The translations under genes were made by a program, and so were the position numbers. The notes under the pieces are model-generated. The model ran no database searches. It saw only the letters and a program-made list of their open reading frames with translations, and was not told where the DNA came from. DNA of 56,242 nt, filler included, from Sphacelaria rigidula (lineage: Eukaryota): the NCBI GenBank assembly GCA_964200075.2. It is 7 parts of 7 records of this genome, joined end to end, with 100 filler letters (N's around TTAATTAATTAA, not from the genome) between each part and the next. Parts side by side here need not be neighbours in the genome. Positions count along the whole stretch, not along the records: positions 1 to 7,950 come from CAXNAA020012877.1; 6 more parts are not named here. One strand, written 5' to 3'. How positions within the stretch are numbered: the stretch's first letter is position 1; the number at the start of each line of letters is the position of its first letter. Of this stretch, positions 1 to 56,242 are shown piece after piece.

Positions 1-33
1 CGAGGTTACCAACTGAGCCACCGGGGCGACCGG
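1..33 (-). mobile_element. 5' end of tRNA-derived SINE copy (truncated by contig end)
   Basis: Reverse complement CCGGTCGCCCCGGTGGCTCAGTTGGTAACCTCG matches the head of the copies at 29760 (+) and 29502 (-); contains A-box TGGCTCAGTTGG. Confidence 0.7.
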
Positions 34-617
34 CTTGCCAGTCCTCCATCATTATTCCCGAAACAAGCAACATGGAACGACCATAACATTTGTGAGGGTA
101 ATCTCCATGCATCAATCACAGAGTAGCAACGTCTGTATCGCGGGCAGGCGACCTCTCTGCGGCCGCCACGGTATCAGCCTTCTCTCGGTTGTGCGGAGTG
201 AAATCGGAGTGCGCACTGCGCACAAGCTGTTGCCCTGGGCACAGATCCTCGCTATAGTTAACCTCGTGTATCTTGAGCCGCAAGGAGACGGCTAGAACGA
301 TTCGTGGTCTACCCGTACCGCGCAGCAGCAGTGCTGTACTGCCGTTCCGTAGAGTTCATCACGTTTTCCACCATGGTTGTGGGTGGCATGGTGCAAACTC
401 ATTGCTGTGCCGCTTGATCTGTCCTTTGGTTTGAACTCCGGCTGTGCTGTATGTGCCGCTGTATCGAACCTTACTGCAATATGCTATACCGTCGTGTTCT
501 GTAAACTAATGCAGTACGTATAATACAGTACTCTACGCTACAACAGTGATGCACTCCATGTACCGGAGGCTGACGATGTACTGTGCAGTTTTGTGCTGAT
601 TTCAGCATTTTGAACTA

Positions 618-1164
618 CGGTCGTGGGCGGTCTAACTATCCAGGGGTGTTTGGAATTTTTCTTGTATACTACACTTCGATATAACTCGAAATTTCTAGCG
701 TCGGTAGATTTTGGTACAGTAAACACATCATCCTCCAAACACAGTGCCCGAGTCAGTGTTTGGTGGTGTTATCGGGCGATACGAGTAAAACCCCGTTTAT
801 CAGGAGGGTGTCATTGACCGTGAAACACAGTTTTTCGGCTGTAGTGCGATAAGTAGGGATAATATTTAAGAAGTAAAACTGTGCATTTCTTCACAAATTT
901 GATCGAGACAGGCTCGATCGATCGAAAATAACGAAGAGTAAGAATCTGGGCTGAAACGTGGCAGAACCCCCGATGGCCGGTCAGTCCGTAAGTCACTCAA
1001 TATTGAGTGCAGATGATTCTTTTGCTTGGAATGTGGAGCGGATACAGATATCTTCAGATGCTCAATGTGATGAACGGTGGCAAGCAAAAAGAGCTCAAGA
1101 AAATCGCGTATCACGAAAAAATCACAAAATGCCACAAAATGAAAAGTTAGACCGCCCACAACTG
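618..1164. mobile_element. Tc1/mariner-type MITE
   Basis: 20-bp terminal inverted repeats CGGTCGTGGGCGGTCTAACT (618-637) / AGTTAGACCGCCCACAACTG (1145-1164), 18/20 matching, flanked by TA on both sides (616-617, 1165-1166); AT-rich non-coding interior. Confidence 0.7.
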
Positions 1165-3839
1165 TAGACGGATCGCGCATTTATGGGGGCAATCTGCGGC
1201 CAAGCATTGAGATCAATAAACGTTTTGAAAACATCCGATACTGTCTCATAACTTCTGTACTCTATTTTAGCGATATTACACGCAACACGTTGCCTAGTGT
1301 CAACAGTGCCATTGTTTAAATTCTCTTGTTCCCCTCTTTTTTCAAACGTTCATCTCTACCACTCTTGAACAATCAGGACGCCCAAAACTTAAATGAGGAA
1401 CTATGACTGTTCGGTGTTGCATGCAGCCCCCTCATGCTTTAGCCTGTGCCATGCTATGCCATACGATGCCATACCGGCGAACGCTCGGAAAATGTGCTCA
1501 TACGTTCTTCCTCAAAACTGACTGAGATCAATTTCTGTCCGGCCGTGTTTGATCGTTGTTGAATCCATGAAGAATGTCAACTCATTGAAAACGGGCGTGT
1601 GGTTCGGTCCTATCGGTAGATAGGTTTACACCGTGTCAATTCTTGCAGTGGGAATCACACCACGGTGTAGTCAAAATCAACTGTGACAAGTCCGATCCGC
1701 TGCACTGATGTCAGGAGCTGCACTTTGCCAGTATAGTGCAGGGTGTCAGCATAAGGCGGTCATGCCGGGCCTGTCATCCTCCGTACTCTGCTGGGACCCC
1801 CACGTGATATGCATCCCGTTCGCGGGATGGCTGTCAGCATACGTTGGGATGCCTGAAATGTTTGCAAAAAGAGGTGTACAGGTATCTCTTCACACCCTGC
1901 GCAGCTCAGCTCATCCACGGTACGCAACTTTTCACAACGCCGCGGAACCTTGTCGGGGTGGTGTACCGGGCGATATCTGTACACGTGTGAAAGGTGCAGA
2001 CACGGGATTCGCCACCTTGCACCAAACATTACCATTGTTTGTGGCTCCATGGCCAGCAAAGCATACACGCGCCAACGTGACATGAAACCCCATCAAGCAC
2101 GATGTATGTCGCGGCGAATATGTAGGCTCACCAATGCGGCTCATGAACACCAGCGACATCCACGACACAGCACAGCAGCTGATCCGTACCATTCCGATGA
2201 ATGTCGGGGGCCTTTCCACATGCAACCTGTCGTGAACCCCACCTGATATTATGACCAGAAATTGTGTGTTTGTAGTGCATGCACTCACAGATATGATGTT
2301 GCGGCAAGCAAATAGTTCCTTCCGGCGCTGCCGTGCTGCTGCTCAAACCTCTTGAGACTCAAACCGCCAACGCAGGACCATGATCCGATACTGCCTCTCG
2401 GAGTTGCTGTCTCCCCTAAAGGTGCTGTTCTAATTGCACGGCGTTCGATGACGAGGTTTGGGACGCTCTTGCTATCTTTCGCAACGAAGAACGCTAGCAG
2501 GCAGATGAAAGAAAGCTGGCCGGGACCATGACCTTCGTACCCCGGCGGGCATCTGCTGAACCGATTCCCGTTGGTATCAATCCATGCGCCGTATCTCTAT
2601 GGTGATTCTCGGCATCGCCTTTTTCTACGGTGCCATGTAGACTGAGTGTTCATCGGAGCGATGGCAACACATGTGGTTGCCGTCATGCTGTCGACGTCAG
2701 ACCCACTCTCTAGTTTTTTTTCCAGTTCTGGCCTCCGCCACGGCGGTCTGCCTTTCAATAATCTGAAAGGAACCACAATTATGGGACGAGGGGGCGCAGT
2801 CGTTGGTACAACTCGAACATTGCCGGAACTTCCACAGAGGCCGTAATATGATGCAAGTTGCACGATATCTCCTGCGTGGGTAGGTCCTCGCTCGATGGTT
2901 TCTACTTCATCTTTTTGATCAAAACCGCATAGCACATCGTTGCTGGTGTCATTTATATGTCGCTTTCTATGCAAACCCTATTTTCTGTCGTCATGGTCCT
3001 CATGAAGTCTGCAACAAAGATGGGCAGCCGAGTCTATGTACACGCTTTCACAGCCACCGCAATGACACCTGCAGAACATGAAAAACATGCCCGCTACCGA
3101 GGTATCCTATCCAACAGGTGGACATCGTGGAGACCCCTCCCCAGCCATGTGGCAGGTGCAATTTTGCTAGCGCTGTTGAGCATGAAAGTTGATGCCCCCA
3201 CCACCGTGCGCGCATGTCTATGTTATGTCAGATCATGAGTACACCTACCACACGCGCCCGTTCAGCTGTGTACCAACGCATATTTCTCGTATGATGCTGC
3301 ATGGCGACCCTTGACTCTGTTGATGGTGTTACTTGGTTCATCATTCTTGCACAATGATATCTATCTGACTCGTCCTGTGTGACCTGCAAGTCCTGAGTTT
3401 TATTTTTATTTGTGTTGGAACATATCAATGTGTTAGGTCCCTTTGATACGATTGGGCATCCTTCGATATTGGCGGCTTTCTACACATGCTTCGTCGTCAC
3501 CGTCATCATTTGATTGCGCTATACCAGTGCTGTATCCGCTTCCAATCCCTACTGCACTGATGTAGAAGACGTGCCATCCAGTGAAATCATCTTGCGAGTG
3601 GCGCTGCAGTTGTTGGGATCAGCTCACATGGAGCGTCATCTGTTCAATGCAGACAATTTGTCCCCAAAGTATGTGTAGCGATGACAATGTCGTTCGTTCT
3701 TTGAGGCATTTCAACACCCCGTCGTTCACAGCTCACGGGGTTTTATCCGCCGTTTTGGTGTTTGTGCTACCATGAGCAGTGAGATTTGTAAGGGGTGCCG
3801 CTGAAGGAACTAACGGCCATCGCGGGAGAGAGGTTCATC

Positions 3840-3921
3840 AACGAGGGCTGCTCCAAGCCAATTCCTACGGTCTACAGGGCGGAAGGACGGAGCTATTCTG
3901 CTCCAAGCACGCCAGAGGGGA
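3840..3921 (+). pseudogene. Frameshifted extra EsV-1-7 repeat upstream of the main ORF
   Basis: NEGCSK (frame of 3840), SYGLQGGRTELFCSKHAR (frame of 3863) and MVDV (frame of 3922) make one repeat unit split over three frames by two 1-bp deletions. Confidence 0.7.
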
Positions 3922-6114
3922 ATGGTGGATGTGGTGAAACAGATATGCAGCCACGAGGGTTGCTCCACGTTGCCGTCGTATGGTGTAGCGGAAAGCACGA
4001 AGGCGGAGTTTTGTTCCAAGCATGCCAGGGCGGGGATGGTGAATGTGGTTCACAAGAAGTGTGGCCACCAGGGCTGCTCCACGCTTGCGTCGTATGGTGT
4101 GGCGGGAAGCACGAAGGCGGAGTTTTGTTACAAGCATGCTAGAGTGGAGATGGTGAATGTGAGGACCAAGAAGTGTGGCCACCAGGGCTGCTCCACGTCG
4201 CCGTCGTATAGTGTGGCGGGAAGCACGAAGGCGGAGTTTTGTTACAAGCATTCCAAGGCGGGGATGGTGAACGTGGTAAGCAAGCAGTGTGGCTTCGAGG
4301 ACTGCTTCAGACAGCCGTCCTTTGGTTTAGCGGGAACCAAAAAGGCGGAATTTTGTTCCAAGCATGCTAGGGCAGGGATGGTGAATGTGAAGGACAAGAC
4401 GTGCAGCGACGAGAGTTGCTCCACGCTTCCGTCGTTTGGTGCAGCGGGAAGCAGAAAATCGGAGTTTTGCTCCAAGCATGCTAGACCGGGGATGGTGAAC
4501 GTAAAGGACAAGAGATGCGCCTACAAGGGCTGCTCCACGCTGCCGTCGTATGGTGTAGAGGGAAGCGGGAAGGCGGAGTTCTGTTTCAAGCATGCCAGGG
4601 CGGGAATGGTGAATGTGGTGAGTAAGAGGTGCCGCGATGACGGCTGCTCCACATTGCCGTCCTTTGGTGTAGCGGGGAGCACGAAGGCGGAGTTTTGTTC
4701 CAAGCATGCCAGGGCGGGGATGGTGAACGTGAAGGACAAGAAGTGCGGCTACGAGGGCTGCTCAACGGTGCCGTTCTTCGGTGTAGTCGGAAGCACGAAG
4801 GCGGAGTTTTGTTCCAAGCATGCCAGGACGGGAATGGTAGATGTGGTTCACAAGAAGTGTGGCCATCAGGGCTGCTCCACGCGGCCGTGGTTTGGTGTGG
4901 CGGGAAGCACGAAGGCGGAGTTTTGTTCCAAGCATGCCAGGGCGGGGATGGTGAATGTGGTTCACAAGAAGTGCAGCTTCAAGCGGTGCTCCACGTCGCC
5001 GTCGTATGGTGTGGCGGGAAGCACGAAGGCCGAATTTTGCTCGAGGCATGCAAGGGCGGGGATGGTCAATGTGATGCCCAAGAAGTGTGGTCACCAGGGC
5101 TGCTCCGCGCACGCGTCGCATGGTGTGGCAGGAAGCAAGAACGCGGAGTTTTGTTCCAAGCATGCCAGCGCGGATATGGTGAATGTGACGACCAAGAAGT
5201 GCAGCTACGAGGGCTGCTCCACGTCGCCGTCGTATGGTGTGGCGGGAAGCACGAAGGCCGAATTTTGCTGTAGGCATGCAAGGTCGGGGATGGTTAATGT
5301 GGTACACAAGAAGTGTGGTCACCAGGGCTGCTCCGCGCACGCGTCGTATAGTGTGGCGGGAAGCACGAAGACGAAGTTTTGTTCCAAGCATGCTAGCGCG
5401 GGAGCGGTTAGTCTAGTGCATAACAGGGGCAGGAAAAATGAGTGCTCCAAATCAACACCCGACAAAACGCACAACGTTGATGAAGCAACGTTTTACAGTC
5501 ATCATTGCGGTACACATAGCATAGCTGCGGTGTCCGACACCACAAAGCTCATCACTGGGGAGGGCTCCATCGCTCGTAGCCCGACGGAGGGAGATGGAGG
5601 AAGCGTGGCTGATGTGCAGGGGGAAAAGCGCAAGCGCACAGCAGTGTCGGGTTCTGTTACAAACTCCGTTGTAGGTACTCGCCGCAATATGTGCCCCGAT
5701 TCCACACAGGGTGAAATAGCACCGTTGCTCTCGGGAGATCCAAGTTTGCTCTCGAGATACCCACCTGTCCTCTCGGGGCACTCACCTTCGATAGCTGGTG
5801 GTGAAGTGCTTTTGGGAGCAAGAGCAGGAGCAGGAATGAAGGTGGAGCTGGCAGTCCCTTCTCCTGAACGTGATGGCGATGGGGTAAGGGAGTGTCGCGA
5901 GCAGGCTGCCTCACTCAGTGGTGGGAGCAGAAAACGTGGTGGTGGTGACTGCACCAGCAGCGGTAGTGGGAAGTCACGGCGGCTTTGTGGTTCGCCGGTT
6001 GTGACACCAGGTCACCAGAGTACATCTGATGATATAGCTTTTGAAGAGGCAGGGGAGGATTCGAACTTGAAGTTAGAGCTAGGTCCCTCTCTTGGGACGT
6101 CCGACACATGGTAA
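3922..6114 (+). CDS. EsV-1-7 cysteine-rich repeat protein (730 aa, intronless; 13 intact 38-aa repeats plus one degenerate, low-complexity C-terminal tail)
   Basis: Tandem 114-bp units encoding MVNVxxKxCxxxGCSTxPSYGVAGSTKAEFCSKHARAG = C-X4-C-X16-C-X2-H-X12, the EsV-1-7 motif family of brown algae/phaeoviruses; the true start may lie further upstream. Confidence 0.9.
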   Translation: MVDVVKQICSHEGCSTLPSYGVAESTKAEFCSKHARAGMVNVVHKKCGHQGCSTLASYGVAGSTKAEFCYKHARVEMVNVRTKKCGHQGCSTSPSYSVAGSTKAEFCYKHSKAGMVNVVSKQCGFEDCFRQPSFGLAGTKKAEFCSKHARAGMVNVKDKTCSDESCSTLPSFGAAGSRKSEFCSKHARPGMVNVKDKRCAYKGCSTLPSYGVEGSGKAEFCFKHARAGMVNVVSKRCRDDGCSTLPSFGVAGSTKAEFCSKHARAGMVNVKDKKCGYEGCSTVPFFGVVGSTKAEFCSKHARTGMVDVVHKKCGHQGCSTRPWFGVAGSTKAEFCSKHARAGMVNVVHKKCSFKRCSTSPSYGVAGSTKAEFCSRHARAGMVNVMPKKCGHQGCSAHASHGVAGSKNAEFCSKHASADMVNVTTKKCSYEGCSTSPSYGVAGSTKAEFCCRHARSGMVNVVHKKCGHQGCSAHASYSVAGSTKTKFCSKHASAGAVSLVHNRGRKNECSKSTPDKTHNVDEATFYSHHCGTHSIAAVSDTTKLITGEGSIARSPTEGDGGSVADVQGEKRKRTAVSGSVTNSVVGTRRNMCPDSTQGEIAPLLSGDPSLLSRYPPVLSGHSPSIAGGEVLLGARAGAGMKVELAVPSPERDGDGVRECREQAASLSGGSRKRGGGDCTSSGSGKSRRLCGSPVVTPGHQSTSDDIAFEEAGEDSNLKLELGPSLGTSDTW

Positions 6115-6966
6115 ACGACATCCCCTCTCGTACCCATCTCGTTGCTGCTCATACTACCCGGGGATTGTGTCGGTGCGTGGTCGCGTATGTTGTCGAGGGC
6201 CCCAAACGATAGTCCGTCGGCACGGCGTTTCTCTCGCATTGTGTGAAGTAGTTCGTGAAGTCCACGGGGTCCTGACGTAACAGGTGATTTGCCAGATGGA
6301 GTAGCGTTTGATTGGGATTGAGAACCCTCAGAGTGAAAAATCCTCATCAATCGATCGACTGGTGTAGTTGGGGAGTACTTGCCCGAGCCAGGTGAAGAGC
6401 GGGTCAAATGGAAGCTCTTGCCATGGTCGGATGAAGTTGATGTGTTCTTATATCGCACTGGTGTCGTCAACCAGCAGAAAACTATAACCGCAGATTTCCA
6501 GAAATGGTCGATCCATTCCTGAAATCGTTCCAGTTCTGAAATGGCCGTCAAATTCTCGAACGCTTCCTCGGTTGCTTTCCACTGAAGCCTCTAATATCCC
6601 CTGGTAGGATCTCGTCATGGTGCCGTGAGGACACATCATTACAGCCAAAACTCACGCACACACACTCATGAAAAGTTCGACAAATACAAGCGGATAATAC
6701 AAGCCATTTAATCGAGGTTAGTCTCCCCATCTGCGAAACATCTGTCTTCTTGTCTCAGCGCCACGCCCCACTAGATTCTCGTCGAGATTATATTGCTATG
6801 CTTACGTTAATCGTGTGCTGTAGTGGCAAGTTGCCAAGGCTGGCCGAACGTGGATGTACCGTGGTCGGCCATCCGATGAACTGACACTCTACTGTTTGAC
6901 TTGTTATTTGTATTTGTTCCCAACTTTTTCCGACCTATGCAATACCTACGATGAAACTTGTCCAGT

Positions 6967-7404
6967 TTAAAAAAAACACGGGATCTTCCAAATGGGGCAT
7001 GGATCATTTATTGGGGATGAGAGCCCGGAGGATTAAAATCTTCGTATCGGCACCAAATATTCGAAACACGGTTCCACTTCTTCACCTACTGATAGCTATT
7101 GACAACTGCTACACGCCACATAAGTTTGGATTTCGATCACCGAAATGTTGGGGTCCTATGTGAAGAAACAGTTTTGTGGAATTCCGGGTGTCCAAGCGGA
7201 CGCCAAAATGGTTCCGAAATAGTTTTCTTTACCTAGGACCCCAAAATTTCGGTGATCGAAATCCCAATACCCATGGCGTGTAGTAGTTGTCAATAGCTAT
7301 CAGTAGGTGAAGAAATGGAACCATGTTTCGAATATTTGGTGCCGATACGAAGATTGTAATCCTCCGGGTTTCTCATCCCCAATTTGTAAGATCCCGTTTT
7401 AAAA
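6967..7404. repeat. Long fold-back inverted repeat (MITE-like / hairpin)
   Basis: Arms ~7011-7170 and ~7222-7382 are near-complementary (e.g. AATCTTCGTATCGGCACCAAATATTCGAAAC vs GTTTCGAATATTTGGTGCCGATACGAAGATT); pairing extends to GGGATCTTCCAAAT / ATTTGTAAGATCCC. Confidence 0.85.
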
Positions 7405-7950
7405 GCATTTGAATCCGAACAACAGCACACGCGTCGTATTTCATTATTAAAACTCGATGAAGCGTTTTTTGACCCAGGATGGTGAAACCGGACAGTACTT
7501 CGGGCTTTGGGCTGTGTTTTAAGACAGACATGTTTTATTTTCAGAATCCGGCGTCACAAGGCATATCCCTTGCTTGAACCAATCATCGATGATGTGACAA
7601 CCGCCCGTTCGTAACGGAAGAGCCTAGCTTGACCCGTGACATCAGCACCGAGATCGGAACAGTGAGATCTTTCACAAACCCCGGTATCACAAGAGACCAA
7701 CGCGTTGTGAGGTATAAGTCCAGCCATTATGTCGATGCGGAGAGACTCGAGAACCATTTCCGGGGAGAAAGGGGCGTGGTCGTTGTCGCGACCGTGAACG
7801 GCAAATGAGCGGAGAAAGAGCCAAATGTACGCGCCATGGTTGGAGTTGGCGCGTAGACTCTCTGGTACAGTGTAGAGAGCGATGGCCTAGCAGAGGTACG
7901 TTCTCGGCCGATCGGTGGCCCAGATGAGGTACGATTGAAAAATAATTTCT

Positions 7951-8050
7951 NNNNNNNNNNNNNNNNNNNNNNNNNNNNNNNNNNNNNNNNNNNNTTAATT
8001 AATTAANNNNNNNNNNNNNNNNNNNNNNNNNNNNNNNNNNNNNNNNNNNN
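7951..8050. other. Artificial contig-joining linker
   Basis: N44-TTAATTAATTAA-N44, stop codons in all six frames; identical linker repeated six times. Confidence 0.98.
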
Positions 8051-8130
8051 CTGATGCGCCCACATATACCGAAAGGTGTAGACTGGCGCCCAGAATAAAT
8101 GGGACGACAACACACACAACACACGTAGTC
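8051..8130 (+). mobile_element. 3' end of tRNA-derived SINE copy (contig start)
   Basis: CTGATGCGCCCACATATACCGAAAGGTGTAGACTGGCG...GATGGGA/AATGGGA...ACAACACAC matches 30054-30135 and the reverse complement of 29130-29200. Confidence 0.7.
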
Positions 8131-8359
8131 AATCAATGATGAGAGCGGAGGTGAAATATTTTCCCTGTACATATGCTCTGGTGAGTCGTTGCTCTTTTTC
8201 ACTTTGATTGTATTTCATTTTATTCGTTTTTACTCATTTTTTAATCAAAAAAGTGTCTGCAAGGAATCAATAATCTTTTCACATTTACCTACGTGTGTAC
8301 TTTCTGTTCTCTTTTTAACCTATTTTACTTCCAAAGTCAGTCCAGGAAATCACCTTTTC

Positions 8360-8595
8360 ACGTCTACTTATTCACGTCCTTACTCTTTTACGTACTTGCT
8401 TACGGCCTTCCCGCCTTGCTTCCCTACTTACTTACTCACTTACCTACGTACACTCACTTTACTTTACTCACGTACTTACTTGCTCACTTACCTACGAATT
8501 AACTGCCTCACTTACTCACTTACTCATTCACTCGCTGACTTACCTACTTACCTACTTATCTCCCTGCCTACTCGCCTACTCACTCACTTACGACT
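8360..8595. repeat. Degenerate low-complexity repeat of ACTT/ACTC/ACCT tetramers
   Basis: Runs such as TACTTACTTACTCACTTACCTAC; source of the spurious Leu/Thr/Tyr-rich ORF 8189..8668. Confidence 0.8.
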
Positions 8596-10645
8596 TTCCA
8601 TCTTGCATCCCCCATCCTACATCCGATTTTCTATGCTGCTGATGATGGGTGCATTTATTTTTGCGTGAGGAGAATCATATACATTTGAGCATTAACGTGT
8701 TTTCTGCGTTTGTGCCTCGTGGTTGTGAAATCTTTTGTCTTTGGGCCACGATTTTGAATGAATGAAACGGCCGGTGCGATAGTGGATAAACGCAAATAAT
8801 TAAATGAGGAAGACAAAGAAGAAGTGTGACCTGGTTCCCATGAGAGGATGATTCTCTATTACATGGCAAGCGACCTGTGTGTGCTCCGCACCACATTCAC
8901 GAGCTGGCTGTCATTCTACAAGGCGAGCATATGGCGGGAGTTTTTTTTTTTTCTGGGCAGTCACCAGTGAAATTTTTCCTCTCCGGATTCCTGGATCACA
9001 ATTTCCTCCTGTGTCCATGCCGTGTCATGGGGCTTGTGGTCTACATATCTGTGCATTTTGTGTGCATTTTTCCTTGTCACACTTTGAACCGATCCTCGTC
9101 CTCGGGACAAATCCGTGGTCTTGAGGAATCAACCCATCTCTCCCCGGTACACGTCTTACATTTTGGTCTCGCAGATTGGATCATGACCAGCACTCCTGCA
9201 CCCCGTCAACTCTCGTATAACAAGCTCAGTCAACTACGTTTTGTTTACCCACATACTCACGCTTCAAGCGGTGAAAATTACATGTTTCGAAGAAAACACC
9301 CAACACATCGGGAGTTGAACTCACGTTCTCTCCACTCTAATGGTGACGGTCAGTCGGACGGACTGTTGGACCACCGGCGGGTGGGGGAGGGGCGACATTG
9401 TGTGCGGTGCATATTTCACAGTCTGGCGTTGTTCTTAGCAGAGTACTGACTTGAAGCCGCCTAGCCCATCTATAGAGTACTACTTTCTCATATCTTACTT
9501 TGTTGGTGGTGCGCATAAGCGGGGTAGTTCTCATCAAATAATACTGCTTTATGGTGTCATCTCGGAAGATTTTCCAGTACATATTTGCGAACACTATGAA
9601 TTTTTAGTATCGAAAACACCTCCCCACCCTAAAAGTATATCGAAAGGTGAGCTGCAATACAATGTGTGTGGGGGGAGGAGGAGCCTTGACAGGACTTGAG
9701 TACAATACGGTACAGTCAGTGTACCGTTTGTTTGCTGTCAAGTGTAGATGTGACATGACGCTCCACAGGCGTAGCTAGCCATACCTACAAGCAATACGAA
9801 TAGCAAGATGAACGTAAGAGCGCACACACGAGTGTACACATTAAGATGAGTGCCAAAACGTGATTGCATCGCAATGAATGTAAGAGGATGTTGCTGATTA
9901 TCAGTCATTTCGGTCCCCTAGACGATATCCGCAGAAGATCATTTCCTGAGACTAACAGGTTACTATGCGGCTAACTGACTCCCCAGGAGAGACCCACTTT
10001 CTACTGAACTATTAACCTGTAATTCCTCCACACTGCATCCCAGGACCTGTAGACTTTATAACTAGAGCACCGACATACCTCCCACGGTAGTCAGTCTCAG
10101 GTGGGAGCGTGATGTTCTCAGTTTGGCGTCGACGGTGAAGTAGTAGATTCCAACTGCTGCTCGATTGACTGATTGGTTGGTTAGCTGTCGTACATTCATT
10201 GATCCCCGAGGGACGCAGTCGTGGTCATTATCCACAAGGTAGACGTACCCAAGGCAAAACAAAACGGAAACGCTCGCTATAAAGAAAAAAGATGAAAAGA
10301 GGAAAAAAAAGAGAACGAGAGAACGAACAAACGGAGTAAACTGAATAACGATAGCTAAAACAGAAACATAATCAAGCAGGAGAAGGAAAGGAAATTAACG
10401 AGACGGAGAACAGCTGCAAAAACATATACATATATATATAAATGAAGCTGTGTGGGAGAGCGCATCCGGTGCAAAAAATTTGCGCCTGGGAGTATTATGC
10501 GACAACGGCGCAGTTCAGTACGATACCTTAAAAATAGCATACCCTGGACCATGGATTCTTATGTCCAGGGTATGACACAAGAAACAAAATGAAACACATG
10601 TCGGCTGGAGGAGAACAGCATTCTCGTGTACTACTGTGTGTGTAA

Positions 10646-10915
<270 letters not shown>

Positions 10916-11793
10916 TGATGATTTTTTTGCTGAACGTGCATGTGGTGGACGGCCAGAGTCGAGGAGGCGGGGGGGAGGGGAGTGTCCATTAATGATTCAT
11001 GGCTGATTGGTGGGTTCGTTCGCTGGTGAAGGTTGTCGCGATGAACCATGAGTCGCTACGGGTCTACCGCGGGGACAAGGTGAACGTGCAAATACCCTAA
11101 GGTGAGCGAGTAGACGGAACAGAAGCAGTTGCCATGCACCTCAAAGGAGTCACGAAGGAAAAATCGAGCAACCGAGAAAACACACAAACACGTACACAAA
11201 GGCAGGGACATTGATATACTGTACTGACATCATTGCGAGGCAAAGAGCCCGTAGCGGTCCCGAGCTCTCCGCCGCCCCCCCAGCCCCCCTCGACACGCGC
11301 CACCCTGCCAAGACTTGAAGCAAGAAGGCCTTACAAGAACTTAATATGCTACTGTATCGCCGCCATTCCAACCTCGCCCTTGCAACTAGTCCAGGAATAG
11401 CCGGCCAGCGCGAGGAAAACGTTGTGGGTTTGAGTTTTTCGACGAATGACGTTGTGTCTGCTTTTGTTGTAGCAGACATTTGGTTGCCGTCATTGCAAAC
11501 CGTGAGGAAGTTTGCGTTGAATACAAGATTTTACGGATTAGTGGGCGCGATAAGGAAGTGCTGTAGGGGGTATCCAATCAACCGCCGCGCCGTGGTGGTC
11601 TTCACTGAAGCCATTATTATTAGGTACTACAGTACTGCCCCAAGTATAGTCATTTGATAAACCGAGACGACGGCCGGATACCTTATCGCGAGTACGAAAC
11701 CCCCAGCATTTGTGCGCGGAATTTTTCCATACACTTTCCCGTAGGTTATAGCTTAAGTTGTCGACGCTTTCCCAAAGGTTTCAAATCACCTGA

Positions 11794-12123
<330 letters not shown>

Positions 12124-12168
12124 TGACGGCCTCGTTCTTGCCCTTCTGGACTGCAATACTACAACATA

Positions 12169-15100
12169 CAGTCTTGCGCCAATATATATATATATATATA
12201 TATACAAGGATCGGACGGGGTCGCCGACGAAAGGCGTGGAAAGGAATGAATTTAAATTGGGATATGGTAAAGGTAATGACTCCTACCAAGAGGCTGAGCC
12301 AGAGATTTGATGTGTGTATCGGTTATGAAACTGTGTTACATATGATGAGTAGAAGAAGGAAGGTATGACATGGGTATGGGATGATTGGGATTAAGGAACG
12401 CGAACGTTGAGAGCGCGGAATGATGGGTGAAACGCACTGAATTTCGTGTCATGGTTCAAAAGTGTGAAAAACGCGGAAGACCCGAATGTGTCACAGATAA
12501 TGCGTTCTGATCATAAACAGAGCTGAAACATGAAGAAAAGAATGGATCCATTCTCCAAAAGTAGAAGTTTGCTCGTGAGTTGATATTTAGCTTACGAAAG
12601 AGCAAGATCTCTACGTACAACTGTTGGTTGAAATTCGCTCCAACATTTACCTATACAACATCCGACAGTCGGGGTTCCCGTTGTTAACGATCGCGCGCGG
12701 CTTGATAGAGCCCCGAAACTCGGAGTACTGGCTGGCTGGCTGGGCTTGCGTTTGTTGGGGGAAAGTTTGGAAAGCTGGGACAGAGAAACAGGAGCAACAG
12801 TCTTCATGGTCTCTACAGTGGTGAAAAGGTTGAAAAATGGAAGCACACGCTCACGCGACGCGTATTGCTTGACCCGTTCGTTCGCGCATTTTCTTTTTAC
12901 CCTTTCAAACGGAACACTGTGACGAAAATAATACGTTGGAACAACGGAAGACGAAAAATGTGTACGTGTTCCAAAATTTACGCAAGCCAGAGACAGCCTG
13001 GCGGAGAGAGACCTAAAAAACATGCCGTGCCGAAATTCACCGAACCTTGCAAATAACTTGAGAGGTCCGGTGTATTCAACAGCCAATTTGCCGCGGTTCG
13101 GTGAAGATTGAAGCCGAGTTTTGTCGTCTCTGTCTTGGCCGTCTATTTTTTGGTAAATTGCGGGCTATCCCAAAGTTCTTTGCAATGTTCGGTGAATTTC
13201 GGAACGGCATGTTGTTTTGGTCTCTTTCCACCAGGCTGTCTCTGGCTTGCGTAAATTTTAGAACACGTATACATTTTTCGTTGTTGTTTCATCGACCTTT
13301 CTATGTTCCTTAGATTCGATTTCCCGGAGTTCTGGGTTCGGTGAATTCAACAGCCGAGTTGCCGCGGTTCGGTGAATTTTGGAGCCGAATTTTATTGTCT
13401 CTCTTCTGGTCGTCTATTTTTTGGTAAATCGCAGTCTACCCGAACCCCAGGAAATCGAATCCAAGGAACACAGAAAGGTCGATGAAACAACAACGAAAAA
13501 TGTATACGTGTTCTAAAATTTACGCAAGCCAGAGACAGCCTGGCGGAAAGAGACCAAAACAACATGCCGTTCCGAAATTCACCGAACATTGCAAAGAACT
13601 TTGGGATAGCCCGCAATTTACCAAAAAATAGACGGCCAGGACAGCGACGACAAAACTCGGCTCCAATCTTCACCGAACCGCGGCAAATCGGCTGTTGAAT
13701 ACCCCGAACCTCGAACCCCAGGAAATCGAATCTAAGGAACACAGAACGACCGACGAACAAAGCGCCCTGCGGAAGGCTGCAAACTGGCAACAACAACCAC
13801 AGCGTCTATGATTGTTGTTGATTGAAACCATACTGATATTACGCACGCATGTGTCGCGCTTACCCGAGTCAGACGCCTGTATGGTGCCAGGAAATATAGT
13901 CATGTTACCATCTGAACGTCATGTGTTGCACATATCCGAAAAAGGTTGCGATTGCCAAATAATAAACAATCCAGAAAGAGTGAACTAACAATAAAACTGC
14001 GAATGGAAGATTCACCCAACTCCGAGAAATCGAAGCATTTGCTTTGTTATTGTTGTTTACGCTTTCACTGATGGATTGGACGCCTACGCTGTAAGGAAAA
14101 CTAATCGCGTTAACGCTTCAGCGTGAGTGTGTTGCACATATGCAACCATATATGGTCCAAAGAAAACTCCAGCCTGTAGGAAACATCAACGCTTTTCTTG
14201 CGTTTTGGCCGTGTATGCATGTAAGATTGAAGTGTCCGTTTTTCAGAATCAAAACGTCAGGACCACCAGTCTGATTTACCAACAAATAGACGGCAAGGAC
14301 AGAGACAATGAAATTCGACTCCAAAATTCACCGAATCCCGAACCTCGAATCTTTACGTGCATATTAGGTCCATATTTAGGCACTGACAGCTTGGGTCAAC
14401 GTGGAATCTTGCGCTCGTCTGAGTTGAACGGTGATGGAAAGTCATTGCACTACCTGATCAACCTTACGGTATTATGTCTTTTGCGCAATACAGCCACAAA
14501 TAGATATACAGAGACATGGTCGTAAGAAAACTCTAGCCCAAAGGAAACAGAGACGCTCTTCTTGCGTCCTGATGTCTCCTCTGCTCATCCTATATACGTT
14601 TTTCAGAATCAAAGTGTCAGATCCACCATCAGGGCTCCGCGTATTGCCTATTACGCGGCTACTTNNNNNNNNNNCTCGCCCTCGTCGAACGTGAACGGTG
14701 ATGGGAAAACGTTGCACTGTCTCATCAAGCTTTCGAAAATGAAAAATGCCCCGGGGTGACGTGGAGCTGAAGGAGTTTGTGAAGTGTACTGTTTTGAGAG
14801 TAGGTCTAATCGTCCCGCTTGCACCGAGCGTTCACAAGTAATCTTAGTTTGGACATATATATATATATATATAATCGGAACAAAATCTGTCCTCTCTTCA
14901 CCCCGTTGCGCACTGCTGCAACGCGCAACCCCAGATTCAACGACATGGGCTTATCGACGGGTGCTTTACTTGACGTGTAGCCGAAGTTGCAGCGCGATAC
15001 AGTGCCGACAACGCGCATACGACCGTGCCTCCCGGACTGAGCACCCCTACAGGCGATATGTTAATGATTTTTGTACATATTGTCATAACCCAGTGGGTCA

Positions 15101-15533
15101 TCCAGTACAAATGGATGTTCGTTTGCCAGCGCAGCAGCCGCCCACTTGCTCAAGATGTGGAAGTTAGTGCACCAGTGGGTCGAGATGTACACTCACAAGC
15201 GGTGCACGCAGGATGCCTTGCGGGGAGGCCGTGTTGAGACTGTGTCGACGGCATTGCCCCGAAATCGGTATTCACCTCGGTCATTTTAGTAGCACGGCTC
15301 GGACGTGCCGCCGATTGGTGCACGTGCAGCCTGCGTCGTGTCCGCCTAGTGCGCCAAGATTCACGGTAGATAGTCCAGCTGAGGTGGAGAAATCCACAAG
15401 CACAGTTTACGTTTGAAAGTGCGATGATCCTTGTATGCGGACTAAGTGCGGTCATTTCCATATACAGTACGGGCATTCCCATATCTTATATATATATATA
15501 TATACGGAAATGAATATCTTTGGCGCAAGACTG
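12169..15533. mobile_element. Putative Tc1/mariner-like non-autonomous element in the MetRS intron
   Basis: Perfect inverted termini CAGTCTTGCGCCAA (12169-12182) / TTGGCGCAAGACTG (15520-15533), TA on the left and TG on the right, each end adjacent to a (TA)n tract; no transposase recognised. Confidence 0.5.
12955..13745. repeat. Complex fold-back repeat (three related copies in alternating orientation)
   Basis: 13069-13340 and 13440-13703 are near-perfect inverted arms; 12955-13060 is a further copy of AAAATTTACGCAAGCCAGAGACAGCCTGGCGGA...; 13341-13440 is a partial copy. Confidence 0.85.
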
Positions 15534-16000
15534 TGCTGTGCTGTACATGTCAGAAGTGGACACGAACGCTTCAAAAATCTAAATTAATACAGTGTTTTCG
15601 CTTTTTACGGGGAACGATATAGATGAGAAAAAAATAACATTCGATTCGATGCTGTCTTTTCACACACACACGTCAGCCTCTTGCTCGCACAAGCTTTGTT
15701 TTCGCCGTGACGTCTTCCATCAACCCCTCTCTACTCCACGACGAGACTGTCGTTCGAACCCTGATTCATATCTCACCCCCCTGGTACCTTGATACCTTTT
15801 ACGCTGTAAACGGTTGAACGCCAACAGACAGAGGCAGCGATATGTCAAGTAAGTTCTGCAGCTCAACGCGTCATTTGGTGGTGAGATGTACGAAGGACAA
15901 AGAATGTACATTTGAAACATAACCCCCCCCCTTCCCCCCCCGTCTCGAAAGGGATGCGTGGTCAATGGTCAAACGACTAAGGCAAGCAACAAATGAGTAC

Positions 16001-16100
16001 NNNNNNNNNNNNNNNNNNNNNNNNNNNNNNNNNNNNNNNNNNNNTTAATTAATTAANNNNNNNNNNNNNNNNNNNNNNNNNNNNNNNNNNNNNNNNNNNN
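16001..16100. other. Artificial contig-joining linker
   Basis: N44-TTAATTAATTAA-N44. Confidence 0.98.
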
Positions 16101-16579
16101 AGCCAACAATGAGTTGCTTTATTCTGTGGTATCGCCACTTCCGGAGACAGCCACGGTTTTACACTGCCTCGTGGGAGAGGGGGGGGGGGGCAGGGCTCAC
16201 ATTTATTAGCTGAAGGTGAACATGCAAATCAGTGCAACATTCATCAAAAGCGGCTGCGAAGGGGAACGTGCTGTTGACTTGAAGGAACCGCAATTCATCC
16301 CCCATGGCTGCTCACTGACACGAGGTGATAGCGCTGCGTTCTTCCCATAAGGGAATCCTAACACCGCTATATATCCAAGCGGGCGGAATATTTGGTGAGC
16401 TTGGCATATGCATTGTAGGGGCAATACAACAGCAAAAGGTCAGGCACGCACGTACATACGCAAGTTAGGGTCCCATCCTATGATGATCGTACTTTCTTCA
16501 TTAGTTTATTGAATTATTTGACATTTGGCAGCGTTTCTTGCCCCCCCTCCTCCAGAACGTGAATGATTACAATCGTCTG

Positions 16580-17043
16580 TCTTGGACACTGTACATCGCC
16601 TCGCTGAGAGGAATCAGCGTGCCTCTCCGAAAGGGGTTGGCTCTTGGGTTTTCAAAACGGGCCCTTTGCGAAAAACCGTATCGGAAATGAAAAAATGTGG
16701 TGTCCGCAGCGATGCTTGCAATATTTCACACTCTGGAGAATGACAATATATGGTGAATAGATGCAATAGAAAAAATATGTACTGGATTAAGTATAGGCCT
16801 ATTGCAACTACTGACGGCCGTCAGTAGTTGCAATAGGCCTACACTTTACCAAGTACACTTCTTGTCTATTGCATTTATTTACCATACATTGTCCAGGGTG
16901 TGAAATATTTCCACGACGCCTCCACGTTTGACTCTCGTTTTCAGTGGGAATTTTGGAAAGTGGCCGTTTTCAAGCCTAGGGGGCCTAAGGAAACTGACAA
17001 GTGGGCTAGGCTCCTCTCAGTGGTGTGACGTCAAGTGCTCAAG
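16580..17043. repeat. Palindromic element with perfect 48-bp loop-less core
   Basis: 16794-16841 TAGGCCTATTGCAACTACTGACGG|CCGTCAGTAGTTGCAATAGGCCTA is a perfect palindrome; arms clear to 16720/16909 and weakly to ~16580/17043. Confidence 0.85.
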
Positions 17044-17234
17044 CCACATGGCTGTAACCTTTCACTTCCGGTGGGTAAAAACCTATGTCGAATGTTCCAT
17101 AAAAAGAATCCAGACAGCAGAAATATTGTACTATATTCCCCAGATGATGGGGCCTACCAAAGATATGAAAACAAAACGGGCTCATGCAGCAATACTTGGA
17201 AACGTGAAACCCCGACGCGGAAAGTACCGCTTAC

Positions 17235-17419
17235 CCGAAGAAAGTAAGATAGGGGACGGAGAGGTTGCTCGTTGAGAGCCTCCAGTGAGCACTCTCGGCC
17301 TGCAGCGGATCTTCAAAAAAAGCTGCCCCAAGAGCACCGGACTTCGCTCCACTACCTTCTTTCAATGCCGTAGCGGCCGCCGCTCGCATGGCGTATATGT
17401 GTCGATCCACCCCTTGTCC
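17235..17419 (-). CDS. Carnitine O-acyltransferase (CPT2-like), exon 5 of 5 seen
   Basis: Encodes GQGVDRHIYAMRAAAATALKEGSGAKSGALGAAFFEDPLQAESAHWRLSTSNLSVPYLTFFG with the GxGxDRH and STS carnitine-binding motifs; tttttcAG acceptor, GTaag donor. Confidence 0.9.
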
Positions 17420-18976
17420 CTGAAAAAGATCGGATATAGGGCGACGGGAGGAGGGTTACAGGACAGGTATTCCGAAGAGAGTTAGGTACAATTGAATGCT
17501 TGCCATGCTCCAGGACTTCAGGATACTTTTTCACGATTCGGTTTGACATACTGCATGTTATGTTTTTTGCAAGTACAGTCATCAGGTGTCCCCGAATATA
17601 ATTTCGACATCCCCAACCGACGCAAGAACCCGTTGGTGGCGACCCCCTTGTTTATTGCCGCTGTCGGTATCCCCGCCATGGGATAAAACGGCATAGCATA
17701 GGTACTGACTGTAGATGAGAGAGTAGCGGAAGGAGGACATGTTGAGGATCCTCGTCTCGTCGGAGAGGGGCATGATGAACGTCACAGCACGGCTCAATTT
17801 AGGAAACCTGTTTTCCATACCCATGATTGCTGCAGCTCGTGCGAAAAGCCTATGTGGTTCATTCACGCGATTACTGCATAATTTGCCTTTGGAATAATTT
17901 AGCAAAACTGAAAATAATGATTTTGTAACTATCCAATCTTGGTGTCTTAGATAGCGGGATCTTAGGTGCCATAACCCAAAACTCACGTATGTTGTGTCTG
18001 ACTTGTCTGCCTGCCTGTCTGTATGTCAGTCTATCTGTCCATCTCTGGCTCTGTCTGGCTGTGTCTGTCTCTGTCTCCATCTCTGTCTGTCTCCATGTCT
18101 GCCTATTTTCTCTCTGCGTTATCGATCAGACTCATGCCGGTCGTTGTAAAAGGAGAGCAAACGTTTTCCCGACTTGTCTCCCAAGGTATTTTATCCTCGC
18201 CGAACTACTACAGTAAGACACGGCTCCAAAACAAACTACGTGGCCGTTCCACTCGTGGTCTTTTGGGCCATGACCTACGCTCAACGTCTACAAGTATAGG
18301 GGTCTCTTTCCACCACTCAAGGGAGGCCAGTACAGTACAGTCTTGTCTCCAACAGGGCATCTGCTGTTCCCCGCCTCTTGTTGAGAACGAGAATACGCAC
18401 TTGTGCAGCCTGCGGTCACGAAAAAAAGTGGACCTGCAGCGGGTGCCGAGATTTGTCGCTGGACGTAAAGCTACGGGTCGTCTGTGAACGACTCCTGAAT
18501 GAAGCCTGTGCAAAGTAGTTCCCTGCATGCATGAAAAGTCGCGGAAGAGAAACCTTGCGCAATTGTTTCCCTGTACGCAACCCCGGATCGAGCAATCAAT
18601 TTTGACGGTAACAGCATGTCAGCCGAACTCGAACTACAATAGACAACCCGATATATGCCCCTTCCTGGCCTGGGCGCGATCGGCGAAGCCCAGTCTCACG
18701 GCGGGAGCGGACGGTATGGTGGGTTACTGAGACAGATTACAGTGTGAAATAACTGCCGAATATTTTCGACTACAGGAGACCCGAAGCAAACTGCGCATGC
18801 CTGTGTGGAGCACCTGGAGACGGAGTTGGGTATATGCACGTATGTCGCTGACTGTAGCAGTGCCAACCACCTTGTCTTTTGTGCTGCGGTTCAGCGTAGG
18901 CTTTTTTAGAGTCGCGCGTTAACTGATTCCCAAGAAATCCGACCGAGGTCATTAGATGCAACGTAGGCGTGTCCAA

Positions 18977-19125
18977 GGTATCACACCCTGGATAATCGCA
19001 ATACAGTGCTCTGTCAAAAAATGTACTGCGTACAGTATCGACTATTGCCTCTATTGCAATAGACAGTAGATCCCATACTGTACCCAGTACACTTTTTGAT
19101 AATGCAATCTATCGTCGAGGGTACG
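18977..19125. repeat. Second, shorter copy of the palindromic element
   Basis: Stem TCAAAAAATGTACTGCGTACAGTAT (19014-19038) / ATACTGTACCCAGTACACTTTTTGA (19075-19099); flank TCACACCCTGGATAAT resembles TCACACTCTGGAGAAT at ~16726. Confidence 0.6.
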
Positions 19126-19548
19126 AAGGAAATCAAAACAGGAACACCCGATCGAGGAAACTCGAGAAAACGGAAGTATATGGAAAGAAAATGTAGGACA
19201 GAGTAGATCTGAACAACAACAAAAGGAGGGAGAGGTGTACTCATAAGGGGGGGGGGGGGGGGGGGAAAAAAAAAAAAAAAAAAAAAAAGCAACAAAGAGG
19301 CCAGGAAAAGAGAAAAAAAAAATCAACGAAAAAAAAACCAAAATGCCGTGCCTTGTGCATAGCTCAAGATAATCCACATGTGACTTGGCTGTTCGCAAGG
19401 TAGTAAGCACCGTCAGCACTGTCAGTACCTTGCAACCATCGAATGCAATCCTTGATATACCTTACATCAACACGGTAAGATACGTCGCTTGCACAGCTAC
19501 ACCTATATGCATTATTTTTGCTTCAGCTTGTTCATGCACACCAAATCA

Positions 19549-19685
<137 letters not shown>

Positions 19686-20255
19686 GTAGAGCAACATCCT
19701 CACGCCTCTGCAGCACGCCTCTGCGTGGCCTCGTCAGCTCTGACGCCTCGTGAAACATTTCGAACGCCTGCGATATCTACAGCTCAACTCGAATGGGGAG
19801 CGAATGGTTTCTGACATGTGGTGGTGAACGCGTATCGCCGTATTTGCGCTCCGTGCCCCTCTTCGGGTTTCAGTCGGTCGCAGGGGAACCGCAGCATCAT
19901 CACTCCACATCCACATTCCCTCATGACCTCGTCCTGTCGACTACTTCTCATCCGCCACGCATTGAATCGTGCTCCATACATTGATTCGCTTGTATGAGAC
20001 ACTGCGGTGAACTCGTAGATGAGTGCTCATCATGCCTAACTATCCCCAGCAATACGAAATTCCGGGCGAAGTTGCCCAAATGGCAAGAAAAGGCCACTGT
20101 TATGGAGCGATGAAAACCCTCAAAGTGTCTGTATCCCCCCTCCCCCCAGCTCTCGCGCGCTTGCGCACGAGTGAATTTCAAAGCCCCTCTCGTGTTGTCA
20201 TATGGACAATTCCTCACATTCCACTGCGCTGCGACGACAACCAGCACGCGAAGTA

Positions 20256-20257
<2 letters not shown>

Positions 20258-20312
<55 letters not shown>
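20258..20312. repeat. (CA)n microsatellite forming the 5' splice site of a minus-strand intron
   Basis: Pure CA run abutting the exon end at 20313. Confidence 0.9.
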
Positions 20313-20314
<2 letters not shown>

Positions 20315-20428
20315 GTTGCGCTGCTTTGGCGATTGACACATGTGCCGCTGCTGCCCGGTTGAGAGCGGCGCGCCGTGTGTCTTTTCCCTTGGAATCGGAG
20401 TTCATCGCTGCCGCGAAGTCAGCCGACT
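20313..20428 (-). CDS. Carnitine O-acyltransferase (CPT2-like), exon 4 of 5 seen
   Basis: Phase-compatible (G|AG = Glu); encodes ESADFAAAMNSDSKGKDTRRAALNRAAAAHVSIAKAAQQ, leading directly into GQGVDRH. Confidence 0.85.
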
Positions 20429-21185
20429 CTACGGCATTACGAGGAGAAGGGGATCAGGTGGTTCAGAGGCGTTAACGCCGTGAAAACATGGACATCAAGG
20501 TCGCTATTCGTCGCGGGAGGGGTGGGGGGGGCAGGGAAGGGGATACAGGAACAGGATATCACATCAAATCACCTCGACCGGTTGTTGCGGCGTAGGATGG
20601 AGATTGAGCAGCCCGGGGAGGAAGCAAACACAAAACGGGCGTTGCATTCAAGCCTTCGAATGAGTACGGGTTACGTGACTAGTTTCGACACAGAACAGGT
20701 AAAACCGCTGCTGCTGCTGCTGCTGCTGCGAATGCCGACAAAGATCAAATCTACACCAAATCGGCTCTACCGCATCGTAGCGCGCGGGCGCGTGCACCGT
20801 GTTCGACAGGGTGGGCTCTGACGAGAGAGGATTTTTTCATCATGGATTTGCTCGCATTTACTTTGCCACTTCTGGGGTTCGGCTTCGCCTTGTTTTATGA
20901 TGGAAGGGATGCAGTCGTCAGCAGCAAGAGCGACTACGAACGTCGACAGAACAGCAACAACGACCCAGACTTACGCTTACATGTTGTGTACTACACCCCC
21001 ACACAGCCACCGTGACTGGCCCTTTCCCCTTTTCAAAGTTGAGTAAAGCCGTGCTCGACAACTTCATGTGGGCTCTCTGTCCGGCGTATGTACAAAACTT
21101 CGAGTTACCGTTATTCGGCACAGCCAATTGGGAAAATAAACAACGAAAGAAAAAAAAATCAAATCACTTTTGCGATGATACACAC

Positions 21186-21336
21186 CTGTAGTGCAACTCC
21201 TGATGGTCTCAGTTCGACCCCTGTGGAATGACCTCGTCGCGCAGCTCTCGTACGTGGGAGCCATCTGCCCGTGTAACCGGCGGAAGGCCAGCTGGATCGC
21301 CATCTGCACCATTGCGTCAGGGCTCACTTTCCACTC
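21186..21336 (-). CDS. Carnitine O-acyltransferase (CPT2-like), exon 3 of 5 seen
   Basis: EWKVSPDAMVQMAIQLAFRRLHGQMAPTYESCATRSFHRGRTETIRSCTT contains the SPD..Q.A.QLA, TYES and GRTETIR family signatures; AG/GT boundaries. Confidence 0.93.
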
Positions 21337-22225
21337 CTGCCCGTCCGACCGTTGCATTGTTTTTTGTTGTTTTTGTTGTTGTTGCCAATGACGAACATGA
21401 GCACAGACGGACACATACATACACACACACACACACACAGCGAGGGAAGCGAAGCAGTAGATATAAACAAACTCGACAGGACAACGTGCGATGGGCACAC
21501 AGAAATACCGACATCCGAAATGGAAAACCTCAACCTCTCCTCGTCGAGTACACGTATTTTACGCTAAAGTCAGCCAGAATTTGAGTTTTCACGGGTGTTT
21601 GGCGGCTCATACGCCACAATCGTCCCTCAACCATTACTCGACGTTCCATGTCTGGGCCACTCATGAGTGCACCAAGATCATGTCGCCTACGCCTTTCACG
21701 GCAGTCGTTATGCGGATCGATCCCCGCACACACCCCAATCTTCACTCAAACCTTGACTCGAAATTCCACGCTCGGCCTTTACTAGCGTCTACATCACCAT
21801 CTTATACTTCGAACTATTCCGTATTCCGCCGCGCTTACGTGTTCAGAATGGTACGCCATCAACCGCTAAGGGCGGCAAGCTGCGGGCTCGAGCCCCGACA
21901 CATACAGCCTTTGGAACCATAATCTGGTTGCAGAGGTTGAAAAGCGTGAGGGATGTGAGTGGAAGAAAAAGAAAAAAAAAACGATGAAGCGTCGACAGGG
22001 TGCGGTAGTGCCGATCCGATCCTCGGCGAAAAATAAATGTCAAACACGTACCGGGGCAGAGATGAGCTAATCGATCGTTGGAAAACTGCGGTCTCGTGCC
22101 GAGGGCTGAGGGGGGTTTTGGCGTACAAAAAATTGGATGTAAAAGAAAAAAACGTCGCGCGAACACACACTGTCCACTCACTACCCCCACCTTCCACCAC
22201 CCAACTACCCGATCCCGCCCCGCAC

Positions 22226-22447
22226 CTTGCAGGAATTCTTCCCGAAGGATTGGAAGTCGATGGCGTCCAAGCTGTACCCGTGACAAGCGCCGACGAACTC
22301 CTTGCGGGCGTACTGCACTTCCCCCTTCAGTTCCTCCGGCAGCTTCCAAAGCACCTCTCGTGGCGGCGGCGGCGGAGTGGCCAGCAGGGGCGCCTTAGGA
22401 AACGGCCGGATTCCCTTCGCCTTTACGTCGTACATGTCGTGCCATAT
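22226..22447 (-). CDS. Carnitine O-acyltransferase (CPT2-like), exon 2 of 5 seen
   Basis: 74 codons, phase 0/0: IWHDMYDVKAKGIRPFPKAPLLATPPPPPREVLWKLPEELKGEVQYARKEFVGACHGYSLDAIDFQSFGKNSCK (FxxFGKxxxK motif preceding SPD). Confidence 0.88.
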
Positions 22448-22713
22448 CTGCGTTCGTTCCGCCCATCCGCGATAGAGAGGAAAGCCCGAAGGAGATCGGA
22501 CGGTGGGAAGACGGGATGCGGTGGATGAGACCGGACATGCTTCATCAGTGCAGGGAAAACATACTCTTCTGGGGAAAGCGCGAGTGGTGGCGACGAGACG
22601 GGACGGGACGGGACGGGGGGGGGGGGGGGGGGGGGTGGGGTGCCGGCGCCCCGCAACAGGGGGACGCGGGGGCCCGGCGGACCCGGCGACCACACCATGC
22701 CGTGGAGNNAAGA

Positions 22714-22715
<2 letters not shown>

Positions 22716-22790
<75 letters not shown>
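22716..22790. repeat. Poly-G homopolymer
   Basis: ~75 G next to an NN; intronic, length may be an assembly artefact. Confidence 0.85.
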
Positions 22791-22792
<2 letters not shown>

Positions 22793-23423
22793 CCTTGCTG
22801 CTTCCGCCGACAACAAAACGGGGAATGCTTCGACCCGTAGACATCGGCGTCACCATCTTGGTCGGCAGGCTGTTCACCCGGCTTGTTCGTCCGGTTGTTT
22901 GTACATGTACCTGTCTGACTGAGGAACCGCCTGCAGTAGAATCGAACGCTACGCGACACTAAGAGGGGTGGTGTTCCGCGACGACGACGGTATCCAAACG
23001 ATCCTTCGCAGACTGTACATGGATACCGTCTCCCTGTACCAACTGGTCATCGTGCGTCCAAACATACACTTTTGCGGAGGAGGTGACACCAAATCCAGTG
23101 GATGAAATCTGGCACACGAGGGCCCGATTTCTCATCACGGTAAAAACCCATAGTAGCGTAGTATAAATAGTATCACAGCACTCCGAGGGAAGGCGTTGCC
23201 TCCGTTGGACCCGTACATCAAGATAACACCATTTTCTCTATTAAACTTTCCCCAAGTCCCCTCCCTAAACACTCTCACATTGTCCTCCCCCCGACTGTAT
23301 CCAGTCCTCCCCGGGACTTTATCCAAAAGACACACAAGCACGCGGAAAAAAAACGGAAGTACCTGAGGAAGACGTTGGACAAGACAGAGGGAGGGAGGAA
23401 AGGGGAACGAGGAAGCGACTGAC

Positions 23424-23507
23424 CTCGCCAAGCATGCGTATCCAGATCATGCCGTCAGAGTAGGAGTGCTCGAAATTCACAGCCATCGATCCGTCCTTCA
23501 GCACAAT
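23424..23507 (-). CDS. Carnitine O-acyltransferase (CPT2-like), exon 1 of 5 seen (catalytic His)
   Basis: IVLKDGSMAVNFEHSYSDGMIWIRMLGE; FEHSxxDG catalytic motif like CPT2 FEHSWGDG; cAG acceptor, GTcagt donor. The N- and C-terminal exons were not found and probably lie outside the contig. Confidence 0.9.
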
Positions 23508-24049
23508 CTGCAGTAATACGGCAAACGTCGTGTGCACCACGGTACACGGGAAAGAAAGAAAAATGGGGGGTATGGAATCAGCGGCAAATCCTAAGGATGA
23601 GTACAACCATAGCACAGGATCTCTGGAGAAGGGGACGACTGCGGGACAACGCGAATCATGACAAAAGTGACGTTTACAACACACTGGGGATAATTGTCCG
23701 CGTTTCGGAACACTTCTTTATGCTCCTCCCAGATTTTGGAGGCGTCTCTATTAGGAGTAGGGAATGTGCTCCGTCTTGAAAAGGCATGCGTGGTCAATGG
23801 TCGAGTGACTACGGCAAGCAACAAATGAGTATACCCCCCCCCCTTCCAAAAAACAACAATATTGATGTAGGGTGACGACGTCTGTACCGAATGGATACTG
23901 CGACACCTCTGCAACGCAGTTTCGGACAACGGGAAGAACATTGGACTATCTTCGGGGGGGGGGGGGGGGGGGGAGAATTACTACTTTAGTAGTAGCCAAA
24001 CCGCCATTTAGTATATGAATTCCCCTCGTCTGAATTCCATGCCGTTAGT

Positions 24050-24149
24050 NNNNNNNNNNNNNNNNNNNNNNNNNNNNNNNNNNNNNNNNNNNNTTAATTA
24101 ATTAANNNNNNNNNNNNNNNNNNNNNNNNNNNNNNNNNNNNNNNNNNNN
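24050..24149. other. Artificial contig-joining linker
   Basis: N44-TTAATTAATTAA-N44. Confidence 0.98.
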
Positions 24150-24478
24150 CGAGACGGAGCACCGTTCCTACTCCTAATAGAGCCACCTTCAACATTCCGG
24201 CGCTCATAATGTTTCTTCCATAGAGGAGGGGGGGGTCTTCATGATCTTGCATGCCGTAGTCGCTAGACCATTGGCCTCGCATTCTATCAAAGCCGGGACG
24301 GACCACACCGGGTTTTTGCCGGACCACGCTCGCACTCAATCACTAAGCGGGGGGTAGGGGGGGGGGCAGTCATACGTTGCTCGCCTCAATTATTTGACCA
24401 TTGACCATGCTTCCGTATCGAGACGGAATACCGTTTCTGCTCCTGAATCGAGACACCACCAACACCCCGGCGCTCACT
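24150..24478 (+). repeat. Cluster of fragments of a dispersed repeat family with GGGGGGTACTCA-type terminus
   Basis: Shared core GCC(G/T)TAGTCG...GACCATTGACC(A/T)CGCATCCC...GACGGAGCAC also (in whole or part) at 15940-16000(-), 23740-23842(-), 39513-39560, 47870-47948, 56083-56210. Confidence 0.75.
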
Positions 24479-24880
24479 ACGTTTCTTCCATGCATGACAC
24501 AAAACTTTCTACATATCTCTTCACTCCTTCCTGCTTCGCCGTCTGCGGCCGCCATCTCCTAGGGCAGCAATTGTTTTCTCGCCATCTAGGTACACCTACC
24601 GCGTGCTTGTACTGTCGGGGGGGGAGGAGGGGGGGGAGGGGCGAGATCGCAGCATCATCAATCGAGGTCGAGGATGGAGAAAGTAACACCATACAGTCAC
24701 CGTTATACTGCGCAACTCAACATGTTGTGTGGTAGAGTGTGCACCCAACCGTGATAACATTTTTCAAGTATACTGCTGGGGTGGTTCGAACGGAGGGTGA
24801 TGTTATGGTTACCCTTGTCAGCGCCGTCGATGATGATCGTATGCATTTGCTGTACTGAAGAGAGTCTCCTCGAATTGGAA

Positions 24881-25270
24881 GTTGAACATTAAAAGTAGGT
24901 TCAACTCCAAAACAGTGGGTTCCCCCACCTAAAGTCATGGCCAACGATATTCACATGAATGACCTAATGCCCCCCGACCTCTCCAAAACTGTTTTTGGGA
25001 TTTCCTCCGTCTTACGCTCTTCCAAAGGGAATATGCGCGCCATTTTGGGGCTGAAAAGCATTCCTTTTTTCACTCCGAAATCAAGGCGAAAAAATACTTT
25101 CGCACATACCTTTTGAGGGAACGAAAGACGAAAAACTCCCAAATATATATTTCAGGGAGGTCGGGGGGCATCAGGTCGTCCATTTTGAAAGTCATTTGTC
25201 ATGGCTTTATTTTTAGCTGTAGGTCAGGGAAACCACTGTTATGGAGTTGAACTTCATTTAAGTGTTCGAC
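24881..25270. mobile_element. MITE-like element with long imperfect inverted arms
   Basis: GTTCAACTCCAAAACAGTGGGTTCCC vs GGGAAACCACTGTTATGGAGTTGAAC, and GACCTAATGCCCCCCGACCTC vs GAGGTCGGGGGGCATCAGGTC; TSD not resolved. Confidence 0.7.
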
Positions 25271-26224
25271 GTCATTTTTTCGATCAACCTCATCTTAATG
25301 TTCAATCTCATTTCAAGGAGATTCTCTCACTGCTTCTACGTTGTTGGTGGTGGCGGAAAGCATCGTCACCACAACAGCCACAAGACGCTGTGAGACAGGC
25401 GAGTTGCTCTATGGCCAGCAGTGGGTAGCAACACCGATACTTTTACCGTCTCGCGCGCGAGAAAAGCACCCATGACCAAACAGTCAATATTTTGAAATCA
25501 TCGGTGGGGCACCAACCAATTTCACAGGCGTGTTTCGAAGGCCGCCTCGTCATTTCTGGCCGGCAGTGATGCATGCTGTGAATCATGAATAACACACAGA
25601 TGTGGGAGCAGACAACGGTGGTATATGAGCCGGACACAACAAGGATCAGTACGCCACCGCACCCTGCACCAGCTCTCCTCGGACACCTCTCGAATCTGCC
25701 CTCGCAACAGCAGTAGTAATATGACTTATGGGTGTATTGTGACTGACTGTTGCTAACGCTAATGAGTGGTGGCGCAGAGGTTGCAACAATCGCGATAACC
25801 GTTACGGCACATGTAGTACAGAATTCTGTACACAGTGCAACTCAGCTCGCAGTGTTTATCTCTCTTCTCTGGTTGAGATACGTGGCCGACGCCTTGGTGT
25901 GTTGCTGGTTCGGCTTACTTATTCATTGGGGCGGACAGGAGCTCTGCCGCTTGTGCCATGAGTACGTAGCTGCAACATCCCCAGACGTGTCGGTTTACCA
26001 ATCGCCCGGCCCTAACCATGCAGATTTTGTTTTCTGTCGTCCAGAATTCGAAACTGTTGATCGCCGAGCACGCCGCGACTCGTACCCAACATTTGTTCGT
26101 GGTTCATGATGCGTAGGCAATACTTGTTGCGTCTCTGCGTTGGTATCACGTAACCGTTCATGCATCAAGCATGCAAATACTAACCCCCGCCCCTCCGCCC
26201 GTCGCCCCCTTCTAACTAACTCAC

Positions 26225-26468
26225 GTTGAACTTGCCACCGCCTTGGACCCTGGATGTTTGGCCAAACGATCCCTGGCCTAGCTTTGCGAAGCGGGCTCCT
26301 TTGAGCTCCGCGAAATCATTTGCCGTGAGCTTCAGCTCGTCCCCACCCACCATGTTGTCGCTGAAGGTGTTGGTGGCGTGAATGCCTTCTACTGTATACC
26401 TACCTCCCGTGCCACTGCGGATGATTACCCGTACCGCCGCTTTTCCCGCCTTGAATGCCAGGTAGGCA
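26225..26468 (-). CDS. Putative orphan exon, possibly N-lobe of a protein kinase
   Basis: ttcAG acceptor, GTgagt donor, 81 stop-free GC3-rich codons ending ...ARFAKLGQGSFGQTSRVQGGGKFN (LGxGSFG glycine-rich loop); no partner exon recognised. Confidence 0.45.
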
Positions 26469-27835
26469 CTGAAGCGGTGATGTTTTGCACAGTCAAGTCA
26501 CGCTGGTCACTGGTCCGTATCACAGCACAGTACAGTACGGCACACAAGGAAAGCAGAACAGTCGATGCGAACACTGGGTGGGCGAGACGAGAGAGAGCGC
26601 CCCCGTGTGGAATGAGCAGAATAACCTCTGGAGAACGATATATTCGATGCCTGGAAATGTAATGAAAGTGATGAATGGAGTGTCGGAGAGCAGGGACAAA
26701 TAACCTCGGACAGTGGAGTTGTGGCACGCCAGGGGTGTGTGTTGTTTTCTCCTTGGCCACTCCACTGGATCGTGTACTCACCGGAAATCGGATCAGTATC
26801 TTATTGACCGAAAAAATCCGGCTGTGTGGCTAGCATCTGTTCGATTGGCCACTAATGTGCCGCATGCATGTTTCCAGCGTGTATCGTCATTTCCTGATCG
26901 TCCTCCCAGAAATTCAAAAATGATGTGTCCCGCGACGCGTTTGCCTTTGCGTTACCTCCGCTCCTTGGCCTGCTCGTGTTGTGTTTCTACCCCGATTATG
27001 TGAGAATACGCAAAACTGATTTGGTTAGATGACAGGCAACTGCATGTTGGTAAGAGTTGAGACACTATTCGAATCAGTACTTGGGGATAAGCAAGTAGCC
27101 CGATGTGGACAGGGGTGTTATTCATTGTGTTATGTCAACCATATTTCCGAGTCTTCCAAGCGGAACGGGTTTCACCGGCTTTTTGTTTCACACCAGGTTG
27201 AACGAAGCGCAGGAGCCTCGGGATGCAGCGGAGAGATCGCGACCCAGATCAACGCGCTTTGCATTGTGAGAAATATACGTGAAGGGATCGGGAGAATGGA
27301 GCCCGCGGTGACGCCTCCAATAAGTGGGTGGGCAACGTTAAATATGGAGGAATTCTTACGGGCCGATTTTTGTACGCGCCGGAAGGCCGCGGCGTCGCCT
27401 GTTCTGTCGCAAGTGGCTCCCAACCCCGAGCGGCTGACGACGCCTTGCAATCAATCGAAGTAAGATCCTGCCCAAGCGCTTGACGACCCCTTGCCCATAA
27501 ACGATCTTTCTCATCAAAGATACGCAGAGAGTTTCAAACGGCGACTTTGTCAACATACTCACACAAGTAGACATGCAGGCAATCCGCTGCCGCCGATTCG
27601 TGACTGAAGCGAACGCCTTTGGCCGACTGCAGAGTATAACAACAGTTCATTTTACACAAGTGCACCAGCGCAAACTGCAGCAGTCGTAGAAAGTGTGCTG
27701 CCACGAAGATTTGCATCCTCACTCCGCCGCACCGCCTGCAACCAAATCCATGAGAGAGACTGAAAATGGCTTGATTTTGTGCACATGGAACCGAGACGTA
27801 TCGCGTGCCCGCATCACGATAAACCATATCCAGCG

Positions 27836-28030
27836 CCGTTCGCCGTCGTGGATCAGTTGGTGACCTTGAAATAATCTGACGGTAGGGACGTGGATTCGAA
27901 TCCTGGTGAAGTTACTGGTACTACACCAGGCGGGCTTTTTCTCGCATCATGCCCGACAGCAGTCGTGGAGAGCGAATATGTCGTGGGGACACAAGAACTC
28001 GATGTCACGGTTGACGAGAAGAAGCGGTAC
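27836..28030 (+). mobile_element. tRNA-derived SINE, 5' half (degenerate)
   Basis: A-box TGGATCAGTTGG, B-box GATTCGAATC, then GTGGAGAGCGA...GGTTGACGAG as in the 29760 copy. Confidence 0.7.
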
Positions 28031-28967
28031 GCCGGCGAGCTGGGCTAGCTGACAGTGATTTGCGAATGTATCCGGGCCAGGCGGTGGTGGGTAATCCGAA
28101 GCGTTGGGCGCTGAAATTTTGACACGACATTTCTATCATCACCACGCACAACATTTTCGAGGAATGCCAAGAAAAACAAACAAACAGAAAGTTAGGGCGA
28201 TTTGAAGCTTCTGCAAAGCTAGAAAAATGTTATAACTCCATGAAGATAAAGAAATACGAGGCCATCCCTAGTGTAGTTGTGCGTTCTTGTGAGGAGGAGA
28301 TCCTGGTGCAATTTCGGCCAAAATTTCCAGAAATATGGCGCAGCATGAAACTTTTCGGGTGGCACGGCTGCGCTCTTTTAATCCAAGTGATGCGGTTGAC
28401 TCCAGTTATGGAGTTCACGAGTACGAATCCCGACGGATTCTTTTTTTTGTTCCGTCGCTTACGTGATACATTATGCAGCACATTTTTCCCATTTTTTTTA
28501 GTTCAGCGGCGGTCCCGTGCGTTATCACTTTAGTCTGCAGGTCACACCGATATGCTCAAGTCGGGCTGATTTATTTGGTAAACTTGATAAGTTATGGTGT
28601 GTCATGCAAACGCGGGATTTACTGCTGGCCCAGCTCGTAGAGTTGACCGGCTTTGGGCTACAAATGCCTACTGCTCATATTACTTGATCAGAGTATATAC
28701 AACGAGAATCGTTTTTTTAGTAGCGCTGACCGATCCGTGTGCTCCTCGCTTGCGCAGAACGCGTTTTCGCTGAAATCGGCGCCACAAGAACCGATTTTGA
28801 TTTGGGGTCTACCAAGGCCGCACTTTGTTTACGGAATGAATGGTATGTACCGCCCTTGCCCGAGGGTTCTCGGTATGCGTTGGGTTAGGATTAGGGTTAG
28901 GCGTAGCGATACTTGTAAAATGTGTTAACCATGAACATTTGCAGCCCAATGCCGGTTAACTATCCTC

Positions 28968-29120
28968 AGGAAGAGGGACCGCTGAAACGCTTCTCGTGAT
29001 TTAAACTAAGGCAAGCACTGCAGGGGGAAGGTGGAGCGCTGAACAAAATAATCTTTGAAAAAAGCTCCTGCGTTGACCCTCCTCCTGCGTGACCCGGGCT
29101 GAAGCGCCCACATGCACCGA
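28968..29120 (+). mobile_element. tRNA-derived SINE, 3' half (degenerate)
   Basis: TAAGGCAAGCAC...AAAAGCTCCTG...GGCTGAAGCGCCCACAT matches 29965-30070. Confidence 0.65.
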
Positions 29121-29122
29121 GA

Positions 29123-29502
29123 GTTGTAGACTGTATGCGTTGTCATCCCATCTACTCTGGACGCCAGTCTGCACATTTCGGTATATGTGGGCGCATCAGC
29201 CGGAGTCACACAGGAGGAAGGCCAACTCAAGTGTTTTTTTCTTTTTCCATTATGTTTTAGTACTCCACCTTCCTTGTGCGATGCTTGCCATATTTTTTTA
29301 CCGCGTGGAGTGTTCAGCTGCCCCTTTCCCTCGTCGTCCGTGACGTCGAACTTTGTGTGGTGTACCCACAACATAGTCGCTCTCCACTGTCGGGTGTGGT
29401 ATGAGAAAAAGATCCCAGATGGTGTGAGTTCACCGAGATTGGAATCCACGACCCAGCCGTCAGGGTGTTTCGAGGTTACCGACTGAGCCACCGGAGCGAT
29501 CG
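29123..29502 (-). mobile_element. tRNA-derived SINE, near full length
   Basis: Reverse complement begins CGCTCCGGTGGCTCAGTCGGTAACCTCGAAAC...GGGTCGTGGATTCCAATCTCGGTGAA and aligns over ~380 bp with 29760-30138. Confidence 0.8.
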
Positions 29503-29535
29503 AGACTGGCGTCGAGAATAGATTAAATGATGACG

Positions 29536-29578
<43 letters not shown>

Positions 29579-29579
29579 C
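29536..29579. repeat. (AAC)n microsatellite
   Basis: Directly visible between two divergent SINE copies. Confidence 0.95.
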
Positions 29580-29759
29580 GGCACAATACAACGTATATTT
29601 TAGAGGGAAGTACAGCACGATGCTTGCTGCTGTAGGACACAGGATGATACATTTGGTCGCGCCACACACGCGCGTGAGGATACTGCGAGTTTCCACAAAG
29701 TTCGGGGTCCTTTCATTCTACCAGGCGCGCACGCCAAGATGGCCTACCGCACTTAATAC

Positions 29760-30138
29760 CCGGTTCACCCCGGTGGCTCAGTTAATAACCTCGAAACCTT
29801 TTTACGGTAGGGTCGTGGGTTCGAATCTCGGTGAAGTCACACGATCTAGGGTTTTTACTCACACGATGCCCACTCGTGGAGAGCGACTATGTCGCGGGTA
29901 CACAAAATTCGACGTCGCGGTTGACGAGGGGAAGGGACGACTAAACCCTTCCCTCGATAAAAATAAGGCAAGCACCGCAGAAGAAAGGTGATGTGCTAAG
30001 GACAAATAAAAATGAAAAGCTCCTGTGCTGGCCTTCCTCTTCTGTAACCCCGGCTGATGCACCCACATACACCAAATGGTGTAGGTCTAGACTGGCGTGC
30101 AGAATTGATGGGATGACGACACACAACAGCACACGCAC
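29760..30138 (+). mobile_element. tRNA-derived SINE, near full length
   Basis: Pol III A-box TGGCTCAGTTAA (29774-85) and B-box GGTTCGAATC (29818-27), ~300-bp body, ACAAC/ACAC-like tail; multiple copies in the window. Confidence 0.8.
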
Positions 30139-32098
30139 TTGATCTCAAGTCAGCTCGCAGTTTGACGTGGGGAGGGGGGGGGGGGGGGTGGAAAGATGGA
30201 TGGGAGACCAACAACCAACCCCAGGCTACTTTGGCTGCAAGCCCGGGGCGGTTGGGGGGGGGGGGGGGGGGGGGGGGGGTGCAGTCCTTGGACGTTCTTG
30301 TTTAAACCACCATCGCGAACAGCCGTCAACGGAAGACCCTTTTCCGAATCATGACAAGACGGTTTAGAAGTAGGAAACGGGGGTTCGGTTCCCGCCAGAT
30401 GCGTCTAGATTGATTTCCCCTCGAGGCATCCCAAGTTATGTCGTCAAAAACGTGAGGACATGAGCAGCAAAAAAACGTGGATGAGGTTGTACAACGACCA
30501 GTCGACGTGGTGCGAGAGTACTGATCTAACCCGCGATACCAAATGTAAGGCGTGCATCGGAGAAAAGATGGGTTGACCCCTTGAGATCACGAACTCGGAG
30601 GGGTTCAAAGTGCTGTGAACAAAACATAAAAACTGGGTAGGTCACAGACTTGGACAAGAAACATGACACCGTTTACGTCCACTGCTCTGCTCCGCAGTCC
30701 TGACGATAATAGTTCTTATAAAATAATCACGGACCCGGGAAATAACCTGAAGTTTTCCACACATGATCAAAATATGTGGATGTGAACGCACACGAGCAAC
30801 ACTTGGAGAGCGCTACAATACCATGGCAGTCTCCGAGACAGCGCTTGTCCGCCTGATAAAGTTGAAGTTCGAATCACTTGAGAAATACGACAGATTCAGC
30901 TCAATGGAATCACTCGGAGCACACTTTTCTCGGAACGGAGAGATCTCCGTCCCGAATGCTGGCAATATTTCGCTGCAGCGATGAGACGGTCGTAGGAATA
31001 ACACGCTATTTTTCCGTCTGCGTTTGATCGGTTCTAATGTGCTCATTTTCGATAGCATAATATCGATCATGTCTCCCATAGGTGGCTGAAAAGGGGTTCG
31101 CTCGTGGGACCGGCTCCGGATGAGAAGTTACTATAAGAAATAAGAAACCGCTAATTTTTCATGATGTTTTCGCCGGAAGCACTAGGACATCCCCAAGTAA
31201 GAAATATCAGCTGAACCTCCACACAAAAAAAAGGTTTTTGAGCCTGGATCAAAATATAGTGTCGCTCACTAGCGAAACGGGATTGCCCCGCAGTTATCGA
31301 TCACATCGAAAAACCAAATCAATGTTTGCACTAGAGGGAACTCAAGTCCTCTCGTTTTACTTCCGTCCAGTTGTTGCAGTCACGACGAGCCGCAACCGCT
31401 TTCACGCCTAAGATGACGGCACCCGTGATATGAGCCACGGTGTTTCTTTAGTCCCTCGATTTCTTGCGCCCTACGGTCAAGTTACTCAACATCCTGTAGA
31501 AAACGGGAAATGACTAAAACCATGTGTACTACACAAAGAAGTTCAAAAGGATTACCCATATTCTATTCTTCTGCGCCGCGCGGAGAGGATCAGATTGCCG
31601 CGATACAGAGAGAGAGCAATAATAGAGGGAATGTGAGCGCAAATTTTCAAATTTGATCGAAGAAACAAAAAATACTCTTTTCCACAGTTCAAGTTATCTG
31701 GCACGACGCACACATTTCTTTTACGATTGATCGACCGCATTGCCCTGGATGAGAAGGAGATATGCTCTCCTCCGCGTTTAAGGTCTCCCGATCATCATCC
31801 ATCGCTCGTTTGGACGTACAATATATATATATATATATATGTACATTTTCACACACACATACAAAAAAGACCCCTACGTAAATTGCTCTACGGCGTCAGA
31901 ACCACAACCATGCCCTTTCTCATAGGTCAGGTCTACCATTTTGTTTTAAATGATCCGCTTCTTTGCAGCTAGGATGAGAGGTGCGAGAGTAGTGAAACGA
32001 ACTCCGCCCCCCCCCCCCCCCCCCCCCCCGACCACCCCCCCCCCCCCCCCCCCGCTCGCCCCCGCACAACCCCGCCCCCCCCCCCCCCGGCCCCCCAC

Positions 32099-32198
32099 NN
32101 NNNNNNNNNNNNNNNNNNNNNNNNNNNNNNNNNNNNNNNNNNTTAATTAATTAANNNNNNNNNNNNNNNNNNNNNNNNNNNNNNNNNNNNNNNNNNNN
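32099..32198. other. Artificial contig-joining linker
   Basis: N44-TTAATTAATTAA-N44. Confidence 0.98.
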
Positions 32199-33843
32199 GG
32201 TGGCTGGTTCCCGTACGGAACGTTCCCGAAGTGACAAATCGTTCACGAGAGGAGCCTTGGTATTTTCCCCTTCAAGGCATGAAAGGGTTACCCGTTTACC
32301 TGGTGTGTGGAATACTTTCTGTCTATCGAGATGACATACCGTGAGTACGCTCATCGCGTATTGCACGTACGTCGGAGGAGCGAATCGAACTCAATTCTTC
32401 GACATTACGCCGGTTTTGTTTCATCTTCAAACCTCCCTCATGTTACTCACTTACAAATCCTGAGCCTGAAGGAAGGCTGTGCATTGATTTTTAACGTACA
32501 TCTCTGCTATGTTGCTGTGCACAAGATAAAAGAAGCTACTCGTGCACATGATCGGTGCATGAGGGGTGATGGCCATCCTCCACTAACCTAAGGTGTATCG
32601 ACGGGAGTACTCGAAGACTGTTCACACGAAGGATACTATCGTTAGACGTTGTTCAACGTTATCGACAACGGCCATGGCCGAACAGAGTCGTTCTGAAACG
32701 GCGACATCACGCGAACAGAGAGCTTGTCACGAGCCCAAAAATTGCCTGACGCGAAACGACGACAAAGAGATACCATGGCTAGAAACCAAAAAAGATTGAG
32801 TCAGCAGTCTCTTCTTTTTTCGTTCAAGGCGGTTCTCAACACAGTACAGAGCAGTGCTGCAGTGCAAATGATGCAGTACAGTACAGCGGCGTATCGCGCT
32901 CATGTGGCACGTGTCTTCATTGTGTATGTACAGCATGCGCTGCGTTGTCTCCTACAGCAACATAGATTTGGGTTCATCTCAAGACACTCCACGTACACGA
33001 CATGTCTGCTCAGAATAATCCCTCGAAACCTTGCGAGCATGCGTCCTTGGTGCCCTGAGACCAAAACTCTTCCCACGATATACTAGGGGACCATCTGACC
33101 CCACCACTGACGCACAACAATGTGTACGCCGCACCGAGTAGTGGGCCGTAGTGGCAATATATAACCCAGTGAACGCATGTATTATTTGACATCTAATGCC
33201 GTGGAAACAGTCAAATTCGCTTCGAATTTTCTCTCACGTGTGCGCGCCGGAAAACGATAGCCGGATACCGCCCTCTTCGCACGATATACTATACCGCCAT
33301 TCCTTATTTATCGAGGGTAACAAAAAACCAAACTACCCACAGAGACCACCTCAGGCAAATGAAAAAAGTGGTGATGATCACCGTCTTTTCACATGAGTCA
33401 TCATCACTACCGCAGTTGAGTCCGGCCTGCGACTCCTACATCAAAGCTCAACTGCACTAAAATCTCTCGCGGCGAAAAAATCCGCTTTGTCGATCTCCAA
33501 GAAACAGAAGGAAGACAAGAGGGAAGGGGTTTCGAAACGAACCATGAATAAAAGCTGAAGAACCCAAATTCTCTCAACGTTGCTGACGACAAATACTCGA
33601 AAAAGACGAACGTCATCATTCGCACCCCAGATTCCCCTCACTGTGAGTACAAAGCAGGGGGGCGGAATTTTTCAAGAGCCCTCAATCTATATCGTAGAAC
33701 TAGTCAACGTTACGTTGTCTACAGAGTTGACTCGCTCTATAAGTAGAACCATTCAAGGATTCGCTTTACTTGTTTATCACCGCCCCCCAAAACTGCTCAC
33801 GTGCGTAAATATCAGAAGGGAACCACAAGAAAACATTAACATT

Positions 33844-34050
33844 CTATTTGTGGTCTCCCTGCCCCTTCTTGTATTCATATTCCCCGCGCGCGGCAGCGCC
33901 GGCGATAACAAGCTCTTTCTCCAACAAAGCCGACATCTCCTCCAGGGGGAGGTCGGACCCCTTCTTCTGCTTCTTGCACAGATCCAACAGCGGCAGCTGT
34001 AGTGCCTGACTCCACGAGAAGCTCAGGTTCCACGGGGAGTTGCCCTTGGC
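33844..34050 (-). CDS. FBA: Class I fructose-bisphosphate aldolase (divergent), terminal exon
   Basis: AKGNSPWNLSFSWSQALQLPLLDLCKKQKKGSDLPLEEMSALLEKELVIAGAAARGEYEYKKGQGDHK*; aligns to PWxLxFSYGRALQ; cAG acceptor, TAG stop. Confidence 0.88.
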   Translation of the reverse strand, partial: AKGNSPWNLSFSWSQALQLPLLDLCKKQKKGSDLPLEEMSALLEKELVIAGAAARGEYEYKKGQGDHK

Positions 34051-34492
34051 CTGTATCGAGCATCGGCATCGGCAGCGTCGGGTAGGAGGGTTGGGCGGGG
34101 GTTGGGGGTAGGAGGTTCGTTAATGAAGTTCCTTGCTCTTAATTACTCAAACTATAAGACCTACTTGGGGATACTTTGACGTCACTTACACATCTTGACG
34201 CTGTTTGGACGGCCGTGCAAGTGTTGCTCGCGTAACCGTCTACCCCGTGTGCACAAAAAATATGACCCTCTGCCTCGACCCTCTACGGGTAGAGTTGGCA
34301 ATCGTGTTGCCCACTCACAGACACGGCTGAACAATTGCACCAACAATCACACACACACGCGCGCGCGCGCGCGTCTTAACTCCGAAGCCCTGTAATTTCG
34401 GAGCGTACGCATCTATCCGATTACAACCATGCTGTGCAGAAAAGATGCCCAAGAACAAGGGCATACCCCGTCAACAATGGCCAGGAACATAC

Positions 34493-34729
34493 CTGGTTGA
34501 TCGCGCAAAGTCGTGCGGCTGCGTCCTCCAAGGTCTGCCCGCCGCTGAGGAAGTTTACTCCCGGCATGGCCGCGGGCATGACTCGCCTGAGCGTCGTTAC
34601 CGTTGCCTCTCCGATCTCCTTCGCCGTGGCCTTCTTCTTGCACCCGCGGCCGGGGTTAACCATGTTGGGCTTGAGCGTGGAGCCTTCCATGAACACGCCG
34701 TGGTCAAGCATCGCCTTGTAAAGATGGGC
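34493..34729 (-). CDS. FBA: Class I fructose-bisphosphate aldolase, exon with Schiff-base Lys
   Basis: AHLYKAMLDHGVFMEGSTLKPNMVNPG...PGVNFLSGGQTLEDAAARLCAINQ (LKPNMV and FLSGGQ motifs); phase 0/0. Confidence 0.93.
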
Positions 34730-34848
34730 CTTCCCAGGTGTCGACAAGAAGAAGGAGCAGGAGTGAGAGAGGAGAGACGGGATGAAGGTGACGAGGGACG
34801 TGGGGAAGGAGGGGTGTCGTTGGTTGTAGGGCATGTAAAGCTCACCTC

Positions 34849-36350
34849 CAAGGTTGTGTTCTACAGGGTACGGGTATGTTGTGTAGGGGATGAGATTCCT
34901 TACATACCTTACAGAAATATCGGGTACCGGTGTGAAAGTATTACAGAAATTACAAAACTGTAGGGTACCGGTCTGAAAGTTTTACAGAAACTACAGAACT
35001 TGCCGGGTACGGTATGGGAGGCTTACAGAAAACCGTACCGGCGATCGGGTATTTCTTCAAGAGTATACCCGCGCTCCGGGTACGGGTAAGCAATCCGTAC
35101 AGAACTCACAGAACTGTAAGGTATGCTAAATACCCGGGAAACTACCCCGGGTATACAGAAGACCGTACCCTACAAAACACAACTTCGGTATTCTCATCAC
35201 CCCTGTGGTGGGATCTACGTCCCTACAGTGGCGAACTACAGATGACAGCGCACGAAGTCTCTGAACGGCTTCACGGGGTTGATGGAGAAATTGTATCCGA
35301 ACATTCGCAGTAGTACATGTGCGCAGGATCGTCACCACCCATCGGCTTCACATATGTTCCTAGAGGTACATGAAGGAGTATTCGCGGCTGCCCGCTCTCT
35401 GGAAGCCCTTCGGCACGACAAAATCGTCGACGGCCTTGACGACTTCCGGTGGTGGCAGCTCATACTCTTTGCTGTGCATGTCGATAACGGCCTGGGATCT
35501 GATGGCCACGACACAAACACCATCAACGTCGATGACGTGGGTCCTGCTACTTGATCCCCGGGGGCGCAGATGAACCGCCCCCGCTCAAGCCACCACTCGA
35601 CTCTGGGGATAATATATCCTGATGGTCTGCGGTGCAGCTCAAGTTTCGTGTTTCCACTCAGCAGTACCTCGTAACCCATCAAATTTCAAACCAAGGAGCT
35701 TTCCAACATCATTTTTTTGTTGTGCAGTGTCGAATGAAGGAGTAGGATGCGTTGATCGATGGGAGGCACACGTTTAGGTCATGCGATAGTATTTGGATTG
35801 GACCTTTATCTACACCTCCCCAAGGTATATACCTGTGCTCGTACCTACAATGGGGTATATCTACAACGGTGAACCTCACCCCGGGTGGAGGTATGGGAGG
35901 CTTGCAAAGCTTACAGAACTGTCGGGTACCGGTACTGGATGAAAATCTCGGAAACATGACAGAGCTTTTCGGGTACGGTATGGGAGGCTTTCGGAAACCA
36001 TACCGTCAATCGGGTATATCTTCAAGAGCACACCCGCGCTCCGGGTACGGGTAAACATTCCGTACAGATCTCACAGAACTGTTTGGTAAGGGTATGCAGG
36101 TTGCACAGAAAACCGTACCCGCAACCGGGTATCCCAACAAGAGCATACCCGTGCCCCCCGGTAACGGTACGGAAGGCATGCAAAACTCACAGAACCACCG
36201 AGTGAGGGTATGGAAGACTCACAGAGTTTACACAACTGTCGGGTACCGGTATGAAAGTCGAATAGAAGTCACGGAACTGTCGGGGTACGGTCAATACCCG
36301 GGAGAATGCCCCCGGTATACAAAAACCGTACCCTACAGAACACAACCTTG
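34849..36350. mobile_element. Defective hAT-like DNA transposon in aldolase intron
   Basis: 25-bp TIRs CAAGGTTGTGTTCTACAGGGTACGG / CCGTACCCTACAGAACACAACCTTG (23/25), 8-bp TSD CTCACCTC (34841-48) / CTTACCTC (36351-58), many GGGTAC(G/C)GG subterminal repeats, extra internal right-end copy at 35163-35186. Confidence 0.75.
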
Positions 36351-38130
36351 CTTACCTCTAAGGATACTCGGCGCAAGACCCCGGGTTCGTGGGGGGGAGG
36401 GGGTAACTGAAACCTCGCACGGCATCGTAATAGATACGAAACATTTCTAGTCTGTCGGACCTCTCTGAACTTAGCTTCTGACTGAGTTTAGTGCATCATT
36501 GTAGACTACTTTACCGCAGTGTGCCGCTTCTCATGCTTTGCGTCGCGATGGGGCAGTAGATTGAATCGCTACACACGCACATGTACGCTGTTTCCGCCCG
36601 CCTTCGAAGATTCACACAAGTAATCAATTGTACGTGCTATCTATCAGGGTCCATTTCCCGCAATGGTTTCGTCGGTGGTTGAGCATGCCTTAAGATTCAT
36701 TGGCATCGCGAAACACAAGTGTGACAATGATGATGGAAGTTGTAAACATTTGAAGAGGATTTGGAGAGACTGCAGGGGTCTCGGCGCGAATGGTTAGAGG
36801 CAGACTTGACGCTGTTTGCCGTTTCATCACCACATATGTGATGTCTGATGCAAACATGAACTAGTGCTATCTGGTTATGCGCTCGCGCTGTTGGTAGGTT
36901 CGAGATAGCCGTAGCGTGGCGCATACAAGCATGTTTTGATGTCCCTGCACCATGTGTCACATCCCCTCATAAACTATCCTCTCCGGACCGCTTGTTGTGC
37001 TGCTGCTGTGCATAGTTCGCGCTTGTGCCGTCAACGAACGGTTTCACACAAGTACACGAGGACGAAGCCATTAGCGTGTTGTCCTCGATCTTTGCTGCAC
37101 AGTCTACTCTGGTGCTGTGTACAAAAAAGTGCTGTTCCACGGCGTGTGTTCGGTTACGTTGACCAAGAGGGGGCGGGGTGGCAACGACCGCGCGAAAACA
37201 AAAGCACACTCTCTCTTTTGTGTTCTTAGAATTATTTCATTCGATCGATTTTCGCAGTTTAACTGATCCCCCAGATATCCAGCCATGGTCATTATCCACA
37301 TGATGGGTGTACCCGGGATAAAACAAGATGGAAATACTCGCTGCTGAAGAAAAATGAAGGAAACAGAAACTAGAACAGACAGAGTAGACTAAGAAAAGAA
37401 CACAAGAGAGAAGAAGAAAAAAACAGAGCAATACAGATAAATAAATACGTTGTGTGCTTGAATAGACTAGTGATCATTGGGAGATGGTACAGAAGGGCCT
37501 CGGTGCGGTGGGGATCATGTCAGGCAATCTCTAGGGGAACAAAATCCTAGTTTTGATTGGCTACGTAATCGCTCCGCTACTCGTCTAGGCCCCGCCGCAG
37601 GTTTTCAAACGCGCCTGTTCCTGTACAACAGGTGTACATTTTGTCGCATTTACCTACGGGACTGTCAGCGTAAATATGATTCCGAGACGAAGCCGTGGTC
37701 AAAGGGTCAACTCCTTGGGCACGAGCGTGGTCACGTTCAGTCCGTTGAATTGACTTCAGCTTTTGCTCGAATGAGTGGCACACCAGATCAGAGTGCTCTG
37801 TTTCTCCGGGGCCAAAAAGGGTTGAGAGATAAACTACTCGAGAATGAAGGCGATGGGTATTCTCGGTTTCATCAAGCGTCGAAACGAATCTTTGACGACG
37901 CCAGAAATAACCTGACGCCTGGGAATGGGAGCGTCAGTCCGCCATGATTCTTGGTGAAGCTGTGGTATCGTTGTGCTTGCGACACTAGGGTCGTCGGGTC
38001 GACGCACTATCACCCCGTCACCGCCATTTTCGTCTTCTTAAACAAGGCCCCTGCGCTGGAAAGTGAAACGGATTTGTTTTCTTGTGCACGCTGGCCGACA
38101 ATATTTCATATTGGATTTGAAAGGACTGAC

Positions 38131-38242
38131 CTGTACTTTAACGTTGACACGGATAGCGGTTTCCAGATCGTAGTCGCCGTTGAGGCTGATGTCCGGCTCC
38201 ACAATTGGCACGAGTCCCTCATCCTGGCAGATCAGGGCATAC
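38131..38242 (-). CDS. FBA: Class I fructose-bisphosphate aldolase, internal exon
   Basis: (R)YALICQDEGLVPIVEPDISLNGDYDLETAIRVNVKVQ (GLVPIVEP motif); phase-compatible with both neighbours. Confidence 0.92.
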
Positions 38243-38767
38243 CTGGTTGATAAATTTCCGTGGCAATAACGACGAGGGAATCAATGAATGGAAGAGCGGC
38301 GTGCGGTATCATGGCAGGAAAACCGAGAACTATGGTTGTAGTGGTTTAGACACAATTTTTAATTACATGAAATAGCGGCGTGCTCATAAAGAAACAGGTT
38401 GTGAGAAAATAATAATAAGTTTTCTCCCCCAAAAAGTAGAGAGTGTTCAGCCTCGGCGGTGAGCGCTACACTACGTCCAATACAGAAGGCCTTTGCAGTA
38501 GATGAGAAACTCTGGCTGAGCCTGATTTTATTTTATTTATGAGCGTGCCGCTATGCCACGGAGTATGTTTCTCAACCACTCGTTACTGATAGGCAATTGA
38601 TGTAGGTTCCTCGACTAGTAGTTTGGTTGCGTTCAGGCAACTCTGTTGCACTGTAGTATCATATTAATAGTAACTCAGTCTATACTTGCACAGCAATATC
38701 CACCAGCTGCTTGTAGGCAACCGCGGGCGCTGAAGATGTCGTCATCAGTGGCGTGGAAGACGGTTAC

Positions 38768-38955
38768 CTGGCGAGATCGTCCATGTTGGTCTGGATAGCC
38801 AGGGAAGAGATGTCGCCATCCGCACCGATCACGAGGGGACTGCGCCACTTCGCGAAGCGACAGCCCGCCGCGTAGTATTCCTTGCAGCGCACCGCTAAAG
38901 AGTCGAGGCCCTGCATCACGGTCTCTCCCGGTTTGCAGCCCGGCAGCTCGTATAC
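38768..38955 (-). CDS. FBA: Class I fructose-bisphosphate aldolase, internal exon
   Basis: VYELPGCKPGETVMQGLDSLAVRCKEYYAAGCRFAKWRSPLVIGADGDISSLAIQTNMDDLAR (QGLD, FAKWR motifs). Confidence 0.93.
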
Positions 38956-39296
38956 CTGATCAACAGGGAACGGGGTAAACTAAGAACAAAACTCAAGCTC
39001 GCAAAAAGTCATGGATGAGCTCAGTAGGTCGTGATTGTTGTTTGCGTGTGTGAACCAGCCCATGGCAGGATTCAGGTTGGGAGTTCTGAAGGGTGGTTTT
39101 AAAGTTTAAAGTGCCCTGGTGGCCTGATTTGACAACACCCGCTGGTCCCGACAAAGATAAAACGTGGGAAGCACGAGGTGGGTTTGCAGGACATCGCAGA
39201 CAGTAATAACGTAGCCGAGCAATTAACCGCATGGCACTACGGAGGTCTTGGACAATTTGCACATCATTTCAGACTTTACTAGAGGCAAGTAGGCAC

Positions 39297-39491
39297 CTTC
39301 AGGTGAGGCTTCACGCCTGGCACGATCCCGCGACTGGCGAGTAGCTCGGGGAACGGCACCCCATCGTCGGTCGTCTGGTAGACCGTCTCTGGGTCGAGGA
39401 TAGCACCTGACAAGAACTGGTCCCCGTTGGACACCGTAAAGAGCATCTGGCGGTAAAGACGCCTGTTCTCTTCGGTGTTGATGATGCCCAC
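39297..39491 (-). CDS. FBA: Class I fructose-bisphosphate aldolase, first exon seen (N-terminus not found in contig)
   Basis: VGIINTEENRRLYRQMLFTVSNGDQFLSGAILDPETVYQTTDDGVPFPELLASRGIVPGVKPHLK (NTEENRRxYR motif); 65 codons, phase 0/0. Confidence 0.93.
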
Positions 39492-40147
39492 CTGATTTTG
39501 TTGTGCAGGCATAGGGGGGGGCGTACTCATTTGTTGCTTGCCTTAGTCGTTTGACCATGGCATTGGGGGGGGAGCGGCAAGGGCGTTATATGTTGCGGTA
39601 TACTGGGAGGGGGAACAGAGTTCGGTTCTTCTGGCTGACCGACTCAGTGCTATTTATTTCAATATTATGGAGGTATTCTACAAAGTTTATAATTCATAAT
39701 CCGCGGCGTCCATTCGAAACGGCGGTGCTCCAAGGTGTTAACTGTGCTGAGACTAGAGGGGCAGACGTCCTTGAAAGTGGCGGGTCCACATCACCACGGC
39801 AAGGTGGCACTACACACAATCGCGCAGGCTGAGGCGCCCAGATGGCAAAGGATGCATATCGCTGCGGAGGGAGGAAGCCCTTGATACATGAAATGCATCG
39901 CGGCCCGGCATGACACGACGAAGTCGACACTGCGTGTTCCTAGCCGGCAGTACAACAAGTGGTGCAGTACCGTCTGTACGATGCGAACCTCTCCTTCGTA
40001 AAGGTGGAATACCGGTGATCCATCCGTGAAAATTGCACCTTGCACTCCGTCCCATTCTGGAACCAAGTGAAACGGAAAAAAAAAATAGTCAAAAGGGCGA
40101 CCACGCACCTGTCAGAGGAAGCTCAAGATACTCACGTGGAAGCGTTA

Positions 40148-40247
40148 NNNNNNNNNNNNNNNNNNNNNNNNNNNNNNNNNNNNNNNNNNNNTTAATTAAT
40201 TAANNNNNNNNNNNNNNNNNNNNNNNNNNNNNNNNNNNNNNNNNNNN
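40148..40247. other. Artificial contig-joining linker
   Basis: N44-TTAATTAATTAA-N44. Confidence 0.98.
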
Positions 40248-41504
40248 CGTATCGTATTAATCGTCTAATCAAGGGGAAGGTGCCCATCTGCTCAAAAATC
40301 TGGGCCAATTTTTTCTCGTCGAGTAAACCTCATGTATAGTAATTCCTACACCTAGCAGAGATGGCGTTCACACTAGAATCTATGTGAAACCCCGGACGAT
40401 CGATCAAGCGGATAATGACGATTTTTGGTGTGGACCTTCCCTGGAGCACGGGGAGACGATAGATACCTTCACTTTCACCTAATTCGTCATTTATCTCGAG
40501 AAATGGCGCACATAAGGTTCTATACTAAAATCAGTATATTACGAGCAGAGGCACTAGGTGACCTAAATCTGGATATCGCGTCTCAGTTTTTGAGAGCTGT
40601 GCTATGAAATTTGGTATGGAGAACCGCTAGCGCATCATGAAGTAAAAAACACAGCTTTTCCGTTTTTTTCGTTTAAATCTCATATTTTTTCGTGTTTTTA
40701 CGGGGGTTTTGAGGAGAAATGGACATTGCTCTTGGGCCTTAACTCAATTTTCCAGCTCAATTTTTAGAATTGTGATTTGAAACTTGGCATGGAGAACGAC
40801 AGAGATATGCTGAGTTGAAAAAAAAATGGGCCTTGATTTTTTTTCTTCATGGGAGGTTCGGGCGTTCTCGTAAAAAAATCGTCGTTGCCATACTAAAACG
40901 CCCTTAATTAGTGAAAAAAAGTAATAAAACCCAACCTCACCCATTTGTCTTGGTTCATCACAACCTAGCAAGGTCCCGCACAAAGTTCCAACCCACAACC
41001 ACCAAACGTGGGCCGATAAACGGCCTGCAAAATACTGTTCCTAATTTCCGCCGCCTCGGTTTTTCAAATGTAAATTCGCAATTTTTTTCTTGGAGTTGGA
41101 AAGTGAAATTTGGTATGGACAATCAACAGGGCATGAAGAAAAGCTGTCTGTGAGGTCCCAATGTTTTTTTTTTTCGTGAGTTAAGGGCGTTTTACGGACA
41201 AATCCAAGAAAAAAATTGCGAATTCGCGTGCAAAGTACAAATCCGCTTGTAGGCTAGCCCAGCCTGTAGTACATAATGGTTTGGTCATCGAGCGGCGCAG
41301 CGGCGAGCTAAGAAGCCCCCCCCGGCAGAGGGGGCTCCGGAGGGCCCCGCTGGAGGCGCCGTGCCGGGAGCACGTTTTTACACGATTTGGCTTCACGAGA
41401 GCTCAAAAATACGTTACATTTGAGCCAATTTTCAAGGGTTGTATGTAGCATACGTGGCAGGTAACGGTAAATAATGGTTTTAAACCATTATTCAATTTTT
41501 TCAT

Positions 41505-41854
41505 TTAACCCTTAGAGACCCCACTGACGTTTTTTTTAAAAATCGGCATCATTTTCAGACATTTTCAAGTCAAAATGATGCCGATTCACAAAAACAAAAA
41601 TCGTCAGTGGGGTTCTTAGGGTAGTCTTAATCTCGCGGTCTAAGGGTTAAGGTTAACCATTACCATTATTACCATCATAATGACACCGGCCAGTCATAAC
41701 TGGTACCATTTCCGAGCTCTAGTGGATACCTCTTGGACCAGCGGTCAACCTCTTCCTCCCTTTCAGACAATCAGGCCGAAGAAGTCGTGGATTTGGTGAT
41801 TCTTAGCCGTGATGATTGGTCTTGACCCGACTAATCTCGCGGTCTAAGGGTTAA
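41505..41854. mobile_element. piggyBac-like MITE ends (TTAA target sites)
   Basis: TTAA-CCCTTAGA at 41505; TCTAAGGG-TTAA ending 41650 and again 41854 (23-bp duplicate TAATCTCGCGGTCTAAGGGTTAA); internal hairpin 41509-41621. Confidence 0.6.
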
Positions 41855-44800
41855 CCGTGTATTTTACCGACCGAAATATTAATAGTTGATGTCCACAAAA
41901 TCCGGGAGGTCGACCAACAGCCCACCCATGGCATCTGGAAGCACAGACATCGTGAAAAATCGAGGAAAAGTCACTGGGCACAGCGAAGTTACCACTGATC
42001 AAGATATGAAGCCTTGTAGTGAAATCTCAATCCAGGTGACCGACTACTGAACAGGAATACCCAGTCACCTCAGCACACCCGTACAGTACGGTACGGAAAG
42101 TACAGTGAAGACAGTCCTGATGGTTTCCACATTTGCACCAAGACCGGGGGAACAACATATTTGTTGTCCCAGAACAGTCTGCTTCCGTATTTGTTCTTCT
42201 CTGAGGGCATCAAACACTAGACCAGGACAAGCTCAAGCCGACGCCATCGATCTGTTGCAAAACATCGAGATGTCCACACGGCAGTCAGTGCTTCTGGGCA
42301 GCTTGTGTTCGCGAGCCATGCTCAAGAACAAGGGAAGGCTCGCTCATCCCAACCCTCGGAGTGGCGTGCTTTTGTTGATAATAGCGACCGTGTTGTAGCC
42401 GACAGCATGAACGGATTTTGGGATCTTCAGGTCAAAAGCAAAACTCAAGATGAAGAGTGATGCCAGGTGTGCACTCAGACATACGAACTCAAGGACATGG
42501 ATACTGATTCCAGGTTCGAGGATCAAACCGCCACTATTCGAATTGCGGTACAAAGTCTAGCGACACCGCAGGGTACCGTACAGTACAACGGATGCACACA
42601 GAGCATTGTAGATACGACGCGACATGCTCGCTGACTTTTTCACCGTCGAGACCCCAGCTACAGAAAAATGGTACACGCCATCGAAGTGGGCCAAATTTGT
42701 TCAATTCCAAGGGAGTCTGCTGACTGCTTGATCTTCACACCCTACTGTTTGTTGTGCACAGTAAGTCAGTCCATACGAACAAATTATCGCCCTCGGCAAG
42801 TGAGGAGGTGGACAGTACACAAGTAAAGGGATAGAGGGGGGAGGAAATCTATATACTATCTGCAATGGGCACGGTGAGTTGAACGCTGTCTGGCTAAGAT
42901 ATTGCGCCCTCCAAGCACACTACAGTACAGTACAGTACAGTTCACACAAGCGGTCAATCTCTGTCCTGTAATACTATACCGTTCAAATGCTGCAGATTGC
43001 TGCCGGGACGGGTTTTCGGAACGCCAATTGAAATATCAATATAAACTGCTGTGCTGCGTACATAGTTAGACTTCATGGGTGAATTTCATGCAAAAGCAAC
43101 GCCAGAACAAACCAACTGTTGTTGTACTACTACCGTATAGCCCAGAAAAGGAAGCCGCGAGTTAAAGTCGCAGCGGTGAGCGACAATATGTTCACACGTC
43201 GTACAACTCATGAGTTAACTCAGTTCTGTGATATGAGCCATCCAGTGGAAAAAGATGCCGCTGGGTTATATGGCAGAGGAAATAGATACCGCTGGGTTGT
43301 ACGGTACAGTATACAGTAACTCATTTTCGTCCGATCTCAACAGCTGGGGTAGATGAAAATGAGTCATATGAGATGAGTTGTCCCACGAGTGAATATGTCG
43401 ATATCGAGCGGACGGCGAACATGGGTCTTTGATTGCGTGAACGACATTACACTTGCAATTACAAAGCAGAAATGCAGACCAGTCCATCTCAGGTGCGTCC
43501 TGTGGATGGGGTTGGGTCTACCTTTACTATACTGTCTGTAACACTGTAGAGGCGGCGCGTTTACGGTACGGGCGGGTGGTCTAACATCTGCGAGACTATA
43601 GATCGACTCTTGCGAAATCAACGTTGATCGTGTTTAGTTGTTGGTACAACAAATATGGGCGACGTGCGTAGGTTATACGGAGGTATGGGATACCCTGAAC
43701 ACATTGCACCGTGGAGGCACATGTGCACTATTGAGTGCATCGGTCTGCCGTGCTTGATTTGTACCGCATTTGGGGTGCACTACTCTTTTTACTTGCAAGT
43801 GTAATGGGGAGAACATGAACTTCACCTCATGGATTCATGACTGCTTTTACCGACTGTTGAATCTGTTCAGTAGTTGTGCCGACTGGCATGGACCGCAATA
43901 CAAGCTATGATAATACTACTGTACCACAACACCTGCTGTGCGTGTGCCATCTGTTGTCCGTGATGCATGAAAGGCAGAGTGTGAAGTTTCTCAGATGAAT
44001 CCCTCAACGGCACCCCAACATATCGGGCGCTGAGGTTTAATCACCCGATTTTGGATTGCACAACACCCGTTCTACACGAGAGTCGGTGGGAGGGTCGTCA
44101 TCCGAGCAGGTGGCAGCGGGGTTCACTGTGGGACCGTTTGACGCTACAGTAGTACCGCAGACAGGTACAACACGGTGGGCACCACTGACGGTACTGAAGT
44201 ACTGCACAGACTGAGAAATTATCTACTGTTGTCAGTCCGTTCCTGTGTTGGTTGTACTGGCTGTACTGAGTGTAAGAAAAAACGAACGTGGCAGTACGGG
44301 ATACACTCTCCCAAGCGCCCAGCACGCCTTACGGAATGATCGAGCTTCTCGGACGATTGAGCGAAGAAGAGTACCTACGAAGTCTAGAACAACATTAACC
44401 CATCACAAATATGTACTCGCTAGAGCAGTCCACGCAGGGTATTACTGCAAATGGCATCTCCCCGGTGTGAACATGAGGGTTGTGCCTAGTTGTGCGCTTG
44501 CCCGACGTGCAAGCATTGTTGTTGTACTTCATACCCCGAGGGGGAAAAGGCTTTGTTTTTACAGCTGCCCCGTCAACACGGTGCGGAATATTTACGGCTA
44601 AGTCGCATCAATCGCACCTTCGTCCGTGACGTCTCCCTCTGGTTGATCGAGACAAGCAGGCACTGCACTCCACGACAATCTCCAGCTGTGTCAGCTTGGA
44701 GTAATCCCCCCCTCTACCAGGTCCTTGTAGCGTGCGTGACTGTGTGTAAGTGTGACTGGTAGAGTACATACAACAGTACACCGGACTACAGCAGTACAGA

Positions 44801-47800
44801 CAGTGCAGTAGGCAGTAGGCAGTACAAATACTAGATACTCCTTCCAACAAAAATACGGTCTGTGGTCATTTACCATAGGTAGGAATGTTCCGAAATTTCA
44901 AACAATGGAAAGTTGTATATTTTACATTGCTCCAGGTGTTTCTCAATATTTCAGACCCAAAACCGGAAGTAGCGTCCCTAGATCAACCACATAGCAAAAT
45001 AATCGAAAAACGCGCGGTAGAGGTCACGCGAATACTTAGTCGGCAGGCGTCACAGTACTGAGGCATTGGGGTACTTCAAAAGCAATACATAAAAAATCGA
45101 GGTAAAAAATTAGCCATACTCGTACAGTAGGACGGGTTCTAGAAACAGAAAGGGAGGTACAGTGAAATAACAGTAATACGAAAAAGAGTTTATCGACTGA
45201 GTTTGTTCGACGAGAAGAGTTGATGCGGTGAAGAGTAAATGGTGATTAAATCCGCGAGACAAAAATACAAGGCGTGTACGGGGGGAAAGATGAGTCGATC
45301 GCTTGCGACCACGGACTCGTCTCGAGGAAGGGAGGGGGTTGAAAGTTTGACGAAAGCAAGAGAAACTCTGATTCGATTTTTTCGTCCAACGGTGTGTTGG
45401 GCTTGTGTTGGGTAGGGTATTACCTTGCCGACACATGTACCCTTGAATCGTTCCATTATAATGAAAGGGGTATATTAGATGACGAAGAATAACACATATT
45501 GCAAATGTGTACCTTTTACAGTCTACTGTGGGTCATGGCGTGTTAAACAAACCAGAAGAATTAGTAGAGGAATAGCACGGCACTGCGGAGCGCGAACGTG
45601 TGGGTCATCTCTCACACGCACACAATCCCCTGAAGTGCAGCTGCGGCTTGTCATCCCACCCCCCACCTCCCAACCGACGGCGTCTATCCTGTATCTTTGT
45701 GTGAACACCAGCCCAGCTGGTTTCATTTGTTTACAACTGCTTGGTGAGCCCGTTCAATGCTCAAGAGTGAAGCTGGGCGGGGTCTCCGCTTTAAGGTGAG
45801 GGCCCTCTGGGAGAGGTTATGACGAGAGAACCCACAGCTTTGGTCAGAAGCGATGTGCCGCTGCTGTGCACAAGATCATGAGCCAGTTTGAATTTAAATA
45901 CAGGATGCGGTAGCTGTGTAGCCGTGTTGCAACACCACGCTTTGCGATGATGTGACGCCAAGCTAAGCACGACTCCGAAGGTGTTACGTTAAGAAGTGGT
46001 GGCCTTTGAGTCACACTGCTCTGTACTGCAGACATTGCACACAACATACAGGAGGTACAGCTGGTGACTTCTGTTTTCGAAAAAAAGTGCTTTGGGAGTA
46101 CTGTCTGCACTTGTACTCCAGCTGTCCACAACAGTGGTGGAACCGCACGTTAGCGGGACGTTTGGAACAAGAATGATATCGTACAGACAATTAGGTAAAT
46201 CGGCGGATCATACAAGTACAAGTATATTCTAGCCCTTGCTGATGCTTGTGACGCCTTAGCTTGTGTGCCTGGAGAGCATTTCTTCCCTACGGTCACAGAA
46301 GCAGATGGTCGCTCTAGTTCTACATTTCTTGGAGATACTTGACTACACGGACTCTGCTCTTCTCTACTTTACTCTATTCCACCGACGGTTGGTATCACAT
46401 ACAAGAATATGCAAGTAGGAGTATCAAATGTAATAGTTGTTCCAGGTACGACGAGTACTGTTGTTGTAATATACCAGTAATACTTTACCCTGCGGACTTG
46501 CACTACTACAGCCTGTACCTTAGGATGGAGCCACATGACACGAACTAAATTCGGGATGCGCCGCTACAATTATCGCGGCGCCAGTATGAACAGTACAGAG
46601 AGTGCAGTACCGTACAGCATCATTGCAGCGCAGTCCAGATTGACGCGAAGAACCAGATCCCGAACTTCTCCCCCACCATCGTTGTAATCGCACCGTAGAA
46701 CAATCGAAAATCCGAGTACCGTGCCTCACAGCTCTGCCGTGTGAAGGAGTTTATGACGTTTCTCAGTTGCAGGTTTGCCGCAAAATGCAACCGCCGCACG
46801 CCAAAACATTTGATGAAAAAAACAAGGAACGGACCGGCTGCTGTCAAAGGGGTGATTTTACTCGAATCACACGTCGTTCGCGCCGGCCAGAATGTCGACA
46901 AAAGTGGTGCGAGAAATGACGTGCATTGCGGAAAACGCGGCCGCAGAGGGTACCTTTGCGGAGAGGGTCCTCCCTGCGAGGCCACGCGAGGACGCCGACA
47001 GCTGGTTCACCAACGTAGCTTGCCACGGTTTTTGCCGTTGTGTAGGGGGGACTCGAGGAGGCAAATTGGGCCTTGGCAGAGCTCAAATTAGCACCTAGCT
47101 TCGAGTTAACCACTTGTACTACCAGCCACCGAAATACCCGAGTGTGATGGTCAACACTGGAACCAAGATAGCACGACCGGGGGAAATGGCGATGGATTGG
47201 GGGATGGGTTGAGGTATATATACTTTACTGGAAAAATTCAGACCTTCCACCCATACTCGCCGCTCCAGTCCGTACACACTTGACTGTCCCGGCCGGATTA
47301 CATACAAGCTGTATTTTCGGCAGTCGATGCCATGTTTCCGGTATGCTCTGTACTTGTACTCAGTACCCGAGTTTTCATACCGAATACATTGGTGAGCGGG
47401 TACCCGAGATAACCTAGGGTCTCCAACTCTTTTGGACGTCGGCATCTGGGTACCCGGGGTACTTCTTGATACTTCTTCTATGTACTCTGAGTACCGACCA
47501 CACTGGGTCTGTCGGAGAGGGGGGTATCCGAGGTACCATGAGGTAGTCAATACTTTCGACCGTCAGAAACCAGGGTACTGCACTCAGTACTCGGTAAACT
47601 GCACGTGGATGACCAGTACGAAGGAACATTCCTTAGAACTAGGCGATGTCCACGAACACTTTCATGCCCCATCTGCCACGATACCCGGGCCGGTACCCCG
47701 GGCATTGAGTGCAAAAACTAGGTGGTAGAAATATCAGCGAATACGAGACGGTATTCACCAACATCCAGGTACCCGCCGCCTGCGATGTCCAAGCTGGTAC

Positions 47801-48195
47801 CCGCGGTATTGAATGCTAGAACTATAGCAGGTTCCTTCACGAACACGCGCGGACCAGTACGGGGATCATGGGGGAGGGTGTACTCGTGATCTTGCATGCC
47901 GTAGTCGTAAGACCATTGACCTCGCATCCCTACAAAGCCCGGACGGAGAGATCATGGCGGGTTGTTGTGTGATACTGCGAAGTGATCTCTGCAGGCTTCA
48001 TGGAATGAAAGTTCAGGAGGCTTAACCCTTTTGGGACTGAAGCTCACTAACACCACGTTCACGACGTGTTGATGAAATAATATTAAACAAGTCTGGGAGC
48101 GACCTGTTCAATCAGGGCGAGGCGAAATTTATCGACCACATCAGAACGACCAGTCGCGGGGGGGCTGTTGCCGGGAGCGATGCCACTGAACAAAT

Positions 48196-48295
48196 NNNNN
48201 NNNNNNNNNNNNNNNNNNNNNNNNNNNNNNNNNNNNNNNTTAATTAATTAANNNNNNNNNNNNNNNNNNNNNNNNNNNNNNNNNNNNNNNNNNNN
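48196..48295. other. Artificial contig-joining linker
   Basis: N44-TTAATTAATTAA-N44. Confidence 0.98.
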
Positions 48296-49284
48296 CACGA
48301 GTCAACTTATTGTACTAAAACCAAGTAATTTCCTGACGAATCATTATTTGTCCTAACCGTGGAAAGTTGCGTGATGATACATAGCATTTTGGTGCAAAGT
48401 TTGAGGATCTAACTTCTAATAACGGCGTGAAGGTTTGCGCGTGTGTGGAGGAGGTGGGTTCGAAACGTGCAACTCCTCACTACTTGGTTTTAGTCTGAAA
48501 ACGTCTTTTGGGGCATTCTGAACCGCCTTTCGGGGGTCTTCATACTGGGACCCCCGGAAACCGGTAAAGAACGGAGAAAACATGGAATTCTGTCAAGGAT
48601 ACATTTTTCCCATTTGGAGCATCAATACCTACAAAACTACCAAGTTTGAGGGCGATCGGAGCTCTTTTACAACAGATATAGGGGACACCCTCACGAGGCT
48701 CCCTGGGTCTTTCGTGCGTATCATTAGTGAAAATTAGACGACGCCAACACCCGACATCACCGAAGCATCACGGTTTCGGGTATAGTTCGATCCCCCTAGT
48801 AACCGTTGTAAAATACATTTTTTTCCGTTAGATTCCGGAGCCGATGACAGTTACTACAAGTTGAAGCATGACGAGATTGGGTGAAAATTGGGCTTGGAAT
48901 TTGTAATTTCGATCTCGGAAGAATTTGACGGGCGCTGATTGGTCGATATACATTTTCGCCCTTGGCGCTACCACTATGGCCCTACACAAAAATCCGGCTA
49001 TGTCACGCTCTTCAGCTGTCCATGGCGGTCAGTACGACATCATGTATGCGACTATTGGGTAAGTATTGTGAAAGGCATTTGCTGACGACACAATTTTGGG
49101 TGATAGGCGTGAACCAGCCTGTACTGTACTTCTAAACCAGAGAGACCGACTGATGGGGCAGCATCTGTGCGACCATCCACCACATACATTTTTCACGTTT
49201 TTTTCCGTTATACTTTGAACCCCCAAGCCCTTCCCTTTCTCGGGAAAAGGACGAATGCGCGGTGTCAACAGATGAACCTCACCT

Positions 49285-49520
49285 CCCCGGTGCAAGCCTT
49301 AAGACTTGACAAGGCGGCTGGGATCACAACTTTCTTATCCCTCACAATATCAACTCTCGTCAACTCTCATCAAAAGTCAAACATACTTAGTCAAGTGCCT
49401 TCTGTCTACTCACGCACACCCACTTCCAAGAAAAAACCCAAGACACCTGCGAGAGATCGAGTCCACTTTCTCTCCAACCCAACGGCGAAAGTCGTATCAT
49501 CTTAAATTTACACCACCGGG
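49285..49520 (+). pseudogene. Possible decayed non-LTR retrotransposon reverse-transcriptase fragment
   Basis: QALRLDKAAG ... HPLPRKNPRHLREI / LSNPTAKVVSS across frames resembles the KAxG, PxPKK and SLxNxxxK blocks at the start of LINE RT; heavily degenerate. Confidence 0.35.
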
Positions 49521-49664
49521 GGCGCAGCGGCTATGGATCCAACAGTCATTTATTTCGTCTGCCATCATCTGCAAGTACATATTTCAGCGATTCCTTGACA
49601 GTTCGTCGAGTTTCAGCGATGGAAAAGATGGCTTCACGAAAAGTAAATCTGAAAAAAAACTCAC

Positions 49665-49760
49665 CAACAGCACCGGCACGACGAGGATGAATCCCAGCTG
49701 AAACACGTACTCCGTCGACACCGCTTGGGCCACCACGGAGTCGATGTCTGCTAGCTCCTC
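49665..49760 (-). CDS. 1,3-beta-glucan synthase (GT48), exon 4 of 4 seen
   Basis: EELADIDSVVAQAVSTEYVFQLGFILVVPVLL (FQLG...P transmembrane motif); AG acceptor, GTgagt donor; phase 0/0. Confidence 0.85.
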
Positions 49761-51073
49761 CTGTCATTTCCAACACAAGGTATGTCGAACCCCGCATTCG
49801 ACGGTAGGTTGGATAAATATGCAACGTACACAGTATCTGAAGCAGGACACTCAATGATCATTCGAGGGAATACAAGTACGTTCCGCGGATGTTGACGTCG
49901 AGGATGTTGAGGGACATTTACGTGTCGTGCTTCTCCTACGACCTTTTTCGTTTCTCCTAGTTTCTTTTGTGTGTGTGTGTGCGTGTTCTCTGTTCCCGCA
50001 CGGCTTTTCGCGTCTATATTTATGGGGATCGTTTTTTCTCGTTATTTTGGTTTCCTTTCGTTTTCCTCTCCATCCGTTCTTCGTGTGTGATTATTTTTTC
50101 TTCATTTTCTTGGTTTGTCACATCTGCTTCCATCCAGTCCCCTTACTTTACTCAATCTTTCTGTATGTTTCCGCTTCGTTTACCTTGGGTACGTATATAT
50201 TGTATCTAATAACCACGGCTGGCTAGATCATGACCCTCGCGGATCAACCACTTGATGTGCGACAACCAACCAACCCACCAACCCATCAGTCAACCGTTCA
50301 ATTAACCAATCGATGATTTAATCAAGAGAAGTAACGGAAAGGGCACGCAATGGCAATCAAAGACATTCAGCAACGGTATAAGCTAGTATAAGTGTATGCA
50401 TATCACCTCACGAGTATTTCAAACCATGCGAAGGCCATTTTCGAGTAATCCCCCGCGGTCATGGAGGAAGACACGAGGGTAGCTAACATATTTCACGGAC
50501 ACTCGAGGGCATTTGACGATGCTATCGACACTCATACTCGTAGCGATAAGTCAAGGAGCTGCACGGGTACTGGAGGACATCATAGGAGATTTAAGGAGAT
50601 TCAAATCAATTCAAGTTTATCTCAGGGTGTTGCGGCATTCGAGGTTATCGAAGGTTATCGAACAACACTTAAGGTCTTGGAAATAGCCAGCACAAAAGCG
50701 AAAGCAAAGACATATCAAGAGTGCAACATATGCATATCATAGTAGTTCAAGCCATACATGCTAAATTAGTGAAACATTGAACGAGCAGCGCATCGAATGC
50801 ATTAATCCATCATGCATTTAGTTTTCTGAGTCTGCATACAGATACTTGTACGAACCTACAACAGAAACACAAAAATCGTTGCTTGAACACATGATGCATT
50901 TTTCCGCCCGGAAAAAGAAAGATGACAAGATGACAAAAAGAAGTGAAGGAAATCAAAACCTGGAAAGCAACGGCGGCGACTCAAACCACATCATAACACC
51001 GTAGAAACTGGAGAACGATACAAACCTTCAACTTCAACCGATAAAAAATATAAAAAATGAGAGAAAAACGCAC

Positions 51074-51142
51074 CGACCGGTTGTCGAAGACGAGGAAGAT
51101 CTTAGCGTAGACGAAGAGCCAAATAGACAGCGTCAGGAACAC
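51074..51142 (-). CDS. 1,3-beta-glucan synthase (GT48), exon 3 of 4 seen
   Basis: VFLTLSIWLFVYAKIFLVFDNRS transmembrane segment; the GTgcgt donor gives phase 0, matching the next exon. Confidence 0.8.
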
Positions 51143-52740
51143 CTGCCCATTCATTCACGATTTGCATTCATGATTTGCAACGCAACACATCCGGGAAGGA
51201 AGCCGCGAGGACGACCATCACAGTTGCGGGCGAGGGGGCGGGGGGCGGGCAAATACGAAATTCACGTCATTCAGACATTGTTACCATGTACGTGATTCGT
51301 AAGTCATATGTGGGCGTGTTGATATTGCAACCATTTACGCAATTTACACCTTCTTTCCCTTCTTTCTATCCTCCCCTGTCCTTTCATCATTCTTTTTTTT
51401 CTTCCTTTCCTTCTTCATTTCAATATTTTACAATTCCGCATTGGCGCTTGTGTCTCGCTCGTGCTGAACTCCATAGCTAGAGAGAGGGTCAGTTACCGCC
51501 CAAATAGTGTGGCTCCATAGTCAGAGTAGCTGAGTCGCAACCTGCTACCACAGCAATGTTCACTTCGATTTATTTTAGTTCGCTTTCGCACGGCCTCCCT
51601 AGCTGATAAGCCATGCGGCTGAGGCCTGGCAGATTTCCCCTTCGGAATCTGTACTTTGAATAGATTCTGGCCTGAATTTTTCCCTTCGCTTTTTTCTACT
51701 CCTGCCTCCTTCCTTTTCCTTCGTTCGTGTCTCTCCCTCGCTTTCAGTTTACTTCGTGTTTTTTTTCTCACAGTTCCCCTTTGTCGAGTTTCCTCCAGCG
51801 ACGGTTTCCGTTTTGTGGAACCGTACGTACGTCCATCTTGTGGATAATGACCATGTCATGGGGGATGACGTAATATGCGAGAACTTATCAATCACTCAAT
51901 CAATAAACTGCGCGCGCCCTGTGTCAATGCATGTATCTAGCCATTATCTACGTAATTTTCAATACATGCGTCATGTGTCACAGTTAAAAAAAAAAACGTA
52001 TTTTTTCGACACACGTTGTGCGTCATCCAAGCGTTAATACAGGAGCAGCACCAGAAGGAACAAACCGCCCGACATCATCAACACGATATGCCAAAAGAGT
52101 ATGTTTGCCTATCGGCTATCAGCTGCAGGTACAGTAGTCGTGCCACTCTACTGTGACTCCAGTACGTGAAATACACGAAGAAGGGCGCCATTGGTAACAC
52201 CTGGCTCTTGCCAAACGATTAGTGACATAATGTCCTTCGCGTACGGCGTTGTCGCATGACTCTTTCTGCAGGCGTCGCTACCATGTCTACGAAAATGCAC
52301 CATCTGCCAAAATGTAAGGAGGAAGTGTATCCAGGAAAGGGACAGTGCTGTGTAGACTGATGTCGGCACTAGTTGAGTCGGTCACATTCGCTCAGAGGTA
52401 CCGTCCCTTCATTCGTACGCTGCCATATACGACCAATACAATTCATTTGAGACGGAACTTGCTTGTTAACACTTACTGATGAGATCACGGCCATGCACCT
52501 AGCCTGTCAATGGCGTCGGCAAATGTTCCTGTGCTGGCGTACGTGCTCAACAAACGCATTCACCGCTTCCTTGCATTACATTTTTCCGCAATCGTGCGAC
52601 GCTTCAGTATCTACTTTATTCCCCTCCTTCTCATACAGTTCTGTCCTTTTTTTGCTGTTCCTGACCCCGGGCTGGATTGTTGCAATCAGCTACTGTGAGA
52701 TAATCAACCAATCAGTACAAAACCGAGACGTGACGCATAC

Positions 52741-52821
52741 CTGATTGAGGTAGAATCCAACGCTGCTGTAGTAGAAGGACAGCAGACGGAAGATATCCAG
52801 CTGCTGCGCGATCCGGTACAC
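52741..52821 (-). CDS. 1,3-beta-glucan synthase (GT48), exon 2 of 4 seen
   Basis: VYRIAQQLDIFRLLSFYYSSVGFYLNQ, matching callose synthase/FKS YRLGxxLDFFRxLSFYxxxxGFY. Confidence 0.9.
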
Positions 52822-54770
52822 CTGACAAGAGGGGAGAGGGAAGCAGGTCGATGCAAAACACAGACATGACACAGACATGACACAGACATGACACAGAATC
52901 AGCACAAACAAAATACGGCCAAGGGCAGGGGGTACATTAACCGAGCAATACGGTACGCGTTGTGGAGAGAGTAAAAACATGCAAAGGCTTGGCGGCGAAG
53001 TAAAAGGCGACTTCAGATAATGTCATCACACGATGTCATGCAACCAGTCGACAGCGGGGAACCCTTATCATTGGCATGGTTAAACCGGCAACACTTTCAC
53101 CGGTCCGCTCAGACTCGCGGTCACGAACCGCAGTGTGATGTATCACCTTCGACGGGCATCGGAAAATATGAAAACGTGTGAACACTCGACAAAAGTTGAA
53201 TAACAGTTCCCGTCAACAGCTGGAATTGCCAGAGGTTAGAGCGCACGTTGTCGATCCCATCTCGGAGACAAGCATCATCAGGTTCTGTTTCCATCTATTC
53301 TACTGTAGTCACTCGCAGTTTATCACCTTGGCTGTTTCTTGACTTTGGTTATCAGGCTCGTAGCCTGATATGATCCTTATACGGAGGATCGACAAAAAAA
53401 GTTACAAAGCGAGAAGTTTTGTTTAGCACGGTAGATGCACCCGGACTGCAGCTGCTGCACCTGAGTGAATTACTGGACGGTGCTCGTACTTGCGACAGAC
53501 ACGCCTCTTTGACGGATGGATGATGCGGGCAACACAGACTTACTGCGCCGGTGTAGAAAAAAACTCATGAACCTCAAACGCGACACGCCACTTCCAATAT
53601 TTATTTAGTCCTACATAGGGTACACACCCCACCTGGACAATAGACTGCATTGTCAGAAATATACTGCGCACAGTTTGGGATGCATCATTTACTGCAATCG
53701 ACGCAAAAGTCGATACTGTACGTAACCCAGTTTTTGAGAATGTCGTGTATTGCCATCATCCAGAGTGTGGTACAAACTGTAACTCCGAGCAATTTGGTTG
53801 CCAAGTGTACTCAAACCTCCAAATTGAACTTCAGTCACGTAAACTCGTCTAGGGAGTCGTTCTCGCATGTGTGTTGTGGTGGGAAAGACTTGGCACCTGT
53901 GTATTTTAGGAAGGTGTCGGCGCCTACCACATCGCCATGACCGCATCGACGAACTGATGCTCGGTACTTGAGGGTACCAGAAGATATGCCGAAATGACCG
54001 ACAGATTCACATGAGTTGAACGCGAGTACTTCACTGATTGACTTGATTGGTTGGTTGATTGATTGTCGCACTTTAACTGACCCCCCAGGGGTCCAGCCGG
54101 GGTCTCATGATCACTTGGCAGGAATATCGAGAAAAAACCAAGACGTGGCCAAACAAACAGGAAATGGCCAAGTTGCTAGGAGACCGCCCCACTTCCTCAC
54201 ACCCCACTCCCACTCCCCACAATAGCGACCATAACGACGGTAGGCAAGAATAACAGGACACCCGACGAGTACTCGGTGATAGTGTATGAACAATGAAATT
54301 AATCAATCCCAAAGCAGACAAGGAGCGCCACTCAGTGGATAAAAAACGTGGCCCCGTTCGTGTGGTGGCCAAATAGCGTCAAGGTTGATCTTGGAACAAC
54401 AACAACTACGTGAACATCATCCGTTCTTCGTACTCTGGTCCTTTCCCGCCGAACATGTCTGCATCTGTTTCACGTGCTACGTGTATGCCGGACCGCTACA
54501 CACTATCTGACACCCTTTCTAAACCCGAATATAATTTTATTTTCAATTCCCAGCTTTCTCTCATGTTGGATAAAGCCACGTTAGACCCTCACGACCAAAA
54601 CAGCAACCTGATTTACAAGATGGGAGGGAGAGCATAATACTACGTACTACTATGTATCGTGCCTACGGGTTCGGAAGATCGGGTCAATGTGGAGAAATAT
54701 CACCTGTAACAAATCGACCCCAAGCGAGCCTCAGTGCGGCGAAGGGAGGGCGTCGAGCAGGGACACTCAC

Positions 54771-54863
54771 CTCTCTGGAGCGAGACTGCATCCCATTGCC
54801 CATGCTGATCTTCGCCACGAATGCCGCAATTTGTCCCAGCCCCACGTCTCGCCCTTTGCCCAC
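54771..54863 (-). CDS. 1,3-beta-glucan synthase (GT48), exon 1 of 4 seen
   Basis: VGKGRDVGLGQIAAFVAKISMGNGMQSRSRE with the GT48 signature GKGRDVG and the GxGxQxxSR segment; AG acceptor, GTgagt donor. Confidence 0.92.
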
Positions 54864-56242
54864 CTTTGTCAGGGAGTGTTCATAAGAAAACGATTCTCAT
54901 GAGCTGGAGTGAAGGTGCTGCACGCTACAAACACAGAGTAGTTGGCTCCATCGCGCTATTAGGTTTAGGCAAATTTCACACGTCTCGTGGGAACAACACT
55001 GAACGGATAACAAGCTACATGCAGTGAGTACCTCCGTACCGATACTGCATTTACATTTGAAAGAAAAAAAAATCACGCATAGAAACATACCACAAAACGT
55101 TCGAGGCCTCGCTCGAGAAGCAGAGCAAGCTGCCTTCACGTGACAAAAACTTATCAAAACCCTTCAGCTTGGGCACTTACCTTGAGCAATTTGTGATGTG
55201 CTCGCCTGCTGCGCTAGGCCTTGTTACATGACGCAACAGCTTTCGTGCGGTGTGGGCAAACACAACAACCGTAGAACATGACGTGTATCACTCATACGTC
55301 GTAAAGTACCCCTCCAAAACTTTCTGGGATGTGTGACCAGATTTCGATTATAGAAAATTATTTCGGCAGCATATCATACCGGAAACTGCATTACTGCGCT
55401 GAGGAATGTTAATGTTATATCAGCCCGGGGTGACGACGTCTCGGGCATCAACACGCCTCATCATTCGCTGGCGGTATGCATCGTGCTTCGCGGTAGAGCA
55501 AGCAGTTCGGCGCACCTCACCGATGCGCATGGTATCATAGGCTTCAAATACTAATGTAAATATATATGGTAGACATCGTAGGCATCGTGCGCACATCGGC
55601 AGACTTGACTTCATTACGGCAGACTCCATCGTGTACATCCTTCAAAGATTCTCGGTGAAGGCCATTGTACACCCGTCGAATACCGATGGGGCCTTGTCGA
55701 AATCACCTTAACCATACAACAACCCCCGAATGACTTGTTTGCTCAACCGGCTGTACGCTTGCGGTCCCGGCAACCAAGGCTGGAGGGCACACCGTGTCCA
55801 ACTGAATCCCGACATATGGAATACCCATGTCACCTGAGTCACACGAGAAGTTTGCCCACCAGGTGAGGCTGGTTTCAATTGCGTCTTGTTTGATGGGGAT
55901 TTGAGGTGAAGCTGCTTCCAAATGAGAACACCATGACTGCAGTGTGCACCCACACAGTGGAAGTGTTGCGTCAATAGAACCCCCTAGAGAAAACATTTTG
56001 CTTCCAGTTTCCGAAGTCATCGGATTGATTCCTTTGATCCCCTGTTTTTGTACTTTCAAGCACTCGTCCCGAGGACAGGGAGGGGGGGGGTGGGGTACTC
56101 ATGATCATGCATGCCATAGTCAAAACACCATTGACCTCGCATCCCTACGATGCCGGGACGGAGCACGCCGAGTTTTCGCCGGACTAGACTTGCACTCAAA
56201 CCGACAAGCGCAGAGCGCCGTGGTGTGTTCGGCGAGTCGAAT

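Follow-up and report, generated by a model that had tools for sequence, protein, structure and literature searches.

An EsV-1-7 repeat array gene of Sphacelaria rigidula, its conserved tail motifs and its nuclease-linked viral relatives

The gene and its surroundings

The window, which is the whole stretch of 56,242 nucleotides of Sphacelaria rigidula DNA analysed here (assembly GCA_964200075.2, filler included), contains a gene with a single coding exon in which an array of EsV-1-7 repeats is followed by a low-complexity tail. The parts of this gene outside the tail are:

3922..6114, + strand: single coding exon of 730 amino acids plus stop, array then low-complexity tail (ORF 3814-6114, putative start)
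3922..5403, + strand: array of 13 EsV-1-7 units with unit-level variable positions 5, 6 and 17 (repeat, Pfam and diversity analyses, AlphaFold2 model)
3863..3916, + strand: relic unit 0, frameshifted, in the putative 5' UTR (repeat HMM match in another frame, i-E 1.9e-4)
5404..5517, + strand: decayed in-frame unit 14, with C14, F30 and H34 kept and C9 and C31 gone (translation in register)
3778..3779, + strand: probable splice acceptor AG of a 5'-UTR intron, a weak hint from contig starts and a CAG after a T-rich stretch in one study
6115..7099, strand not given by the contigs: probable long 3' UTR (1783-base contig)

The start was placed at 3922, the sole ATG within 3780-3925, and the stop codon is at 6112-6114. 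RNA-like contigs start at 3778 and 3780, one of them with 135 unaligned bases beyond, and DNA contigs run through. The 1783-base contig covers 5317-7099 and had a depth of 115-118 in both RNA-like runs compared with 0-3 at 1200-3660. The gene is probably expressed, as RNA-like coverage takes in 3778-7099 and hardly the flank in two runs of one study, where no run was recorded as RNA and the RNA-like status is a guess.

The window gene is a host nuclear gene. Its neighbours are separate exons of methionyl-tRNA synthetase and of carnitine acyltransferase, and the gene-dense intronless neighbourhood of an integrated giant-virus (phaeovirus) region was absent, with no other ORF of more than 220 amino acids. 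A transposon carrying the gene was rejected, as none of the 25 longest listed inverted repeats encloses it and DNA depth in both flanks was flat and single-copy. An ORF on the opposite strand (6012-6590) had no NCBIfam match.

Composition and predicted structure of the array

The preliminary description claimed 13 exact units of 38 amino acids, and this was borne out by 13 exact 114-bp units lying in frame over 3922-5403 with no indels. Tandem Repeats Finder reported a period of 114, 13.2 copies and a score of 1616, and Pfam PF19114 matched 13 stretches (E 3.4e-198, 641.5 bits against a gathering cut-off of 25), so the array is far beyond chance. The Pfam match also lends indirect support to the proposed assignment to the EsV-1-7 family and to the link with the developmental regulator IMMEDIATE UPRIGHT (IMM). 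Residues M1, V2, V4, C9, C14, F30, C31 and H34 were invariant in all units and E29 was present in 12 of 13, in agreement with the invariant C9, C14, C31 and H34 and near-invariant MVxV and EFC described earlier. The residues listed for positions 17, 5-6 and 19 matched exactly on recount: position 17 reads LLSQLLLVRSHSH across the array and position 19 is S in eleven units, F in one and W in one. Column entropy was highest at position 6 (2.41 bits), followed by positions 17 (2.29), 11 (1.83), 5 (1.82), 12 (1.76) and 8 (1.70). The description of the units as basic holds for twelve of them (net charge +2 to +6) and fails for unit 1 (net charge 0), and 83-93% of units are basic family-wide.

Tandem C-x4-C-x16-C-x2-H units of about 38 amino acids account for 13/13 of the array, and a period of 38 is found at most junctions across the family. 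This pattern and the predicted structure suggest that the EsV-1-7 unit is a Cys3His zinc module with C9, C14, C31 and H34 as ligands. With M1 numbered as 1 the PF19114 model begins at C9, and positions 5-8 may therefore be regarded as a linker between zinc modules. In an AlphaFold2 model of the 13-unit array, units 2-12 had pLDDT of 82-96, units 1 and 13 were unmodelled, pTM was 0.48 and there was almost no helix. A fold search with the whole 13-unit model, the only form searched, gave a best Z of 2.5 and another search gave no E below 1, while PDB sequence searches returned no meaningful match. The number and order of the units rest on the assembly, since none of the contigs extends from one end of the array to the other. 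Over the array the summed depth of contigs reached up to about 400x that of the flank, which indicates many look-alike units in the organism.

Variable positions and selection

The choice of positions 5, 6 and 17 as variable sites gains indirect support from peaks of within-array diversity across the family and from an excess of amino-acid change in the window. Among 298 nuclease-less units, counted with the window excluded, diversity within arrays was greatest at positions 6, 17 and 5, and among 359 nuclease-linked units at 6, 19, 17 and 5. For the window array, sites 5, 6 and 17 differ at 0.63 in codon positions 1-2 compared with 0.25 at 17 four-fold sites (p 0.0006, tree-free), and the three sites pooled had an omega of 2.4 (LRT 12.7), a value inflated by recombination, for which the window units gave a signal (p 0.006), and by multi-base changes. 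The comparison of M2a with M1a for the window units was not significant (LRT 3.48, p 0.18) and single-site tests under F3x4 were marginal (p 0.04, 0.02 and 0.07, uncorrected). Approximately 76-84% of codons were under purifying selection with an omega of about 0.2.

Position 19 was also put forward as a recognition site, and it does vary between units in viruses, although in the window gene its diversification was not supported (omega 0.35-0.53). Positions 10-12 had been included as well and can be set aside as code positions, as their residues follow the array as a whole and shift between orthologous units in viruses. In orthologous viral units positions 5, 6, 17 and 19 were conserved more strongly than 10-12 only by a borderline margin (ratio 0.26 compared with 0.53, with a bootstrap interval that touches 0 and a difference that holds in 7/9 groups), and positions 8, 15, 16, 27, 32 and 36 had similar ratios. 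Residues 5, 6 and 17 are kept between these orthologous units under purifying selection (pN/pS 0.29-0.43). Across the family position 17 is R, Q, H or N in 50-56% of units. The window gene has R, Q or H in 4/13 units and L, V or S in 9/13, which makes it unlike typical base readers. The linker words NVS, NKD and DVH recur in both viral and algal arrays, and 541 words at positions 5-6-17-19 were counted in 772 viral modules.

Conserved motifs in the tail

The remainder of the protein comprises:

5404..6111, + strand: Ser/Gly-rich tail of 236 amino acids, with no Pfam or NCBIfam domain and no nuclease match
5626..5637, + strand: KRKR, a nuclear-localisation-like basic motif by consensus, among the most conserved tail columns (0.85-0.96)
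5836..5847, + strand: psi-K-x-E motif 1 (MKVE), SUMO-acceptor consensus, K 0.91 and E 0.97 in 32 aligned tails
6067..6078, + strand: psi-K-x-E motif 2 (LKLE), SUMO-acceptor consensus, K 1.0 and E 0.91 in 23 aligned tails

The tail is common to a lineage-restricted subfamily with 33 matches among 50%-identity representatives, and its median column conservation of 0.58 forms a variable background to the conserved motifs. Short tail-only protein models were numerous. The psi-K-x-E pattern occurred in 33/45 nuclease-less tails compared with approximately 4 expected, ranking first of 400 patterns, and after clustering in 14/24 independent tail clusters compared with 1.8 expected. NLS-like basic motifs were also enriched in nuclease-less tails (17.4 compared with 4.1 expected), while viral nuclease ends showed no psi-K-x-E enrichment (18 compared with 16.7 expected of 69). 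An EAR-like reading of LKLEL was rejected, as paralogues have V, M or L before the lysine and a varying third residue, with K and E kept. A profile of the nuclease domains of 69 relatives found no nuclease domain in the six frames of the window.

Viral and metagenomic relatives

The available parts of two preprints describe an EsV-1-7 family expanded in brown algae to 31-335 members per genome, with IMM carrying a unique N-terminal IMM domain and then five repeats (10.1101/2024.02.19.579948), and the EsV-1-7 genes including IMM as the largest brown-algal orthogroup, other Pfam domains being absent from the Ectocarpus members (10.64898/2026.04.27.720984). The biochemistry is so far hypothesised in the available parts of this literature, where the idea of a zinc-finger transcription factor is already in print, and the available part of PMC12477816 describes a transposase whose N-terminus carries an EsV-1-7 domain. 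Nuclease, endonuclease, homing and SUMO have no mention in the main text of 10.1101/2024.02.19.579948 and 10.64898/2026.04.27.720984, the terms being slightly different for each preprint. The search found no paper that ties the EsV-1-7 repeat to nucleases or SUMO motifs, the supplements and the original IMM paper (10.1242/dev.141523) lying outside its scope. UniProt names some viral EsV-1-7 members 'Endonuclease'.

Outside algae, the EsV-1-7 array is usually fused to a Vsr/EDxHD-type nuclease. A C-terminal PD...E.DE...H domain was present in 69 of the best 120 homologues, with the motif complete in 68 of these. Metagenome loci found with window-protein peptides, using no nuclease pattern, had the nuclease in frame in 51/64 cases, the remainder being cut by a contig end (seven) or having no in-frame nuclease (six). 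The model of a viral nuclease domain (pLDDT 91) had only two fold matches above Z 8, namely Vsr 1cw0 (Z 9.1, rmsd 4.1, 132 aligned) and I-Bth0305I 3r3p (Z 8.4, rmsd 3.3, 95 aligned). A lower match (Z 6.8) was to the RAP module of FASTKD4 (9gek), which we take to be an RNA-acting domain. The final Asp of EDxHD is not conserved in the viral relatives. Long fusions to USP, EF-hands, FAD-binding or RT regions were discarded as they look like merged gene models.

The viral array-nuclease genes, whose cutting activity is predicted, come and go beside capsid and polymerase genes in the manner of homing endonucleases. A major capsid protein gene directly adjoins the array-nuclease gene in 17/78 viral loci and in 8/80 loci of a second scan, two of the latter being contigs found before; in the later capsid comparison the anchor failed for 44/80 loci of the second scan and the figure of 8/80 was taken from the earlier count. 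Of the 60 close capsid loci whose 5' flank could be read only two had the gene there, and it is missing beside capsids that share 96% identity with a carrier. No carrier-specific column and no co-conversion signal was seen over the first 207 bases of capsid coding sequence. An A-tract upstream of the capsid gene, scored with a pattern tuned by eye, was found in 0/8 compared with 40/45, and the difference was not repeated in a second capsid family with only two carriers with a readable start. In a repeat tree 43/46 nuclease-less arrays grouped with four viral ones, a grouping that gives no transfer direction in a tree made by a quick method from 108 rows and 140 columns with 62/105 branches open.

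A proposed function and its alternatives

It is reasonably probable that the window protein is a nuclear DNA-binding regulator with an array derived from viral selfish nucleases. The nucleic-acid binding claimed in the preliminary description gains indirect support, with DNA favoured on account of the Vsr/EDxHD nuclease fold to which arrays in viruses are joined. The expressed host gene would give rise to a nuclear, sequence-selective regulator in which each unit folds round one zinc via C9, C14, C31 and H34, and the basic array may lie along duplex DNA with base contacts made mainly by position 17 and linker positions 5-6. The KRKR motif of the tail would serve nuclear import, and the two tail lysines may be SUMO-modified and recruit chromatin or repressor factors. 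In origin, the array would be the module that serves for targeting in giant viruses, where it is joined to a Vsr/EDxHD nuclease within mobile genes of homing type. The algal lineage lacks the nuclease and would have an effector tail in its place, as proposed for plant AP2 domains from HNH-AP2 homing endonucleases, and recombination would homogenise the units while 5, 6 and 17 stay diverse. That recognition follows a unit-by-unit code is a tentative idea which we regard as unlikely.

An improbable alternative is a protein-recognition array, an immune sensor or scaffold in which the variable positions bind viral or developmental proteins in the way of LRR, TPR or LIM arrays. Small zinc modules often bind proteins and brown algae have diversifying LRR and TPR arrays. 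Diversified surface positions would suit any recognition surface, and position 17 is often hydrophobic in the window gene. The usual fusion partner outside algae is nevertheless a nuclease, and the basic units that predominate in the family and the nuclear and SUMO motifs of the tails also count against it. Quite improbable is a non-specific DNA or chromatin binder, where the basic scaffold grips DNA and the variable positions are tolerant surface sites. The non-significant M2a test and the placing of positions 5-6 within the linker are consistent with this, as is I-Bth0305I, for which the available part of PMC3239194 describes a specificity that comes mostly from around the cut site, with distal positions adding little. 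Tolerated sites, however, are at odds with diversity at 5, 6 and 17 that exceeds rather than equals synonymous diversity, with the recurrence of a few linker words in arrays of viruses and algae alike and with the retention of these residues by orthologous viral units.

We give still less credence to an array that binds RNA and recognises transcripts or the precursors of small RNAs in the manner of PPR, OPR or PUF proteins, as the top fold matches are DNA nucleases and the viral genes act as DNA-level mobile elements beside core genes. Tristetraprolin-type RNA-binding CCCH fingers also differ from EsV-1-7 in spacing, even though the modules are basic and Cys3His, the Vsr fold is common to RAP domains and one unverified green-algal gene model (P0130) has two units with an RdRP-like region. 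A neutrally expanding coding minisatellite or decaying relic of little function, which the decayed units at either array end, the many look-alike units and the many short tail-only models might suggest, is very hard to credit and largely refuted by the purifying selection on most codons, the four ligands intact in 13/13 units, the tail motifs conserved against a variable background and the probable expression.

For the nuclear DNA-binding regulator, a 'possible zinc finger' becomes a set of testable questions, namely which nucleic acid, which residues and which modification, through the fusion to nucleases, the conservation of NLS and SUMO motifs and the mapping of the variable positions. The viral array-nucleases offer a cleavage readout for decoding the repeats. 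A bolder and doubtful proposal is that EsV-1-7 arrays make up a new class of modular readers of DNA, in which the preference of each unit (17, 19 and linker 3, 5 and 6) could be deciphered, that giant viruses aim array-nucleases with them and that brown algae domesticated hundreds of SUMO-tailed regulators evolving like KRAB zinc-finger and PRDM9 genes. If a per-unit preference does exist, EsV-1-7 would offer a programmable DNA-binding scaffold of a new kind, and brown algae would present a counterpart to the domestication of AP2 and the expansion of KRAB-ZNF genes. Modular readers could then give sequence-specific silencing of transposons or integrated viruses, and developmental control, in a lineage described in the available part of PMC12477816 as having no cytosine methylation and no H3K9/H3K27 methylation.

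Comparison with known systems

The closest known system is the EsV-1-7 family itself (PF19114, IPR043822) including Ectocarpus IMM, which shares with the window gene the same repeat in a brown-algal host gene with no other Pfam domain. The window gene differs from IMM in its 13 near-identical units as opposed to five, its N-terminal array and its tail with KRKR and two psi-K-x-E motifs. Orthologues of IMM are marked by the N-terminal IMM domain, a feature taken from its description and not from sequence, whereas the window CDS opens with repeat 1.

The viral relatives share with I-Bth0305I and the EDxHD homing endonucleases (3r3p; available part of PMC3239194) a layout of N-terminal repeated modules and a C-terminal Vsr-like domain, and they have a Vsr-like fold, conserved acidic and His residues and a patchy presence at a conserved locus. 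They differ from I-Bth0305I in having EsV-1-7 zinc repeats in place of two NUMOD motifs and in being free-standing rather than in introns, while the window gene has no C-terminal Vsr-like catalytic domain.

Arrays of PRDM9 and KRAB C2H2 fingers (available part of PMC2794550) resemble the window gene as single-exon coding minisatellites with a homogenised scaffold, diversity at few fixed positions and a nuclear effector region, putative in the window gene. The window gene has another fold and ligand spacing, and no Pfam match to C2H2, KRAB or SET. Contact positions and code are established for C2H2, whereas for EsV-1-7 they are putative and the selection evidence is weaker. The AP2/ERF family, derived from HNH-AP2 homing endonucleases (cited in the available part of PMC5029118), would be a parallel, with a DNA-binding module taken from microbial or viral homing endonucleases and reused in an expanded host family with the nuclease gone; EsV-1-7 is an unrelated module, and DNA binding is proven for AP2 and predicted for EsV-1-7. 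TALE and PPR proteins also have near-identical tandem units with few variable positions. They are helical solenoids with a small di-residue alphabet, whereas the model of the EsV-1-7 array predicts no helical solenoid and its variation extends to three or four positions at least and takes many states (the 541 words in 772 viral modules).

Array, reading frame and predicted structure

The array at 3922-5403 consists of 13 exact 114-bp units in a single frame and was matched 13 times by the Pfam EsV-1-7 model PF19114 (E 3.4e-198). On recheck of these units the residues listed for the array positions in the preliminary description were all correct, while its statement that the units are basic held for 12 of the 13 and failed for one. 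The ORF extends past the array to a stop codon at 6112-6114; position 3922 holds the first ATG that follows the in-frame stop upstream, and the predicted protein is 730 aa. The array has decayed at both ends as follows.

3863-3916 (+): relic unit, frameshifted; array decay at the 5' end
5404-5517 (+): decayed unit, in frame, two cysteines missing; array decay at the 3' end

AlphaFold2 modelled units 2-12 as small, nearly helix-free modules (pLDDT 82-96), each of which would bind zinc; the pTM was 0.48, and the modelled arrangement of the modules relative to each other is of low confidence. No solved structure resembling the window array was matched in sequence or fold searches.

Nuclease fusion in relatives

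A C-terminal domain with the pattern PD...E.DE...H was present in 69 of the best 120 homologues (420 found), with the pattern complete in 68, and was absent in 51; no nuclease was found in the window gene. Pfam gave no name for the domain in 18 proteins scanned. The AlphaFold2 model of one array-nuclease protein (pLDDT 91) was compared with 48,161 chains, and the only ones above Z 8 were the Vsr endonuclease 1cw0 (Z 9.1) and the catalytic domain of I-Bth0305I, 3r3p (Z 8.4). I-Bth0305I, the prototype of the EDxHD homing endonucleases, combines DNA-binding motifs repeated at its N-terminus with a Vsr-like domain at its C-terminus (PMC3239194).

A metagenome scan queried with window-protein peptides and without any nuclease pattern yielded 64 loci, including 51 with the nuclease in frame, seven cut by a contig end and six with none in frame, two of which had it in an overlapping frame. 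Named relatives occurred in entries of Marseillevirus, Faunusvirus, Cedratvirus, Pithovirus, Klosneuvirus and Tetraselmis virus, and some named viral relatives already bear the label 'Endonuclease' in the database. In one viral subgroup (L310-L314) the first catalytic motif reads ID instead of PD, and in loci L036, L037 and L055 (8000-8542) a short second gene of one repeat and a nuclease domain directly follows the full array-nuclease gene. In a Sanguina aurantia protein model (P0130 residues 937-970 and neighbours) two EsV-1-7 units are joined to an RdRP-like region, either as a real fusion or as a merged gene model.

Mobility of the viral array-nuclease genes

Array and nuclease occurred together in 78 of 80 viral loci, a set biased by having been picked with nuclease patterns. 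The neighbourhoods of these genes were widely different: the gene directly adjoined that of the major capsid protein in 17 loci and RPB2 in eight, and in further loci it adjoined DNA polymerase B, topoisomerase II or a helicase. These counts include related, non-independent loci and come from viral contigs, among which capsid genes are over-represented. Only two of the 60 capsid loci with a readable flank had the gene at the 5' flank, so close relatives are usually without it, and next to capsids 96% identical to that of a carrier the site was empty or occupied by another gene. In a second capsid family the gene was adjacent in 8 of 80 loci. Such patchy presence at neighbour loci is a feature of free-standing homing endonucleases.

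No altered target site was found in carriers at the capsid loci examined. Carriers L005, L009-L014 and L136 were without an A-rich tract in the 60 bases upstream of the capsid start, a tract present in 40 of 45 empty alleles; this difference did not recur in the second capsid family and is possibly a target or promoter effect. In seven loci (L128, L182, L211, L225, L230, L231 and L233) a gene with this nuclease domain but no EsV-1-7 repeats directly adjoined the capsid gene. Near-identical viral genes with different unit numbers were seen among L019-L022, L049/L071 and L054/L068, and in the last pair positions 5, 6, 17 and 19 were changed and 10-12 unchanged.

The tail of the window protein

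The window gene belongs to a subfamily whose regulator-type tail is undescribed. The 236-aa tail is Ser/Gly-rich and includes the following motifs.

5626-5637 (+): KRKR, window tail
5836-5847 (+): first psi-K-x-E, window tail
6067-6078 (+): second psi-K-x-E, window tail

The psi-K-x-E pattern is the consensus of SUMO-acceptor sites and is typically found in nuclear regulators. It occurred in 33 of 45 tails of at least 60 aa from nuclease-less proteins (a label by domain content) versus about 4 in shuffles, and was top of 400 patterns of the same shape (excess 29 vs 8 for the next). When 43 tails were grouped into 24 homology clusters the enrichment was 14 versus 1.8 expected, with basic NLS-like motifs at 17.4 versus 4.1, and the ends of 69 viral nucleases showed no psi-K-x-E excess (18 vs 16.7 expected). 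KRKR and the K and E in the two psi-K-x-E motifs are among the most conserved columns of the tail family (33 matches); the third residue of these motifs is variable, and the median column is 58% conserved. The protein may be imported into the nucleus, and SUMO may be attached to its tail.

The zinc-repeat family itself was already known, and its expansion, IMM (the Ectocarpus developmental regulator IMMEDIATE UPRIGHT) and a zinc-finger transcription-factor hypothesis are treated in the available text of several papers (10.1101/2024.02.19.579948, 10.64898/2026.04.27.720984, PMC7457493, PMC12993054, 10.1101/2025.04.25.649966, 10.64898/2026.06.18.732790). A Mariner transposase with an N-terminal EsV-1-7 domain has been described (PMC12477816), as have VSR-like homing endonucleases in mirusvirus introns, in a paper whose available text leaves EsV unmentioned (PMC12768974). 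A literature search, with the original IMM paper and preprint supplements outside its scope, found no paper on an EsV-1-7/nuclease fusion or a SUMO-type tail. A viral origin of the domain has been argued (10.64898/2026.04.27.720984) and was not settled by our repeat tree; the window gene may have originated from viral homing-type nucleases.

Binding target and expression

Indirect but converging evidence suggests that the EsV-1-7 repeat targets DNA. We consider the window gene product probably a DNA-binding regulator, in which the array would bind along the duplex and the protein would have a regulatory role. An array that binds proteins is unlikely, a non-specific binder is improbable, and an array that binds RNA is distinctly improbable.

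An integrated virus was rejected as the source of the region, which is host nuclear DNA with all other ORFs at most 220 aa. Among 32 window ORFs scanned, the recognisable neighbours were separate exons of two enzymes.

10646-12126 (+): methionyl-tRNA synthetase exons, PF09334 in two separate ORFs
21064-21558 (-): choline/carnitine acyltransferase exon, PF00755

Among named homologues the closest are proteins of Sphacelaria rigidula, and these have the tail as well. Read depth was checked over 1200-7900 in four of 11 listed sequencing runs. Two DNA-like runs covered the flanks evenly, and two runs presumed to be RNA, which come from a single study, had a depth of 115-240 over 3778-7099 versus 0-3 over 1200-3660. 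As a hint only, this coverage would fit a transcript that has a long 3' UTR and, in its 5' UTR, an intron whose last bases are the AG at 3778-3779. The window gene is a real and probably expressed EsV-1-7 family member, and its being a relic is very improbable.

Summed depth over the array, which no single contig spans, reached about 400x that of the flank, indicating many similar units in the organism. An approximately 4-fold rise in DNA depth at 5680-5903, with the first psi-K-x-E motif inside, indicates a piece kept in paralogues at at least 90% DNA identity. A fold-back element with 145-bp inverted arms at 6975-7400 overlaps the end of the probable 3' UTR and is likely an abundant MITE (summed DNA depth >500,000 vs 79 single-copy). 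Nested long inverted repeats at 12924-13757 (274-bp arms, 96% complementary) are probably a fold-back transposon or hairpin locus, and 28-bp inverted arms spaced 497 bp apart at 615-1167 are MITE-like.

Variable positions and selection

The PF19114 module begins at C9, and positions 5-8 are therefore linker. In nuclease-less proteins, excluding the window array (298 units), diversity within an array was highest at positions 6, 17 and 5; in nuclease-linked proteins (359 units) it was highest at 6, 19, 17 and 5. At positions 10-12, 15 and 16 the residue co-varies with its counterpart in the following unit, so these positions characterise an array and not a single unit; no such pairing involved 5, 6, 17 or 19. 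The variable positions proposed earlier are borne out at unit level for 5, 6 and 17, and 10-12 mark whole arrays. R, Q, H or N occupies position 17 in 50-56% of modules and in only 4 of 13 in the window array. Between orthologous viral units the ratio of change to within-array diversity was 0.26 at 5, 6, 17 and 19 versus 0.53 at 10-12, a comparison over nine sets of related viral genes (seven in the same direction; bootstrap interval -0.49 to 0.00) in which several other positions had ratios like those of 5, 6, 17 and 19.

Per-site dN/dS, the check put forward with the earlier proposal, gave a divided answer on the window array. M2a brought no significant gain over M1a (p 0.18), with posteriors of 0.84-0.93 at positions 5, 6 and 17 for omega near 2.2, and the three positions pooled gave an LRT of 12.7. 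Single-site omega was 2.3-2.5 under F3x4 (p 0.04, 0.02 and 0.07) and 3-5 under equal frequencies. In a tree-free test, differences per site amounted to 0.63 at codon positions 1-2 for these three residues versus 0.25 at 17 four-fold sites (p 0.0006), an excess possibly inflated by synonymous-site codon bias and multi-base changes. These sites were first chosen from the window array, and the family-wide diversity scan names them independently.

Position 17 and the linker could make base contacts. As part of the DNA-binding regulator reading, a decipherable per-unit code is doubtful, and given the large residue alphabets a TALE-like two-residue code is unlikely. Incompatibility among window units was greater at longer distances (p 0.006), a sign of recombination between units. 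This pattern of diversity and recombination is like that described for PRDM9 in the available text of PMC2794550, and is suggestive of PRDM9-like selection in the window array.
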